Part shown: positions 1 to 64,000 of the stretch, in pieces
Layout: every line of letters begins with the position of its first letter
How positions within the stretch are numbered: the stretch's first letter is position 1
Origin: Halobacteriales archaeon
GTDB lineage: Archaea; Halobacteriota; Halobacteria; Halobacteriales; Hikarchaeaceae
DNA: 64,000 bases
NCBI GenBank assembly: GCA_034521615.1
Contig: JAXHME010000026.1
Coordinates: forward strand, 99,477-163,476
Direction of reading: 5' to 3'
The notes under the pieces: generated by a model
Told to the model about the DNA's origin: nothing
The model's database searches: none
The model's input: only the letters and a program-made list of their open reading frames with translations
Made by a program: the position numbers and the translations under genes

Positions 1-473
1 ACTCGCGCTTCGTCATCTACTCGGCCTCGCTCGCGCCGCACTTCCTGGAGGCGTCCGGCCGCTGGCGGGCGGTCATGGCGTACGTCCTCACCGACCAGGC
101 GTTCGCGGTGTCGATCACCCGATTCGCCGAGGGGCTCGAGGGCCCGGTGACGCGCCGCTGGTTCTACCTCGGGACGGCCCTGCCCCTCTGGGCCGTCTGG
201 CAGCTCGGGACGATCGTGGGCGCGGTGGTCGGGGCGCGGGTGCCGGCCTGGCTCCCCCTGGAGTTCGCCGTACCGCTGACGTTCCTGGCGCTGCTCGTCC
301 CCGCCGTGGAGGGCCGGGCGAGCGGGGCCGCGGCCCTGGTCGGCGGCGGGGTCGCGACCGCGGGGATTGCGCTCCCGTTCAACCTCGGGCTGCTGGCCGG
401 CGCGCTGGCGGGCATCGCCGCCGGGGTCCTGGTCGCCGAGCGCGATGACACGGCCGAGGTGATGGCCGAATGA
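1..473 (+). CDS. azlC: AzlC-family branched-chain amino acid transport protein, C-terminal part (5' end lies outside the window)
   Basis: The frame is open from the window edge (SRFVIYSASLAPHF...LTDQAFAVS...). The sequence is hydrophobic and multi-TM. Its stop overlaps the next start in ATGA, and the next ORF looks like the usual partner AzlD. Confidence 0.6.
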   Translation, partial: SRFVIYSASLAPHFLEASGRWRAVMAYVLTDQAFAVSITRFAEGLEGPVTRRWFYLGTALPLWAVWQLGTIVGAVVGARVPAWLPLEFAVPLTFLALLVPAVEGRASGAAALVGGGVATAGIALPFNLGLLAGALAGIAAGVLVAERDDTAEVMAE

Positions 474-796
474 CGGCCTCCGACGCGACCGTCTGGGCGG
501 CCGTGTTCGTGGTCGGGCTCGGCACGGTGGCCCTGCGCGGCTCGTTCCTGTTCCTCTTCGAGCGGCTCGGGACGGTGCCGCCCCGGGTCGAGCGCGCCCT
601 CGGCTTCGTGCCCGCGGCCGTGCTCGCGGCCCTCGTGTTCCCCGCCATCCTGGCGCCCGAGGGGGCCGTCTCGGTGCTCGGCAACGACCGGCTCGCCGCC
701 GCGGCGGTCGCGGCGGCCGTCGCGTGGTACACCGAGAGCCTCCTCGCCACCATCGTCGTCGGCCTCGTGGCGATCGTCGTAATCGGGCTGGTCTGA
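470..796 (+). CDS. azlD: AzlD-family small membrane protein
   Basis: 108 aa and strongly hydrophobic. It is translationally coupled (ATGA) to the AzlC-like ORF. Confidence 0.6.
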   Translation: MTASDATVWAAVFVVGLGTVALRGSFLFLFERLGTVPPRVERALGFVPAAVLAALVFPAILAPEGAVSVLGNDRLAAAAVAAAVAWYTESLLATIVVGLVAIVVIGLV

Positions 797-868
797 GGCG
801 CATCGCCGGTCGTGCGGTCACCCCGAATCGGACGACAGGTTCATGGGCCTTGTGAATAAGTAGCATAC

Positions 869-970
869 ATGGACGAGCGCCCGGAGCACGTCTGTACCGT
901 CTGTGGGGAAGCGTTCCCGGACGAGGAGGCGCTGGCCGCCCACGTCCGGACGGTCGGGCTGGCGTTCTGA
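869..970 (+). CDS. Zinc-finger-like micro-protein (33 aa)
   Basis: ATG at 869, TGA at 968-970. MDERPEHVCTVCGEAFPDEEALAAHVRTVGLAF carries H-x-C-x2-C-x12-H. It is too short for the ORF track. It fills an otherwise empty intergenic gap. Confidence 0.45.
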   Translation: MDERPEHVCTVCGEAFPDEEALAAHVRTVGLAF

Positions 971-1071
971 GCTCGGTCAGGGCCGACCACGTGGCGGTCG
1001 ACTGGGAGCTCGACCCGGCCGGGCGTGTCGTGGGCCGTAACGGCAGTCGTCAGCCAGGCGTTACACACACG

Positions 1072-1078
1072 TTTATAA
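1072..1078 (+). promoter_or_regulatory. TATA-like box (TTTATAA) for the 1102 gene
   Basis: An AT-rich heptamer in GC-rich surroundings, centred about 27 nt upstream of ATG 1102. This spacing fits a leaderless haloarchaeal transcript. Confidence 0.4.
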
Positions 1079-1101
1079 CCGGCCCAAGAAACCCGGTTGG
1101 C

Positions 1102-1522
1102 ATGCCTATCGAGAACGCGTCGGAGGTCGTGAGCTTCGACGCGGACGCGGCCTGCGAGGCGGTCCAGGACGTGGTCTCCGGGGCGCTCCGGTCGTTCGTG
1201 GAGTTCGACGGGGACTCGTTCAACCCCATGTACGTCGACGACGCCACGCTGGGATTCTACGACGACGAGGACCACATGCGGGCCCACTTCTCGAAGCTGC
1301 ACTCCTACGTCTACCTCGACCTCGCCGAGATGGACCTGTTCACCCAGGAGCTGTTCCCCATCGCCGAGCGGGTGGAGTACATCACCACCGCGCTCGACCT
1401 GTTCAAGATGGTCCGGATCTACCACGACAACCAGGGGATCTTCGTCGCGATCGACCACGACGAGCCGGTCGAGCCCGGTGGTCGAGGCGGTCGAGGACGC
1501 CATCGCCAACGGCGGCGCGTAG
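1102..1522 (+). pseudogene. Conserved-looking acidic hypothetical protein, frame broken near 1474-1478
   Basis: MPIENASEVVSFDADAACEAV...IFVAIDHDEPVEP reads well. The frame then turns Arg-rich and runs into the convergent gene. The +1 frame gives a plausible end, VVEAVEDAIANGGA*, with TAG at 1520-1522. Confidence 0.5.
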
Positions 1523-1543
1523 GGGCAGCGACCGGCCGGGCCC

Positions 1544-1951
1544 TCAGAGCTCGAGCTCGAGGTCCGTCTCGTCGAGCCGCCGGGCGCCGGCCTCGACCGC
1601 CGCCTCGACGGCCTCGTGGTCCTTCATCACGAAGCAGTTGAACTGCCCGAGGCTCCGGTGGAGCACCGAGCCCTTGAACAGGAGCGTCGGGTGGTCGGTG
1701 TACTTGCGCTTGACCACCGCAAAGGGCGCCGGGTCGGGCACCTTCGCGAGCGCGTAGCCGTGCTCGTCGAGCACGCGGTCGACCCGGCCGAACCGGGACT
1801 CGGGGACCTCGAAGCGGTAGTCGTAGGAGCTGTAGTAGCGCTTGAGCGCGTCGAAGACGTCGTCGTCCTCGAAGTAGTGGCGGAACAGGTAGGCCTCGCC
1901 GACGTGGAACGCGTTGATCCGCGTCCGGCCCGCCTGGTGGAACGCCGCCAT
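1544..1951 (-). CDS. Hypothetical protein (135 aa)
   Basis: Clean ORF with protein-like composition (…YLFRHYFEDDDVFDALKRYYSSYDYRFEVPESRF…). I do not recognise a family. Confidence 0.55.
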   Translation of the reverse strand: MAAFHQAGRTRINAFHVGEAYLFRHYFEDDDVFDALKRYYSSYDYRFEVPESRFGRVDRVLDEHGYALAKVPDPAPFAVVKRKYTDHPTLLFKGSVLHRSLGQFNCFVMKDHEAVEAAVEAGARRLDETDLELEL

Positions 1952-2023
1952 CGACCCATCTACGGGCGCTGACGCGTTAAGCGTCGCGGGCGCCTCACGC
2001 TCGAACGGCGCGGTTCAGAACCC

Positions 2024-3442
2024 TCAGTCGGTCTCGAGTTCGCCGCCGAGCACCTTCGCGGCCGTCAGTATCGGGTCCCAAGTGGTGTTGAACGGCGGGG
2101 CGTACGCCAGGTCGTAGTTCGCCAGCGCCTCGACCGTGACGCCCTCCGTGACCGCGGCGACGGCGGCGTGGCTCCGGTGGACGGCGCCCTCGCCGTACTC
2201 GGAGACGAGGCTCGCGCCGAGCAGCCGGCCGCTCGCCCGGTCGGCCGTCAGGGTCACCCGGACCGTGCCGCCCGCGGGGTAGTAGCCGGCGCGGGACTTG
2301 GCGTCGATCGTCCGGCTCACGGGGTCGAAGCCGGCCGCCTCGGCCTCGTCGTGATCGAGGATCCCGGTCCGGGCGGCCTCGACCTCGAACGCCTTCACCG
2401 CGGCCGTGCCCGCGACGCCGCCCGCGGTCGTGCGGTCGCCGGCGACGGTCTGGCCGACGGCCCGGCCGTGGCGGTTCGCGGTGAGCGCGAGCGGGACGTG
2501 GACCGGCTCGCCGGTGACCACGTGGGTCGCCTCGGCGCAGTCGCCCGCGGCGTAGACGTCCGGCACGCTCGTCTCCCGGTAGGCGTCGGTCGCGATGGCG
2601 CCCGTGGGGCCGAGCTCGACCCCGGCGGCCTCGGCGAGCCCGGTTCGGGGCCGGACGCCGGTGCCCACGAGCACCATCTCCACGGGCACGCGCTCGTCCC
2701 CGGTGACGACCGCCTCGACGGCGTCCCCGCCGTCGAGCGCCTCGACCTCGGCCCCGAGGTACACCCGAACCGCCTGCTCGCCGAGATGCTCGAGCACGCG
2801 CTCGCTGGTGGCCTCGCTGAACGGCTTCAGGATCCGCGCCCCGCGCTGGAAGAGGTGCACCTCGAAGCCGTTGGCGGCGAGCGCCTCGGCCATCTCGACC
2901 CCGATGTAGCCGCCGCCGACGATGCCGACCGGGCCGCTGCAGGTCTCGAGGAACTGGCAGGCCGGACCCCGGTCGGGCTGCTGGAGGTCCCCCTCGGCGC
3001 GGGCCCCGGCGACGTACTCGCGGAGCTCCCGGCCGTCGCTCATCGAGCCGAGCGTGTACACGCCCTCGCGGCCGAGCCCCTCGATGGGCGGCTCGACCGC
3101 CGCGGCGCCGGTCGCGAGCAGGAGGTGGTCGTAGCCCTGGACGACGGTCTCGCCGTCGGCCTCGGCGGTCACCGTCCGGGCGTCGGGGTCGATCGCGACG
3201 ACGTCGTGGCCCGTCCGGAGGTCGATGTCGCGCTCCTCGCGGAACTGCTCGGGCGTGACCGAGACGAGGTCCTCGAGCGACTGGATCTCGCCCTTGACGT
3301 AGTAGGGCAGCCCGCAGGCGCCGTAGGAGACCCACTCGCCCCGCTCGAGGACGACCACCTCGAGCGAGGGGTCGTCCCGCTTGGCCTTGCTCGCGGCCGA
3401 CATGCCGGCGGCGTCCCCGCCGACCACGACGAACGTGTCCAT
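2024..3442 (-). CDS. FAD-dependent pyridine nucleotide-disulfide oxidoreductase (CoA-disulfide reductase / NADH oxidase family)
   Basis: 472 aa. It has an N-terminal GGDAAG dinucleotide fold, the redox Cys motif SYGACGLPYY, a second GGGYIG fold and AAGDCA. Confidence 0.8.
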   Translation of the reverse strand: MDTFVVVGGDAAGMSAASKAKRDDPSLEVVVLERGEWVSYGACGLPYYVKGEIQSLEDLVSVTPEQFREERDIDLRTGHDVVAIDPDARTVTAEADGETVVQGYDHLLLATGAAAVEPPIEGLGREGVYTLGSMSDGRELREYVAGARAEGDLQQPDRGPACQFLETCSGPVGIVGGGYIGVEMAEALAANGFEVHLFQRGARILKPFSEATSERVLEHLGEQAVRVYLGAEVEALDGGDAVEAVVTGDERVPVEMVLVGTGVRPRTGLAEAAGVELGPTGAIATDAYRETSVPDVYAAGDCAEATHVVTGEPVHVPLALTANRHGRAVGQTVAGDRTTAGGVAGTAAVKAFEVEAARTGILDHDEAEAAGFDPVSRTIDAKSRAGYYPAGGTVRVTLTADRASGRLLGASLVSEYGEGAVHRSHAAVAAVTEGVTVEALANYDLAYAPPFNTTWDPILTAAKVLGGELETD

Positions 3443-3537
3443 GGGTGGCGGTCGGCCGGCGCCGGGTTAAGCCCGCGGGCGGTGGAACCGTCCGGGCGCC
3501 CCGAAACGCCTTCACCCGGGCGGGCCCTGCCGTCAGC

Positions 3538-3930
3538 ATGGACCCGCTGGCGGACCTGCCCGAGGGCTGGGAGGTCTGGAACGCCGAGCCGGGCGGCCGG
3601 GTCGTGCTCGCCTACCGCCCGGACGTCTTCGACGGCGACGCGTTCCCGCCCGCCTGCCTCCCGACGCTGACGGTGGCGCCCGGGCGGTCGCCCGACGGCC
3701 GGCCGGACCCCCGCGGCGAGACCGGCCGCTGGCACGTGGCGCTCTACCTCGAGCCGGACGTCCGCGTCCGCGACGTCGAGGCGAGCTTCGACGAGCGGGC
3801 CTCGGCGGTCGAGCGGGCGGTCGCCGTCGCCGCGGCGTTCGTCGCCGGCGAGGTCGACTACCGCGGCGCCTACCACGAGCCCCCCGAGGGCTACCTCGAC
3901 CGGCTCGACGAGCTGGTCCGGGCCGGCTGA
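3538..3930 (+). CDS. Hypothetical protein (130 aa)
   Basis: ATG at 3538 lies inside the 3445 ORF. MDPLADLPEGWEVWNAEPGGRVVLAYRPDVF... is acidic and protein-like. No family recognised. Confidence 0.5.
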   Translation: MDPLADLPEGWEVWNAEPGGRVVLAYRPDVFDGDAFPPACLPTLTVAPGRSPDGRPDPRGETGRWHVALYLEPDVRVRDVEASFDERASAVERAVAVAAAFVAGEVDYRGAYHEPPEGYLDRLDELVRAG

Positions 3931-3943
3931 GGCCCGCCGTCGG

Positions 3944-4748
3944 TCACCGTGGCGTCTCGGCCTCGGGCGCGGGCAGCGGGTCGATGAGCCTGGCGCGGTA
4001 GCCGAAGATATCCGCGTAGCCGTCGGCCGAGAGCAGCACCGGGTAGAAGGGCTCCTCGGCGACGAGGGGGTCGCCGTCGACCTCGGCGAAGGCCTCCCCG
4101 GCCGCCACCAGCTCGAAGTTCTCCGCGAGCACCCGGTAGCGCTCGCCCGGCGGCTTCGGGATGCGGCTCGCCCAGCTCGAACCGGGGGAGCTCGCGGGCC
4201 ATCGTCTCGCCGGCGAGCACGCCGACCGCCGTGAGGAACTCCCGGGCGATCCGGTAGGCGTTCTCGGCGGCGTCGTCGCTGCCCTGGAGGCCCGATTCGA
4301 GCTCGATCAGGTCGGCGTCGGCGGCGAAGATCCGGCCCTCGTCCTGGGTGATCTCGACGACGGCCGTCACCGAGAGGAACGGGCAGATCCGCGGCGCCAG
4401 GTCGTGGCGCGTGTTGGCGATGGCGAACGGCTTGTCGGTCGACCGCGTCGAGTGGATCGACAGGCCGATGCAGCCCTCGAGCTCGGCGGCGAGCCGCGGC
4501 GCGAGCTCGTACTCGTGGCTGCCCGCGGTCACGTCCTCGCCGAACGCCCGGTTGAGGTCGTCGTCGAGGTAGCGGACGCCGGCCGCGAGCGCCTCCTCGT
4601 TGGCGACGATCAGCTTGACCGGCCGCTCGACGGTCGGCGCGTCGTCGATGAGCCGCTCGACCGCGCGGGCGCCGCAGGGCTCGTCGCCGTGCACGGCGCC
4701 GACCACCGCGACCTCCGGCTCGCCCTCGCCCAGCTCGACCACGCGCAT
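3944..4748 (-). pseudogene. Succinylglutamate desuccinylase/aspartoacylase-family zinc hydrolase, frame broken near 4163
   Basis: The N-terminus has [10 protein letters not shown] (the HxxE zinc motif). The 285-aa ORF turns Arg-rich after ...LPRFELGEP. The 62-aa ORF 3944-4132 continues the sense (…VLAENFELVAAGEAFAEVDGDPLV…). The start-to-stop distance is one nt out of frame. Confidence 0.65.
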
Positions 4749-4846
4749 GTTGGCGGCGCTTGCCCGCCGCTCGCTATGAAACGTCCGCTTTCGCCCGGCC
4801 CGCTTATGGGTCCGCGCGGACTGGGCTCTCCCGACGGCGCCCCGCG

Positions 4847-5335
4847 ATGGACGAGCACACCGAGGACCCGACGGTCGCCCCGCCGCCCGAGGGCCGGGAG
4901 CCGACGGGCTGGGATCCGACGGCCGGCCGATGGGAGCACGCCACGCTCCGGCGGGCGGTGGGCCACGGCGTCCGGCTGTTCAACGCCGGCGAGCGCCACG
5001 GCGCCCACGACTGCTTCGAGGCCGAGTGGTACAACTACGGCCGCGGGACGACCGAGAGCGCGTTCCTCCACGGGGCGGTCCAGGTGGCCGCGGGGGCGTA
5101 CAAGCTCCTCGACCTGGACGACCGCGCCGGGATGGCGTCGCTGTTCGGGACCGCGCTCACGTACCTCCAGGGCGTGCCGCCGGACTACTACGGCGTGGAC
5201 GTTCCCGGCGTCCGGACGGCGGTGACCGCCGCGCTCGAGGAGCCCGAAACGCTCGAGGGGTGGGCTATCCGCCTGGACGGCGCGACGCCGACCGCGGGCC
5301 AGCCCGACTACGCCTATCTCGAGTCGCTCCCCTGA
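4847..5335 (+). CDS. DUF309-family protein
   Basis: Start at MDEHTEDP (ATG 4847). The signature region is [22 protein letters not shown]. Confidence 0.6.
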
Positions 5336-5341
5336 GGCCCG

Positions 5342-5986
5342 TCAGTCGCCGCGCTGGGCGAGCTCGTAGCGGTCGGCGGGCAGCATCAGCTCGGCCAGCC
5401 CGGGCCGGTGCTTGACGTTGAAGACGACCCGCAGCTCCCGGCGGGCCGGCCGGCCCACGCAGGACAGCCGGATGCGGTCCTCGAGCTGCTCGGGCGGCAG
5501 GATGTGGTTGACCGGCATCTCGAGCTCGCCGTCGAGCACGGCGACCGCGCAGTTCGCGCAGGCGCCGCCCCGGCAGGCGTAGGGCCAGCGGTGGCCGCTC
5601 CCCTCGGCGGCCTCGAGCAGCGACTCCTCGGGGCCGACCTCGAACGAGCCGCGGTCCGCGCCGTCGAGGCCGGCCGCGTCGGCCTTCTCGAAGAGGTCGG
5701 GGTCGTCGAGGCGCCAGCCGTGGTCCTCGATGGCGTCGTAGTCGAGGTACTCCACGTGGCTGCGGAGCTCCTCGGCCTCGCCGTAGGCGGCCGCCTCGAA
5801 CTCCTCCGTCGGCGCGGGGTACTCGCCGTCGGTCAGGGCGGCGTAGGCCGCGCGGACGGCGCGGAACTCCTCGGTCGAGCCCCCGAGGTCGGGGTGGGTC
5901 TCCTTCAGCCGCTCGCGGTAGGCGCGCTCGATCGCCCCGTCGCTGGCGCCTCGGTCGACCCCCAGGACGGCGTACGGGGAGGGCAC
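5342..5986 (-). CDS. J-domain / plant-type [2Fe-2S] ferredoxin fusion protein
   Basis: The N-terminus [32 protein letters not shown] contains the J-domain HPD. The C-terminus [13 protein letters not shown]...LSCV has the C-x4-C-x2-C...C ferredoxin ligands. Confidence 0.75.
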
Positions 5987-6071
5987 GCCACCCGCTAGCG
6001 AAATGGCGAAGATAAGCCTTCTCCCCCCGGCGGCCGGAACGGCGTCGCTCGGCGGTCGGCGTCGGGGGCGA

Positions 6072-6155
6072 TGCGAGGGGAGGGATTCGAACCCACGGAC
6101 CTCTACAGGAGCGGATCTTGAGTCCGCCGCCGTTTCCAGGCTTGGCTACCCTCGC
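6072..6155 (-). tRNA. tRNA-Leu (anticodon CAA)
   Basis: The reverse complement folds as a cloverleaf. The acceptor is GCGAGGG/CCCTCGC, the anticodon stem-loop is GCGGA-CUCAAGA-UCCGC, there is a long variable arm, and the T loop is TTCGAAT. One U-U mismatch sits in the T stem. Confidence 0.85.
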
Positions 6156-6260
6156 ACGCAGCCGGGAGGCGGCCCGGATTCGCCAAAAGGCTTCCGGGCG
6201 GGGACGGTCGGCCCTTCCGGGACCGGAATCCTGAAAGCCGGCGCCGCCGACGCTGGCGCC

Positions 6261-7391
6261 ATGAGCGCGACGTCGCGGCTGGACCCGCTTCGGGCGTGGC
6301 TCGCGACGGTCGGCACGGCCATCGTGGCGCTGGTCGCCGGGGCGGCCCTGCTCCCGGGCCTCGTCTACGACCGGTTCATCTGGCAGTACTTCTGGGGCCC
6401 GGTGGTCGCCGACGCCAACAGCGCGGCGTGTGCCATCAAGGACGCCACGGGCGTCACGTTCCCCGGGAGCGCCGGGAGCTGCTCGACCGCCGCCGGCATC
6501 GTCGCCTACCCGGGCTACACCGTGGTCTCCGAGATCGGCTACGCGGTCACGCTGATCCTGGCGCTGGTCGGCGTCGTCTTCCTGCTCCGGCGGTTCGGGC
6601 TCGGGTCGGACCGGCGGTTCTTCTTCGCGTTGCTGCCCGTACATGTTCCTCGGCGGCGCGCTGCGGGTGGTCGAGGACGCCAACGACGCCGTCCCGGCCG
6701 GCGTCGAGCCGTTCCTCAGCTTCCCGTGGAACGCGCTGATCATCAGCCCGGTCATCTACTTCACGATGTTCGCGTTCACGCTCGCCGCGCTGCTCGTCTC
6801 GGTCCGGCTCGCGACCGCGGGCCGCACCGACGGCTACGAGCGGCCGCTGGCGGGCTTCGGCCTCGCCGGGCTCGCGCTCGTGCTCGGCTACCTGCTCTGG
6901 CTCGCGGTGACGACCGACTACGTCGGGTTCTACCCGCAGGTGCTCGCCGTCGTGCTCGTCGCCACCACCGCCATCGTCGCCGGGCTCTGGTACGGCCTCG
7001 AGCGCTACTGGCCGGCCGCGAACCGCGGCACCGGGCGGATGGGCCTCCCCGTCCTCTGGGCGCACACGCTCGACGGCGTCGCGAACGTCGTCGGCATCGA
7101 CTGGGGCGCCGAGCTCGGCCTGCCGTACGGCGACCTCGTCCCGAAGCACCCGGTGAACCGCGCGCTCATCGACGTCGGCGAGCTCTTCCCGGCGTCGCTC
7201 ACGAACGTCATCGGGACCGCGTGGCCGTTCCTGGTCGTGAAGCTCGTCGCGGCGGTGCTCGTCCTCTACCTCTTCGACGACCCCATCTTCGAGGACAGCC
7301 CGCGCTACGCCATCCTGCTCCTGATCGCCATCGTCGCGGTGGGGCTCGGCCCGGGCACCCGCGACATGCTCCGGCGTCGTTCGGCATCTAG
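6261..7391 (+). pseudogene. DUF63-family integral membrane protein, two frame changes (about 6636-6638 and 7371-7376)
   Basis: [14 protein letters not shown]... reads well to ...RRFFFALLP. The sense then continues in the 6643 frame ([15 protein letters not shown]...GPGTRDMLR). It returns to the first frame for ...SFGI* with TAG at 7389-7391. Confidence 0.6.
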
Positions 7392-7646
7392 GGGCCCGGG
7401 CAGTCAGCGGGACAGTGACCGCCTGATCCGCCGCGCGAGTGGCACGTCCCGACGCTGAGGTCCCAGTACGCGAGCGCGAAGCTCAACGCGCCGAGGCCGA
7501 GGAACAGCGCCAGCGGCACCGGCTGACCGAGCCGCCGCCGCCGTCCAGCCCGCCAGCACGAAGCAGAAGACCCCGACGACGATCAGCTCGACGTCCCGGC
7601 CGTCGACGGCCTCGGGCGGGCTTGGATCGGGGATCGAGTTCGCCAT
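7388..7646 (-). pseudogene. Small membrane protein with Cys/His-rich C-terminus, frame broken within 7529-7543
   Basis: MANSIPDPSPPEAVDGRDVELIVVGVFCFVLAGWTAAAA is followed in another frame by LGQPVPLALFLGLGALSFALAYWDLSVGTCHSRGGSGGHCPADCPGP*. The break falls in a GCC/GCG repeat run. Confidence 0.4.
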
Positions 7647-7726
7647 CGTCTCGTCGGGTGCCGATTCGGCCGAGGGGGAAATAAGACCGCCCGGCCATTC
7701 CCGCGCGCCGGTAACCGGGGGCCGGC

Positions 7727-8101
7727 TCAGACGCTCGCGACGAACGCGATCTCGACGCGGGCGTCGATCGGCAGGTCGGCGACCTCGACGGCCGCCCGGG
7801 CCGGGTAGGGCGCCGAGAATCGCTCGGCGTAGACCTCGTTCATGCCGTCGTAGTCCGCCATATCGCGGAGGTAGACGGTCGCCTTGACGACGTCCTCGAG
7901 CGAGCCCCCGGCGGCCACGAGCACGGCCTCCGCGTTGGCGAGCACCTGGGCCGTCTGGTCGCGGATGCCCGCCACCTCGATCTCGCGGCTCTCGGGGTCG
8001 GCGGGGCCCTGGCCCGAGACGTAGACGGTCGACCCGTCGCGGATGCCCTGGGAGTACGGCCCGATCGGCGCCGGCGCGTCCTCGGTGTGGATCTCCTCCA
8101 T
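7727..8101 (-). CDS. ridA: RidA/YjgF-family reactive-intermediate (enamine/imine) deaminase
   Basis: 124 aa. APAPIGPYSQG...VYVSGQ...KATVYL.DM.D...NEVY...PARAAVEVA.LP is typical of the family. Confidence 0.85.
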   Translation of the reverse strand: MEEIHTEDAPAPIGPYSQGIRDGSTVYVSGQGPADPESREIEVAGIRDQTAQVLANAEAVLVAAGGSLEDVVKATVYLRDMADYDGMNEVYAERFSAPYPARAAVEVADLPIDARVEIAFVASV

Positions 8102-8185
8102 GGCGACTCCCCGGCGGCCGGCGGAAAATACGTTCCGAGTGCCGGCGAGCGGTAGCTACTAAGCCCGGCCGCTGGATGGGCCGGC

Positions 8186-9160
8186 ATGACCGACCGCCAC
8201 CTCTCGCTCGCCTGCGACCTCAACACCGTCACCTGGCCGGTCGCCGCCGACCGGGTCTCGACCCCTGGGCTCGACATCAACTTCCTCGCCCTCGACGACG
8301 TCAACGACATGTTCCGGCGGATGATCCGCCACCAGGAGTTCGAGGCCTCCGAGCTGTCGATGTCCTCGTACCTGATGGCCGTCGACCAGGGCGGCCCGGA
8401 GTTCGTCGCGGTCCCGGTGTTCCCCTCGCGGGTGTTCCGCCACGGCTTCCTCTTCGTCAACGACGACGCGGGCATCGACGAGCCCGCCGACCTCGCGGGC
8501 GCCCGCGTCGGCGTCCCCAGCTACTCGATGACCGCCGCGCTCTGGGAGCGCGCCATCGTCCAGCACGAGTACGGCGTGGCGCCGACCGAGATGACGTGGG
8601 TCCAGCGGCGGGGCCAGGGCACCGACGAGGGCGACCCGCTCAGCCTCGACCTGCCCGACGGGCTCGAGCTCGAGGCCATGCCTCCCGGCCGGACCCTGAG
8701 CGGGATGCTGGCCGACGGCGACCTCGACGCGCTGTTCGCGCCCTCGGTCCCCGACAGCTACGACGGCGAGACCGTCCGCCGGCTCTTCCCGGACTACCGC
8801 GCCGTCGAGACCGACTACTACGAGCGCACCGGTTACTTCCCCATCATGCACGTCCTCGTGCTCCGCCGGGACGTCTACGAGGGCGAGGAGTGGATCGCGG
8901 GCGAGCTGACCCGGGCGTTCACCGAGGCGAAGGACCGGGCGCTCGACGGGTTGGCCTCGGCGGCGCGCCGGAAGCTCGCGATCCCGTGGGCCTACGAGCA
9001 CCTCGAGCGGGTGACCGAGACGTTCGGCGACGACTACTGGCCGTACGGCGTCGAGGCGAACCGCGAGGTGCTCGAGGCGATGTGCGCCTACTCCCACGAG
9101 CAGGGGCTGACGAGCCGGCAGCTGTCGGTCGACGAGCTGTTCGCGCCGAACACCTACTGA
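8186..9160 (+). CDS. PhtD-like (4,5-dihydroxyphthalate decarboxylase family; periplasmic-binding-protein fold) protein
   Basis: 324 aa. The N-terminal pattern LSLACDLN...INFLALDDVNDMFRRMIRHQEFEASELSMSSYL matches my memory of PhtD-like decarboxylases. The assignment is from memory only. Confidence 0.6.
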   Translation: MTDRHLSLACDLNTVTWPVAADRVSTPGLDINFLALDDVNDMFRRMIRHQEFEASELSMSSYLMAVDQGGPEFVAVPVFPSRVFRHGFLFVNDDAGIDEPADLAGARVGVPSYSMTAALWERAIVQHEYGVAPTEMTWVQRRGQGTDEGDPLSLDLPDGLELEAMPPGRTLSGMLADGDLDALFAPSVPDSYDGETVRRLFPDYRAVETDYYERTGYFPIMHVLVLRRDVYEGEEWIAGELTRAFTEAKDRALDGLASAARRKLAIPWAYEHLERVTETFGDDYWPYGVEANREVLEAMCAYSHEQGLTSRQLSVDELFAPNTY

Positions 9161-9222
9161 GGGCCGAGGCCGGGGGCGGCGGTACGTTTTTGCCACCCCC
9201 CGGCGCGCGTCCATCCGACACC

Positions 9223-9828
9223 ATGACCATCCAGGACCCGCTCGAGATGGGGTCGTTCGGTCTCCTCGACTGGATCGAGGACCACAAGGAGGAGATGCAG
9301 CCCCCGATCGGCAACACGATCATCTGGGAGCAGACCGAGGGCGTCGACTTCCTGGCGATGGCCATCCGGGGGCCGAACCGGCGGCGGGCGTTCCACACCG
9401 GCCCGTCCCCGGAGCTGTTCTACCAGCTCGAGGGCACGGCCCACGTCGAGATCCTGCGGGACCCCGAGGACCAGGCCCGTCGCGAGCTCATCACGCTCGA
9501 GGCCGGGGACACGTTCATGCTCCCGACCGGGGTGCCCCACAACCCCCGGCGGACGCCCGGCTCGGTCGGCATCGTCATCGAGCTGTTCCGCGACGAGGAG
9601 GAGGTCGACGTGGTCGCCTACTACTGCCCGGAGTGCAACGGCGAGGTCCACCGCGAGCTCATCCACGAGGACTTCGGCCGGAACATCCAGCGGGTCGCGA
9701 CGGCGTTCCAGGACGACGAGGAGGCCCGGACCTGTCCCGACTGCGGCCACGTGATGGCGCCCCAGGCGGACCCCTGGACGCTCGAGGCGGCCGACGAGTG
9801 GGAGGCCCGCTGGGGCAACCGTCGGTAG
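9223..9828 (+). CDS. nbaC: 3-hydroxyanthranilate 3,4-dioxygenase
   Basis: Start at MTIQDP (ATG 9223). Cupin motifs are FHTGPSPELFYQLEG and GDTFMLPTGVPHNPRR. The C-terminal rubredoxin-like site YYCPECNGEVH...CPDCGHV matches bacterial HAO. Confidence 0.85.
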   Translation: MTIQDPLEMGSFGLLDWIEDHKEEMQPPIGNTIIWEQTEGVDFLAMAIRGPNRRRAFHTGPSPELFYQLEGTAHVEILRDPEDQARRELITLEAGDTFMLPTGVPHNPRRTPGSVGIVIELFRDEEEVDVVAYYCPECNGEVHRELIHEDFGRNIQRVATAFQDDEEARTCPDCGHVMAPQADPWTLEAADEWEARWGNRR

Positions 9829-9870
9829 CGAACCGAGACCGACGAGTAAGCCGCGACCGCCCGGCCGCAC

Positions 9871-10492
9871 GTGACCGACCGCGACGCCGTCCGCCGGGGC
9901 TACGACGCCCAGGCGAAGACCTACGCCGCCGAGCGAGCGCCCGGCGACGAGGAGCGGGCGGTGCTCGAGGGGTTCGCCGACCGCCTGGGCCCCGGCAATC
10001 GGGTCCTGAACGCCGGCTGCGGGCAGGGTGACCCCGTGCTCGGGTTGCTCGACGACCGGGCCGGGGCCGTCGGCCTGGACTTCTCCGCCGCCCAGCTGGA
10101 GCTCGCCCGCGAGGCGGCACCCTCGGCGTCCCTCGTCCGGGGCGACCTCACGGCGCTGCCGTTCGCGGCGGACCGGTTCGACGCCGCCGTCGCGGCTCAC
10201 GCCGTCATCCACCTGCCGCTCGGCGCAGCACGGGGCCGCCATCGCGGAGCTCGCCCGGGTGCTGCGCCCGGGCGGCCGGCTGCTGCTCTCTGAGGGGATG
10301 GCCCCGTGGGAGGGGACGAACCCGAACTGGCTCGATGGCGGCGCGGCGATGGAGTGGTCGATCGCCGGCGCCGAGGCGACCCGACGACAGCTCGAGGAGG
10401 CGGGCTTCGCGGTGCTCGAGCAGCGGACGGTCGGGGACGGGCTCGGCGAGGACGGTAGGTGGACGTTCTTCGACGCGCGGTTGGCCCGATGA
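9871..10492 (+). pseudogene. Class I SAM-dependent methyltransferase, frame broken near 10219-10224
   Basis: GTG start. It has motif I VLNAGCGQGDP and then DLTALPFAADRFDAAVAAHAVIHLPL. The sense continues in the 10028 frame (QHGAAIAELARVLRPGGRLLLSEG...). Confidence 0.7.
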
Positions 10493-10501
10493 ACGCCGGC
10501 G

Positions 10502-10837
10502 CTAGTCCTCGCCCTCGTCGTCCCCGCCGCGCATCAGCGGGGCCTCCAGCTCCTCCGCCTCCGGCTCCGACTCCAGCAGCGCGTCGAAATCGTCGACCTC
10601 GCCGTAGCGGTCGGCGTAGTGGAGCGCCCGTCGGCCCAGCTCCGTGATCTCGTACAGCCCGGAGCGCTCGGCGGGGCCGATCTTCTCGACGAGGCCGTAG
10701 TCGGCGAGCACCGGCAGTCGGGTGTTGATGTTCTTCCGGCTCTTGCCGGTGAGGTCCGCGAGGTTGGTGGCCACGTTCCGGCCGTGGTTGTGGAGGGCCT
10801 GCAGGATGAGGAAGTCAGTGGGCTGCCGGAGCTTCAT
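10502..10837 (-). CDS. Small winged-helix DNA-binding protein with acidic tail
   Basis: Start at MKLRQPTDFLILQAL (ATG 10837). It continues NVATNLADLTGKSRKNINTRLPVLADYGLVEK...GLYEITELGRRAL. The upstream part of the 182-aa ORF is Arg/Pro junk. Confidence 0.6.
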   Translation of the reverse strand: MKLRQPTDFLILQALHNHGRNVATNLADLTGKSRKNINTRLPVLADYGLVEKIGPAERSGLYEITELGRRALHYADRYGEVDDFDALLESEPEAEELEAPLMRGGDDEGED

Positions 10838-10922
10838 AGCCCGGCGGATGCCACCAGTGGGCATAACCAATGGGGTATTAAACCGGCGAGGGCGCGTGGG
10901 TCGATGACATGGCCCACGGACG

Positions 10923-12644
10923 CTACGGGTACGGGTGGAACGCCCGGTCGAACCGCGGCCGGTAGCCCAGCTCCCGTGGCACGGTCCGGGCCCGCTCGCC
11001 GAAGAAGCGCTCGCCGGTGAACAGCGGCTGGGCCGCGGGGACGAGCACACGGACGGCCTCGAACCCGAGCGACTCGAGGTCGCGGGTGGTGAGCCGGGCG
11101 GCGTAGGCGTCGAGGCCCCCGTCCTCGAGCCGCTCCAACAGCGCCGGGAGCACCGCCGCGCCCGTCGGCGGCTCGTCGGGGCCGACGCTCGCGGCGGGCA
11201 CCGGCCCCTCGGCGTCGATCAGCGCCGCCGCCTCGGAGGGCCGCTCGGCGTACCGCGCGAGGTGGGGCTCCTCCTCGGCCGCGCCCTCCGGGCCCATCCC
11301 GCGGAGCTCGGTCCAGTTCTGCACCGCCTCCTCGAGCGCGGCCGTCGCGGCGGCGACGGGGTCCAGCGCCGCCCCCGAGCCGACCGCGAACCGCGGCCAG
11401 TCGCCCTCGCGGTGGACCGCCACCGTCACCACCGGCAGGTCGACGTCCTGGGTCATGAGGAGCGCCGTGGCGCGCAGGTCCTCCGCCCGGGCCCGGCGCT
11501 CGAGCGTGTTGTAGCCCGGGTCGTCCACCGAGAGCGCCAGCGGCTCGAACGTCGAGTACCAGCCCAGCATCGTCGCGTCCCGCTCGACGACCTCGGTCAG
11601 CCCGGAGACCAGCGCGCCGGCGCCGGAGGTCCCGAGCCCGAGGCCGGTCGTGATCGCCGGCCCGAACCGCTCGGCGGGCGGCGGGAACAGCACCCGCTCG
11701 GCGGGGAGCTGGACCGCCTCCCCGGTGTGGAGGTCCTCGCCCGGCACCCATTGGACCGGGCCGTCCGCGGCGGCTACCTCCTCGTCATCCTCGGGGCGGA
11801 CGAACCACTCGGGCGACACCGCGTCCGCCAGATCACCGGCCGGGGCGACCGTGAACGTCTCCTCGCGGTAGACCCCCGCGGCGTAGCGCTCGAGCGCCTC
11901 GCCCACCGCCTTCACGAACGCGGGGTTCCAGTCGGCCGCCACGCCGGCGGCCTGCCGGCTCGCCTGTGCGTCGCTGAAGCCGCTCGTGTCCGCGACGGTC
12001 GCCAGGTAGTACGGCGCGGGGAACGACTCGGCCTCGCCGACGGACTGGACCGGGCCGAGCCGCTGGTCGACCGCCCCCTCGGCGCGCTCGATCGTCGGCT
12101 CCAGCGGGACGGCCTCGTGCTCGCGATCGAGCGCACCGTCCCGCTCACCCTCGCAGGCGCAGCCGGGCACGGCGAGCAGCCGTCGGCGCTGATAGGGCAG
12201 CTCGAGGACCGTGCCGACCTGCGCGGCGCCGTCGAGCAGCTGGACGGCCAGCCGGCCGGCGTGGGCGCCCGCCAGTCGGGCGTCGGCCCGGGCGGTCCTG
12301 GGCCCGCCGGCGGCCTCGTCCTGCTCGGTCGAGACCACGCGCGACCGCAGGCAGTCGTAGCACGGGCCATCGGGGTCGAGCACCGACACCGCCGCGTCGA
12401 CGCCGGGGACCGCCCGGCCGCCGACGCCGCCGAGCTCGACCGCGACCCAGGGCGCGCTCCGGCTCGCGTTCGCCCGGTCGAACCGCGCGTCGCCCGCCGG
12501 GCCGACCACCACCGCCAGCTCGAAGGGGTCGGCGTCGGCGGCCTCGACCCGCGCCGCGTCGTGGTCGCCGTCGGTCAGGGCCGCCTCGACCGCCGCCGCC
12601 GCGGGGCCGCTCCCGACGAGCGCCACGGCCGCCTCGTCGCTCAT
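10923..12644 (-). CDS. E1-like (ThiF/Ocin-ThiF-like) domain fused to a YcaO-family ATP-dependent amide-activating enzyme
   Basis: 573 aa. The N-terminus has LVGSGPAAAAV plus Cys95-x2-Cys98 and Cys162-x-Cys164. The central and C-terminal regions are YcaO-like (…GLGLGTSGAGALVSGLTEVVERDA…). It ends ...RFDRAFHPYP, a Pro-rich terminal motif. Confidence 0.8.
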   Translation of the reverse strand: MSDEAAVALVGSGPAAAAVEAALTDGDHDAARVEAADADPFELAVVVGPAGDARFDRANASRSAPWVAVELGGVGGRAVPGVDAAVSVLDPDGPCYDCLRSRVVSTEQDEAAGGPRTARADARLAGAHAGRLAVQLLDGAAQVGTVLELPYQRRRLLAVPGCACEGERDGALDREHEAVPLEPTIERAEGAVDQRLGPVQSVGEAESFPAPYYLATVADTSGFSDAQASRQAAGVAADWNPAFVKAVGEALERYAAGVYREETFTVAPAGDLADAVSPEWFVRPEDDEEVAAADGPVQWVPGEDLHTGEAVQLPAERVLFPPPAERFGPAITTGLGLGTSGAGALVSGLTEVVERDATMLGWYSTFEPLALSVDDPGYNTLERRARAEDLRATALLMTQDVDLPVVTVAVHREGDWPRFAVGSGAALDPVAAATAALEEAVQNWTELRGMGPEGAAEEEPHLARYAERPSEAAALIDAEGPVPAASVGPDEPPTGAAVLPALLERLEDGGLDAYAARLTTRDLESLGFEAVRVLVPAAQPLFTGERFFGERARTVPRELGYRPRFDRAFHPYP

Positions 12645-12692
12645 TTCGTCGCGGGAGGGACCGGGGGCAGTTGAAGGGTCCGGTCGCGGCCG

Positions 12693-13520
12693 CTACTCCA
12701 TCAGGCCCAAGGCCACGCTGGCGAGCTCGTCGGCGTCGGCCGACCGGAGCCGCTCGTCGGCGAACTTCAGCCGGAGCCGCGGCCGGCCCACGTCGATGGG
12801 CACCTTCTCCGTGGCGATGAGCCCGAGCTCCTCCAGGTCGGACTTCGTGCGCGAGAACGTCGCCTTGCTCGCGAGGCCGACGTCCTCGCCCCACTTCGAG
12901 ATGTCGTAGAGCAGCGCCTCGTTCTTCGCGGCGACGAGCAGCGCGATCGTGACCTCGTCGAGCCCGTGGCCGTCGCCCCGGGCGGTGTCGAGCGAGTCGA
13001 CGATCCCCGCGAAGTCGCCCCGGGCGGTCTGGCCGAGCTCGTCACCGATCGTCTCGGTGACCGCCGACCGGGCGGGCGTGCGCAGGCTGAACGGCTCGGC
13101 ACCCTCCCAGCGCTCGGCCGCCTGGGACGCCAGCGCCTCGCGGACCGGCTCCGCGTCGGTCGAGACCGCCGCCAGCCGGCCCTCGAGGTCGAACAGCTGG
13201 ACCGCCGCGTCGCCGAACAGCAGGAGGTTGCCGTTGGGGAACGCCGGGGCCGTCCGGTAGGCCACCGCGTCCCGGGCGTCGAGGTTCGCCAGGAGGCTCG
13301 CGAAGAGGAAGTCCTCGACCTGGTCCTTCAGCTGCTCGGTGCGGACCAGCAGGCGGGCGCCGGGGTCGGCGTCGGATCCGTCGAGCGTCCGAACCAGCGC
13401 GTCGAGTACCGTCGGGGCGGGGTCGACGGCGTAGGTCAGCGTGCCCCGCGCATCGAGCACCCGACGGACGGTCTCCTCGGGTGGCGCGGGCGGCTGGAAC
13501 GACATGCGTAGGGTGGCCAC
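12693..13520 (-). CDS. wHTH transcription regulator, TbsP/TrmB-like (tentative)
   Basis: 275 aa. The C-terminal part reads TIALLVAAKNEALLYDISKWGEDVGLASKATFSRTKSDLEELGLIATEKVPIDVGRPRLRLKF, an HTH plus wing. The family name is from memory. The start could instead be Met6 (13505). Confidence 0.45.
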   Translation of the reverse strand: MATLRMSFQPPAPPEETVRRVLDARGTLTYAVDPAPTVLDALVRTLDGSDADPGARLLVRTEQLKDQVEDFLFASLLANLDARDAVAYRTAPAFPNGNLLLFGDAAVQLFDLEGRLAAVSTDAEPVREALASQAAERWEGAEPFSLRTPARSAVTETIGDELGQTARGDFAGIVDSLDTARGDGHGLDEVTIALLVAAKNEALLYDISKWGEDVGLASKATFSRTKSDLEELGLIATEKVPIDVGRPRLRLKFADERLRSADADELASVALGLME

Positions 13521-13566
13521 CCGGGCGGGTTATTTAATTGTTGTTGGTTCGGCCGTGATTTTAATC
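13521..13566 (-). promoter_or_regulatory. AT-rich intergenic patch with TATA-like elements upstream of the 12693-13520 gene
   Basis: TTATTTAATTG (13530-13540) and GATTTTAATC (13557-13566) stand out in about 70% GC surroundings. The exact TATA box and transcription start are not resolvable by eye. Confidence 0.35.
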
Positions 13567-15658
13567 AGGGCCGTGAGGCGGCGGCCGCCGTGTCCGCCCC
13601 GTCGGCCAGTTGCCGGGCCAGGTCGGTCGACCAGTGGAACTCGTTGGCGAGGATCACCGGCACCTCGACCGTCCGGAGGAACGCGACGAACGCGGCCCGG
13701 TCGAGGACCGCCTCGGCCGGGCAGCCGCGGAGCACGAACGGCGCCGCCCGAGGGTGCCGGGGCTTCGCGATCCCGCCCGGCACGTTCAGCGCGGGGAACT
13801 CGAACCGGACGGCGAACTCGTCCGCCGAGACCGCCTCGGCGGTCAGCTCCGCCGGGAACGCGTCCTCGCCCTGGGCCAGCCGGTGGGTGCCGTCGCCGAC
13901 GACGCCGTAGAACCGGTTCGTGAGCGATTGGCGGCTCGCGAGCCTGAGCGCCCGGCTCACGCTGAAGCCGTGCATCACCAGCCGGGCGAACGTCATCCCG
14001 ACCCGGGAGGCCTCCCGGTTCAGGACGTCCGCCAGCGTGACGGCGCCCGCGACGCTGCCGCGGCGGACGAGCGCCAGGCCCTGCTCGAACGAGCCACAGG
14101 CGTTGAGAAAGAACGTCTGCACCTCGGTCCCCTCGAGATCGGCCGTCGACACCGAACCGTCCGCACACCGGAGGCCGTCGGCGTCGCAGTGGCCGACGTA
14201 GTGCAGGAAGTCCACGGGCGACGCGAACACCTCCCTGAGGCCCGCCCGGGTCAACGACTCCTCGACCCGAACGTCGATGGCCAGCTCGGCGGACCGCGAA
14301 CGGTAGATGCGCTCGACGGCCTCGCGCTCCTCGAGCATCGCCTCGTCGTTGATGACCACCACGACCCGGCGGGGCCCCTCGCTGCGCTCGTGGTAGCCGA
14401 CGCGGTGCTCGAACGCGGACTGCGTCGCCCGGAACGCGCCGACGGGCGTCCCCTCGGCCAACCACCCCTGCAGTTCGCCGAGGCGGAGCCGGTTCCGCAC
14501 GAGGTCGTACCGCGGGGGCGAGCCCCATTCGCGAGAGCTGGCCACGTAGGAGTCCTCGACGGACTCGGCGACCAGCGACCGCCGGCCCATAGCCACCGGG
14601 TCGGGGCGCTGGATCAGGCTCAGCCGGCTCAGGAGGTAGGGCAGCGTCGGGACCGACTCGATCGCGGGCTCGACGACGGTGCTCAGGTGCCAGTCGGGGA
14701 GCCGACCGGCGACCCGCGAGTAGTCCGCCCCGAGGTAGGCCGCCAGGCGGTCGCCCTGCGGGCGGCCGTAGAGCGCCACCGGGTCGAGGCCGAGCTCGTC
14801 GAGCAGCTCCGCCTCCCGCAGGTCGACGCCGTACGGGCCGGCGTCCCGAACCAGGCAGTCGAGATAGAACGCCCGCGCGAGCAGGGCGGCGATGTCGCGC
14901 TCCAGGGGCGCCTTGCGGCCGAGCCACAGCGGCCGGTCGAGGGCGGGCGCCGTGAGCCGGACGGCCGCCACCGGCGCCAGCTCGAGCTCGGCCTGCAGGT
15001 AGCAGCTCAGCGGCGCCGTCACGAACAGCGCCGCGAGCGATTCGGGGACCTCGATCGTGACGTCCGAGGTCACCCCGGCCGTCCGGACCGCCTCGGGGAC
15101 GGCCGTGCGCTCGCCGAACGCGACCGCGGGCGGGTGGAGCCGCTTCGACGGGTAGCTCTTATCGGGCGTGTCGGCGGCCAGGCCGGCGGCCTGCCACTGG
15201 ATCGCCGTCCGCGCGCCCTCGAGCGTCGGCGGCACGGTCACCGTCTCCCGGGGGCGGTCGATGCGGCTCCGGAAGCCCAGCGTGACCGGCGCCGGCCGCT
15301 CGAACTCGACGGCGATCGAGCCGTCGTCGGGCGACTGTTCGATGACGCAGGGCGCCGCCAGCCCGAGGTAGACGATGATGCTCATCTCGACCTTCAACAC
15401 GGCCGGGCCGCCGGGCAACTCCGCACGCCCGGCACGGTCGTCGAACTGCCTCCACCGGCGGTCGCCGGCCCGCTCGATCGTCACCGCGGCCTCCGGGAAC
15501 GCCACCCGCCGGGTTCGACCCCGCACGAGGCCGTCGACCCGCCGGTCGAGCCCGGGGCCGTCAGCCGCCGGCCGCCAGCCGTCGACGTCGACGCCGACCT
15601 CGTTCTTCCCGACGTCGACCGCCTCGACGGCGCCCTCCCGGACGCACACCTCGAGCAT
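13565..15658 (-). CDS. Large protein with a C-terminal CHAT-like (caspase-fold) protease domain and an unknown N-terminal two-thirds
   Basis: 697 aa. The key motif is FLHYVGH(490)C...TEVQTFFLNAC(521)GSFEQGLALVRRGSVAGAVTLADV...FSVSRALRLA. I checked the codons: CAC at 14189-14191 and TGT at 14096-14098. This is the His-Cys dyad context of the CHAT/caspase superfamily. Confidence 0.6.
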   Translation of the reverse strand: MLEVCVREGAVEAVDVGKNEVGVDVDGWRPAADGPGLDRRVDGLVRGRTRRVAFPEAAVTIERAGDRRWRQFDDRAGRAELPGGPAVLKVEMSIIVYLGLAAPCVIEQSPDDGSIAVEFERPAPVTLGFRSRIDRPRETVTVPPTLEGARTAIQWQAAGLAADTPDKSYPSKRLHPPAVAFGERTAVPEAVRTAGVTSDVTIEVPESLAALFVTAPLSCYLQAELELAPVAAVRLTAPALDRPLWLGRKAPLERDIAALLARAFYLDCLVRDAGPYGVDLREAELLDELGLDPVALYGRPQGDRLAAYLGADYSRVAGRLPDWHLSTVVEPAIESVPTLPYLLSRLSLIQRPDPVAMGRRSLVAESVEDSYVASSREWGSPPRYDLVRNRLRLGELQGWLAEGTPVGAFRATQSAFEHRVGYHERSEGPRRVVVVINDEAMLEEREAVERIYRSRSAELAIDVRVEESLTRAGLREVFASPVDFLHYVGHCDADGLRCADGSVSTADLEGTEVQTFFLNACGSFEQGLALVRRGSVAGAVTLADVLNREASRVGMTFARLVMHGFSVSRALRLASRQSLTNRFYGVVGDGTHRLAQGEDAFPAELTAEAVSADEFAVRFEFPALNVPGGIAKPRHPRAAPFVLRGCPAEAVLDRAAFVAFLRTVEVPVILANEFHWSTDLARQLADGADTAAAASRP

Positions 15659-15765
15659 CGGCGACCTGCTTTCAGCGAGCCCCTACTTGAATTTAACCCC
15701 GAGCCGTTTCCCACCCGGTGGGAACGACGAGGAACACTTTAGTCCCGCGCGCAAGCCGGGAGCCC

Positions 15766-17013
15766 ATGGACTACGACCGGGTACGTGACGTCGACCCCGC
15801 CGCCGCCGACGCCCTCGAGGGCGAGCTCGAGCGCCAGCAGCACACCCTGGCGATGATCGCCTCGGAGAACCACGTCAGCGAGGCGGTGCTCGAGGCGCAG
15901 GGCTCGGTGCTCACGAACAAGTACGCCGAGGGCTACCCCGGCGAGCGCTACTACGGCGGCTGCGAGCACGTCGACGAGATCGAGCAGCTGGCCATCGACC
16001 GCGCGACGGAGCTCTGGGGCGCCGAGTACGCGAACGTCCAGCCCCACAGCGGCACCCAGGCCAACATGGCCGTCTACTTCGCCATGCTCGACGCCGGCGA
16101 CAGGATCCTCTCGCTCGACCTCACCCACGGCGGCCACCTCAGCCACGGCCACCCGATGAACTTCTCGGGCCAGCTCTACGACGTCGAGCACTACCACGTC
16201 GACCCGGACACGGGCTACGTCGACTACGAGGAGCTCGAGGCGAAGGCGGAGTCGTTCGACCCGGACATCGTCGTCTCGGGCTACTCGGCCTACCCCCGCG
16301 AGATCGAGTGGGAGCGCGTCCAGGCGGCCGCCGAGGCCGTCGACGCCTACCACCTCGCGGACATGGCGCACATCACCGGGCTCGTGGCCGCCGGCGTCCA
16401 CGGCTCGCCCGTGGGGATCGCCGACTTCGTCACCGGCTCGACGCACAAGACCGTCCGCGCCGGCCGGGGCGGGATCGTGCTCGCGAACGAGGAGCACGCC
16501 GACGCCATCGACACGGCCGTCATCCCCGGCATGCAGGGCGGGCCGCTGATGCACAACATCGCCGGGAAGGCCGTCGGCTTCGGCGAGGCGCTCTCGCCGG
16601 AGTTCCGCGCGTACGCCGAGCAGGTCGTCGCGAACGCCAAGGCGCTCGGCGAGGCGCTCTCGGACCGGGGCCTCTCGCTGGTCTCGGGCGGGACGGACAA
16701 CCACCTCGTGCTCGTCGACCTCCGGCCCTCGAACCCGGACACCACGGGCAAGGAGGTCGAGCGCGCGCTCGAGCGGGCGAGCATCGTCCTCAACGCGAAC
16801 ACGGTGCCCGGCGAGACGCGGTCGCCCTTCGTGACCAGCGGCTTCCGCGCCGGCACCGCCGCGCTGACGACCCGCGGCTTCGACGAGGCCGACTGCGCGA
16901 CCGTCGGCGAGCGCATCGCCGACGTGGTCGAGGCCCCCGACGACGACGCGGTGATCGACGACGTCCGGGCGACCGTCGAGGAGCTCTGCGCCGCGAACCC
17001 CCTCTACGAGTAG
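15766..17013 (+). CDS. glyA: Serine hydroxymethyltransferase
   Basis: Start at MDYDRVRDVDP (ATG 15766). The sequence is LAMIASENHVS...TNKYAEGYPGERYYGGC...GSTHKT.RAGRGG. An ACTTTAG box lies about 30 nt upstream. Confidence 0.95.
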   Translation: MDYDRVRDVDPAAADALEGELERQQHTLAMIASENHVSEAVLEAQGSVLTNKYAEGYPGERYYGGCEHVDEIEQLAIDRATELWGAEYANVQPHSGTQANMAVYFAMLDAGDRILSLDLTHGGHLSHGHPMNFSGQLYDVEHYHVDPDTGYVDYEELEAKAESFDPDIVVSGYSAYPREIEWERVQAAAEAVDAYHLADMAHITGLVAAGVHGSPVGIADFVTGSTHKTVRAGRGGIVLANEEHADAIDTAVIPGMQGGPLMHNIAGKAVGFGEALSPEFRAYAEQVVANAKALGEALSDRGLSLVSGGTDNHLVLVDLRPSNPDTTGKEVERALERASIVLNANTVPGETRSPFVTSGFRAGTAALTTRGFDEADCATVGERIADVVEAPDDDAVIDDVRATVEELCAANPLYE

Positions 17014-17017
17014 CGCG

Positions 17018-17530
17018 GTGGCCACCCGGCGGGCGTTCCTGGCGGCGGTCGCCCTCCCGGCGCTAGCCGGCTGTACGGGGGCGACGCCCGCCGGTGGCCC
17101 AACCGCTACGGCCACCGACACCGAGCGCCCGACCGCACTGCCGACCGCCACCGACGAGCTCGACCTGCGCGAGGCGAACGTCGTCGAGGTGGCGTTCGAC
17201 GGCGAGCCCGGCGGTGACGTCCGCTTCGACGTCACCCTGTACCACGACGACGACGGCGAGGCGGCCTACGCGAACTGGTGGCAGGTCGAGGCGCTCGATG
17301 GCGCGCGGCTGGGCCGGCGCGAGCTACTGCACGCCCACAGCACGGCGCCGTTCACCCGGTCGACCACGGTCGCCGTCCCCGCCGACCGGAACTGCGTCGT
17401 GATCCGTGGGCACGACCAGACCCACGGCTACGGGGGCCGGGCGGCGCTGGTGAACCTCGAGACGGGCGCGACGCGGTACGTCGACCAGGGTGCCGAGCCA
17501 CGATCCTTCTCGGCCGGGGACTGCCCCTGA
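17018..17530 (+). CDS. Secreted Tat/lipobox lipoprotein, function unknown
   Basis: The N-terminus MATRRAFLAAVALPALAGC has a twin-Arg and a lipobox Cys, followed by a Thr/Pro/Ala linker. Confidence 0.55.
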   Translation: MATRRAFLAAVALPALAGCTGATPAGGPTATATDTERPTALPTATDELDLREANVVEVAFDGEPGGDVRFDVTLYHDDDGEAAYANWWQVEALDGARLGRRELLHAHSTAPFTRSTTVAVPADRNCVVIRGHDQTHGYGGRAALVNLETGATRYVDQGAEPRSFSAGDCP

Positions 17531-17606
17531 ACGGCCCGCGGGTCCGTGCGGCGGCAACCGTTGCGCGGACCGGCGGCGCTTTTCGGCCGGCGCGCGTAGG
17601 GAGCGT

Positions 17607-18775
17607 ATGGACGAGCCGTTCCTCCTGCTGAACCCGGGCCCAGTCCCGCTCGCCGAGCCCGTCCGCTCGGCCATGCGCGAGCCCATGGTCTCCCACCGAT
17701 CGTCGGCGTTCGAGGCGGCCTACGGGCGTGCCCAGTCGGGCCTGGACGAGGTGTTCGAGCGGTCGACGGTTGACGGCTCGCGGACGAGCGCTGGCGGGAC
17801 GACGCTCCTGCTCAACGGCACCGCGACGATGGCGATGGAGGCCGCCGTCTCGAACCTCGTCGACCCGGACGACGAGGTCGTCGCGCTGGTGAACGGCAAG
17901 TTCGGCCGGCGGTTCGCCCGGATCGCCGAGCGCTACGCGGCCTGCGAGCGCGTCGAGGCCGACTGGGGCGGCTCGTTCGACCTGGACGCCGTCGCGGCGG
18001 CGATCGACGACGACACGGCCCTCGTGACGATGGTCCACAACGAGACGTCGACCGGGCTGTTGAACCCGGTCGCCGAGGTCGGCGAGCTCGCCGCGGCCCA
18101 CGACGCCCGCTTCGTCGTCGACGGCGTCACCTCCATCGGCGGCGACGAGTTTCGGATCGACGACTGGGGCGTCGACCTCGCGGTGACCGACGCCCAGAAG
18201 GCGCTCGCGGCGCCGCCCGGGATCTCGGCGCTCTACGTGGCCGACCGCGCCGCGGGCGAGCTCGACGGCGACCGCGGGCCGTTCTACCACGACCTCGAGC
18301 GCCACCTCGAGAAGGCGTCGGCGAACCAGACGCCGTTCACGAGCGCCGTGCCGCTGGTCCGGGCGATGGCGGTCGCGGTCGAGGCCATCCACGAGGAGGG
18401 CCTGCCCGCGCGCATCGAGCGCCACCGGCGCTACGCCGCCGCGTTCCGCGACGGGTTCGAGGCCCTCGGGCTCGCGCTGTTCGCCGACCTCGAGGGGCCC
18501 TCGGCCTACTCGAACACCGTGACGGCCGTCCGCCTCCCCGAGGCGCTTCGTGGCGACGCCGAGCCGTTCTTCGACGCGGTCGCGGCCCGGAACGTGGGCA
18601 TAAGCGGAGGGCCAGGCCCACCTCGGCGGCGAGCTCTTCCGGGTGTCGAACATGGGCGAGCTCTCGCCGGCGGACGTCGTCCGTGGCGTGCGGACCGTCG
18701 GCGAGGCGCTGACCGAGGCGGGCGTCGGGCGTCCCGACCGACGCCGGCGTCGACGCCGCCCGGTCGACCCTCTGA
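17607..18775 (+). pseudogene. Class-V (AGXT/SerC-like) pyridoxal-phosphate aminotransferase, two successive frame changes (about 18609-18611 and 18727-18729)
   Basis: It starts MDEPFLLLNPGPVPLAEPV...VHNETSTG...TDAQKALAAPPG. After ...ARNVGISGG the sense continues at +1 (QAHLGGELFRVSNMGELSPADVVRGVRTVGEALTEAGV). It then continues at +2 (PTDAGVDAARSTL*, TGA 18773-18775). Confidence 0.8.
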
Positions 18776-18778
18776 CGC

Positions 18779-19457
18779 TTACTCGAGCACGTCGCGCCGT
18801 CTGAGCAGGGCCGCCAGCTCGTCCATCGACCCGACCGTCTCCCGGGCCACGGCGGCCACCGCGGGCTTCGGGTCGAAGCCGATGGCGAGCCCAGCCACCT
18901 CGAGCATCGGCCGGTCGTTGGCTCCGTCGCCCACCGCGACGGTCTCGGCGAGCCCAAGGCCGAGCTCGTCCGCCAGGCCGGCCAGCGCGTCGTCCTTCGA
19001 CCCCTCGATCAGCGGGCCCTCGACCTCGCCCGTCAGGGCGGCGCCGTCGTCGACGAGCCGGTTGGCCACCACGTGATCGACGTCGACCCCCGCGCGGTCG
19101 AGCGCCGCGGCCACGCCCGCGCTCGAAGCCGCCGGTCAGGATGGCGACCGCAACGCCGGCCGCGTCGAGGGCGCGGAGCAGCTCGGCCGCGCCGGGGCGG
19201 AGCTCGACGCCCGCCAGCGCTCGGTCCACTTCCTCGAGGGAGAGCCCCTCGAAGAGCGCCACCCGCCGGCGGAGGCTCTCGGCGTACTCCAGCTCGCCGG
19301 CCATCGCCCGCTCGGTCACCGCGGCCACCTCGTCGCCCGCGCCGATCGCTCGGCCGAGCAGGACCGTCATCTCCGAGTCGGAGAGCGTGCCGTCGAAGTC
19401 GAAGGCCACCAGCGTCACGGCCTGGGCCACGCCGCCGGGCGACATAGGCGCGTCCAT
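18779..19457 (-). pseudogene. serB: Phosphoserine phosphatase (HAD family), frame broken at about 19116-19118
   Basis: The N-terminal part is ...LVAFDFDGTLSDSEMTV...ILTGGFERG. The C-terminal part is ORF 18779-19114 (AAALDRAGVDVDHVVANRL...VAVGDGANDRPMLEVAGLAIGF). The two parts are one nt out of frame. Confidence 0.8.
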
Positions 19458-19540
19458 CCGGCGCGCCCGAGGGGGCTGCGCGACCGGCCACCCCCGTCGA
19501 CGTGAGAACCCTTATCCCCGGTCGCGGGCGAGCCCCGGCC

Positions 19541-21124
19541 GTGAAGGTTCTCGTCACGGACCCCGTCGCCGACGCCGGGATCGAGCGGCTCCGCGAGGCG
19601 GGCCACGCGGTCGAGACGGCCTACGACCTCGAGGGCGCCAGCCTCCACGAGGCGATCGCCGACGCGCACGGGCTCGTCGTTCGCTCGGGAACACAGGTCG
19701 ACGCCGCCCTCCTGGACGCGGCCCCGGAGCTCATCGTCGTGGCTCGGGCCGGAATCGGCGTCGACAACATCGACATCGCCGCGGCCACCGAGCGGGGCGT
19801 CGTCGTCGCGAACACGCCCGAGGGGAACGTCCGCGCGGCCGCCGAGCACACCGTCGCGATGACGTTCGCCACCGCGCGGTCGATCCCGGCGGCCCACGCC
19901 CGGCTGTGCGCCGGCGAGTGGGCGAAGGGAGACTACCTCGGCACCGAGCTCGCGGGCAAGACCCTCGGCGTCGTCGGCCTCGGCCGCGTCGGCCAGGAGG
20001 TCGCCAAGAAGCTCGACGGGCTCGGCATGGACGTCGTCGCGTTCGACCCCTACATCAGCACGGAGCTGGCGGCCCGGGTCGGCGCGGAGCTGGCCGAGCT
20101 CGACGCCGTGCTCGACCGCGCGGACGTCCTCACCATCCACACCCCGCTCACCGACGAGACGGCGGGTCTGATCGGGGCGGCCGAGCTCGAGCGGCTCGCG
20201 GGCGGCTACGTCGTCAACTGCGCCCGCGGCGGCATCGTCGACGAGCCCGCGCTGGCGGCCGCCGTCGCCGACGGCACGCTGGCGGGCGCGGCGGTCGACG
20301 TGTTCGCCGAGGAGCCCGTCGACCCCGACAACCCCCTGCTCTCGACCGACGGCGTCGTCGTGACGCCCCACCTCGGGGCCTCGACCGCGGCCGCCCAGGA
20401 GGCCGTCGCGGTCGACGCCGCCGAGCAGGTGCTGGCCGCCCTCGAGGGCCGCCCGGTGGCGAACGCGCTCAACCTGCCGTCGATGGACGCGACGGCGTTC
20501 GAGCGCATCGAACCGTACGTCGAGCTCGCCGAGACCGCGGGGAAGGTCGCGACCCAGCTGCTCGGCGAGCGCATCGAAAGCGTGGAGGTCCGCTACCAGG
20601 GAGCGGTCGCCGAGGAGGACGTCGAGTACGTGACGGCGTGGGCGCTCAAGGGCGTGTTCGCGCCGCTCGAGTGGCAGGTCAACGCCGTGAACGCGCCGCG
20701 CGTGGCCGCCGAGCGCGGCGTCGAGGTCGAGGAGGTGAAGGCCCGAACATCCGACGAGTTCCAGAGCCTCGTCACCGTGACCGTGGGGAGCGACGGGCGG
20801 TCGCTGTCGGTCAGCGGCACGCTGTTCGCCGACGGCGACGCCCGGATCGTCCGCGTCGACGGCTTCCGGGTCGACGCGGTGCCCTACGGCCGGATGGTCG
20901 TCACCCGGAACGCCGACGTGCCGGGCGTCCTCGGCCTCATCGGCTCGGTGATGGGCGAGTTCGACGTCAACATCGCGGGCATGTTCAACGCGCGCGAGAA
21001 GGTGGGCGGCGAGGCGCTGACGGTCTACAACGTCGACGACCCGGTGCCCGAGGCCGCCGTCGACCGGCTGCTCGACGACGAGCGGGTCACCGAGGTCCGG
21101 ATCATCGTCCTCGACGACGAGTAG
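19541..21124 (+). CDS. serA: D-3-phosphoglycerate dehydrogenase with C-terminal ACT domain
   Basis: GTG start at 19541 (VKVLVTDP...). It has GKTLGVVGLGRVGQEVA, NCARGGIVDE and a C-terminal ACT-like region. Confidence 0.9.
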   Translation: MKVLVTDPVADAGIERLREAGHAVETAYDLEGASLHEAIADAHGLVVRSGTQVDAALLDAAPELIVVARAGIGVDNIDIAAATERGVVVANTPEGNVRAAAEHTVAMTFATARSIPAAHARLCAGEWAKGDYLGTELAGKTLGVVGLGRVGQEVAKKLDGLGMDVVAFDPYISTELAARVGAELAELDAVLDRADVLTIHTPLTDETAGLIGAAELERLAGGYVVNCARGGIVDEPALAAAVADGTLAGAAVDVFAEEPVDPDNPLLSTDGVVVTPHLGASTAAAQEAVAVDAAEQVLAALEGRPVANALNLPSMDATAFERIEPYVELAETAGKVATQLLGERIESVEVRYQGAVAEEDVEYVTAWALKGVFAPLEWQVNAVNAPRVAAERGVEVEEVKARTSDEFQSLVTVTVGSDGRSLSVSGTLFADGDARIVRVDGFRVDAVPYGRMVVTRNADVPGVLGLIGSVMGEFDVNIAGMFNAREKVGGEALTVYNVDDPVPEAAVDRLLDDERVTEVRIIVLDDE

Positions 21125-21133
21125 CGCCCCGCG

Positions 21134-22279
21134 TCAGGCCGGGAGCCGGCAGTCGCGGGTGTCCTCGGTGAACATCGAGAGGAACCGGGCGTACGGCGTG
21201 CCGCCCGTGCCCTCCGCCTCGCCCTCGGCGAGGTAGGCCGACACCACCTCCACGTGGAGCTCCCGGAAGCGCACCATCGCGTCGACGGCGTCGTTGTAGG
21301 CGGTGCGGACGTCGCCCCCGGCCTCGGCGGCGTACCCCCGGATGGCCGGGCCGTCGGCGGCCGCCTCGACGAAGGCCCGGTGGGCCGGCGGCATGTCCGC
21401 CCGGAGCGACTCGAGGTGCTCGACGAGCGGGTTGTCGCCGTGGTCGACGCCCACGGCCGCGTCGAGCGCGGGGAAGACGCTGGACTGGGCCCCCGACGCG
21501 CCGCGGAACGTCTGTGGACCTTCGAGCGCGTCGACGCCCTCGTACTCGACGCCGCGGAGGGCCTCGAGGTAGGGGCGGAAGCCCTGGTCGTACCGCTCGG
21601 GGGCGTTGTGCTCGCGCATGCGGTCGAGCAGCGCGATGAGGTCGTGGAGGCCCTCCTCGACGGTCCGGAGCGCCCGGACGAGGTCGGCGTCGTCGCCGTC
21701 GGCGACCGCCGCCTGGGCCGGCCCGATGGCGGCCAGGGCGGGCCCGGCCGCGCTCTCGATCGCCACGTGGATGACGACGAACCAGCGCTCGTCCGGGAGG
21801 CCCGAGAACCGGTGGATCGCCTCGAGGTCCTGGGGGCCCATCCCGGCCGCCGAGTCGAGGCGGCGCCAGTTGTACAGCGCGTAGGCGTCGTAGGAGAGCA
21901 CCGGCGTGCGGCCGAGCGCCGACGCGGCGTCGGACAGCGGGACCGCGATTCCCGCGGGCAGCACGTCGACGTCCGGGGACCCGCGCTGGTTGACGTAGCC
22001 GTTCGCGAGGAAGCCGCAGACGGTGTAGGCCCGCTCGGTCTCCCGCGTCGAGCGCCCCTCGAGCCAGCCGTCCGGCGGCGGCTCGAGCCCGTCGACCTCG
22101 TCCCGGAGCTCGCCGGCGGCCAGCAGGTCGTCGAGCCCGTTCGCCAGCTCGTCGAGCCGCGAGAGGAACGGCGGCGCGTCCGCGCCGAACGAGGCGAGCG
22201 GCGGCTCGTCGGGGAGGAAGCCGTGCTCGGCGCTGACGCCGAACCGCTCGAGATCGGTGGTGGGGACCGGGCCGGCCAT
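21134..22279 (-). CDS. Indoleamine 2,3-dioxygenase (IDO) family heme dioxygenase
   Basis: RGASGAQSSVFPALDAAVGV matches human IDO GGSAGQSSVFQCFDVLLGI. LRADMPPAHRAFV matches MRRYMPPAHRNFL. RFRELHVEVVSAYL matches the proximal-His helix. The start is taken at MAGPVPTT (22279); 22306 is also possible. Confidence 0.8.
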   Translation of the reverse strand: MAGPVPTTDLERFGVSAEHGFLPDEPPLASFGADAPPFLSRLDELANGLDDLLAAGELRDEVDGLEPPPDGWLEGRSTRETERAYTVCGFLANGYVNQRGSPDVDVLPAGIAVPLSDAASALGRTPVLSYDAYALYNWRRLDSAAGMGPQDLEAIHRFSGLPDERWFVVIHVAIESAAGPALAAIGPAQAAVADGDDADLVRALRTVEEGLHDLIALLDRMREHNAPERYDQGFRPYLEALRGVEYEGVDALEGPQTFRGASGAQSSVFPALDAAVGVDHGDNPLVEHLESLRADMPPAHRAFVEAAADGPAIRGYAAEAGGDVRTAYNDAVDAMVRFRELHVEVVSAYLAEGEAEGTGGTPYARFLSMFTEDTRDCRLPA

Positions 22280-22442
22280 CTGGGCCGGTGGAGGAGGAGG
22301 CGCCACCTAAAGCTGCGCCCTCGGGCGGCTGCCATGGCTGTCCACCGATGGGGCGATGGGTGCGTCGGGCGCCAACCCTGTCCGGCGACGGCGGTCGGTG
22401 ACCACCGCAACACCCAACCCGCCGGCCGGCCAGCCACCCGCC

Positions 22443-23729
22443 ATGGACGACGCGTTCGAGCCCACCCGCGAGCACGCCCGCGAGCGGGACCACGCGGCGC
22501 CGCTGGCCCTCGCGGACCGGTTCTCGCTGCCCGACCCGCTCTACCTCGACGGCAACTCGCTGGGGCCGCTGTCCGACGCCGCCGAGGCGGCGGTCGAGAG
22601 CGTCCTCGAGGAGTGGCGCGAGCTCGGCATCCGCGCCTGGACCGACGCCGACCCGCCGTGGTTCCACTATGGCGAGCACCTCGGCGACCGACTCGCGCCG
22701 TTGGTCGGCGCCCGCCCCGACGAGGTCGTCGCCGCGAACTCGACGACCGTCAACATCCACACGCTGCTCGGGACGTTCCTCGACCGCTGCGCCCGGGAGG
22801 GCCGCGGCCGGAAGGTGCTCGTCGACGCTCTCGACTTCCCGACCGACCACTACGCCATCCGGGGCCAGCTGCAGGCCCGCGGCCTGGACCCCGACGAGCA
22901 CCTGGTCGTCGTCGAGTCCGACGACGGCCGGACGGTCTCCGAGTCGGCCGTCGAATCAGCCCTCGACGCCCACCCCGAGGTCGGGATCGTCTTCCTGCCC
23001 TCCGTGCTCTACCGGTCGGGCCAGCTGCTCGACGTCGAGCGGCTGACCCGGGCCGCCCACGACCACGACGCCTACGCGGGCTTCGACCTCGCCCATACGG
23101 TCGGGCTCGTCCCCCACGAGCTGGCGGGCCACGGCGTCGACTTCGCCGTCTGGTGCACCTACAAGTACCTCAACGCCGGGCCGGGCTCGATCGGCGGGCT
23201 CTACGTGAACCGGGCCTACCACGGCGAGCAGCCGGGGCTGCCGGGCTGGTGGGGCCACGAGAAGGAGAGCCAGTTCGAGATGCGGATGCAGTACACGCCC
23301 GCCGAGACCGCGGGTGCCTGGCAGATCGGGACGGTACCGGTGCTCGCCGCCGCGCCGCTGCTCGGCGTCCTCGACCTGGTCGAGGCGGCCGGGCTCGACC
23401 GGCTGCGCGAGCGCTCGGTGGCGCTCACGGCGTACCTCATCGCCCTCGTCGACGAGCGGCTGCCGTCGTGTACCGTCGGGACGCCCCGCGAGGCCGACCG
23501 CCGGGGCGGCCACGTCGCGATCGAGCACCCCGAGGCCTACCGGCTGGGCGAGGCGCTGAAGGACCGCGGCGTGGTCGTCGACGTCCGCCCGCCGGACGTC
23601 GTCCGCCTCTGCCCGTCGCCGTACTTCGTCGGCTTCGAGGACGTCTACGACGCGGTCGACATCCTCCACGACGTCCTCGACGAGCGGGCGTACGAGGCCT
23701 ACGGCGCGGCGGGCGACGGGGTGACCTGA
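22443..23729 (+). CDS. kynU: Kynureninase
   Basis: Start at MDDAFEPTRE (ATG 22443). The sequence reads YLDGNSLGPLS...WCTYKYLNAGPG...WWGH. It is about 428 aa, a PLP fold-type I protein. Confidence 0.85.
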   Translation: MDDAFEPTREHARERDHAAPLALADRFSLPDPLYLDGNSLGPLSDAAEAAVESVLEEWRELGIRAWTDADPPWFHYGEHLGDRLAPLVGARPDEVVAANSTTVNIHTLLGTFLDRCAREGRGRKVLVDALDFPTDHYAIRGQLQARGLDPDEHLVVVESDDGRTVSESAVESALDAHPEVGIVFLPSVLYRSGQLLDVERLTRAAHDHDAYAGFDLAHTVGLVPHELAGHGVDFAVWCTYKYLNAGPGSIGGLYVNRAYHGEQPGLPGWWGHEKESQFEMRMQYTPAETAGAWQIGTVPVLAAAPLLGVLDLVEAAGLDRLRERSVALTAYLIALVDERLPSCTVGTPREADRRGGHVAIEHPEAYRLGEALKDRGVVVDVRPPDVVRLCPSPYFVGFEDVYDAVDILHDVLDERAYEAYGAAGDGVT

Positions 23730-23730
23730 G

Positions 23731-24667
23731 ATGGCGGCGCACGCCGACGCGCTCGACCCGGAGCTCGCGGCGGTGATCGAGGCGTTCCAGGACCAGGGGC
23801 TGCCGGCCTGGCACTCGCTGTCGGTGGGGTCGGCCCGCGAGCTCGAGGACGAGCTCTTCTCGGGCGGGAGCGGCCCCGAGCTGGCGTCCGTACGGGACGT
23901 CCGCATCGACGGGCCCGGCGGCGAGCTCCCCGTCCGGCTCTACCGGCCGGCGGCCGAGGACCCGCCGACGCTGGTGTTCTACCACGGGGGCGGCTGGGTG
24001 CTCGGCACGCTCGACTCGGCCGACGACATCTGCCGCGAGCTGGCCGGTCGCACCGGCGCGCTCGTCTGCTCGGTCGGCTACCGGCTGGCGCCCGAGCACC
24101 CGTTCCCCGCCGGGGTCGACGACGCGTTCGCCGCGCTGCAGTGGGCGTCGCTGCACGCCCGCGAGCTCGGCGCCGACCCCGACCGGCTCGGCGTGGCCGG
24201 CACGAGCGCGGGCGGGAACCTCGCCGCCGCGACGGCCCGCCGGGCGCGGGATCGGGGCCCCGAGCTGGCGGGGCAGTTCCTGCTGTACCCCATCGTCGAC
24301 CCGGCCCTCGACACGCCCTCCTACGACGAGCACGGCGACAGCCCGCTGCTCTCGAAGGCCGACATGGCCTGGTTCTGGGACCGCTATCTGCGGAGCCCGG
24401 TCGACCGGGCGAACCCCTACGCGAACCTCGCGGCCGCCGAGGACCTCGCGGGGCTTCGCGCCGGCGACCGTGCTCACCGCGGGCTTCGACGTGCTCCGCG
24501 ACGAGGGCGCGGCGTACGCCGACGCGCTGGCCGACGCCGGCGTGCCGACCGACCACGACCACTACCCCGCGCTCGCCCACGGCTTCCTGAGCCTCACGGA
24601 CGACGTTTCGGCGGCCGACGAGGCGATGGATGCGCTGGCCGAGCGGGTTCGGGACCGGCTCGGCTGA
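23731..24667 (+). pseudogene. Alpha/beta-hydrolase fold-3 esterase (HGGG / GTSAGG); candidate kynurenine formamidase; frame broken at about 24456-24461
   Basis: It has the oxyanion motif FYHGGGWV and the nucleophile elbow GVAGTSAGGN. After ...AAAEDLAGL the sense continues in ORF 24470-24667 (…TVLTAGFDVLRDEG...ALAHGF...). It starts 2 nt after the kynU stop. Confidence 0.7.
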
Positions 24668-24703
24668 CCGGCGCCTGGGCCTGGACGCCCGCGTAGCCGA
24701 TGG

Positions 24704-25405
24704 CTAGAGGTCCGAGAGCCGGCGCTCCGCCCGCGCCAGTGCCGAGTCCTCCCCGCGGAGGTGCTCGCCGATCGCCCGGGCGGCCTCGAGGAGCCCCTCG
24801 GCCTCCGACGGCGGGACGTCCCCGTCCAGCGCCTCGACCCGCCGGACGTGATCGCGGAGGGTGCCGAGCACCCGTTGGGCGTCGGCGTCCGGATGCTCCG
24901 TCAGGTGCCGCGAGAGGTCCGCCCGGTACCGCTCGACGGCGGCCGCGATCGCGCGGCCCCGGACCGCCTCGAACCCGACCGGCAGCTCGTCGGGGCGCTC
25001 GCCGTCGGGGGCGCCGCGGAGCAGCGCGAGGAGGTACCACTCGGCCGCCTCGTCGGCCGCCATCGAGCGCTTGAGGTGGTCGGCGGCCGCCCGGAGCTCG
25101 GCCGCCGCCACCGTCACGTCGTCGAGCGGCCGGAGCTCGCCGGCGTCGAGGAACCCCCGCTCGGCCAGGAAGGCCCGCGCCGCGTCGGCCGCCAGCCGCG
25201 CGACCTCCCGAACCGGCTCCTCCCCGGCCGCGCGCCGGGCGGCGTCGAGATCCAGCGCGGCGCCACCCGCCGTGTGGAGGGCGCCCTCCTCGTCGATCGC
25301 CCGGCTCCGGACGCTGCCGCAGGCCGGGCACTCGACGGCGCCGGTCTCGAAGTAGGACCACCGCTCGCCGCAGTCGGCGCACTCCCGGCGGCCCCGGAGC
25401 TTCAT
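24704..25405 (-). CDS. Zinc-ribbon protein, function unknown (233 aa)
   Basis: Start at MKLRGRRECADCGERWSYFETGAVECPACGS (ATG 25405), with two CxxC pairs. The remainder is helical and acidic. Confidence 0.5.
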   Translation of the reverse strand: MKLRGRRECADCGERWSYFETGAVECPACGSVRSRAIDEEGALHTAGGAALDLDAARRAAGEEPVREVARLAADAARAFLAERGFLDAGELRPLDDVTVAAAELRAAADHLKRSMAADEAAEWYLLALLRGAPDGERPDELPVGFEAVRGRAIAAAVERYRADLSRHLTEHPDADAQRVLGTLRDHVRRVEALDGDVPPSEAEGLLEAARAIGEHLRGEDSALARAERRLSDL

Positions 25406-25534
25406 GGCCCGACGCTTCACCCCACGGCGGGAAAACCGCGTTGGTGGCCCCGGCGGCGCCCGCACGGGGGCCGGCGTCCTCGCGGACCCACTCCCACCCC
25501 AAGACGGTTGAACCGGGGCCGCCAACAGCGGGGC

Positions 25535-25681
25535 ATGCGCTCGGAGGCAGAGGTCCGCGAGCAGTACGAGTTCCTCGCGGCGGAGCTCGACGACGAGGAG
25601 ATGCGCCACGAGGGCGTCCGCCAGCTCTTCAGCCACTACCGGCGGGCGCTCGGCTGGGTGCTCGAGGAGGAGCACCTCTGA
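25535..25681 (+). CDS. Small acidic hypothetical protein (48 aa)
   Basis: ATG at 25535. MRSEAEVREQYEFLAAELDDEEMRHEGVRQLFSHYRRALGWVLEEEHL* is protein-like and is the only sensible reading of this gap. Confidence 0.4.
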   Translation: MRSEAEVREQYEFLAAELDDEEMRHEGVRQLFSHYRRALGWVLEEEHL

Positions 25682-25715
25682 CTGCCGGACGCCGATTCGG
25701 GCGCCCCTGGCGGTA

Positions 25716-25723
25716 GTTTTAAG
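25716..25723 (+). promoter_or_regulatory. TATA-like box (GTTTTAAG)
   Basis: An isolated AT-rich octamer about 25-30 nt upstream of the first hairpin at 25747. No protein-coding ORF follows it. Confidence 0.35.
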
Positions 25724-25746
25724 GCTATACCAGGGCTACCGAGCTG

Positions 25747-25828
25747 TGACGCTTCGTCTTGGAGGGCCGAAGCGTCAGCGGGGACCAATTCAGGGCGGCA
25801 GCGGACCGCGGATTTTCCGCGGTCCGCT
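25747..25828 (+). ncRNA. Candidate small structured RNA (or 3'-UTR/terminator element): two perfect hairpins
   Basis: Hairpin 1 is TGACGCTTCG(25747-25756)/CGAAGCGTCA(25768-25777). Hairpin 2 is AGCGGACCGCGG(25800-25811)-ATTTT-CCGCGGTCCGCT(25817-25828). TCCTTTC follows on the plus strand. Confidence 0.3.
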
Positions 25829-25891
25829 TCCTTTCGACCGTTCTCGAGCGGTCGCGCCGGCCTCCTCGACCGCCGCGTGCGAACCGGGCGC

Positions 25892-26176
25892 TCACTCGAT
25901 CGAGAGGTCGCCGCCCGCGCCGTCGCCGCCGTCCTCGGGCCACTCCAGCTCCAGCTCGACGCTGAGCTCGTCGGGCGAGGCCCCGCGCGACGTCTCGCGC
26001 TCGACCTTCACCTCGAAGGTGGGCCGCGCCGACGGCTCGACGGTGACCGACCGCTCGCCGGCCGAGAAGGTGATCGGCCCGCCGGCGTCGAGCTTGTCGG
26101 CGACCGACCGCAGGTAGCTGGCGACCTCCGCGCGTGACTGTCGACGCTCGTCCTCGAACAGGACCTCTTCGGGCAT
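25892..26176 (-). CDS. Amphi-Trp domain protein
   Basis: Start at MPEEVLFEDERRQSRAEVASYLRSVADKLDAG (ATG 26176). It continues ...FSAGERSVTVEPSARPTFEVKVERE...LELEW, which is typical of the family. Confidence 0.6.
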   Translation of the reverse strand: MPEEVLFEDERRQSRAEVASYLRSVADKLDAGGPITFSAGERSVTVEPSARPTFEVKVERETSRGASPDELSVELELEWPEDGGDGAGGDLSIE

Positions 26177-26221
26177 GGACACTGGTAGGCGGGGTCGGGG
26201 GATAAGGCTGTCCGGCGGCAC

Positions 26222-26818
26222 TCAGACCCGCCGCGCCGCGATAGCGCCACCGAGCGCGATCCACGCAATCCCGTACGGCACAACGAGGCCGAGGACGAAG
26301 GCGAGGTTGCCCCCACCCGATTGGGCGAGGAGCCCCCCGACGGCAGCGCCGACGGGCATCGCGAGCCCGAAGCCCGCCGCGAGGCCGGCCGGCCAGGCGC
26401 CGGACCGGCGGGCGGCGAGGCCGGCGCCGAGGCTCCCGATCGCGACCGCGAGGAGCCCGGCGAAGAAGACTAGCGGGACGAGCTGAGCCACGTCCGATGG
26501 CAGTCGGCCGCTGGGAAACAGGCTGCCCGGCAGCAGCAGCACGAACCCCGCGCCGGCGATGACGGCGCCGCGGCGGCCCCAGCGCTCGGCCGTGGCGGGG
26601 AACCGGCGGTAGAGCCCCACCGTCCCCGCGAGCATCCCCACGACCGACAGCCCGGCGAACTGGAACAGCGCCCCGGGCGGTCCGAGGCTCGACAGGCCGA
26701 CGGCGCCCGCCTCGACGCCGTAGAAGGCCAACGCTCCCACGACCGGTATCCCGGCCCAGACCAGCCCCCCAACGGCCCCGGCGAGCCCGAGCGCCCGGTC
26801 CAGGCCGTCAGAGCTCAC
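26222..26818 (-). CDS. Polytopic membrane protein, function unknown
   Basis: Gly/Ala/Leu-rich TM segments. The probable GTG start at 26818 overlaps the upstream gene's stop by 11 nt. The N-terminal extension in the track is Arg-rich junk. Confidence 0.5.
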   Translation of the reverse strand: MSSDGLDRALGLAGAVGGLVWAGIPVVGALAFYGVEAGAVGLSSLGPPGALFQFAGLSVVGMLAGTVGLYRRFPATAERWGRRGAVIAGAGFVLLLPGSLFPSGRLPSDVAQLVPLVFFAGLLAVAIGSLGAGLAARRSGAWPAGLAAGFGLAMPVGAAVGGLLAQSGGGNLAFVLGLVVPYGIAWIALGGAIAARRV

Positions 26819-27266
26819 GTCGCTCCTCGCCGTTGACCAGCACGGTGAGTTCGACGTCGCCCCGACGGACCTTCGCCGCCTCCTCATCGGTGAGCGCATC
26901 GAACGGGACGATCCGGTAGCTGACCGTCACCTCGTCGCCAGCCGGGACCGTCACGACCGCGAAGGCGTGGTAGGTCCCGCCTTCGGGGATCCCCAAGACG
27001 GTCTCGATCCGGATGGTCGCGTCCGAGTCGGCGGTGTTCTCGAGGCGGTAGTAGGCGTTCGGCCCCGACGCGTCGGCCGGGATGGACACCTGGGCGACGT
27101 GGAACTCGATGCCGTCAGCGGTCGAGGTGGTGACCTGGACCGCGGTCCCCGGTGACTCGTCGGTCCCGGGGGCCGAGGAGCAGCCGGCCAGGGTGGCCAG
27201 GGCGCCGCCCGCGAGGGCGAGGTAGCGGCGGCGTTGCACACCACGCCTTGAGGCGCCCGGCCACAT
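26808..27266 (-). CDS. Tat/lipobox lipoprotein, function unknown
   Basis: It has QRRRYLALAGGALATLAGCSS (twin-Arg plus lipobox) and then a beta-rich domain. The true start may be an internal GTG near 27239. Confidence 0.55.
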   Translation of the reverse strand: MWPGASRRGVQRRRYLALAGGALATLAGCSSAPGTDESPGTAVQVTTSTADGIEFHVAQVSIPADASGPNAYYRLENTADSDATIRIETVLGIPEGGTYHAFAVVTVPAGDEVTVSYRIVPFDALTDEEAAKVRRGDVELTVLVNGEERREL

Positions 27267-27302
27267 AACCGGCCGTGTCCGAGGCCGCCGGCGCCGACCC
27301 GG

Positions 27303-28478
27303 TCAGCCGTCCGCCGGCTCGGCCGCGTCGGTCGCCGTCTCGGGCGCCTCCGCCCCTTCGGGCTCGGTCTGGGCGCCGATGAGGTTCGACGGGTCGACGG
27401 CGACGGGCCGGATCGGCACGCCGGCGACGAGCTCGGGGAGCACGAGCCGGACGAACTGCACGACCAGCACGAGCAGCATCGGGCCCAGGAAGATGCCGTA
27501 CCAGCCGAACAGCAGCGGCCCGAAGATGTAGGCCAGCATCAGCATCCCGACGTGGAGGCTCCGGCCCGAGACGTAGGGCCGCAGCACGAGGTCGGGGATG
27601 GTGTCGACCACGACGAACGAGAGCCCGAAGAACGCCGCCGGGTACCAGAGGGCGGTCGGGTCGCCGTTCAGCAGCGTGACCGCGAGCAGGTAGACGCCCG
27701 CGGGGAAGTAGATCAGCTTCATCCCGACGATGGGGATGAGGCTGGCGGCGCCGGCGAGCAGCCCCAGCAGCGTCGGGTAGGGGATGCCGCCGGGGAGCGA
27801 CCCCGGGGGCACCAGGTCGAGCAGGCTGTAGACGACGGCGCCGATGGTGCCCGTCATCGCCGCGTTGAGGATGTTCCCGAAGAACACCTGGTGGAAGCTC
27901 CGGTCGACGGCGCGGGCGTAGCTCTCGAGGACGCCCGAGTCGCCGCCGAACCGGCGGCCGCCCCACCGCGCCAGCTTGTGGTCGTCCCGCAGGAGGTAGA
28001 ACGCGATGGCGATCATCACGAAGAGGTGGAGCGCGCCGATGCCCAGGAAGCCGACGTAGGTGCTAGCCGACTGGACCGCCGACGCGACGGCATCGAGGCC
28101 GTCGCCGGTCGCCAGCTCGGACGGCGTGACCGGGAGCGTCGAGACGTCGAGGTAGGGGCCGAACACCGCCTCGAGGGCGGCCAGATCGTAGACGTTGGCG
28201 ATCCGCGAGAGCTCCTGGAGCGCGATGCCGAGGGCGTACGCGAGCAGGAGCAGCGCCGGCAGCGCGAGGGCGAACAGCGAGAGCCCGGCGGCGAGGCTCG
28301 GCGGGCGGATCCGCCGCTTGAGCCGGCTGTAGATGGGGCGGGTCGCGTAGTAGAGGAACAGCCCGAAGACGAACGTGCCGATGAAGGTGACGACGACGAA
28401 GCCGACGACCCCCGCGAGCGCCAGGCCGAGGAGCCACCAGGCGACCCGTGAGCGGTCCTCCGGCACGTGCATCGCCAT
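27303..28478 (-). CDS. AI-2E (PerM) family transporter
   Basis: 391 aa, about 8 TM. The sequence reads ...FLYYATRPIYSRLKRRI...IPIVG...PYVSGRS... Confidence 0.8.
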   Translation of the reverse strand: MAMHVPEDRSRVAWWLLGLALAGVVGFVVVTFIGTFVFGLFLYYATRPIYSRLKRRIRPPSLAAGLSLFALALPALLLLAYALGIALQELSRIANVYDLAALEAVFGPYLDVSTLPVTPSELATGDGLDAVASAVQSASTYVGFLGIGALHLFVMIAIAFYLLRDDHKLARWGGRRFGGDSGVLESYARAVDRSFHQVFFGNILNAAMTGTIGAVVYSLLDLVPPGSLPGGIPYPTLLGLLAGAASLIPIVGMKLIYFPAGVYLLAVTLLNGDPTALWYPAAFFGLSFVVVDTIPDLVLRPYVSGRSLHVGMLMLAYIFGPLLFGWYGIFLGPMLLVLVVQFVRLVLPELVAGVPIRPVAVDPSNLIGAQTEPEGAEAPETATDAAEPADG

Positions 28479-28561
28479 GCCTCAACGGGGTCCGGGCGCG
28501 GGGAAAAAGGTTCCGCGGTCCGGGGCCAGCCCTTAAGAGGCCCCTGCCCGAAGGCGGCGGG

Positions 28562-29827
28562 GTGCCCGGCATCTTCGAGACCCTGGCCACGGCGCCGCTG
28601 GACAGCCCGGTCGTCCAGCTGGTGCTGGCGGCGGCGCTCGGGCTGTTCCTCGGGCTCGAGCGCGAGTGGTCGGAGAAGTCCGCCGGCATCCGCACGTTCT
28701 CGCTGGTGAGCCTCCTCGGCGCCGTGTTCACCCTGCTGGGCGTCGAGATCCTGCTGGTCCTCGGGGGCGTGCTCGTCATCACCCAGGGCGTGCTGCTGGC
28801 CGTCCAGGGCCTGCGGGAGGGCACCGGCGGGCTCTCGCTGACGACGTCGGTCTCGATGCTCGTCGCCTACGGCGTGGGCGCGATGATCGCCCAGGGGCTG
28901 ATCCTCGAGGGCGTCGCCGTCGCCGTCATCTCGTCGCTGCTGCTCGTGCTCAAGCGGGAGCTGCACACGTTCGCGTGGGGGCTCAGCCGCGAGGAGCTCC
29001 GGTCGGCCTCGGAGTTCGCGATCCTGGCGTTCGTCGTCTTCCCGCTGCTGCCCGCCGAGGAGACCGTCGTCGTCGGCTCGCTCACGCTCGACCTCGAGCC
29101 ACGGGTGGTCTGGCTGATGGTCGTCACCGTGGCGGGCATCGGCCTCGTGAACTACGCGCTGGTCTCGGCCTACGGCGGGCGCGGGCTCGCCATCACCGGC
29201 TTCTTCGGCGGGCTGGCCTCCTCGACGGCGGTCGTCGGGACGGTGCTCGAGCGGGTCCGCCGCCAGCCGGACCTCGCGACCTACGGCGTGGCGGCCATCC
29301 TCCTGGCCGACGCCGCGATGGCGGTGCGGAACCTCGTCATCGCGGTCGCGTTCACGCTGCCGGACGACCCGCTGGTCCAGACGGTCGTCCCGCTGGGCGC
29401 GGTCATCGTCGGCGCGATCGCCATCGCGGCCGCGACGGCCGACTGGTCGGCGTCGTTCGACCTCGAGCTCGAGAGCCCGTTCTCGATGCGGTACGTGCTG
29501 GGCTTCGGCGGCGTCTTCCTGTTCATCGTGCTCATCGGCGCGATCGCCCAGGCCGAGTTCGGTTCGAGCGGGCTCTACCTCGCCGCCACGCTCTCGGGGC
29601 TCGTCTCGAGCGCCGGCGCGACGACCTCCGCCGTCGTGCTCTACCGCGCGGGGACGATCTCGGGCGTGGTCGCCACCACCGCGATCCTGCTCGCGACGGT
29701 CGCGAGCATCGCCGTGAAGGCGGCGCTGACGCTGGGCGTCTCCGACCGGTCGTTCGTCGGCAAGGTCGCGGGGTGGAGCGCGGCGCTCGTCGCGGCGAGC
29801 GCGCTCGGCTTCCTCGTGGTCGCCTGA
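28562..29827 (+). CDS. MgtC/SapB-family N-domain fused to a DUF4010 membrane protein
   Basis: GTG start at 28562, with a CCTTAAGA box about 27 nt upstream. The sequence reads AAALGLFLGLEREWSEKSAGIRTFSLVSLLG, followed by multiple TM segments. Confidence 0.7.
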   Translation: MPGIFETLATAPLDSPVVQLVLAAALGLFLGLEREWSEKSAGIRTFSLVSLLGAVFTLLGVEILLVLGGVLVITQGVLLAVQGLREGTGGLSLTTSVSMLVAYGVGAMIAQGLILEGVAVAVISSLLLVLKRELHTFAWGLSREELRSASEFAILAFVVFPLLPAEETVVVGSLTLDLEPRVVWLMVVTVAGIGLVNYALVSAYGGRGLAITGFFGGLASSTAVVGTVLERVRRQPDLATYGVAAILLADAAMAVRNLVIAVAFTLPDDPLVQTVVPLGAVIVGAIAIAAATADWSASFDLELESPFSMRYVLGFGGVFLFIVLIGAIAQAEFGSSGLYLAATLSGLVSSAGATTSAVVLYRAGTISGVVATTAILLATVASIAVKAALTLGVSDRSFVGKVAGWSAALVAASALGFLVVA

Positions 29828-29947
29828 CGGCCGGAATCCCCGAAGGCCTCCCTCCCTATCGAACGTCCGTAGGCGCAGCCCGCGGCCGGGCCGTTCGCCC
29901 GCCCAACCGTGAGTGGGTTTACGCCCCGGGGCCGCGTAGGACGGGCC

Positions 29948-31337
<1,390 letters not shown>

Positions 31338-31346
31338 ACGGGCCGT

Positions 31347-31667
31347 CTAGAACTGGTAGCGGCGGTCGTCGTCGGTCTGGGGGAGCTGGTCGGCGCCCGT
31401 CATCTCGTCGTAGGTCATGCCGGCGAGGTACTCGTCGTAGGTGAGGTCGTACTCGCTGCGGAGGTGGAAGTCGAGCTTGCCGGCGTCGACCGTCGACTGG
31501 AACAGCAGGTGGACGGCGCGCTGGACGAGCTCCCGGGAGTCGGCCGCGAGCACGGCCGTCAGCAGCGCCAGCTCGTGTTTGGTCTCCCGGTCCAGGGGCA
31601 CCCGCAGCGAGTCGCCCAGCTCGCCGTAGGTCGCGTCGACGTCCTCCTCGAGGGCATCCAGGCTCAT
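31347..31667 (-). CDS. Hypothetical acidic protein (106 aa)
   Basis: Clean ORF: MSLDALEEDVDATYGELGDSLRVPLDRETKHELALLTAVLA... No family recognised. Confidence 0.5.
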   Translation of the reverse strand: MSLDALEEDVDATYGELGDSLRVPLDRETKHELALLTAVLAADSRELVQRAVHLLFQSTVDAGKLDFHLRSEYDLTYDEYLAGMTYDEMTGADQLPQTDDDRRYQF

Positions 31668-31751
31668 GGCGCCCTAGACCGCCCTCCGGGGCATACCCCT
31701 TCTGCTTCGGACCGCCACGCCTAACCCGCCCCTCCGGATAGCCCCGGCCGG

Positions 31752-32673
31752 ATGAGCGACGGGCCCGACAGCCACCTGCCCGCCGACCTCGACGCGGCCC
31801 GCCGGGAGCTGCTCGACTGGTTCGAGGCCGAGCAGCGGCCGTTCCCGTGGCGCGAGACCGACGCGCCCTACCCGATCCTGGTCTGCGAGGTGATGAGCCA
31901 GCAGACCCAGCTCGGCCGCGTGGTCGAGCCCTGGGAGGCGTTCCTCGAGCGCTGGCCCGACGTCGAGGCGCTCGCGGGAGCCGACCGGGCCGACGTCGTG
32001 GGGTTCTGGTCGGCCCAGCGGCTGGGCTACAACAACCGGGCACGGTACCTCCACGAGGCCGCCCGGCTGGTGGTCGACGAGTTCGACGGCGCGTTCCCGG
32101 AGACCGTCGAGGGGCTCCAGGCGCTCCCGGGCGTGGGGCCGTACACGGCGACGGCGGTGGCGTCGTTCGCGTTCGGCGCCGACGCCGCCGTGGTCGATAC
32201 GAACGTCAAGCGGGTGCTCCACCGGGCGTTCGGCGTGCCGGACGAGGACGGCGCGTTCGAGGCCGCCGCAAGGGCCGCGCTCCCGGCCGACCGCTCCCGG
32301 GACTGGAACGAGGCGGTGATGGAGCTCGGCGGGCGGCTCTGCTCGACGGCGCCGAAGTGCGACGAGGGCCCCTGTCCCTGGCGGGACCGCTGTGTGGCGT
32401 ACGCGACGGGCGACTTCACCGCGCCGGACGTGCCCGAGCAGGCGGCGTTCGACGGCAGCCGGCGGCAGTTCCGCGGCCGCGTGATCCGGGCGCTCGAGGC
32501 CGAGGCCGAGCTCCCGCTCTCGACGCTCGGCCCGCGGGTCCGGGTCGACTACGCGCCCGACGGCGAGCACGGTCGGGCGTGGCTGCGCCAGCCTGCTGGC
32601 CGACCTCGCCGACGACGGGCTCGTCGAGGTCGAGGAGGCCGACGACGAGCCGGTCGCCCGCCTCGCCCGGTAG
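31752..32673 (+). pseudogene. mutY: A/G-specific adenine DNA glycosylase (MutY/EndoIII superfamily), frame broken at about 32588-32589
   Basis: It has FPWRET.DPY.ILVCEVMSQQTQ, the HhH LQALPGVGPYTATAV, VDTNVKRVL and a Cys cluster CSTAPKCDEGPCPWRDRC. After ...GRAWLR the +1 frame gives SLLADLADDGLVEVEEADDEPVARLAR* (TAG 32671-32673). The track's 928-aa ORF is read-through. Confidence 0.8.
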
Positions 32674-32724
32674 GCCGGGCGGCGGCCCGAACCGTGGCCC
32701 TTTCTACCCCCCGACGCCTCCCGG

Positions 32725-33312
32725 ATGACGATGAGCGACCCCCCGCACGTCGTCGCGGTCTGCGGCAGCCTCCGCGAGGCGAGCTACACGCGCGTGGCGC
32801 TCGAGCGCGCCCTCGAGGCGGCCCGAGGGGTCGGCGCGACGGCCGAGCTGCTCGACCTCCGCGAGTTCGACCTGCCGGTGTTCGACGCGGACGAGCGAGA
32901 CGCGGGCGACGCCGACGAGCTGACGGCGGCGATCCGGGGCGCCGACGCCGTCCTGCTCGGGACGCCGATGTACCACGGCTCGTTCTCGTCGGCGCTGAAG
33001 AACGCGCTCGACTACTGCGGTTTCGACGAGTTCGAGGACACGACCGTCGGCCTGCTCGCGGTCGCCGGCGGCAGCTTCCCCGTCACCGCGCTCGAGCACC
33101 TCCGGTCGGTCTGCCGGTCGCTGAACGCCTGGGTCCTGCCCTACCAGGCGGCGGTACCGAGCGCCGGCGACGCCATCGAGGACGGCGAGTGGCGCGACGC
33201 CGACCTCGAGGAGCGCGTCGCCGCGCTGGGCCGACGCGCGGTCCGCTTTGCGAACATCGAGCCCGACCCCACCACGTTCGAGAGCGGCCAGAACGTCGGC
33301 GCGGACGACTGA
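32725..33312 (+). CDS. NAD(P)H-dependent FMN reductase family protein
   Basis: The sequence reads VVAVCGSLREASYTR...LLGTPMYHGSFSSALKNALDY, the flavodoxin-like fold signature. Confidence 0.75.
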   Translation: MTMSDPPHVVAVCGSLREASYTRVALERALEAARGVGATAELLDLREFDLPVFDADERDAGDADELTAAIRGADAVLLGTPMYHGSFSSALKNALDYCGFDEFEDTTVGLLAVAGGSFPVTALEHLRSVCRSLNAWVLPYQAAVPSAGDAIEDGEWRDADLEERVAALGRRAVRFANIEPDPTTFESGQNVGADD

Positions 33313-33347
33313 CCAGCTTTTTGCCCGACGCCGGCCCAGCCGGCAGC

Positions 33348-34538
33348 ATGGTCGAGTATCGCCCGGTCCCCGACGAAGACGAGGCCGCCTTCCGGCGGGT
33401 GCTGGACTACGCGTTCCGGGCCGATTCGGGCCCGGAGGTCGATCACGACGACGACCCGCCGTGGCTCGGCGAGCGGCGGGCCCTCTACGACGGCGACGTC
33501 CCCGTCTCGACGGCCGTCCGGCTCCCGCTGGAGCTGACCGTCCGGGGCGACGACCGGCGGGTGAACGGGGTGAGCGCCGTCGCCACCCTCCCCGAGCACC
33601 GCCGGCGGGGGCTCGTCCGCCGGCTGCTGCGGGAGATGCTTGCCGAGTCCCGAGAGAGGGAGATCCCGCTCTCGGTGCTCTGGCCGTTCAAGCACCCGTT
33701 CTACGCCCGGCTGGGCTGGGGTCGGATCAGTGACGTCGGCCGGTACGAGCTCGAACCCGGCGACCTGGCCCCGGTCGACGACCACGGGCTCGCCGGCGGC
33801 ACGTTCCGTCGGCTGGACGTCGGGGACACCGAGGCCCTCCAGGCCGTCGACGCCCGGTACGCCGAGCGGGCGGACCTCGCGATGCGCCGGACCGACGAGT
33901 GGTACGAGCACCGGTTCTTCGAGGGCTGGCGGACCGATCCGTTCGTCTACGGCTGGGAGCGCGACGGCGAACTCCGCGGCTACGTGCGGTACAGCGTCGA
34001 GGACGAGGGCGACGACGAGGTGCTCCAGGTCAATGACTTCGGCGCGCCGGACGACGGCGCGGCGGTCAACCTGCTGCGGTTTCTCCACCGCCACGAGGGC
34101 CAGGTCGACGCGCTCCGGATCCACGCCCCGGTCGACGACCAGCTGTTCGACCTCGTCGAGGACCCCCGGTCGGTCGAGCTGACGGTCAGGCCGGGCCCGA
34201 TGGGCCGGCTCGTCGACGTGGCGGCGTCGCTCGAGGCGCTGTCCGCCCCCGACGGCATCGAGGCGACGGTGACGCTCGCGGTCGAGGACAGGCTCTGTGA
34301 CTGGAACGACGGGTCGTTCACCGTCGAGGCGGCCGGCGGGGCGTACCACGTCGAGCGCGGCGCGGGCGACGGCCCGGAGGCGAGCCTCCCGGTCGGGACG
34401 CTCTCGAGGCTCGCCGTCGGGAGCGTGACCGCCGAGCGGGCGGCGCTCGCGGGCGGCCTCGAGGGCGACGACGCGGCCGTCGAGGCGCTCGCGGCCGCCT
34501 TCCCGCCCCGCGAGTGCTACCTCAGGGAGTTCTTCTGA
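33348..34538 (+). CDS. GNAT acetyltransferase, Eis-like (GNAT plus SCP2-like C-terminal domain)
   Basis: ATG at 33348, 396 aa. It has GVSAVATLPEHRRRGLVRRLLREML (acetyl-CoA site) and WPFKHPFYARLGW. Confidence 0.7.
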   Translation: MVEYRPVPDEDEAAFRRVLDYAFRADSGPEVDHDDDPPWLGERRALYDGDVPVSTAVRLPLELTVRGDDRRVNGVSAVATLPEHRRRGLVRRLLREMLAESREREIPLSVLWPFKHPFYARLGWGRISDVGRYELEPGDLAPVDDHGLAGGTFRRLDVGDTEALQAVDARYAERADLAMRRTDEWYEHRFFEGWRTDPFVYGWERDGELRGYVRYSVEDEGDDEVLQVNDFGAPDDGAAVNLLRFLHRHEGQVDALRIHAPVDDQLFDLVEDPRSVELTVRPGPMGRLVDVAASLEALSAPDGIEATVTLAVEDRLCDWNDGSFTVEAAGGAYHVERGAGDGPEASLPVGTLSRLAVGSVTAERAALAGGLEGDDAAVEALAAAFPPRECYLREFF

Positions 34539-34593
34539 GCGCCGCCATGGCCCGCGACGTGTCCCAGCCGGCCCGCCGGGGGAGGCCGCCGCG

Positions 34594-35208
34594 GTGACGA
34601 GCTGGGTCGAGTCGCCCGGCGGCGGCCGCGATCGGGGGCCCCGCGGCGTCCTCCGGGCCTGGGTCGAGGTGCTGACCCGGCCCCGCCGGTTCTTCGCCCA
34701 CGGCGTCTCCGCCGGCGACCAGGGCCCCGGACTGACGTTCCTGATGGCGGTCGTCGCGTTCGAGGAGGTCACCCGGCTGCTGCTGGTGCCCGAGGCGGTC
34801 CCGGCGCTCGTCGGCGGCCGGTGGCTCTCCTTCGCGCTGGTGGTCGGGCTGGCGACGCTCCTGGTCGCCCCGCTCGGGCTCCACCTCGTCGGCGCCGCCC
34901 AGATCCTGCTGCTCCGGCCCCTGGTGGCCGAGCGGGCGGGCGTCTCCCAGACCGTCCAGGTGCTGGCCTACGCCGCGGCGCCGTGCGCCCTCGCGGGCGT
35001 CCCCGAGCCCACGATCCGGGTGGCCTGTGCGGCCTACGGCACCGCGCTGCTGGTGATCGGGCTCGCGACCGTCCACGGGACGGGGTACGCGCGGGCCGCG
35101 GTCGCCGGCGCGATCCCCGCCGCGGCCGTCTTCGGCTACGGCTTCCGGGGGGTCGCCGCCGCCGGCGAGCTCTGGGCCCAGCTGGCGGCCGCAACGGGCC
35201 TCTTTTAG
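34594..35208 (+). CDS. Yip1-family membrane protein
   Basis: GTG start. It has WVEVLTRPRRFF followed by five hydrophobic segments. Confidence 0.55.
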   Translation: MTSWVESPGGGRDRGPRGVLRAWVEVLTRPRRFFAHGVSAGDQGPGLTFLMAVVAFEEVTRLLLVPEAVPALVGGRWLSFALVVGLATLLVAPLGLHLVGAAQILLLRPLVAERAGVSQTVQVLAYAAAPCALAGVPEPTIRVACAAYGTALLVIGLATVHGTGYARAAVAGAIPAAAVFGYGFRGVAAAGELWAQLAAATGLF

Positions 35209-35231
35209 CCGTCGCCGGCGGAGCCGCCCGC

Positions 35232-35495
35232 ATGATCACCGTCTCGCTCTCGGAGTTCATGCTCGAGCTGAAGGAGGGCGTCGTCAAGCACGTCGGGCCG
35301 TCGAACAAGACCGCCGAGGTCAAGCTCTACGACGTCGAGCGCGTCGAGGCCCGCGAGTTCGGCGACGAGCGGGTCAAGCTCGTCTTCGAGGACGACGCCG
35401 GTTCGGCGGTCCACGTGGCCGTCGACCCCGACGATGCCCGCGCCCTCGCCGGTGACATCGACCGGCTGGCCGAGGAGAGCGCCGTCTTCGAGTGA
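35232..35495 (+). CDS. Hypothetical protein (87 aa)
   Basis: ATG at 35232. MITVSLSEFMLELKEGVVKHVGPSNKTAEVKLYDVERVEAREFGDERVKLVFEDD... is protein-like. Confidence 0.45.
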   Translation: MITVSLSEFMLELKEGVVKHVGPSNKTAEVKLYDVERVEAREFGDERVKLVFEDDAGSAVHVAVDPDDARALAGDIDRLAEESAVFE

Positions 35496-35549
35496 GGCCC
35501 GCCGGCGTTTCGACAACCGTTTAGGGGCGGGTCCGCTTTCATCAGGAAA

Positions 35550-37784
35550 ATGGGTACGTGCGTTATCTGCGGGACGGACGTCGACGGCCACGTCTGTACC
35601 AGCCACGAGGAGGACGTCTGTTTCGAGTTCACCGGCAGCCGACCGAACCAGCTCACCCCGAGCCGGTTCTACCAGGGCTCCGTCGACGGCTACGCCGAGT
35701 TCGGCGTCTTCGTCGACATCGGCGACCACGTCACGGGCCTGCTGCACCGAAGCGAGCTCCCGAGACGGCTCGAGAGCCTCGACTGGGAGCCCGGCGACGA
35801 GGTGTACGTCCAGGTGACGAACGTCCGGGACAACGGCAACGTCGACCTCAGCTGGTCGATCCGCCAGGCGCCCGAGGAGTTCCGCGACCGCCTGATCCAG
35901 ACGCCCCAGGGCGACGATCGCCCCGAGGTCGACGAGCCCGCGGAGGACGAAGCGGGAAACGACAGCGCGGCGTCGGCGGCTGACGCGACGAGCGAGCCGT
36001 CGGCGTCGTCGAACCCGCCCGAGGGCGCGGACGCCGGCGTGAAGTCATCGACGCCGTTCACCGCGAGCCCCGGGGACGAGGCGCCCGAGCCCGTCGAGGA
36101 GACCGGATCGGACGGTGGCGCCGAGCTGGTGACGGCCGACGAGACCGACGATGGGGCGGACGACGAGCTGTCGACCGCCGATGAGACGGGCGATGCGGGA
36201 GCCGACGAGCCAGAGCCGGACCCGGCCCCGGCCTCCGAGGCGTCATCGGAGCCCGAACCCTTGGGCGGCGGGGCGGTCATGGAATCGCCGCTGACCCGGA
36301 GCGAGGTCGCCGGGCTGGTCGACGAGATCGGCTCGCCGGTCCGCATCGAGGGCGAGGTCGTCGACGTCCGCCAGACGAGCGGCCCGACCATCTTCGAGGT
36401 CCGCGACGAGACCGGCGTCGTCGACTGCGCGGCCTTCAAGTCCGCCGGCGTCAGGGCCTACCCCGACGTCGAGGCGGGCGACCTGGTCCGCGTCGACGGC
36501 CTCGTCGAGGACCACCGCGGCGACGTCCAGGTCGAGAGCGAGGCGCTCGAGGCGCTCGAGGGCGACGAGCGCGACGCCATCGCCGACCGACTCGACGCCG
36601 CCCTCGCCGAGCGCGCGGCGCCCGAGGGGCTCCAGCCGCTGGCCGACCACGGGGCGGTCAAGTCCGTCAGCGCGGACCTGCTCGACGCCGCGACGGCGAT
36701 CCGCCGCGCGGTGTTCGAGGCCCGGCCCGTGGTCATCCGCCACCGCAGCCGGGCCGACGGCTACGTGGCCGCGGCCGCGCTCGAGCACGCCATCCTCCCG
36801 ATGGTGCGGTCCGAGCACGACGCCAACGACGCCGTCTACCACTACGTCGACCGGCGGCCGGTCGAGGACCGGGTCTACGGCCTCTCGGACGCGATCCGCG
36901 ACGTCACCCGACTGCTCGACGCCGAGGAGCGCCACGGCGAGAAGACCCCGCTGTTCGTCTTCGTCGGCGCCGGCTCGACCGCCGAGTCCGTCGACGCGCT
37001 CGACCTGCTGGGCGTCTACGGCGCCGAGCGGATCGTCGTCGACGGCGGGTTCCCCGACGAGGCGGCCGCCGACGCCGCCGACGGCTTCGTGAGCCCGCAC
37101 CTCGCGGGCGCGGCCGACGCCGAGACCGCGACCTCCGCGGCGCTCTGTGCGACCCTCGCCACGGCCGTCAACCCGGACGTCCGCGAGGACGTACGCCATC
37201 TGCCGGCCGTCAGCTACTGGGGGGAGGCCCCGGCGGCATACACCGAGCTCGCCGCCGAGGCGGGCTACGACGAGTCGACGGTCGCCGCCCTGCGCGAGGC
37301 CGTCGGGCTCGAGTCGTTCTACCAGGTCTACGAGGACAAGCGCCAGCTCATCGCCGACCTGCTGTTCGGCGACGCGTCGCTGGCCGAGCCGGCCAGCGAG
37401 CAGTTCCGCGCCCGCCTCGACGAGGCGGTCCGGACGGCCGAGCCCCACCTCGATGACTGGAGCGTCAACGGCGCGTCCCTCGGCGTGCTCGACGTCGACG
37501 CCTACACCCACCAGTACGACTTCCCGCCCGCCGACGTGCTGCTCTGGGCGCTCGCCGAGGAGGCCGGCGACCTCGACGCCGTGATCGGCGCCGACGCCGA
37601 CGAGCTCGTCGTCTGGAGCCGCGAGCCGGTCGACCTCCGCGCGGTCGCCGAGGCGGTCCAAGCGGCCGCGCCCGCCGCCGGCGCCGAGGTCCGCGGCGGC
37701 CGCGACGGCACGCTGATCTTCCTCTCCGGCGAGCGCGACGCCGTCCTCGAGGCCGCCATCTCGGCGGTCGCCGAGCGGCTCTGA
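35550..37784 (+). CDS. Zn-ribbon / S1 / OB-fold / RecJ-like DHH-family protein with degenerate catalytic motifs
   Basis: 744 aa. It has an N-terminal CVICG...HVCTSH, an S1-like region (GSVDGYAEFGVFVDIG...GLLHRSEL...VYVQV), an acidic low-complexity linker and an OB fold (VRIEGEVVDVRQTSGPTIFEVRDETG). The DHH-like region reads RHRSRADGYVAAAAL...VVDGGF...RGGRDG. Confidence 0.6.
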   Translation: MGTCVICGTDVDGHVCTSHEEDVCFEFTGSRPNQLTPSRFYQGSVDGYAEFGVFVDIGDHVTGLLHRSELPRRLESLDWEPGDEVYVQVTNVRDNGNVDLSWSIRQAPEEFRDRLIQTPQGDDRPEVDEPAEDEAGNDSAASAADATSEPSASSNPPEGADAGVKSSTPFTASPGDEAPEPVEETGSDGGAELVTADETDDGADDELSTADETGDAGADEPEPDPAPASEASSEPEPLGGGAVMESPLTRSEVAGLVDEIGSPVRIEGEVVDVRQTSGPTIFEVRDETGVVDCAAFKSAGVRAYPDVEAGDLVRVDGLVEDHRGDVQVESEALEALEGDERDAIADRLDAALAERAAPEGLQPLADHGAVKSVSADLLDAATAIRRAVFEARPVVIRHRSRADGYVAAAALEHAILPMVRSEHDANDAVYHYVDRRPVEDRVYGLSDAIRDVTRLLDAEERHGEKTPLFVFVGAGSTAESVDALDLLGVYGAERIVVDGGFPDEAAADAADGFVSPHLAGAADAETATSAALCATLATAVNPDVREDVRHLPAVSYWGEAPAAYTELAAEAGYDESTVAALREAVGLESFYQVYEDKRQLIADLLFGDASLAEPASEQFRARLDEAVRTAEPHLDDWSVNGASLGVLDVDAYTHQYDFPPADVLLWALAEEAGDLDAVIGADADELVVWSREPVDLRAVAEAVQAAAPAAGAEVRGGRDGTLIFLSGERDAVLEAAISAVAERL

Positions 37785-37833
37785 CCGGGGACACGCTCTT
37801 GTCCGCGGGGGCCCTCCGTCTGCCAACCAGCCG

Positions 37834-39489
37834 ATGAGCGCCGACACCCCCGCCGAATCGGACGCCTACGAGGCCGCCTGTCGCGAGCTGGCCGAGCGGC
37901 TGCTCGACGGCGAGCTCGACCCCGACGACCTCGAGGCCGCGAAGGTCGAGGTCTGCGGCCGGGTGTCGGCGCCGAAGGTGCCGAGGAACACCGAGCTGCT
38001 CGAGTTCGCGCCCGCGGACCGCCGCGACGAGCTCCGCTCGCTGGTGGCCCGCAAGCCCGTCCGGACGGCGTCGGGCGTCTCGCCGGTCGCGATCATGACC
38101 TCGCCCGCGCCCTGCCCGCACGGCAAGTGCCTCTACTGCCCGGGCGGGCCGGGCTCGGAGTTCTCGAGCGCGCAGGCCTACACCGGCCACGAGCCGGCGG
38201 CGGCGCGGGGCGCCCAGAACGACTACGACCCGTACGGCCAGGTGACGCTCCGGCTCCACCAGCTGCGCCAGATCGGCCACCCGGTGGACAAGGTCGAGCT
38301 CATCCTCATGGGCGGGACGATGACCGCACGGTCGGCGGACTACCAGGAGTGGTTCGTCAAGCGGGCGCTCGAGGCGATGAACGAGTACGACGTGAACGCC
38401 GAGCCCCGCCCCGCCGAGGGCGAGTCGTTCGCCCCGGCGACCGACGAGTACGAGTTCCGCTACCTCGAGGACGTCGTGGCCGCCAACGAGACCGCCGACG
38501 TGCGCTGTATCGGGACGACGTTCGAGACCAAGCCCGACTGGTGTGATCCCGAGCAGGTCGACCGGATGCTCCGCCTCGGCGGCACGAAGGTCGAGGTCGG
38601 CGTCCAGACGACCTACGACGAGGTCAACCGGGCGATGCATCGGGGCCACGGCGTCGACGCCTCGCTCGACGCGAACCGCCGGCTCCGCGACGCGGCGTTC
38701 AAGGTCGGCTTCCACATGATGCCGGGCCAGCCGGGGATGAGCCCCGAGATGAACCGCGAGGACTTCCGCCGGCTGTTCGACGACCCCGCGTGGCGGCCGG
38801 ACTACCTCAAGATCTACCCGACGCTCGTCGTCCGCGGTACGGCCACCTACGACATGTGGCGCCGCGACGAGTACGAGCCGCTGACCAACGAGGCGGCGGC
38901 CGAGCTGGTCGCCGACATCAAGGCCGACCTCCCCCGGTACGTCCGGCTCCAGCGCGTCCAGCGCGACATCCCCGCGGACTTCATCGACGCCGGCGTCTGG
39001 AAGTCGAACCTCCGCCAGCTCGCCCGCGAGCGCCTCGCCGAGCGCGGCGAGCGCTGTGACTGCATCCGGTGTCGGGACGTCGGCCACAACGACGCCGAGC
39101 CCGGGCGGGTCGAGCTCGACGTGCTCGAGTACGAGGCCGCGGGCGGGACGGAGCAGTTCATCGAGCTGCACGACCCCGACCAGGACCTCCTCGTCGGCTT
39201 CTGCCGGCTCCGGTTCCCGGGCGAGCCCGTCCGCCGGGAGCTCGAGGGCGCCGCGCTGGTTCGCGAGCTCCACGTCTACGGGAGCGAGGTGGGGGTCGGC
39301 CGGGAGGGCGCCGACGGCCAGCACCAGCACCGCGGCCACGGCCGTCAGTTGTTGGCCGAGGCCGAGCGGCTCGCCGCCGAGGCGGGCTACGGCCGGGTGG
39401 CGGTGATCAGCGGCATCGGCGCCCGGGAGTACTACCGGGAGCAGCTGGGCTACCGCCAGGACGGCCCGTACGTCGTCAAACGGGTCTGA
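37834..39489 (+). CDS. elp3: Elp3-type tRNA uridine(34) modification radical-SAM/GNAT enzyme
   Basis: 551 aa. It has SPAPCPHGKCLYCPGG (radical-SAM cluster) and the C-terminal GNAT HQHRGHGRQLLAEAERLA. Confidence 0.9.
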   Translation: MSADTPAESDAYEAACRELAERLLDGELDPDDLEAAKVEVCGRVSAPKVPRNTELLEFAPADRRDELRSLVARKPVRTASGVSPVAIMTSPAPCPHGKCLYCPGGPGSEFSSAQAYTGHEPAAARGAQNDYDPYGQVTLRLHQLRQIGHPVDKVELILMGGTMTARSADYQEWFVKRALEAMNEYDVNAEPRPAEGESFAPATDEYEFRYLEDVVAANETADVRCIGTTFETKPDWCDPEQVDRMLRLGGTKVEVGVQTTYDEVNRAMHRGHGVDASLDANRRLRDAAFKVGFHMMPGQPGMSPEMNREDFRRLFDDPAWRPDYLKIYPTLVVRGTATYDMWRRDEYEPLTNEAAAELVADIKADLPRYVRLQRVQRDIPADFIDAGVWKSNLRQLARERLAERGERCDCIRCRDVGHNDAEPGRVELDVLEYEAAGGTEQFIELHDPDQDLLVGFCRLRFPGEPVRRELEGAALVRELHVYGSEVGVGREGADGQHQHRGHGRQLLAEAERLAAEAGYGRVAVISGIGAREYYREQLGYRQDGPYVVKRV

Positions 39490-39553
39490 GCCGGGCCGAA
39501 TTTGGGTCCGAGTTCGGGCAAGCTTCAAGCCGTCGCTGCGGCACCACTGGCCT

Positions 39554-40114
39554 ATGCGACGACGACGCTTCCTCCGAGCCGGCGCGGCCGCGGCGGCGCT
39601 GGGGCTGGCGGGCTGCACCGGCGACGGCGGCGACGAGCCGACGTCGACCGCGACCAGCGCGCCGGACACCCAACGGAGCACCCCGACGGACGGGGAGGCG
39701 ACGATGTCGCCGACGGATGTCCACACCGCGACGTCGACGCCGATGGACGGCGGGACCCCGACGGCCGAGACGGACGCGCCCACCGAGACGCCCACCCGGA
39801 CGCCGACGGCCACCCCGCGGCCGTCGGTCGACCAGGAGGTCGAGGTCGGCCCCGGGAGCCTCAGCTTCGAGCCGTCGTCGTTCGAGCTCCCCGCCGGCGG
39901 CACCGTCCGCTGGGTCTGGCAGTCCGGGGGCCACAACGTCAAGCCGAGCGCGACGCCCGACGGCTCGGACTGGGCGGGCACGCCCGGCGGGGAGTTCGCG
40001 ACGTTCGACGCCGGCCACACCTACACGGTCACCTTCGAGGTCGCCGGCAGCTACGAGTACTACTGCGCGCCCCACCGCAGCTCGGGGATGACGGGCTCGT
40101 TCACCGTCGGCTGA
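39554..40114 (+). CDS. Halocyanin (plastocyanin-family blue copper lipoprotein)
   Basis: It has the Tat/lipobox MRRRRFLRAGAAAAALGLAGC and a Thr/Pro linker. The Cu ligands are GGHNV...YYCAPHRSSGMTG. Confidence 0.85.
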   Translation: MRRRRFLRAGAAAAALGLAGCTGDGGDEPTSTATSAPDTQRSTPTDGEATMSPTDVHTATSTPMDGGTPTAETDAPTETPTRTPTATPRPSVDQEVEVGPGSLSFEPSSFELPAGGTVRWVWQSGGHNVKPSATPDGSDWAGTPGGEFATFDAGHTYTVTFEVAGSYEYYCAPHRSSGMTGSFTVG

Positions 40115-40124
40115 TAGCGCGGCT

Positions 40125-40934
40125 TCAGGCGAGGGCGACGTCGAGCGCGAGCATCACGATGACCCCGATCATCGTCCCCGCCGTGGCGGCGCGCTCGTGG
40201 CCGCCGAGGTGTGTCTCGGGGATGATCTCGTCGGAGATGACGAACAGCATGCCGCCGGCGGCGAACCCCATCGCCCACGGGAGCAGCGGGTCGACGAACG
40301 AGACGGCCACCGCCCCGATCACCGCGAGCGGGATCTCGACGAGCCCCGCCCGGACGCCCGCGAGCGCGGCGTAGAACCGTCGGTCGAACCCGGCGTTGAC
40401 GGCGGCCACCGAGACCGCGAGTCCCTCCGGGACGTTCTGCAGGCCGATGGCGAGCATCAGCGAGACCGCGTTCGCGACGTCGCCCGAGCCGAAGCCCACG
40501 CCGACGGCGAGGCCCTCGGGCATGTTGTGCAGCGTGATGGCCACGATGAACAGCACGACCGAGGCCTGCAGGCCCGCCATCGTGTCGCGGTCCGACCGGG
40601 CCCGGCCCGTCACGAGCACGTGCACGTGGGGTACCCAGCGGTCCGCCTGGTCGAGGACGACCGCCCCGAGCGCGAGGCCGCCCAGGACCGGGACGAGCCC
40701 GCCGGCGGGGTGCTCGATCCCGGGCAGGATCAGGCTCGTGAACGACGCCGTCAGCATCACGCCGGCGGCGAAGCCCAGCGCGCCGTCGAGGACGCGCTGG
40801 GAGGGGTTCCGGTAGACGAGGACGAGCACCGCCCCCAGCAGGTTCAGGGTCGCGATGAAGAGCCCCCCGACGAACCCCTGCACGAGCGGGTCGGTGCCGA
40901 CGAGGTCGACGAAGAGCTCCGCCGCCGCGGTCAT
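40125..40934 (-). CDS. ZIP-family divalent metal transporter
   Basis: Start at MTAAAELFVDL (ATG 40934). It has ITLHNMPEGLAVGVGF and IGLQNVPEGLAVS, the ZupT/ZIP signature helices. Confidence 0.8.
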   Translation of the reverse strand: MTAAAELFVDLVGTDPLVQGFVGGLFIATLNLLGAVLVLVYRNPSQRVLDGALGFAAGVMLTASFTSLILPGIEHPAGGLVPVLGGLALGAVVLDQADRWVPHVHVLVTGRARSDRDTMAGLQASVVLFIVAITLHNMPEGLAVGVGFGSGDVANAVSLMLAIGLQNVPEGLAVSVAAVNAGFDRRFYAALAGVRAGLVEIPLAVIGAVAVSFVDPLLPWAMGFAAGGMLFVISDEIIPETHLGGHERAATAGTMIGVIVMLALDVALA

Positions 40935-41056
40935 CGATCTCCCACCCTGCCGGCCGGCGCCATTGGCGGCGCTCGTCAGCGCCGGGGCAAAAAGGCGCCG
41001 AAGGCCGCCCGCGGGCACAACGACAGGCCTTTTCGCGGCCGGGCCCAGCCGCGGCC

Positions 41057-43144
41057 ATGGAGGCCAAGCGGGAGCTCTCGAGCATCGACCTCGCCGCCGT
41101 CGCCCGGGAGCTGTCGGGCCACGCGGGCGCCCGCCTCGACAAGGCCTACCTCTACGGGGAGGACCTCGTGCGGCTGCGGCTCCGCGACTTCGACTTCGGC
41201 CGGGTGGAGCTGCTGGCCGAGATCGGCGACGTCAAGCGCGTCCACCGGTCGGCGCCCGAGCGGGTGCCCGACGCGCCCGGGCGGCCGCCGGAGTTCGCGA
41301 TGATGCTCCGGAGCCGGCTCGAGAACGCCGAGCTCGTCGGCGTCGAGCAGTACGAGTTCGACCGCATCATCGAGCTGACGTTCGCCGGCGAGGAGGCGAC
41401 CCACACCCTCGTCGTCGAGCTCTTCGGCGACGGCAACGTCGCGCTGGTCGACGCGACGGGGACGGTCGTCGACAGCCTGCGGACCGTCCGGCTGAAGAGC
41501 CGAACGGTCGTCTCGGGCGCGCAGTACGAGCACCCGGCGTCGCGGGTGAACCCGCTGACGGTCTCGGCCGAGGCGTTCGCGGCGCGGATGGCCGACTCCG
41601 ACGCCGACGTCGTCCGGACGCTCGCGACCCAGCTCAACCTCGGCGGCCGGTGGGCCGAGGAGCTCTGCACCCGCGCGGGCGTCGAGAAGACGCTCGCCAT
41701 CGCCGACGCGGACGAGGCGACCTTCGACGCCCTCTACGCCGAGCTCGAGGCGGTCGCCTCGGCGCTGACGGCGGGCGAGTTCGACCCCCGGCTCTACCGG
41801 GTCGACGGCGAGGTCGTCGACGTCGCGCCGTTCCCGCTCGAGGAGCGCGACGGGCTGGAGTCGGCGGCGTTCGACGAGTTCCAGGCCGCGCTCGACGCCT
41901 ACTTCCACGAGCTGGCCTCGGCGGGCGAGGACGAGCCCGACCGGCCGGCGTTCGACGAGCGCGTCGGCAAGTACGAGCGCATCATCGCCCAGCAGGAGGA
42001 GGCCATCGAGGGGTTCGAGGCCGAGGCGTCGGCCGAGCGCGAGCGCGCAGAGGCGCTGTACGCCCGGTACGACCTGGTCGACGAGGTCATCTCGACGGTG
42101 CGGGCCGCGCGGGCCGACGACGTGCCCTGGGAGGAGATCGAATCGCGGCTCGCCGACGGCGCCGAGCGCGGCATCGCGGCCGCGGAGGCCGTCGTCGACG
42201 TCTCGCCGGCCGAGGGGACCGTCACGCTGGCGCTCGAGGGGTGCCGCGTCCCGGTCGACCCCGAGATGGGCGTCGAGAAGAACGCTGACCGGCGCTACCG
42301 CGAGGCGAAGGCGATCGAGGAGAAGCGCGAGGGCGCCGAGGAGGCCCTCGAGGAGAGCCGCGAGGCGCTCGCGGCGATCGAGGCCGAGCGGGACGCCTGG
42401 TCGGCCGACGACGGCGCGGCCGAGGGATCGACGGACGACGACGGGCCGACCGACTGGCTGGCGAAGCGGTCGGTGCCGATCCGCCGGCAGGACCACTGGT
42501 ACGACCGGTTCCGGTGGTTCCACACCACCGACGGCTTCCTCGTCCTCGGCGGCCGGAGCGCCGACCAGAACGAGGAGCTCGTGAAGAAGTACCTCGAGCC
42601 GGGCGACCGGTTCGTCCACACCCAGGCCCACGGCGCGCCCGTGACGGTGGTCAAGGCGACCGGGCCCTCGGAGTCGGGCCGCGACGTCGACATCCCCGAG
42701 TCGACCGAGCGCCAGGCCGCCCGCTTCTGCGTCTCGAACTCCTCGGTCTGGAAGGAGGGGAAGTTCTCCGGCGACGCCTACGCCGTCGACCACGACCAGG
42801 TGTCGAAGACGCCCGAGCCCGGCGAGTACCTCGCGAAGGGCTCGTTCGCCATCCGCGGCGACCGCGACTACTACCGCGACGTCGCCGTCGGCGCGGCCGT
42901 CGGGATCCAGTGCGAGCCGGTGACGCGGGTGGTCGGCGGACCGCCGGAGGCCGTCGAGGGCCCCGCGGAGACGATGCTCGAGGTCGAGCCCGGGCGGTAC
43001 GCCCAGGGCGACGTCGCCAAGCGCGCCTACCGGCGGTTCCGCGAGACGTTCGCCGACGAGACGTTCGTCCGGAAGATCGCGAGCCCCGACGAGATCGGGA
43101 AGTTCCTCCCGCCCGGCGGCAGCCGTATCCTCGACATGGACTGA
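41057..43144 (+). CDS. rqcH: NFACT-family ribosome quality-control protein (RqcH/Rqc2/FbpA homologue)
   Basis: 695 aa. It has the N-terminal NFACT-N (ELSSIDLAAVARELS...), a coiled-coil middle and the NFACT-R/DUF814 region (WFHTTDGFLVLGGRSADQNEELVKKY...HGAPV). Confidence 0.8.
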   Translation: MEAKRELSSIDLAAVARELSGHAGARLDKAYLYGEDLVRLRLRDFDFGRVELLAEIGDVKRVHRSAPERVPDAPGRPPEFAMMLRSRLENAELVGVEQYEFDRIIELTFAGEEATHTLVVELFGDGNVALVDATGTVVDSLRTVRLKSRTVVSGAQYEHPASRVNPLTVSAEAFAARMADSDADVVRTLATQLNLGGRWAEELCTRAGVEKTLAIADADEATFDALYAELEAVASALTAGEFDPRLYRVDGEVVDVAPFPLEERDGLESAAFDEFQAALDAYFHELASAGEDEPDRPAFDERVGKYERIIAQQEEAIEGFEAEASAERERAEALYARYDLVDEVISTVRAARADDVPWEEIESRLADGAERGIAAAEAVVDVSPAEGTVTLALEGCRVPVDPEMGVEKNADRRYREAKAIEEKREGAEEALEESREALAAIEAERDAWSADDGAAEGSTDDDGPTDWLAKRSVPIRRQDHWYDRFRWFHTTDGFLVLGGRSADQNEELVKKYLEPGDRFVHTQAHGAPVTVVKATGPSESGRDVDIPESTERQAARFCVSNSSVWKEGKFSGDAYAVDHDQVSKTPEPGEYLAKGSFAIRGDRDYYRDVAVGAAVGIQCEPVTRVVGGPPEAVEGPAETMLEVEPGRYAQGDVAKRAYRRFRETFADETFVRKIASPDEIGKFLPPGGSRILDMD

Positions 43145-43165
43145 CGGGCCGGTCGTAACCCTCAG

Positions 43166-43888
43166 GTGACCCGGACCCCTCTGGAGAGCATGCTCTCCGA
43201 AGCTCTCGAGTTCCCACGTCGTGGCGACGACTGGCTGCAGACCGTGCTGATCGGGGGCGTGCTCTCCATCCTGAGCTTCCTCGTGATACCCGCGATCCTG
43301 GTCAACGGCTATCTCGTGCGGACGCTCCGCGCTGCGGTCGAGGGCGAATCCAACCCGCCCGCCTTCGACGAGTGGGGCGACATGTTGGTCGACGGCGTCC
43401 TCGTCTGGGTGATCGAGCTCGTCTACGTCGGCATCCCGGCGTTCCTCATGGTCGTGGTCGTCAGCTCGTTCGTGCTCGTCGCGGGGGTCAGCACGTCGAT
43501 GGGGGCGACGCCCGAGCCGGGCGCGGGCGCGCTCGTTGGCGGCATCGTCGCCGTGCTGTTCCTCCTCGCCGTCGTCGTGCTGCTGCTCGTGGCGGCCTAC
43601 CTCCTGCCGGCCGCGCTGGCGAACTTCGCCCGGACCGGCGAGTTCGCCGCGGCGTTCCACCTCCGCACGATCGGTCAGGCCACCCTCAACGTCGACTACC
43701 TCGTCGCGGTGGTGCTCGCGATCGGGGTGTCGATCGTGCTCGGCACCGTCGGCGCGATGCTCTCGGTGATCCTGGTCGGGATCTTCGTCCTGTTCTACCT
43801 CCAGGTCGTCGTCTACCACCTGTTCGGCCAGGGCTTCGCCCGGGGGCTGGACCTCGAGCGGACCGCAGACGGCGCGACAGCCGACTGA
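43166..43888 (+). CDS. DUF4013-family membrane protein
   Basis: It has ...EALEFPRRGDDWLQTVLIGGVLSILSFLVIPAILVNGYLVRTLRA, then TM segments. The start is GTG 43166 or ATG 43190. Confidence 0.6.
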   Translation: MTRTPLESMLSEALEFPRRGDDWLQTVLIGGVLSILSFLVIPAILVNGYLVRTLRAAVEGESNPPAFDEWGDMLVDGVLVWVIELVYVGIPAFLMVVVVSSFVLVAGVSTSMGATPEPGAGALVGGIVAVLFLLAVVVLLLVAAYLLPAALANFARTGEFAAAFHLRTIGQATLNVDYLVAVVLAIGVSIVLGTVGAMLSVILVGIFVLFYLQVVVYHLFGQGFARGLDLERTADGATAD

Positions 43889-43933
43889 GCCGCACCGGCA
43901 GGCACTTTACCGGCGGCCCGCGTGGCCCAGACC

Positions 43934-43964
43934 ATGCGCATCCGGGGCCGCGAGCGGCTGGAGG
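43934..43964. repeat. Left copy of a 31-nt perfect direct repeat (pelota start)
   Basis: Identical to 46761-46791. The upstream ~30 nt are also loosely similar. Confidence 0.9.
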
Positions 43965-43977
43965 TGCGACGCCGAGG
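43934..43977 (+). pseudogene. Remnant of a pelota 5' end (first ~14 codons only)
   Basis: ATGCGCATCCGGGGCCGCGAGCGGCTGGAGG is identical to the start of the intact pelota gene at 46761. Similarity continues for about 12 nt after a 1-nt indel and is then lost. Confidence 0.7.
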
Positions 43978-43991
43978 CCGTCTGCCGAGAC

Positions 43992-44083
43992 TAGGTCTCG
44001 AATACACCCGAGGCCGGCGCGTACCTCGCAACGGGCTCCGTCGCGGTCCGCGGCGACCGCGATTTCTACCGCGACATCGCCGT
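43992..44083 (+). pseudogene. Diverged fragment of an rqcH-like gene
   Basis: A hand alignment to 42797-42888 of the intact rqcH is ungapped and matches about 77 of 92 positions. It translates TPEAGAYLATGSVAVRGDRDFYRDIAV versus TPEPGEYLAKGSFAIRGDRDYYRDVAV. Confidence 0.65.
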
Positions 44084-44118
44084 TCGGCCCCTCCGAAGGC
44101 CGTCGGGGGCCCTGGTCA

Positions 44119-44128
44119 GGGGGGGGGG
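44119..44128. repeat. G10 homopolymer
   Basis: Ten consecutive G in non-coding sequence just after the rqcH-like fragment. Confidence 0.95.
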
Positions 44129-44458
44129 ATACGATCTTGTGACGGCGTCTCACGCAATGGTTAAGGCCCATCCTCCTATGCCTAATTATATGGCGTCTGC
44201 CGATATCCGAACCGCCCGCGCCACGACCGCCTCCGACCGGCGAGCCGTCGCCGCCCAGCGCGCGGGGTTCCGCTTTTTTACACCGGCAGACTGTTTTAAA
44301 CCGAGCGGCGCCTGAGCCCGGTGCCCTCGGCCCGGCCGCCGCCGCATCCCACCAGCGGGTGCGCGCCACGCCTCGTCGACGAGCCGTAACGCTCCCGCCG
44401 AGCGACCAGTCCGCTGTGCGTCCCCGGCCAGCCCCGGGGCGACCTTCCCTTCACCACC

Positions 44459-45589
44459 ATGAGCATGGACGACCAACCGCGCGTGTATAGCGACCGACCA
44501 GAACCGCCCTCGTCGGAGCCAGTCCGGGTCCTCGACGTCGACGGCCGGCCCCTCCCCGGGGCGACCGTTCCGGACCTCTCCGAGGACCGCCTGCTGGCGA
44601 TGTACGAGGACCTCCGGCTCGCCCGGCGCTTCGACGAGCGGGCCGTCAACCTCCAGCGCCAGGGCCGGATCGCCTCCTACGCCCCGATGGCCGGCCAGGA
44701 CGGCTCCCAGGTGGCCTCGAGCCACGCCCTCGCCGACGCCGACTGGCTCTTCCCGACGTACCGGGAGCACGCGGCGAAGCACGTCCACGGCGTCGAGCTC
44801 TCCTCGATCCTCTCGCCGCTGATGGGCCACCGGGTTGGCTACGCGGTCCCCGACGACGTCAACGTCATGCCGGAGTACATCCCGGTCGGCACCCAGGTGC
44901 CCCAGGCCGCGGGCATGGCCTGGTCGTTCCGGCTGCGGGAGCTCGACGACCGGGCGGTCCTCTGTCACCTCGGTGACGGCGCCACCAGCGAGGGCGACGT
45001 CCACGAGGGGCTGACCTTCGCGGGCGTCTTCGACCTCCCGGCCGTCTTCCTCTGTAACAACAACGGCTACGCCATCTCGACGCCGCTGTCGCGCCAGACC
45101 GCCAGCGAGACCCTGGCCGGCAAGGCCGCTGGCTACGGCATCGACGGCGTCCGCGTCGACGGCATGGACCCGCTCGCCGTCTACCAGATCGTGAGCGAGG
45201 CGCTCTCGAAGGCCAAGGCCCCGATCGACGGCGAGCCGCGGCCGACCCTCGTCGAGTCGGTCCAGTACCGCTACGGCGCTCACACGACGGCCGACGACCC
45301 CTCGCGGTACCGGGACGACGACGAGGTCGAGCGCTGGCGCGAGCGGGACCCGCTCGACCGGCTCGAGGCCTATCTAGAGCACGAGGGCCTCCTCGACGAC
45401 GACCTCGCTTCGGGGATCGGCGACCGGGTCGAGCGACGCGTGGTCGCCGCCGTCGAGGCGGCCGAGTCCGTCGAGTCCCCCGTGGAACAGCTCGTCGACC
45501 ACGTCTACGCCGAGCCGCCAGCGCGGCTGCGGGAGCAGTACGCGGCGGTCGCCGCCCGGCGGGGGTCGCGCGGGGAGGTGGGCCGATGA
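44459..45589 (+). CDS. Thiamine-diphosphate-dependent 2-oxoacid dehydrogenase E1 component, alpha subunit
   Basis: 376 aa. The TPP motif is GDGATSEGDVHEGLTFAGVFDLPAVFLCNNNGYAIS. It is coupled (ATGA) to the beta subunit. Confidence 0.85.
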   Translation: MSMDDQPRVYSDRPEPPSSEPVRVLDVDGRPLPGATVPDLSEDRLLAMYEDLRLARRFDERAVNLQRQGRIASYAPMAGQDGSQVASSHALADADWLFPTYREHAAKHVHGVELSSILSPLMGHRVGYAVPDDVNVMPEYIPVGTQVPQAAGMAWSFRLRELDDRAVLCHLGDGATSEGDVHEGLTFAGVFDLPAVFLCNNNGYAISTPLSRQTASETLAGKAAGYGIDGVRVDGMDPLAVYQIVSEALSKAKAPIDGEPRPTLVESVQYRYGAHTTADDPSRYRDDDEVERWRERDPLDRLEAYLEHEGLLDDDLASGIGDRVERRVVAAVEAAESVESPVEQLVDHVYAEPPARLREQYAAVAARRGSRGEVGR

Positions 45590-46602
45590 GCACCGCCTCC
45601 CACACGGCCGCCGGGGACCGCTCGGACCGGCTGACCATGGTCGAGGCCGTCGCCGACGGCCTGGCCTCGGAGATGGGCCGGGACGACTCGGTGGTGGTGC
45701 TCGGCGAGGACGTCGGTCGGAACGGCGGCGTCTTCCGGGCCACGGACGGGCTCTACGAGACGTTCGGCGGCGACCGCGTGATCGACACGCCGCTGGCCGA
45801 GTCCGGCATCGTCGGCTCGGCCATCGGGCTCGCCCTCGGGGGCATGCGGCCGGTCGCCGAGCTCCAGTTCCTCGGCTTCGCCTACCCGGCGTTCGACCAG
45901 CTGGTGAGCCACGCCGCCCGCATCCGGAGCCGGAGCCTCGGGCAGTACACGTGTCCGCTGGTCGTCCGGGCGCCCTATGGCGGGGGCATCGAGGCGCCGG
46001 ACCACCACTCCGAGTCCAAGGAGGCGTTCTTCGTCCACGAACCGGGCCTGAAGGTCCTCGTCCCCAGCACGCCCTACGACGCGAAGGGGCTGCTCGCGAG
46101 CGCTGTCCGCGACCCCGACCCGGTCGTGGTCTTAGAGCCGAAGGCGCTCTATCGGTCCCACCGGGAGGAGGTCCCCGAGGAGCCGTACACGGTGCCGATC
46201 GGCGAGGCGGCGGTGCGCCGGGAGGGTGCCGATATCTCGGTGTTCGCCTGGGGCGCGATGACCAGGCCCGCGCTGGACGCCGCCGACCTGCTGGACGAGG
46301 CGTACGGCGTCGACGCCGAGGTCGTCGACCTCCGGACGCTCTCGCCCCTGCCGGTCGAGGCGATCGCCGACTCCGTCCGGAAGACCGGCCGGGCGGCCGT
46401 CGTCCACGAGGCCCCGGTGACGGGCGGGGTCGGCGCGGAGGTCGCGGCGACGATCCAGGAGGAGGCGCTGTACCACCTCGAGGCGCCGATCCGACGGATC
46501 GGTGGGCTCGACGCCCCGTTCCCGCTGCACGCGCTCGAGGACGACTACCTGCCCGACGCCGCCAGGGTCGTCGACGAGGTGCTTGAGACGGTCGAGCGCT
46601 GA
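45586..46602 (+). CDS. 2-oxoacid dehydrogenase E1 component, beta subunit
   Basis: 338 aa. The sequence reads [18 protein letters not shown]...[14 protein letters not shown]. No E2 or E3 gene follows. Confidence 0.85.
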
Positions 46603-46760
46603 TCGGTCGGCCCGGCGTTCGATACGACGGCCCTCCGTCGGCGCGTCGACTGTGGAGGCCCCCGAGACCGGGCCCCAGGCCTGGCGCTGAGCCCCGACCG
46701 GGCCACGGGCGACCACCGCCCGATAGCAGGACACTTGTCCCCGGGCCGCGCAGGCCGCCC

Positions 46761-46791
46761 ATGCGCATCCGGGGCCGCGAGCGGCTGGAGG
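46761..46791. repeat. Right copy of the 31-nt perfect direct repeat (start of the intact pelota gene)
   Basis: Identical to 43934-43964. Confidence 0.9.
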
Positions 46792-47828
46792 CCGACGCCG
46801 AGCGCGTCACGCTCGTCCCCGAGCACCTCGACGACCTCTGGCACCTGCAGTACGTCCTGGAGCCGGGCGACCGGGTCGGCGGCGAGACCTCCCGGCGGGT
46901 CCAGCGCGACGACGAGCAGCTGCGGGACACCGGCGGCCAGCGCGAGCCCATGTCGGTCACGCTCGCGGTCGAGGAGGCCGAGTTCCACGAGTTCGCGAAC
47001 CGGCTCCGCGTGAGCGGCGAGATCGTCGCCTGCTCGCGCGAGGACGAGGTCGGCCACCACCACACGCTGAACGTCGAGCCGTTCGACGAGCTCTCGATCG
47101 AGAAGGTCTGGAAGCCCGACCAGAACGAGCGGCTCGAACAGGCCGAGGAGTCCGCCGACCGCCCGGACGTGGTCATCGCGACCGTCGAGGAGGCCGCCGC
47201 GCACGTCCACAGCGTGAGCCAGGCCGGCGCCGAGGAGCGGACCTCGCTGACGGGGCCGACGGGGAAGGGCGAGTACGCCCGGGACCGCTCGGAGCTGTTC
47301 ACGGCGCTCGGCGACGTGCTCTCGAACATGGACCCCGACGCCGTCATCCTGGCGGGCCCGGGCTTCACGAAGCAGGACGCGCTCGACCACATCGAGGACG
47401 CCCACCCCGAGCTCGTCGAGCGGATCACGGTCGTCGACACGGCGAGCGTCGGCGACCGCGGCGTCCACGAGGTGTTCTCGCGGGGCGCGGTCGACGAGGT
47501 GCTCGCCGAGACCCGGCTGGCCGCCGAGGCTCAGGCCATCGACGAGCTGATGCGGCGCGTGAAGTCGGGCGTGAAGGCGGTCTACGGCCCCGAGGCCGTC
47601 GAGCGGGCCGCGGAGTTCGGCGCCGTCGAGGAGCTGCTCGTGCTCGACGAGCGGCTGCGGGCCCAGCGCGGCGGCTCGGGCGAGTGGCCCATCGACGTCA
47701 ACGACGTCATCCAGACGGTCGAGCAGAAGGGCGGCGAGGTCACCGTCTTCACCAGCGAGTTCGACCCCGGCCGGCAGCTCGAGGGCCTCGGCGGCATCGC
47801 CGCGCTGCTGCGCTACCGGATCGAGTAA
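46761..47828 (+). CDS. pelA: Pelota (mRNA surveillance / ribosome rescue factor)
   Basis: 355 aa. The sequence reads [37 protein letters not shown], with eRF1-like domains. Confidence 0.9.
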
Positions 47829-47866
47829 TCCCCGGGATACTTGCTGCGGCAGACGTACCCGAGCCC

Positions 47867-49036
47867 ATGGACACGATCGTCCTCACGGGCGGCCTGGGAC
47901 GCTCCGGCCGGTGGATCGCCGATCGGCTCGCCGACTCGTACCAGGTCGTGATCGTCGACCTCGATCACCCGGGGTTCGACGTCCGGGGACGCGACGGAAT
48001 CGAGTTCCGCGCCGCTGACCTAACCGACGCCGGGGAGGCGATGGACTGCATCACGGCGGCCGATCCCGACGCCCTCGTCCACTGGGCGGCAATCCCGGCG
48101 GCCGGCCGCCACCCCAGCACCCGGATCTTTCGGACGAACACCGCGGCCGCCTACGACACCCTGTCCGCGGCGGGTCGTGTCGGCGCCCGGGTGGTGCAGG
48201 CCTCGAGCGACGGCGCCTACGGGTTCTTCTTCGCCGAGGAGCGCCGGCTCCCCGAGTACCTGCCCGTAGACGAATCCCACCCGCTCCGACCGGAGGACGC
48301 CGACGGGCTCTCGAAGGTCGTCGCCGAGGAGATTGGCCGCTCGGTCGCCCGTCGCGACGGGGTCGGCGTCGCGTCGATCCGGCCCGCGTGGATCCAGTAT
48401 CCCGGCGAGTACGCCTGCCGGGCGCCGGGCTACGTGGACGACTCGGAGGCGGGGGCCGGGAACTATTGGTCGTACGTCGACGTCCGAGACGTCGTCGACA
48501 TCGTGGCGGCCGCGCTCGGGGCCGACCTCGGCGGGCACGAGGCGTTCAACTGCGCCGCACCGGACAACGCCCTCGGAGAGCCCCTGGTCGACCTCCTCCG
48601 GGAGCAGTACGGCGCGGTCCCCGATCGATGCGCCGTCGAGGGCGACGCGTCTCCCTACGAGACGCGGAAGGCCGAGCGACGCCTGGACTGTGCGCCCAGC
48701 CGTTCCTGGCGGAACGCCGCCGACGAGTCGGTGCCGGAGCCGTCGCTCGTCGGCTGCAGATATCGACCGTCAGGCCGTCCTCGGCGAACCGCACGTCGCC
48801 GTCGTAGTGCTCGCCGAGCGAGTCGAGCATCGCCTCGTGCTCACCGTCGGTGTGTGGGTAGAGATGGGTCAGCAGCACCGTGCCGTAGTCGTGGCCCGCG
48901 AGCACCTCGCCGAGCTGGCTCGGCGTCGGGTGGTTCGAGACGTCGACGCCGTCCGGGAACGAGCAGTCGTGGACGAACGCCTCGACGCCGTCGGCGAACG
49001 CCGCGAGCGCCTCGAACGCCTCCGAGTCGCCGCTGA
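47867..49036 (+). CDS. NAD-dependent epimerase/dehydratase (extended SDR); formal ORF runs about 270 nt past the expected end
   Basis: ATG at 47867. It has VLTGGLGRSGRWIA (GxxGxxG). The family-typical C-terminus (…ETRKAERRLDCAPSRSWR…) ends near 48760 but no stop occurs until 49036. The YxxxK position reads DGLSK (GAC at 48302-48304). Confidence 0.7.
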   Translation: MDTIVLTGGLGRSGRWIADRLADSYQVVIVDLDHPGFDVRGRDGIEFRAADLTDAGEAMDCITAADPDALVHWAAIPAAGRHPSTRIFRTNTAAAYDTLSAAGRVGARVVQASSDGAYGFFFAEERRLPEYLPVDESHPLRPEDADGLSKVVAEEIGRSVARRDGVGVASIRPAWIQYPGEYACRAPGYVDDSEAGAGNYWSYVDVRDVVDIVAAALGADLGGHEAFNCAAPDNALGEPLVDLLREQYGAVPDRCAVEGDASPYETRKAERRLDCAPSRSWRNAADESVPEPSLVGCRYRPSGRPRRTARRRRSARRASRASPRAHRRCVGRDGSAAPCRSRGPRAPRRAGSASGGSRRRRRPGTSSRGRTPRRRRRTPRAPRTPPSRR

Positions 49037-49487
49037 ACGCGAACGCGTCGCCGAACCGGTAGGCGAGACACGGCATCGAGTGGCGGGTCTCGTGGGCCGT
49101 GACGTCGAAGCCCGCGAACGAGAACGCGCCGGCTTCGACCTCGGTGACCGGCGTCTCCACACGGTCCTGCATGTAGTCGTGGACCCCCAGGAGGCCGTCG
49201 ACCAGCGCCTCGGTGCCCGCGGGGCCGGCGATCGGCAGGCCGCCGGCGCCGGCGAGCCAGCGGGCCTTCAGCAGCACCATGAGATCCGAGACGTGGTCGA
49301 GGTGGTGGTGGGTGAGCAGCAGCGCGTCGACGCCCTCGTAGCCGGCCGACGTGGCCGCGAGGCGGGCGAGGGTCCCGCTGCCGCAGTCGACCAGCAGCGT
49401 CCGGCCCTCCGCCTCGACCAGCAGGCCCGTCTGGGCGCGCCGCCCGGTCGGCATCGCGCTCCCGGTCCCGAGGAAGGTCACGCGCAT
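48546..49487 (-). CDS. MBL-fold metallo-hydrolase; formal ORF runs about 215 nt past the expected end
   Basis: It reads MRVTFLGTGSAMP...LLTHHHLDHVSD...FSGDSE. The sense is lost after ...RFAEDGLTVDI near 48765, and the tail is Arg/Ser-rich until the stop at 48546. Confidence 0.7.
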   Translation of the reverse strand: MRVTFLGTGSAMPTGRRAQTGLLVEAEGRTLLVDCGSGTLARLAATSAGYEGVDALLLTHHHLDHVSDLMVLLKARWLAGAGGLPIAGPAGTEALVDGLLGVHDYMQDRVETPVTEVEAGAFSFAGFDVTAHETRHSMPCLAYRFGDAFAFSGDSEAFEALAAFADGVEAFVHDCSFPDGVDVSNHPTPSQLGEVLAGHDYGTVLLTHLYPHTDGEHEAMLDSLGEHYDGDVRFAEDGLTVDICSRRATAPAPTRRRRSARNGWAHSPGVARPSASRRETRRPRRRIDRGPRRTAPGGGRPGALRGRCPVRRS

Positions 49488-49592
49488 GGCTCGGCCGGCG
49501 TCGGTGAGCCGGTTAAGGCTGTCGCCGTCGGGCGTTCACTTCCACCCCGCTATCCCAACGCCTTATCCGCCACAGGCCCTACCGGCCCGCGA

Positions 49593-52292
49593 ATGGCCGC
49601 GACCGAGGTCCCCGTGGGCGTCGACCCCGACGACGCCGCCGTCCTCGAGCTGCTCGAGCCGCGGGTCCGCGACTGGTGGCTCGACCAGTTCGGCGACCTC
49701 GACGGGCCGCTGTTCACGCCGCCCCAGGCCGAGGCCATCCCGGAGATCCACGACGGGCGGAACACGCTGATCTGCGCGCCGACCGGCTCCGGGAAGACCC
49801 TGGCCTCGTTCACCGCGATCGTCAACGAGCTCTACCGCCGCGAGCGGGCCGAGGGGCTCGAGAACGCGGTCTACTGCCTCTACGTCTCGCCGCTGCGCTC
49901 GCTCGCCAACGACATCCACCGGAACCTCGAGGTGCCCCTCGACGCCATCACCGACGGCCAGGACGTCGAGATCCGTCACGCGATCCGCCACGGCGACACC
50001 GACGACTACGAGCGCCAGCGGATGCTCGAGGAGACGCCGCACATCCTCAACACCACGCCGGAGACGCTCGCGATCCTGCTCAACGCGCCGAAGTTCCGCG
50101 AGAAGCTCGCGACCGTCGAGTACGTCATCGTCGACGAGATCCACAGCCTCGCCGCCGACAAGCGCGGCACGCACCTGGCGGTGAGCCTCGAGCGCCTCGA
50201 GAACCTCGCCGAGTCGTCGCCGACGCGCATCGGCTGCTCGGCGACCGTCGAGCCCCTCGACACGATGGCCGAGTTCCTCGTCGGCCGGCGCGGCCCCGAG
50301 GGGCCCGCCCGGGCCTGCGAGATCGTCGACACCCGGTTCGTCCGGGACTACGACCTCGAGCTGGTCTGCCCCGTCGCGGACCTCGTCGGGACGCCCCGCT
50401 ACGAGATCACCGACCGGTTCTACGCCCGGCTCCACGAGTGGATCCAGGGCCACGACACGACGCTCGTGTTCACGAACACCCGGTCGGGCGCCGAGCGGGT
50501 GCTGTTCAACCTCCGGGAGCGCTACCCCGACCACTACCGCGAGTCGAACTCCGGCTGTCACCACGGCTCGCTCGCCGCGGAGGTCCGCCAGGACGTCGAG
50601 GAGCGCCTGAAGGCCGGCGAGGTCGACGTCGTCACCACCTCGACGAGCCTGGAGCTCGGCATCGACATGCCGACGCTCGACCTCGTCGTCCAGGTCGGCA
50701 GCCCGAAGTCCGTGGCGTCGCTGCTCCAGCGGGTCGGCCGCGCGGGCCACGCCCCGGGCGACACCGTGACGGGCCGGGTGGTCGCGCTCGACCGCGACGA
50801 GCTCGTCGAGTGCGCGGTGATGGTCCGGAAGGCCGCCGAGGGCTTCGTCGACCGGGTGTTCGTCCCCGAGCGCTGCCAGGACGTCGCGGCCCAGCAGGTC
50901 TACGGCATGGCCATCGCGAGCATCGAGCGCGAGGCCGACGTCCGGGCGACCCTGGAGCGGGCCTACCCGTACCGGGAGTACACCGACCGGGAGTGGGAGC
51001 AGCTCATGCGCTACCTCACCGCCGACTACCCGGGCCTGGAGGCCCGCAACGTCTACGCGAAGATCTGGCGGGACACCAACGACGCGCCCGGCGGCGAGCA
51101 CCACTACGAGGAGCACGACCCCGGCGCCCGGCTCATCGGCCGGCGGGGGCGGCTGGCGCGCGTCATCTACATGCAGAACGTCGGCACGATCCCGGACTCG
51201 TTCTCGTGTACGGTGCTCACCCGCGACGGCCGGGAGTGGGTCGGCAGCCTCGACGAGTCCTACCTCGACACGCTCGAGCCGGGGGACGTGCTGCTGCTCG
51301 GCGGCGACGGCTTCGAGTACCGCTACCGCCGGGGCTCGAACGTCTACGTCGACCGGACCGACCAGCGGCCGACGGTGCCGTCGTGGTTCTCCGAGCGGCT
51401 CCCGCTCTCCTACGACCTCGGCCGGGCCGTCCTCGAGTTCCAGGGCGAGCTGCTCGAGCGCGCCGAGGCCGGCGGGGCGCCCGCGGTCCGCGAGTGGCTC
51501 CGGGGCTTCCCGATCGACGAGGACGCCGTCTACGCGCTGACGGAGCTCTACGACGCGCAGGTGCGCTACGCCGGGGCCGAGAGCGTCTCGACGCCCGGCC
51601 GGCTCGTCATCGAGGGCGAGCGCGACCAGGAGCGGTACAAGCGCCGGTACTACGTCCACTCGAACTACGGCCGCCAGCTCAACGACGGCCTCTCGCGGGT
51701 CGTCGCCCACCAGGTGGCCAAGCGTACCGACGCCAACGTCGGCGTCGCCGTCGCCGACCACGGCTTCACGCTCTCGATGCCGCTGAACCGCAAGGTCGAC
51801 CCCGCGGCGATCATCCGCGACCTCGACCCCGACGGCGTCCGGTCGGCGCTCCGGGAGGCGCTGACGGACACCGACCTGCTCCAGCGCTACTTCCGGATCA
51901 ACGCGACCCGCTCGCTGATGATCCTCAAGCAGTACAAGGGCCGCGAGAAGTCCGCGGCGAAGCAGCAGGTCACCGGCGAGATGCTGCTGGGCTTCGCGGC
52001 GGCCCTCGAGGAGTTCGCCGTGCTCGAGGAGACCTACCGGGAGATCCTCGAGGACAAGCTCAACGTCGCCGGGCTCGAGCAGGTGCTCGGCGCCATCGAG
52101 TCGGGCGACCTCGAGGTCGTCAGCATCGACGTCCCCTCGCCCTCGCCGCGGGCGTTCGGGCTGGCGACGCTCTCGGACTCCGACGTCGTGCTCGCCGACG
52201 ACGAGAGCGCGGTCCTCCAGCGGTTCCACGAGCGCGTGGTCCGGGAGATCGAGGGCGAGGGGCGGACGGTCCCCGCCGGCGGCGGGGGCTGA
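49593..52292 (+). CDS. lhr: Lhr-like DEAD/DEAH-box ATP-dependent helicase
   Basis: Start at MAATEVPVGV (ATG 49593), 899 aa. It has APTGSGKTLASF, VIVDEIHSL and CSATV, plus a C-terminal Lhr/DEAH-associated region. The 420 codons upstream in the track ORF are junk. Confidence 0.85.
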   Translation: MAATEVPVGVDPDDAAVLELLEPRVRDWWLDQFGDLDGPLFTPPQAEAIPEIHDGRNTLICAPTGSGKTLASFTAIVNELYRRERAEGLENAVYCLYVSPLRSLANDIHRNLEVPLDAITDGQDVEIRHAIRHGDTDDYERQRMLEETPHILNTTPETLAILLNAPKFREKLATVEYVIVDEIHSLAADKRGTHLAVSLERLENLAESSPTRIGCSATVEPLDTMAEFLVGRRGPEGPARACEIVDTRFVRDYDLELVCPVADLVGTPRYEITDRFYARLHEWIQGHDTTLVFTNTRSGAERVLFNLRERYPDHYRESNSGCHHGSLAAEVRQDVEERLKAGEVDVVTTSTSLELGIDMPTLDLVVQVGSPKSVASLLQRVGRAGHAPGDTVTGRVVALDRDELVECAVMVRKAAEGFVDRVFVPERCQDVAAQQVYGMAIASIEREADVRATLERAYPYREYTDREWEQLMRYLTADYPGLEARNVYAKIWRDTNDAPGGEHHYEEHDPGARLIGRRGRLARVIYMQNVGTIPDSFSCTVLTRDGREWVGSLDESYLDTLEPGDVLLLGGDGFEYRYRRGSNVYVDRTDQRPTVPSWFSERLPLSYDLGRAVLEFQGELLERAEAGGAPAVREWLRGFPIDEDAVYALTELYDAQVRYAGAESVSTPGRLVIEGERDQERYKRRYYVHSNYGRQLNDGLSRVVAHQVAKRTDANVGVAVADHGFTLSMPLNRKVDPAAIIRDLDPDGVRSALREALTDTDLLQRYFRINATRSLMILKQYKGREKSAAKQQVTGEMLLGFAAALEEFAVLEETYREILEDKLNVAGLEQVLGAIESGDLEVVSIDVPSPSPRAFGLATLSDSDVVLADDESAVLQRFHERVVREIEGEGRTVPAGGGG

Positions 52293-52295
52293 GGG

Positions 52296-52787
52296 ATGCC
52301 CGCGCTGACCGACCCGTGGTTCCTCGGCGCGGTCGCCCTGCTCGTTCTGGGCGTGGTCGGGAGCGTCGTGCCCGCGCTGCCGGGGATGGCGCTGTCGGTG
52401 GTCGCCGTCGTGGGCTACTGGTGGCACACCGGCTACGCGTCGCCGACGAGCGCCTTCGTGGCCGCGGTGGTCGTGATCGGGGCGGCGGCGCTGCTCCTCG
52501 ACGCGTTCGCCGGCGCCGTCGCCGCGCGGGCCGGCGGCGCCTCGCGGCTGGCCACCGTGGCCGCCGCCGCAGGCGGGCTCGTGTTCTTCCTGTTCCTCGG
52601 CCCGCTCGGCATCGTCGTGGGCGTCGCGCTCGCGGTGTTCGGCGTCGAGCTCTACCGCGGCCGGACCGCCCGGGAGGGCGCCCGGGCCGCGGCGTTCGCG
52701 ACCGCGGGGATGCTGGCCTCGGCGGCGGTCCAGCTGCTGCTCACGCTGTCGGTGCTCGCGGGCTTCCTCATCGCCGTCCTGCGCTGA
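52296..52787 (+). CDS. DUF456-family membrane protein
   Basis: 163 aa, four TM. It has VVPALPGMALSVVAVVGYWW. Confidence 0.6.
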   Translation: MPALTDPWFLGAVALLVLGVVGSVVPALPGMALSVVAVVGYWWHTGYASPTSAFVAAVVVIGAAALLLDAFAGAVAARAGGASRLATVAAAAGGLVFFLFLGPLGIVVGVALAVFGVELYRGRTAREGARAAAFATAGMLASAAVQLLLTLSVLAGFLIAVLR

Positions 52788-52843
52788 GCCGCGGGGTGCC
52801 CGCGACCGACACGTTCATCCGACGACAGGGGCAAGCGGGGCGC

Positions 52844-53393
52844 ATGCACGTCCGGGACTGGCAGGACCTCGTCGGCGACGTCGTCGACCGGGACGTCGAC
52901 CCGGGCGACTGGCGGGCCGTCGCCGGGCCCCGACGGGAGGGGCATCGGCGAGGACCTCTACCTCGGCCACCCGTCGGTCGGCCTCTACCAGCTCAAGACG
53001 TACGCGAAGAACCCGTTCGAGGTGCGCGGGCTCGGCGGCCAGATCGCCCGGAGCTTCGACGACGAGATCGAGTCGATCCTCCCGGTCGAGGAGGACGGCC
53101 GGTTCGCCGTCCAGCAGGCGCCCGCCGACGAGGACGACGCCGAGCAGAAGGCGCGCCGGCTCGAGGAGACCGTCAAGGCCCACGCCGAGGCGCCGGGCCG
53201 GCCGGACGACCTCTTCACCGACATGATGGACGCCCTGGAGTCGCCCGCGTACGGCCCCATCGACTTCGACAACTACGACCGGCCCGAGCGGCTCGACGAG
53301 TTCGCCTCGACGTTCGATGACGCCGAGGAGCTCCTGAACTCGGAGTTCGAGGACCTCGTCGAGGACGACGGGGTCAACCGCGGCTTCGGGTGA
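52844..53393 (+). pseudogene. Acidic hypothetical protein, frame broken within 52925-52942
   Basis: MHVRDWQDLVGDVVDRDVDPGDWRAVAG is followed in the +1 frame by GIGEDLYLGHPSVGLYQLKTYAKNPFEVRGLGGQIARSFDDE... (ORF 53022-53393). Confidence 0.5.
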
Positions 53394-53602
53394 TGGTCGG
53401 GCCGCGCAGCGCGGCCGAGCGCGGGCTGGACCGCCGCCGGGTCGCCGCGGCGCTGGTCGCGGTCGTCACGCTCTCGGCCGTGCTGTCGGGGTTCTACGGC
53501 GGCGCCACGCTCGCCGAGCTGGGCCTGCTGGCCGGCGTCGGCGCGGCGACGGGCGTCGGGCTCGTCGTGGCGATCGGCGCCTGGCCCACGACCGACGAGT
53601 AG
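53390..53602 (+). CDS. Small two-TM membrane protein
   Basis: 70 aa, with an ATGA overlap with the upstream gene. It has two hydrophobic segments. Confidence 0.4.
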   Translation: MMVGPRSAAERGLDRRRVAAALVAVVTLSAVLSGFYGGATLAELGLLAGVGAATGVGLVVAIGAWPTTDE

Positions 53603-53605
53603 CGC

Positions 53606-54556
53606 CTACCTGACGACCCGGTCGAGCCACCGCTCGGGCGCCTCGATCTCCCCGGGCGTCGGCAGGTGGACCGGGTCGGCCCAGACCAGCGCCGGCCGCT
53701 CCTCGCCGCCCTCGGCCGCGACGGCCTCGAAGAACGCCTTGCCCCGCTCGTACTGGCGGCGCTTGCCCTCGAGGCCGAGCAGCCGGGCGAGCAGCGACGC
53801 GACGGGGCCGCGGTTCCGGCGGCGGTCATCGACCTTCCGGCGGACGTCGGCGTAGGCGCCGTCGAACGCGCGGTCCATCGCGAACTCCGCGTAGCCCTCG
53901 ACGGCCGTCATGACGGCGTCCAGCTCGCGGATCTGCGACCGGTCGAACCGGCCGTCGGCCAGCGTCTCGACGGCCTCGGCGGCGCGGCCCTCGAGCTCGC
54001 CGGCGAGCCAGGGTGCGGCCCCGAACTCCGCGGCGTGGGTCACCTCGTGGAAGGCGATCCACCGGCGGAAGCGCGGGGCGTGGACGCCGAGCTCGTCGGC
54101 CGTGCGGAGGACGTTCGGCCGGACGAAGTAGAGCCCGGGCGCCTCGTCCTCGGCGAGCAGCAGCGGGTCGTACTGGCCGAGCACGTGGCGGGCGGTGAAC
54201 GCGAGGAGGCCGGCCATGGTCGCCGTGTTGGCCCGGCGGGCCACGCCCGGGAGCGCGGTCTCACGGCCCTCCAGCGGGGCCAGCAGCTCGCTGAAGGTGG
54301 CGACGTTGGCGTCGATCCAGTGGTGCCGGGACTGGACCTCGATGGCGCCCGGGAGGTCGAACTCGAGGCCGGTGGCGGCCCGGATGCCGTCGCGGGCGTC
54401 CCGGACGTCCCGGGCGTAGCCGGTGCGCTCCTCGGCGTCGACGCCGAGCGAGCCGGCATCGGTCGAGGCCTTGGCGGCGCGAGCCGCGGCGGCCCAGTCG
54501 ATGGCGCCGTCGCCGGAGGCCGTCGCGACCGAGCGGAGGCTCTCGAGGAGGGTCAC
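53606..54556 (-). CDS. Zinc-dependent metalloprotease (HExxH; hydrolase family annotated as F420-biosynthesis-associated in actinobacteria)
   Basis: 316 aa. It has WIAFHEVTHAAEF (HEVTH) and VEGYAEFAMD. Confidence 0.65.
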   Translation of the reverse strand: MTLLESLRSVATASGDGAIDWAAAARAAKASTDAGSLGVDAEERTGYARDVRDARDGIRAATGLEFDLPGAIEVQSRHHWIDANVATFSELLAPLEGRETALPGVARRANTATMAGLLAFTARHVLGQYDPLLLAEDEAPGLYFVRPNVLRTADELGVHAPRFRRWIAFHEVTHAAEFGAAPWLAGELEGRAAEAVETLADGRFDRSQIRELDAVMTAVEGYAEFAMDRAFDGAYADVRRKVDDRRRNRGPVASLLARLLGLEGKRRQYERGKAFFEAVAAEGGEERPALVWADPVHLPTPGEIEAPERWLDRVVR

Positions 54557-54599
54557 GTCGAACCCCGGCGCAGCGGCGCGCGGCGGGCGGACACCGCGG

Positions 54600-54851
54600 C
54601 TACGCCTCGACCTCGTCGAGCGTCGACTGCTCGGCCTCGCCGCCCCGGAGGTAGCGCGCGAGCATCGCGAGCCCGACGACCGCCAGGAGCGCGGCGACGG
54701 GGCCGGCCTTGCCCGCGGCCTCGGTGCGGTCGGCCTCGGCGGCCGGGTCGTCGGTCGACGACTCCTCGGCGGCGCCGCGGGACCGGCCGGCGGCGAACGG
54801 GGCGTTGAACTCGGCGTCGTGGAGGTGGAGCTCGAGGAAGGTGACGTCCAT
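54600..54851 (-). CDS. Small single-TM hypothetical protein
   Basis: 83 aa, with one hydrophobic segment (GPVAALLAVVGLAMLA). Confidence 0.4.
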   Translation of the reverse strand: MDVTFLELHLHDAEFNAPFAAGRSRGAAEESSTDDPAAEADRTEAAGKAGPVAALLAVVGLAMLARYLRGGEAEQSTLDEVEA

Positions 54852-54910
54852 ACTCGATGTAGGCGGCGACCGGCTTTAGGGGTTCTGGCCTCCCGGGCGG
54901 GTTCGGCAGC

Positions 54911-54917
54911 CTTAAGG
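54911..54917 (+). promoter_or_regulatory. TATA-like box (CTTAAGG) for the lsm-rpl37e operon
   Basis: Centred about 27 nt upstream of ATG 54940, which suggests a leaderless mRNA. Confidence 0.4.
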
Positions 54918-54939
54918 ACGGACCGCCGTGCCCTCAGCC

Positions 54940-55155
54940 ATGGCTGGCCGACCCCTCGACACCCTGGAGGCGGCGCTCGACGAGCCGGTGGTCGTGGAGC
55001 TGAAGGATGGCGCCGTCTACCGGGGCGTCCTCGCGGGCTACGACCAGCACCTCAACGTGGTGTTGGAACCGGCCCCGGGCCCAGCAGAGGGCGCCGACGC
55101 CGTCGACAACACAATCGTTATACGCGGCGATAACGTCGTCACGATTCAACCATGA
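54940..55155 (+). CDS. lsm: Sm-like archaeal protein (Lsm/SmAP)
   Basis: The sequence reads [38 protein letters not shown]...IVIRGDNVV, which contains the Sm1 and Sm2 motifs. Confidence 0.85.
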
Positions 55156-55325
55156 GCGACGGGACGGCGGCCCAAGGGAAGAAGAACAAGACGACCCACG
55201 TGAAGTGTCGTCGGTGCGGCGAGGCGTCCTATCACTCCCGGAAGGGCGTCTGCTCGAGCTGCGGGTTCGGCTCGTCCGCCGCGCGCCGCAGCTACGCCTG
55301 GCAGTCGAAGAGCGGCGACCACTGA
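55152..55325 (+). CDS. rpl37e: 50S ribosomal protein L37e
   Basis: 57 aa. It reads [32 protein letters not shown], a zinc ribbon. The start overlaps the lsm stop (ATGA). It is not in the ORF track because it is shorter than 60 aa. Confidence 0.9.
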
Positions 55326-55343
55326 GCGCGGGTTCACCGGGCG

Positions 55344-55904
55344 TCAGTAGACCACGTTGAGCAGCAGGTAGACCACGATCCCGAGGCCGAAGGAGACGAG
55401 CCAGAGCGACGCCGCCACGCGGCCCACCCGCCGGTGGCGGGTCCGCGGAATCGCCGAGACCGGGCGGGTGAGCGCGAGCAGCAGCACGTAGTAGAGCAGC
55501 GGGATGCAGACCACCGCGAGCGTGATGTGGACCGCCAGGACGGGCAGGTAGACGAAGCGGTAGACCGCCTCGGGGCCGCCGAACGGGGTGGTGCCGAGGA
55601 CGGAGAGCCGGTAGAGGTAGAGCGTGAGGAAGGCCGCGAACAGGCCCGAGGCCGTCAGCATCGCGGCGCGGTGCTCGCGGAACCGGCCCTGTCTCGCCCG
55701 GCGCCAGCCCGTGAGGATCGTCCCGATCGCGACGACGCTGATCAGGGCGTTGACCGTCGGGATCGCCGCCAGGAGGGCGGTCGGCGCCCGGGGCAGCGCC
55801 CCGCCCGGGAGGTAGCCGAGGACGGCGCCGAAGACGAGCGCGAGCGAGACGATCGTGAGGCCGGCCGCGACGGCGGGCACGTGGTCGCGGACGGCAGTTC
55901 GCAC
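55344..55904 (-). CDS. DUF420-family membrane protein
   Basis: Probable GTG start at 55904; the longer ORF would overlap the tRNA. It has four TM segments with conserved His/Arg (…GWRRARQGRFREHRAAM…). Confidence 0.55.
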   Translation of the reverse strand: MRTAVRDHVPAVAAGLTIVSLALVFGAVLGYLPGGALPRAPTALLAAIPTVNALISVVAIGTILTGWRRARQGRFREHRAAMLTASGLFAAFLTLYLYRLSVLGTTPFGGPEAVYRFVYLPVLAVHITLAVVCIPLLYYVLLLALTRPVSAIPRTRHRRVGRVAASLWLVSFGLGIVVYLLLNVVY

Positions 55905-56000
55905 GCCTGCTTCCAGGCCGCCGTCGGGGAAAGGCGTTCCCGTCCGAGGCGGGCGAAACGGAAGCCCTTTTATCGGGCCGAAGGGTAGCCGATGGTGCGC

Positions 56001-56085
56001 GCGTGGGTAGCCAAGCCAGGCCAACGGCGCAGCGTTGAGGGCGCTGTCTCGCAGGAGTCCGCCGGTTCAAATCCGGTCCCACGCA
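56001..56085 (+). tRNA. tRNA-Leu (anticodon GAG)
   Basis: The acceptor is GCGTGGG/CCCACGC, the anticodon stem-loop is CAGCG-TTGAGGG-CGCTG, there is a long variable arm, and the T arm is GCCGG-TTCAAAT-CCGGT. Confidence 0.9.
56070..56083. repeat. attL-like copy (inside the tRNA-Leu 3' end) of a 14-nt perfect direct repeat
   Basis: AATCCGGTCCCACG recurs at 57350-57363. Extended over 21 nt, 18 positions match. Confidence 0.8.
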
Positions 56086-56213
56086 TAATCTGTTAAGAGA
56101 CGTATCAGACCCTCTAAGCCACGTTTTCGGAGATTACGAGTGTGGACACTCTCGTATGAAACCACCATTTGCCCGTAAATCGTAGTATGAAGCGGACGAG
56201 TAGCCACGAGGGA

Positions 56214-56666
56214 TCAAGGCGGATTCGAGACGCTGTTTAGCCGGTTCGGGTCGTCATGGTCGTACGCCGCACGCCACATGACGTGGACCGCACGGGTCAC
56301 GAGCGACACCTCTTCGACTTCGATGCAGGATGGTTCGGCGGCGTCAGTCGATGCATCCGGAGGTGGGTGAAAATGCACCTCCGGAGAGTGGGTGTTCGGA
56401 TGCCGATCGAACCGCCAGTTCACGTCATCCGAATCGGTGTAGTGAAACGAGTACATGTCCAGTTCGCTCCATTGGATGTCGAATCGTGCATTGGACGCGG
56501 TCCCAATCCCATCGGCAAGCTCGACGTGAAGCTCAGTCGGCGAGACGATATCATTGTAGTACGTTTTTTCGACCAACGGCTCAACATCCAGCCAGAGGTT
56601 GCGGACACGATGCAGTGCCGGGAGGTATATCGGTCCGAATTCACCAGCCCGGTCCCGTTCGCTCAT
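56214..56666 (-). CDS. His-rich small protein, putative toxin component (DUF6516/TumE-like, tentative)
   Basis: 150 aa. WRFDRHPNTHSPEVHFHPPPD resembles, from memory, the DUF6516 His motif. Its start overlaps the upstream HTH gene's stop by 4 nt. Confidence 0.45.
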   Translation of the reverse strand: MSERDRAGEFGPIYLPALHRVRNLWLDVEPLVEKTYYNDIVSPTELHVELADGIGTASNARFDIQWSELDMYSFHYTDSDDVNWRFDRHPNTHSPEVHFHPPPDASTDAAEPSCIEVEEVSLVTRAVHVMWRAAYDHDDPNRLNSVSNPP

Positions 56667-57178
56667 GCGGTGAGCTGATGGCTGGCGTCGTCGTAGGCGA
56701 GGGCTGCGTGGGCGATAGCGAGATTCTCACGGGCGGTTCGCCACCTGCTGAGATCGTCCCAACCCTCCGTTTCGTCGGCGGAGAGCTGCTGGGCGAGTTC
56801 TTCCGGTGACACTACGTCGTATCGGTCCTCATAGCGACGAATCTCGGCTTTCATTTGTTTGATGCCGTCGAGAAGCGTGTCACGGTCGGCCTCTTCGCGG
56901 AGTTCGCGAATGCGGGACATGAGGACGCGATCGGTGTTTCGCTTGTAGAGGGTCGTCTGACCGTCGGCCTCCGTCTCCGCAAACCCGGTATTGACAAGCG
57001 CGTTGCAGTGTCGACGAGCGGTCGGCTCACTCACGAGTGCGCGCTCGGCAATCTCCGCCGCGGATTGTCCCTCGTGCGTCTGCTCGACGATTTCATAGAC
57101 GCGCTCGAACGGCGTCGTTTCGGCCTTCCACTCCGCCTTCACGTGTTCGTTGACGTCATCCCAGGTTTCGGCGGTCAT
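56663..57178 (-). CDS. HTH DNA-binding protein, putative antitoxin/regulator
   Basis: Start at MTAETWDDV (ATG 57178). The wHTH is QSAAEIAERALVSEPTARRHCNALVNTGFAE. The C-terminus is coiled-coil. An AT-rich promoter region lies upstream (57190-57235). Confidence 0.6.
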   Translation of the reverse strand: MTAETWDDVNEHVKAEWKAETTPFERVYEIVEQTHEGQSAAEIAERALVSEPTARRHCNALVNTGFAETEADGQTTLYKRNTDRVLMSRIRELREEADRDTLLDGIKQMKAEIRRYEDRYDVVSPEELAQQLSADETEGWDDLSRWRTARENLAIAHAALAYDDASHQLTA

Positions 57179-57349
57179 GCAGGTCACCACGTGCCAGAAC
57201 AACAAATAATTTCCTCAAGAAACTATGTATAATGGGTCGATTTCGCATACGTCAATCAAATCGTCCCACTGAGACCCGACACTACCCGACGGGTCCCTCA
57301 TTTCAATGAGCCCTCCGGGAACACATTTTACCCGTAAAACTGATGCGTT

Positions 57350-57363
57350 AATCCGGTCCCACG
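57350..57363. repeat. attR-like copy of the tRNA-Leu 3'-end repeat
   Basis: AATCCGGTCCCACG is identical to 56070-56083. Confidence 0.8.
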
Positions 57364-57604
57364 TATCACCGATTGCTCCACTCGCCGACCTCGCCGAGCG
57401 GTTGCCGCGTCGCCACGACCTTGGTGGCATCGAGTCGCTCCGGGAGCCGTCGACGAGGGCCGCACGATACGATCATCCTCGTAAATACCCCACCTCATGA
57501 TGGGTTTCCACTAAGCTCCCCGCTAACGGTTTGGTACCAAATTTCAACAAGATTTATTACGAAGTGAAAACATAGCATTGACCGGAATCAGGGTGATCGA
57601 TAAG

Positions 57605-57986
57605 ATGGCCCTGCCGACGAATCCAGCCGAGTTCGTGGACGCGAGCGTACGGGCTTTGCACGAGGAACCAGCTCTTCTCGACCGGCGCCGACGACTACGA
57701 ACTGTACGAACAGGACGACGAGTTCGTCCTGAGCGTCGAGCTGCCGGGCTTCGACCGCGAGGAGATCACGCTCTCGTGGGACGACGGCCTGCTCAACATC
57801 GCCGCCGAGCACGAGGACGACGCCCGCGGCCGACGCAAGACGTATCACCGTCGGTTCCGGTTCCCGAAGAACGTCGACGACGAGGAGATCGCCGCGAGCT
57901 ACCGCAACGGCGTCCTCGAGGTCACGCTGCCGGTGATGACCGGCGCGGCCGTGACCGACGACGAGGAGATACCGATCGAGGGCTGA
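57605..57986 (+). pseudogene. hsp20: Hsp20/alpha-crystallin small heat-shock protein, frame broken near 57680-57690
   Basis: MALPTNPAEFVDASVRALHEEPALLD is followed in the +1 frame by GADDYELYEQDDEFVLSVELPGFDREEITLSWDDGLLNIAAEHE...YRNGVLEVTLPV...* (TGA 57984-57986). An AT-rich promoter with ATTTATTA lies at 57551-57558. Confidence 0.8.
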
Positions 57987-58052
57987 CGGCCTGAGGGGCC
58001 CCACCGGCCCCCAACGAAAGCGCTTTTTCGGCCCCGCGGGGAGCGGGTGGTG

Positions 58053-59243
58053 ATGACCGCCTCGCGCGCCGCCGCGGAGCCGGACGTGACGTCGTTCGAG
58101 GCCGCGGTCGCGGCCGTCGACGGCCGGGACCTCGTCCTCGAGGAGACCTACTTCTACCCGGAGGGCGGCGGCCAGCCGGCCGACCGCGGCACGGTCGCCG
58201 GCGTCCCCGTCGCCGACGTCCAGGGGCGCGATGGCGACGTGGTCCACATCCTCGAGGCCCATCCGGACGTCGAGCCCGGCGAGACCGTCGCCGCCGAGGT
58301 CGACCCCGCCTTTCGCACCTACTGCCGCCGGGCCCACACCGCCAGCCACGTGCTCTACGGCGCCGGCCGCCGGCTGCTCGACGACCTCGGCTACGGCGGC
58401 TTCGGCATCACGCCCGAGAAGGTGCGCGTCGACTTCGAGACCGCCACGACGATCGACGACGGCGTGCTCGTCGACCTCGAGCGGCTGGTCAACCGGGCGG
58501 TCTGGGACGCCCGCCCGGTCTCGTGGGAGGTCCGCGGGGCCGACGACGCGCTCGACGACCCGGAGATCGCCTTCAACACCAAGACCGAGGAGGGCATCGC
58601 GGGCGACGACGTCCGGGTCGTGACCGTCGAGGGCTGGGACGTCGCCGCCTGCGGCGGCACCCACGTGGCCAACACGGTCGAGATCGGCCCGGTGGCGCTG
58701 CTGGATCGCTCGAACCCCGGCGAGGGGCTCACGCGGGTGGAGTTCACCGTCGGCCCCGACGGCATCGGCCACCGGGCCGGCGAGAAGCGCGCGCTGCTCG
58801 ACGCCGCGAGCGCGCTCGGCACGGGCGCCATGGACGTCCCCGAGGAGGTCGGCCGGCTGCGCGACCGGGTCGGCGAGCTCGAGGGGACGGTCGCCGAGCT
58901 CGAGGAGCAGCTCGCCGGCGCCCGCCTCGAGGAGCTGCGCGAGGAGGTCGTCGAGCGCGACGGCCGCGACTGGCTCGTCGGCGCCGTCGACGGCCTGGAC
59001 GCGAACGCGCTCGGCGAGCACGCCCAGGCGCTCGCGGGCGACGCGGCCGACGTGGTGGCGCTGGTCGGCCGGGACGGCCGGACGTTCGTCGTGGTCGCCG
59101 ACGCCGGCGACGGCGACGCCGCGGCCGTCGTCGAGGCGGTCACCGACGAGTTCGGCGGCGGGGGCGGCGGCTCCCCGCGCTTCGCCCAGGGCGGCGGCAT
59201 CGACGCCGAGCCCGGCGCCGTCGTCGGCGCCCTCCGGAACTGA
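58053..59243 (+). CDS. alaX: Alanyl-tRNA editing protein AlaX-L (AlaRS editing domain plus DHHA1)
   Basis: It has YFYPEGGGQP.D.G, HTASHV, CGGTHV and the C-terminal GGGGGSPRFAQGGG. Confidence 0.8.
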   Translation: MTASRAAAEPDVTSFEAAVAAVDGRDLVLEETYFYPEGGGQPADRGTVAGVPVADVQGRDGDVVHILEAHPDVEPGETVAAEVDPAFRTYCRRAHTASHVLYGAGRRLLDDLGYGGFGITPEKVRVDFETATTIDDGVLVDLERLVNRAVWDARPVSWEVRGADDALDDPEIAFNTKTEEGIAGDDVRVVTVEGWDVAACGGTHVANTVEIGPVALLDRSNPGEGLTRVEFTVGPDGIGHRAGEKRALLDAASALGTGAMDVPEEVGRLRDRVGELEGTVAELEEQLAGARLEELREEVVERDGRDWLVGAVDGLDANALGEHAQALAGDAADVVALVGRDGRTFVVVADAGDGDAAAVVEAVTDEFGGGGGGSPRFAQGGGIDAEPGAVVGALRN

Positions 59244-59246
59244 GGC

Positions 59247-59711
59247 TCAGCTTCCGTCGGCGGGCCGGATCCGGACCTCGCCGTCCGCCGCGACCGTGAC
59301 CTCGACCGGCCGGACGAGCTGCCGGCTGTCGAGCGCGTCGCGCGCCGACTCGGTGAGCCGCTCGATGACGCCGACGGCCGAGAGCCGCACCTTCAGGTCC
59401 GCGGCGTCGGCGGCGCCGTAGATGCGGTCGGGGATCTCGTAGACGTCCGTGCCGGCCTCGATCGTCAGCCGGACCGGCGCCCGGAGCGTGTCGACGAGCT
59501 CGACCGTGCCCCGGGCCTTGCGGACGTTCTCGCGGGCGCTGGCCTCGATCCCCGCGACGTTCGCCCGCGACGTCCCCAGCCGGTCGGCGATGTCGGCCTG
59601 GGAGACCCCGCGCTCCCGGAGCGCGAGCACCCCGGCCTGCCGGCGGGTGAGGACGCTCTCCTCGGCGTCGAAGCCGGCCCGGTCGAGCAGCGCGTCGGCG
59701 TCCTCGGTCAC
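59247..59711 (-). CDS. tfx: Tfx-family DNA-binding transcription regulator
   Basis: 154 aa. The N-terminal HTH reads LTRRQAGVLALRERGVSQADIADRLGTSRANVAGIEASARENVRKAR. Confidence 0.75.
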   Translation of the reverse strand: MTEDADALLDRAGFDAEESVLTRRQAGVLALRERGVSQADIADRLGTSRANVAGIEASARENVRKARGTVELVDTLRAPVRLTIEAGTDVYEIPDRIYGAADAADLKVRLSAVGVIERLTESARDALDSRQLVRPVEVTVAADGEVRIRPADGS

Positions 59712-59806
59712 GGCCCGGGCGACGCCGACGTAAGGGATAACGGTTACGCCGGGCGGGTCGAGCGGCGTCGCGAAGCGTTTAGGCCGCCGCCCGACAACGC
59801 CCGCCC

Positions 59807-60934
59807 ATGCAGCTGTCCGGCGAGCAGCGGGCCGTCCGGGACCTGGTCCGCGAGTTCGCGGCCGAGGAGATCGCGCCGTCGGCCGCCGAGCGCGACCGGG
59901 AGCAGTCGTTCCCGGAGGACGTCTGGGACGGCCTGGCCGAGCTCGACCTCACCGCGATGACGGTGCCCGAGGAGTACGGCGGGCTCGACGTCGACCGGCT
60001 GACCTACAGCCTGATCTGCGAGGAGCTCGCCGGGGGGAGCCTCGCGGTCGCCACCGCGCTGGGCGTCCACGCGCTGGCGACCTCGTGCATCGCGGAGTTC
60101 GGGAGCGAGGCGCAGGCCGAGCGCTGGCTGCCCGACATGGCCGGGGGCCGCCCGGTCGGGGCGTTCGCGCTCTCCGAACCCGAAGCCGGCTCGAACCCCG
60201 CGGGGATGTCGACCGTCGCGAGCCGCGAGGGCGAGGAGTACGTCATCGACGGCGAGAAGCAGTGGATCACGAACGGCGCGCGGTCGGACGTGGTGGTGCT
60301 GTTCGCGAAGACCGACCCCGACGACCCGGGCTCGGTCACCCAGTTCGTCGTCCCGAAGTCGGTCGACGGGCTCGCGGTCGGCGAGGCGGAGGACAAGCTC
60401 GGGCTCCGCGCGAGCGACACCACCTCGCTCACGTTCGACGGCGTCCGGATCCCCGCCGAGAACCGCCTCACGCCCGAGGGCGAGGGGCTCTCGGCGGCGC
60501 TCAAGATCCTCACCGGCGGCCGCATCGGGGTGGCCGCTCAGGCCGTCGGGCTCGCCCAGGCCGCCCTCGACGACGCCGTCGACTACGTCGGCGAGCGCGA
60601 GCAGTTCGGCGGCCCCATCGGCGACATCCAGACGGTCCGGCACAAGCTCGCCGAGATGGAGACGCAGGTCCGCGCCGGCCGGGCGTTGACCCGGCAGGCG
60701 GCCCGCCTGGAGGACGCCGGCGAGGACGTCCGCCACGAGGCCAGCGTCGCGAAGCTGTTCGCCTCCGAGGCCGCGGTCGACGTCGCCAACGAGGCGGTCC
60801 AGCTCCACGGCGGCTACGGCTACACCACGGAGTTCGACGTCGAGCGCTACTACCGCGACGCGAAGGTCACGACCATCTACGAGGGGACGAGCCAGATCCA
60901 GCGGACCGTCATCGCCCGCGAGCTGCTCGACTGA
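59807..60934 (+). CDS. Acyl-CoA dehydrogenase
   Basis: 375 aa. It has FALSEPEAGSNPAGM, KQWITNG, QLHGGYGYTTEF.VERYYRDAKVTTIYEGTSQIQ. Confidence 0.9.
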   Translation: MQLSGEQRAVRDLVREFAAEEIAPSAAERDREQSFPEDVWDGLAELDLTAMTVPEEYGGLDVDRLTYSLICEELAGGSLAVATALGVHALATSCIAEFGSEAQAERWLPDMAGGRPVGAFALSEPEAGSNPAGMSTVASREGEEYVIDGEKQWITNGARSDVVVLFAKTDPDDPGSVTQFVVPKSVDGLAVGEAEDKLGLRASDTTSLTFDGVRIPAENRLTPEGEGLSAALKILTGGRIGVAAQAVGLAQAALDDAVDYVGEREQFGGPIGDIQTVRHKLAEMETQVRAGRALTRQAARLEDAGEDVRHEASVAKLFASEAAVDVANEAVQLHGGYGYTTEFDVERYYRDAKVTTIYEGTSQIQRTVIARELLD

Positions 60935-61069
60935 GCGACCGGCCTACGGGTGGACGCCGAAGTCGAGGGGGCCCAACGCCCACGAGATCAGCTCATAAGC
61001 GCTGAGAGACCCGAGGCGAGCATCGGTCATCGTCAACAGAGCTAACCGGTTCCTTCCGTTGGCACGCCT

Positions 61070-61555
61070 GTGGAACGAGTCACGATCGACGAGGTCGACA
61101 ATCGAGTGAACCCGCTGCAGGTACACGACGTGCGCCGCCCGGTATCGCGGGCGCTCGGCGTCGAGCACTTCGCGATGAACTACTTCGAACTCGGCCCGGG
61201 AGACTCCTTCTCGGGCGGCCTCCACCGACATCTCGACCAGGAGGAGGTCTTCTACATCGAGACCGGAACCGCCATCTTCGAGGTCGGTCGCGAGCGGGAG
61301 AAACACCGGGTCGAGGCCGGCGAGCTCATCCGGTTCGAACCCGGCGAGTACCAGATGGGGTACGCCGCCGAAGACGGCGAGGGCGTGGTCGGCTGGGCGC
61401 TCGGGGCGCCGGGCGCGAGCCACGACTGGGAGCAGCTCGAATCGCTCGTCTACTGCCGTGAGTGCGACGAGGAACGGGCGCACTCGACGAGGCTCACCGA
61501 GGAGGGACGGTTCCACCTCACCTGCCTCGAGTGTGGTGCTGAGGTGGGGGGTTAG
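61070..61555 (+). CDS. Cupin-domain protein with a C-terminal zinc ribbon
   Basis: GTG start. The cupin motifs are GGLHRHLDQEEVFYIETG...GELIRFEPGE. The C-terminus reads CRECDEE...LTCLECG. Confidence 0.65.
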   Translation: MERVTIDEVDNRVNPLQVHDVRRPVSRALGVEHFAMNYFELGPGDSFSGGLHRHLDQEEVFYIETGTAIFEVGREREKHRVEAGELIRFEPGEYQMGYAAEDGEGVVGWALGAPGASHDWEQLESLVYCRECDEERAHSTRLTEEGRFHLTCLECGAEVGG

Positions 61556-61689
61556 CCCACGGCGTCGGTAGCGGGACCGGCCCGCACCACTACTCCGTCC
61601 GCCCAGTTCTCGGGCGTCGCTCGGCCACGATCCGCATCGATGACGGGGAGACCGAAGCCCCCTTGGCGAACCGCCCGGGTACTCCGCAT

Positions 61690-62244
61690 ATGACCCCAGA
61701 GATTCCCGACGACGTCGCGGCCGTCGTCTACGACCTCGACGGCACGCTGGTGCGGCTCGCCGTCGACTGGGCGGCCGTCGCCGAGGAGCTTCGTGGTCGA
61801 TTCGCCGAGGCGGCTGTCGACGCCGCCGAATGGACGGTCTGGGACTGCTACGAGCGGGCCGACGAGCACGGGCTGGCCGCGATGGTTGCGGACGTGCTGG
61901 CCGAGCGCGAGCTCGACGGCGCGGCCGACGCCGAACGGCTCCCCGCCGCGAACGACCTGGCGGGACTCGAGGTCCCGATCGGCGTCTGTTCGCTGAACTC
62001 CGAGGCCGCGTGCCGGGCGGCGCTGGAGCGCCACGGCCTCGCCGACGACGTCGACGCCGTGGTCGGCCGGGACACCGTCGGCCCCGTGAAGCCCGACCCC
62101 GCGCCGCTGCTGGCGGCCGTCGAGGCGCTGGGCGTCGAGCCCGCCGAGGCGTTCTATATCGGGAACCGCGAGAAGGACCTGGAGACGGCCCGCCGGGCGG
62201 GCGTGCCGTTCGCGTACGTGAGCGGCGACGGCCCGACCGAGTAG
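61690..62244 (+). CDS. HAD-superfamily hydrolase (phosphoglycolate phosphatase-like)
   Basis: Start at MTPEIPDD (ATG 61690). It has VVYDLDGTLV, CSLNS, VKPDP and IGNREKDLETA. Confidence 0.75.
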   Translation: MTPEIPDDVAAVVYDLDGTLVRLAVDWAAVAEELRGRFAEAAVDAAEWTVWDCYERADEHGLAAMVADVLAERELDGAADAERLPAANDLAGLEVPIGVCSLNSEAACRAALERHGLADDVDAVVGRDTVGPVKPDPAPLLAAVEALGVEPAEAFYIGNREKDLETARRAGVPFAYVSGDGPTE

Positions 62245-62250
62245 CCGGCC

Positions 62251-63022
62251 TCAGCGGCCCGCGAGGAAGCCGCTCACGGCCTCGTTGAACGCCTCGGGAC
62301 GCTCGAGCATCGAGAGGTGGGCCGCGCCCTCGATCGTCGTCCACTCGCCCCGCGGGAGGTTCTCGGCGAGGTACTCGTGGTAGGCCGGCGGCGTGAGCTC
62401 GTCGGCGCGCGCCGGTCAGCGCGAGCGTCGGCGTGTCGATCTCCGAGAGCCGGTCGCGGATGTCGAACGTGTGGGAGGTGCGGAAGTCCCGCTCGAGCAC
62501 CCGCGCTCCCGCCTCCCGCAGTTCGGCCGCCGCCGCGTCCAGGTACCGCGGGTCGTCGGAGGCGAGCAGCCGGTTCGGCCCGAGCAGGAAGTCGACCGCG
62601 CGGTCGAAGTCGCTGCCGAGCCAGCCGAGCAGGTCGGCGCGTACCCCGAGCTTCGCCCCCGTGCCGACGAGGACGAGCGCCGCCGGGTCGAGATCGCCCT
62701 CGAGCGCGACCTGCATGGCCACCGCCCCGCCGAGCGAGTTCCCGCAGAGCACCCGTGCGCCGGTCGCGTCGGCGACGGCCTCGACGTCGGCCGCGTACGC
62801 CGCGAGCGTCTCGGGACCGGCGGGCGTCCCGCAGTCCTCGGAGTCGCCGTGGCCGCTGAGGTCGAGCGCGGCGACGGGACGCTCGGTCGCGAGCCGGTGC
62901 TGGGCCCGCCAGACCCCGTGGCTGCCGCCGCTGCCGTGGATGCAGAGGAGCCCCGCCCCCTCGCCCCCGCGGTCAGAAACCTCGTAGGCGGTCCGCCGTC
63001 CGTCGTGTCGGACCGTCTCCAT
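62251..63022 (-). pseudogene. Alpha/beta hydrolase, frame broken near 62404-62414
   Basis: It reads METVRHDGRRTAYEV...LLCIHGSGGS...GNSLGGAVAM...IDTPTLALTG. The +1 frame then gives DELTPPAYHEYLAENLPRGEWTTIEGAAHLSMLERPEAFNEAVSGFLAGR* (stop 62251-62253). Confidence 0.7.
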
Positions 63023-63150
63023 GGGCCGCCTTGCGCCGGCAGCGACATAGCCGTTCGGCCGGCGACGGCCGCGGTAGTACACCTGTGGACCACTAACAAT
63101 GAAATATTATCTCACCCCGTCGCTGTCATCCGTTTCGTCGTCGAAAGGTT

Positions 63151-63156
63151 TTTATA
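63151..63156 (+). promoter_or_regulatory. TATA-like box (TTTATA) upstream of the 63190 gene / cdc48 operon
   Basis: It lies in the AT-rich stretch AAAGGTTTTTATAGTAAAAC, about 35 nt upstream of ATG 63190. Confidence 0.35.
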
Positions 63157-63189
63157 GTAAAACGGCTTACCCTGGGTAAGGACCACCCC

Positions 63190-63420
63190 ATGCAACTCGA
63201 ACAACTCGTCGAGGAGGGCATCGCCCGCCGCTACGACTACGACGACCGCACCGTGTTCGCCGCCGACTTCGGCGCCGGCGTCGCGCCGGCGGTCGACGTG
63301 GTCGATGACACGGTCATCGTCGTCACCGACGACGGCCGCCAGCGCGAGCTCGAGCTCCCCGCCGGCGAGGCACGAGCCTTTAATCGGAACGGCGTCGTCA
63401 CGGTCGAGGTACGACCATGA
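63190..63420 (+). CDS. Small acidic protein preceding cdc48 (possibly Hsp20-like beta-sandwich)
   Basis: 76 aa. Its stop overlaps the cdc48 start (ATGA). It reads ...VIVVTDDGRQRELELPAGEARAFNRNGVVTVEV. Confidence 0.45.
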   Translation: MQLEQLVEEGIARRYDYDDRTVFAADFGAGVAPAVDVVDDTVIVVTDDGRQRELELPAGEARAFNRNGVVTVEVRP

Positions 63421-64000
63421 AGCTCACCGTCAAGCCCCTGAAGCAGAAGGACGCCGGCCGCGGCCTGGCGGCCCTCGACCCGCACGCCGCGGAGTCGCTC
63501 TCGGTCGAGAGCGGCGACTACATCGTCATCGAGGGCCGCGAGGGCGGCCGCGCCGTCGCCCGCGTCTGGCCCGGCTACCCCCAGGACGAGGGCCGGGGCG
63601 TCATCCGGATCGACGGCCGGCTCCGCCAGGAGGCGGACGTCGGCATCGACGACAAGGTCGAGGTCGAGCCCGCCGACGTCAAGCCGGCCGACCACGTCAC
63701 GGTCGCGCTCCCGCAGAACCTCCGGATCCAGGGCGACGTCCGCCCGCTGGTCCGCGAGAGCCTCTCGGGCCGCGCGGTCACGACGGGCCAGGACATCCGC
63801 GTGAACGTCGGCCTCATCGGCTTCGGCTCCCAGCAGGGCCTCCCGATGCGCATCGCCGAGACCTCGCCGACGGGCACCGTCGTCGTCAACGAGAGCACCG
63901 AGATCTCGATCTCCGAGCGCCCCGCCGAGGAGGTCCGCGGCGAGGCGCCCGGCGAGGCCGGCCAGCCCACCCCCGACATCGCCTACGAGGACATCGGCGG
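63417..64000 (+). CDS. cdc48: CDC48/VCP-type AAA+ ATPase, N-terminal part (continues beyond the window)
   Basis: ATG at 63417. It reads MKLTVKPLKQKDAGRGLAALDP...GDYIVIEG...VARVWPGYPQDEGRGVIRIDGRLRQEADVGIDDKVEV (double-psi barrel N domain) ...IAYEDIGG. The frame is open to the window end, so it is absent from the track. Confidence 0.9.
   Translation, partial: MKLTVKPLKQKDAGRGLAALDPHAAESLSVESGDYIVIEGREGGRAVARVWPGYPQDEGRGVIRIDGRLRQEADVGIDDKVEVEPADVKPADHVTVALPQNLRIQGDVRPLVRESLSGRAVTTGQDIRVNVGLIGFGSQQGLPMRIAETSPTGTVVVNESTEISISERPAEEVRGEAPGEAGQPTPDIAYEDIG

Follow-up and report, generated by a model that had tools for sequence, protein, structure and literature searches.

At 2-amino-3-carboxymuconate semialdehyde (ACMS), NAD synthesis and the complete oxidation of tryptophan part ways. 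To our knowledge, every described organism that uses the oxidative branch relies on the zinc amidohydrolase ACMSD. In the bacterial 3-hydroxyanthranilate (3-HAA)/2-nitrobenzoate lower pathway, the 3-hydroxyanthranilate 3,4-dioxygenase (HAO) NbaC is accompanied by the ACMSD NbaD, the dehydrogenase NbaE, and the RidA-family 2-aminomuconate deaminase NbaF. In eukaryotes, the enzymes after ACMSD include a fungal 2-aminomuconate deaminase, which also belongs to the RidA family, and human ASPDH, which is a 2-aminomuconate reductase (preprint 10.64898/2026.06.05.730449). Two further enzymes bear on the locus described here: 4,5-dihydroxyphthalate decarboxylase (PhtD/Pht5/OphC, EC 4.1.1.55), and an enzyme of Alcaligenes sp. 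UK21 that decarboxylates 6-hydroxyquinolinate without a cofactor and whose similarity to phthalate decarboxylases is stated in a review (PMC6644310).

We analysed a stretch of haloarchaeal DNA of 64,000 nucleotides (the window), in which genes for a RidA-family protein, a PhtD-like protein, and HAO lie together (the trio). Our preferred reading, which we hold tentatively and place just short of probable, is that the trio forms a catabolic 3-HAA module in which the PhtD-family enzyme would decarboxylate ACMS and RidA would deaminate, making the route ACMSD-free.

The trio locus

The trio and 3 context genes of the window are as follows:

7727..8101, minus strand: RidA-family enamine/imine deaminase, 124 aa (PF01042, 132 bits; TIGR00004, 147 bits, cut-off 106.25)
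8186..9160, plus strand: PhtD/Pht5-family enzyme of the periplasmic-binding-protein (PBP) fold, 324 aa, cytoplasmic, candidate decarboxylase (homology to PDB 9jp7)
9223..9828, plus strand: HAO, 201 aa, with a C-terminal rubredoxin-like Cys4 site (PF06052, 115.8 bits, cut-off 25; TIGR03037, 154.6 bits, cut-off 145.95)
21134..22306, minus strand: context, IDO-type tryptophan/indoleamine dioxygenase (PF01231, 236 bits)
22356..23729, plus strand: context, kynureninase (TIGR01814, 345 bits, cut-off 246.4; KYNU_C, 101.9 bits)
23731..24696, plus strand: context, hormone-sensitive-lipase-type alpha/beta hydrolase, candidate formamidase (NCBIfam LipP1-type, 285 bits)

RidA, the PhtD-like gene, and HAO are confirmed as real genes at these coordinates. 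The divergent starts of RidA and the PhtD-like gene are separated by 84 nt, and the PhtD-like stop (9160) and the HAO start (9223) by a 62-nt gap. The RidA and PhtD-like frames are coding by GC3 (0.98–0.99) and acidic composition, and the HAO frame is backed by its family profile scores rather than by GC3 or composition. The coordinates, strands, and spacing of the first-pass annotation were all reproduced, and its 3 protein identities were upheld by profiles and homology. In the context alpha/beta hydrolase, the LipP1-type match spans residues 10–242 only, and the frame breaks near position 24452.

Comparison between the locus and the Nba pathway revealed that (i) an HAO with all catalytic and substrate-binding residues adjoins a RidA-family gene in the window; (ii) the window genome (G000) has genes of the 4-oxalocrotonate decarboxylase/hydratase, aldolase, and acetaldehyde dehydrogenase types, which also fits the Nba pathway; (iii) by contrast, the trio locus has no amidohydrolase-type ACMSD, and the PhtD-family gene stands in that place; (iv) the trio locus has no dedicated aldehyde dehydrogenase, and the host is an archaeon; and (v) the RidA is of another type than NbaF (described below).

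HAO and RidA

HAO conserves the His-Glu-His iron ligands and the 3 substrate contacts (Arg47, Arg99, and Glu110) of PDB 1yfu. Residues R54, H58, E64, H106, R110, and E120 align to Arg47, His51, Glu57, His95, Arg99, and Glu110 of 1yfu, respectively, and C135, C138, C171, and C174, which align with the 1yfu cysteines, form the bacterial-type C-terminal Cys4 site. No HAO was found in the 400 other Halobacteria genomes searched. The locus indicates that HAO exists in uncultured haloarchaea and that tryptophan or 3-HAA catabolism is probable there.

RidA conserves the carboxylate-binding arginine of its family (R102, in the motif PARAAVEV). Its best solved relative is the archetypal PH0854 (130 bits), whereas the 2-aminomuconate deaminase 6izh reaches only 46 bits. 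Judged by these sequence relationships, the trio RidA is of the archetypal type and not of the AmnD/NbaF/AMD 2-aminomuconate-deaminase type, and the parallel with such deaminases drawn in the first-pass annotation was not supported. Archetypal human RIDA is reported not to deaminate 2-aminomuconate (preprint 10.64898/2026.06.05.730449), which sets the trio RidA apart from the deaminase of the eukaryotic branch. G000 has 5 RidA-family genes. The trio RidA is 60% identical to its nearest paralogue, on C5, and 67–80% identical to the HAO-adjacent RidA genes of other contigs; it is an additional, HAO-linked paralogue and not the only RidA of the genome.

The PhtD-like protein

The 324-aa protein matches the solved 4,5-dihydroxyphthalate decarboxylase 9jp7 over its full length (residues 6–324 on residues 26–344; 244 bits, E 1.8e-71), a homology that fixes its predicted fold. 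Its sole Pfam match is a marginal one to Phosphonate-bd (PF12974; residues 28–136, 27.7 bits, cut-off 27). A transporter binding protein, the other identity considered in the first-pass annotation, was rejected: this match is marginal, the protein has no hydrophobic leader, and no transporter genes are adjacent in the window. The N-terminus instead aligns with the first strand of 9jp7, a cytoplasmic enzyme, and the assignment to the decarboxylase family was sustained by the full-length match. A Pfam profile search found no Amidohydro_2 match in the protein; its resemblance to ACMSD may lie in a like function and is not one of superfamily membership.

In a tree of the family, all 6 HAO-linked PhtD-like genes fall in one haloarchaeal clade (clade A; support 95/82). 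In its sister clade (clade B), the PhtD-like gene lies beside an aspartate-dehydrogenase-family (AspDH) gene and an ACMSD-superfamily gene; one such cluster belongs to Salinigranum halophilum, a cultured organism. Clades A and B have 57 conserved positions in common with 97 further family members, and the protein keeps all of these (R82, R85, H86, Y113, R122, and H222 among them); it also shares with 4,5-dihydroxyphthalate decarboxylase the family motif residues SRxFRH, Y113, T116, R122, FPIMH, and DDYWPYG. It differs from that enzyme in its separate clade and in 4 residues (D14, R15, E112, and Q114), which are near-invariant in the wider family and present in 9jp7. At these positions the clade-A proteins carry T, V, S, and S instead, each in all 14 or in 13 of them. 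Neither a phthalate dioxygenase nor a dihydrodiol dehydrogenase was found among the window genes annotated between about 1.5 and 28 kb or at related loci. The canonical phthalate pathway, with the protein as an EC 4.1.1.55 orthologue, was rejected because these partner genes are missing and the 4 signature residues are replaced.

Conservation of the trio

The trio was found again, with different flanks, on at least 4 other haloarchaeal metagenome contigs, whose G+C content is 53–68%. The arrangements are as follows:

Window and L026/L027: RidA on the minus strand, divergent from PhtD-HAO
L028: PhtD-HAO, then a convergent RidA
L032: RidA-PhtD-HAO, all on the same strand
L120: PhtD-HAO

RidA thus takes 3 different positions or orientations relative to PhtD-HAO, and the PhtD-like gene is always upstream of HAO. 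The trio travels as a unit, because the contigs differ in G+C (from 53 to 73%), in their flanks, and in the position of RidA. These differences, together with the status of the trio RidA as an additional paralogue, count against adjacency without functional meaning, in which the genes would have been co-inherited from an ancestor of a few related lineages; we consider this explanation very improbable, although the trio sequences, being 60–83% identical to the window proteins, do form a fairly narrow group.

A scan of genome contigs with the single PhtD-like protein returned only 2 actinobacterial loci (43% identity). A scan of metagenome contigs with the clade-A alignment returned only bacterial family members (40–45% identity) and no new haloarchaeal loci; these bacterial loci served as a negative control. 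HAO or RidA occurred at none of 82 PhtD-family loci of bacteria. The neighbourhood noticed in the first-pass annotation is linked in other haloarchaea and survives rearrangement, but it is confined to one haloarchaeal clade. Two loci depart from the pattern. In G306, an HAO-bearing relative (83% complete), RidA neighbours HAO, no PhtD-like gene is detectable, and HAO is directly followed by a Mo-hydroxylase large subunit. The clade-A member on L119 adjoins NadE, with no HAO on the 6.4-kb contig.

Genes for Liv-type ABC importers border the trio on 3 contigs, and a benzoate-CoA-ligase-family gene, an IclR gene, and a UbiD decarboxylase gene lie near trio loci. These are catabolic settings and favour the catabolic reading. 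The importers, the CoA ligase, and UbiD would also suit a PhtD-like enzyme that handles some other imported (hetero)aromatic acid, co-regulated with HAO and not acting on its product; such an enzyme might even make 3-HAA from a carboxylated precursor, in keeping with its constant position upstream of HAO. The family also exceeds 3,200 proteins at E ≤ 1e-20, and these occur in diverse settings, as the 82 bacterial loci without HAO illustrate. Nevertheless, we judge this explanation unlikely: the tight trio and the RidA and AspDH partners, which act on 2-amino/imino acids, fit a role after ring cleavage better, and we know of no metabolite that yields 3-HAA by decarboxylation.

Metabolic background of the genome

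The host is an uncultured salt-pan archaeon, and the best read matches to the stretch are salt-pan metagenome runs, with no RNA run listed for it. G000 is 67.6% complete. Within this assembly, no nadA, nadB, nadC, or NAPRTase gene was detected, and neither a clear ACMSD orthologue nor a convincing kynurenine 3-monooxygenase (KMO) gene was found; the first-pass annotation had likewise seen no amidohydrolase-type ACMSD in the stretch. The strongest Amidohydro_2 candidate matches human ACMSD and LigW-type enzymes equally well (85 bits), and the best FAD_binding_3 protein resembles aromatic hydroxylases other than KMO. In G306, nadA and nadC were likewise undetected at 83% completeness, and NAPRTase is present. 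Only 2–3 of 18 genomes of the host's family have the NAD genes nadA/nadC.

These gene contents bear on a role in NAD synthesis, in which HAO would feed a nadC located in the one-third of the genome that is missing from the assembly, with its neighbour genes as bystanders, or the PhtD-like enzyme would make nicotinate and bypass nadC. The IDO–kynureninase pair 12 kb from the trio, the undetected nadA and nadC of both genomes, the NAPRTase of G306, the clade-A gene beside NadE, and the AspDH-family neighbour in the sister clade are consistent with such a role. However, no PhtD-like gene was found in G306 and no NAPRTase in G000, and the full bypass is thus seen in neither assembly; most of the host's family is without nadA and nadC whether HAO is present or not; the settings elsewhere are catabolic; and quinolinate, we reason, is without the electron-donating group of the family's known substrates. 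We therefore regard a role in NAD synthesis as quite improbable. Scarcely credible is the specific proposal that a PhtD-family enzyme converts quinolinate to nicotinate, by which NAD would be made from tryptophan or 3-HAA via the Preiss–Handler enzymes without quinolinate phosphoribosyltransferase; quinolinate itself, one of the PhtD-like substrates put forward in the first-pass annotation, gained no specific support.

A candidate ACMSD-free route

In the preferred catabolic reading, the module would not primarily be an NAD route. HAO would open 3-HAA to ACMS, a step backed by its conserved catalytic and substrate-binding residues. The PhtD-family enzyme would then take off the 3-carboxyl of ACMS, filling the role of ACMSD, a zinc enzyme to which it is unrelated. 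ACMS carries carboxylates on adjacent sp2 carbons, as phthalate does, and an electron-donating 2-amino group, and would thus fit the ipso-protonation/decarboxylation expected of the family. Before or after this decarboxylation, RidA may hydrolyse the 2-enamine/imine to yield ammonia and 2-hydroxymuconate semialdehyde. A hydrolase or dehydrogenase, a hydratase, an aldolase, and an acetaldehyde dehydrogenase encoded elsewhere in the genome would carry this product to pyruvate and acetyl-CoA. A lower meta-cleavage module that could take the product is present in the same genome (xylI/xylJ-like, dmpF, and dmpG genes and a meta-cleavage-product-type hydrolase).

Downstream of ACMSD, 2-aminomuconate is reported to be processed by 2 types of enzyme, RidA-family and ASPDH-family proteins (preprint 10.64898/2026.06.05.730449). 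As in that eukaryotic branch, both types are represented here: the PhtD-like gene diverges from a RidA gene in clade A and from an AspDH gene in clade B, and both partners therefore point to 2-amino/2-imino dicarboxylate chemistry. The eukaryotic enzymes differ in acting after a canonical ACMSD and ALDH8A1, neither of which is linked to the trio.

Several observations count against the catabolic reading: (i) in G306, where no PhtD-like gene is detectable, either HAO can manage alone or another enzyme (the adjacent Mo-hydroxylase subunit) replaces the PhtD-like one; (ii) given the pairing of clade B with an ACMSD-superfamily gene, the PhtD-like family could catalyse some other decarboxylation of similar chemistry; (iii) no convincing KMO gene was found to supply 3-HAA; (iv) a catechol-2,3-dioxygenase-like gene on C17 of G000 is another possible feeder of the lower meta-cleavage module; and (v) the HAO-free L119 locus, the archetypal RidA, and the 67.6% completeness of the genome weigh on the same side. 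If the reading is true, a cofactor-independent PBP-fold enzyme would cleanly replace a non-homologous one at a branch point that is studied in medicine, and the large PhtD family would gain its first function outside phthalate degradation.

The Mo-hydroxylase gene of G306 also suggests a different fate of ACMS, which we rate as distinctly unlikely. ACMS would close spontaneously to quinolinate, a Mo hydroxylase would form 6-hydroxyquinolinate, and the PhtD-like enzyme would yield 6-hydroxypicolinate by taking off the carboxyl group para to the hydroxyl; this product would then enter pyridine catabolism. Behind HAO on L120 lie an isochorismatase-like fragment and an alpha/beta hydrolase, enzyme types used in maleamate-pathway steps. 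The Alcaligenes sp. UK21 decarboxylase, likened to phthalate decarboxylases by review description and not by sequence (PMC6644310), acts on a compound in the product line of HAO, but it needs a quinolinate hydroxylase, and none is linked to a PhtD-like gene at the loci seen. G000 has a full CoxLMS-type cluster away from the trio; its Mo enzyme, however, is only 48% identical to that of G306 and lies in a generic cluster. Moreover, Mo-hydroxylase and PhtD-like genes never occur together at one locus, the sole HAO locus with a Mo gene being that of the genome in which no PhtD-like gene was detected; RidA is left with no role; and D14, R15, E112, and Q114, which hardly vary in the bulk of the family with aromatic substrates, are replaced. 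The hydrolase beside HAO on L120 is 40% identical to its homologue at 23731..24696 of the window, and the alignment runs on in another frame.

A compact RidA–PhtD-like–HAO gene cluster

RidA, a relative of 4,5-dihydroxyphthalate decarboxylase (PhtD-like) and 3-hydroxyanthranilate 3,4-dioxygenase (HAO) are encoded by a conserved, probably catabolic 3-hydroxyanthranilate (3-HAA) module of uncultured haloarchaea. In the window, all three genes are real and lie where the first-pass annotation placed them:

7727–8101, minus strand: RidA, archetypal subfamily
8186–9160, divergent from RidA and 84 nt from it: PhtD-like protein, 324 aa, full-length match to 9jp7
9223–9828, 62 nt beyond the PhtD-like gene: HAO, 201 aa, PF06052 and TIGR03037

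The window's genome (G000) is a haloarchaeal MAG of 2.26 Mb in 29 contigs, 67.6% complete by marker genes, with ~73% G+C and acidic encoded proteins; salt-pan metagenome runs gave the best DNA matches to the window stretch.

In the profile search, the HAO passed the curated thresholds for both PF06052 and TIGR03037. Alignment with the Cupriavidus enzyme (1yfu) revealed that (i) the iron ligands H58, E64, and H106, (ii) the substrate contacts R54, R110, and E120, and (iii) all four cysteines of the rubredoxin-like site are kept. The earlier call of a bona fide HAO thus holds, and its product should be 2-amino-3-carboxymuconate semialdehyde (ACMS). The PhtD-like protein aligns end to end with 9jp7, a solved 4,5-dihydroxyphthalate decarboxylase (244 bits, E 1.8e-71). 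It is a cytoplasmic PhtD-family enzyme and not a transporter binding protein: its Pfam Phosphonate-bd match is marginal and partial, it lacks a leader peptide, and its immediate neighbors in the window include no transporter genes. The RidA belongs to the archetypal subfamily (TIGR00004, 147 bits; PH0854, 130 bits) and is distant from the dedicated 2-aminomuconate deaminase 6izh (46 bits). G000 has five RidA-family genes, the closest paralogue (60% identical) being on contig C5.

Three neighboring genes were also observed, the first two just upstream of the trio and unrelated to it:

5342–5986, minus strand: fusion of a J-domain and a [2Fe-2S] ferredoxin domain
6643–7458, plus strand: DUF63 membrane gene
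9871–10492, plus strand: SAM-dependent methyltransferase directly after HAO, split over overlapping frames (9871–10293 and 10028–10492) and not conserved beside the trio at other loci

Conservation and limits of the linkage

The closest relatives, looked up by exact protein, show these arrangements (PhtD-like identity to the window protein in brackets):

L026/L027 (74%): RidA on the minus strand, divergent from PhtD-like–HAO; adjoins a Liv-type ABC importer and a CoA-transferase
L028 (68%): PhtD-like–HAO, then convergent RidA; UbiD decarboxylase, metallo-beta-lactamase-fold gene, and two Liv-type importers in the vicinity
L032 (63%): RidA–PhtD-like–HAO on a single strand; beside IclR, a benzoate-CoA-ligase-family gene, MaoC, SDR, and a second RidA
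L120 (61%): PhtD-like–HAO, then an isochorismatase-like fragment and an alpha/beta hydrolase

A further PhtD-like protein (P0004, 76%) and HAO homologue (P0122, 83%) are probably encoded on one contig, because the longest contig for both is 5,097 bp. The related trio loci have a G+C of 53.5–68%, as against 73% for the window, and share no flanking genes with it. The trio has therefore travelled and been reshuffled as one block, as is typical of functionally coupled genes; mere shared descent is a less likely explanation of the adjacency. The neighborhood, whose conservation the first-pass annotation asked to test, is thus kept within a defined haloarchaeal clade, whereas both HAO and RidA were absent from 82 bacterial PhtD-family loci (573 kb in total, 40–45% identity).

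HAO was not found in 300, then 400, sampled Halobacteria genomes (394 at at least 90% completeness), and the closest bacterial HAOs are ~40% identical to that of the window; HAO is a rare acquisition in Halobacteria. Among the 18 genomes of the same family, the only other HAO-bearing one is G306 (83% complete), in which RidA and HAO are directly divergent (L136, contig C93:1–3520) and the entire assembly yielded no PhtD-like gene. RidA–HAO is therefore the tightest link, and five of the six observed HAO loci include the PhtD-like gene. Conversely, the long-branch PhtD-like gene at L119:2970–5036 precedes a 65-aa ORF and a true NadE (NAD synthase, 329 bits), with no HAO on the 6.4-kb contig.

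The HAO-linked PhtD-like genes form a distinct clade

In a maximum-likelihood tree of 71 PhtD-family members, the HAO-linked genes all fell within one clade (support 95/82), which also holds the L119 gene. We designate it clade A, and its sister clade B (100/99; A and B jointly 100/100). Clade B has its own fixed partners, a divergent aspartate-dehydrogenase (AspDH)-family gene and, downstream, an amidohydrolase_2 member of the ACMSD/LigW superfamily, in Salinigranum halophilum and three metagenome contigs (L029:5064–8044 of S. halophilum SSNM01000004.1; also L033 and L121). In this cultured haloarchaeon, the cluster is close to three Amidohydro_1/3 genes and an NMT1-type ABC importer.

At 57 positions, clades A and B retain the residue conserved throughout the family. 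By contrast, D14, R15, E112, and Q114, all present in 9jp7 and found in >75% of 97 other members (D14, R15, and E112 in >95%), are replaced in both clades; their substrate therefore differs from the aromatic acids used by most of the family.

A candidate ACMSD-independent decarboxylation step

Across the whole 67.6%-complete genome, none of the five Amidohydro_2 proteins of G000 is a clear ACMSD, the textbook ACMS decarboxylase. The closest, on C28, scored 85 bits to human ACMSD, equal to its score to LigW-type enzymes, and is 47% identical to the clade-B partner. The PhtD-family enzyme is the best candidate for this step.

In the known reactions of the PhtD family, a single carboxylate is lost from an adjacent pair on the ring, with help from an electron-donating substituent. 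In ACMS, neighboring sp2 carbons each bear a carboxylate, and a 2-amino group is also present. Protonating C3 would yield a beta-iminium acid primed for CO2 loss, and the product would be 2-aminomuconate semialdehyde. RidA, whose substrates are 2-enamine/imine acids, could then act on this product or on ACMS itself. The best indirect case for clades A and B acting on ACMS-type 2-amino/2-imino dicarboxylates comes from their partners: RidA and AspDH belong to the families of fungal AMD (RidA family) and human ASPDH, which act on 2-aminomuconate after ACMSD (2026 preprint 10.64898/2026.06.05.730449). Archetypal human RIDA did not deaminate 2-aminomuconate in that work, which is a caution for the likewise archetypal window RidA.

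The proposal that the PhtD-like protein and RidA handle ACMS or quinolinate non-canonically is partly supported: the conserved trio, the family membership, and the lack of a clear ACMSD speak for it, though nothing specific favors quinolinate itself, whereas the distance of RidA from 6izh and the G306 HAO lacking a PhtD-like partner weigh against it; less probably, the enzyme may act on an unrelated or upstream substrate. A quinolinate-catabolic route, with the PhtD-like enzyme in the 6-hydroxyquinolinate line, is still viable, if less likely: a review (PMC6644310) likens the cofactor-free 6-hydroxyquinolinate decarboxylase of Alcaligenes UK21 to phthalate decarboxylases, and the gene after HAO in G306 encodes an orphan molybdenum-hydroxylase large subunit (755 aa) that lacks adjacent small and medium subunit genes. 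However, molybdenum-hydroxylase and PhtD-like genes were never seen at one locus, and this route leaves RidA without a role.

NAD synthesis was also considered. As the first-pass annotation had led us to check, neither nadA nor nadC was found in G000 (67.6% complete), nor was NAPRTase, by profile search; tblastn with ORFs of a relative's nadA–nadC region and the G306 NAPRTase ORFs gave no match from these genes. G306 likewise yielded no nadA or nadC. In the MAG-only haloarchaeal family (f1, G301–G318), nadA occurred in 3 of 18 genomes and nadC above cut-off in 2, so that de novo synthesis seems generally absent in the lineage, with or without HAO; the lineage may depend on pyridine salvage. 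Evidence for a quinolinate-to-nicotinate bypass is thin: NadE is adjacent once (L119) and nadC was not found, but neither the G000 nor the G306 assembly holds the full set.

Source of 3-HAA and fate of the product

At 12 kb from the trio, the window also encodes an IDO-type dioxygenase, kynureninase, and a hydrolase; G306 has no IDO. The whole-genome check for kynurenine 3-monooxygenase recognized no convincing one in G000. Kynureninase-derived anthranilate may leave by a CoA route, since G000 has two 2-aminobenzoyl-/salicylyl-CoA monooxygenase-reductase-like genes (835 and 618 bits to NF006101). These lie in an aromatic-acid island (C17:42000–87431; L013, L014, L138) with an HpaB-type monooxygenase (hydroxylase), a catechol-2,3-dioxygenase-like gene, an Abhydrolase_1 hydrolase, a Liv-type binding protein, two RidA paralogues, and a second kynureninase-like gene.

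G000 also has a meta-cleavage-product-type hydrolase and a lower meta-cleavage module of two xylI/xylJ-type (FAA_hydrolase-type) genes, acetaldehyde dehydrogenase, and a DmpG-type aldolase with a frame break (L135, C5:68000–71700), with a near-copy on a 5.4-kb contig, C6. Its support for 3-HAA catabolism is permissive, not specific; the catechol-2,3-dioxygenase-like gene is a possible other feeder.

The window hydrolase (23731–24696, plus strand) starts 2 nt after kynU and is 40% identical to the L120 alpha/beta hydrolase. It changes frame near 24452: the alignment to the L120 homologue carries on in a different frame, and the C-terminus as annotated reads as Arg-rich nonsense. The break is an assembly indel or marks a pseudogene.
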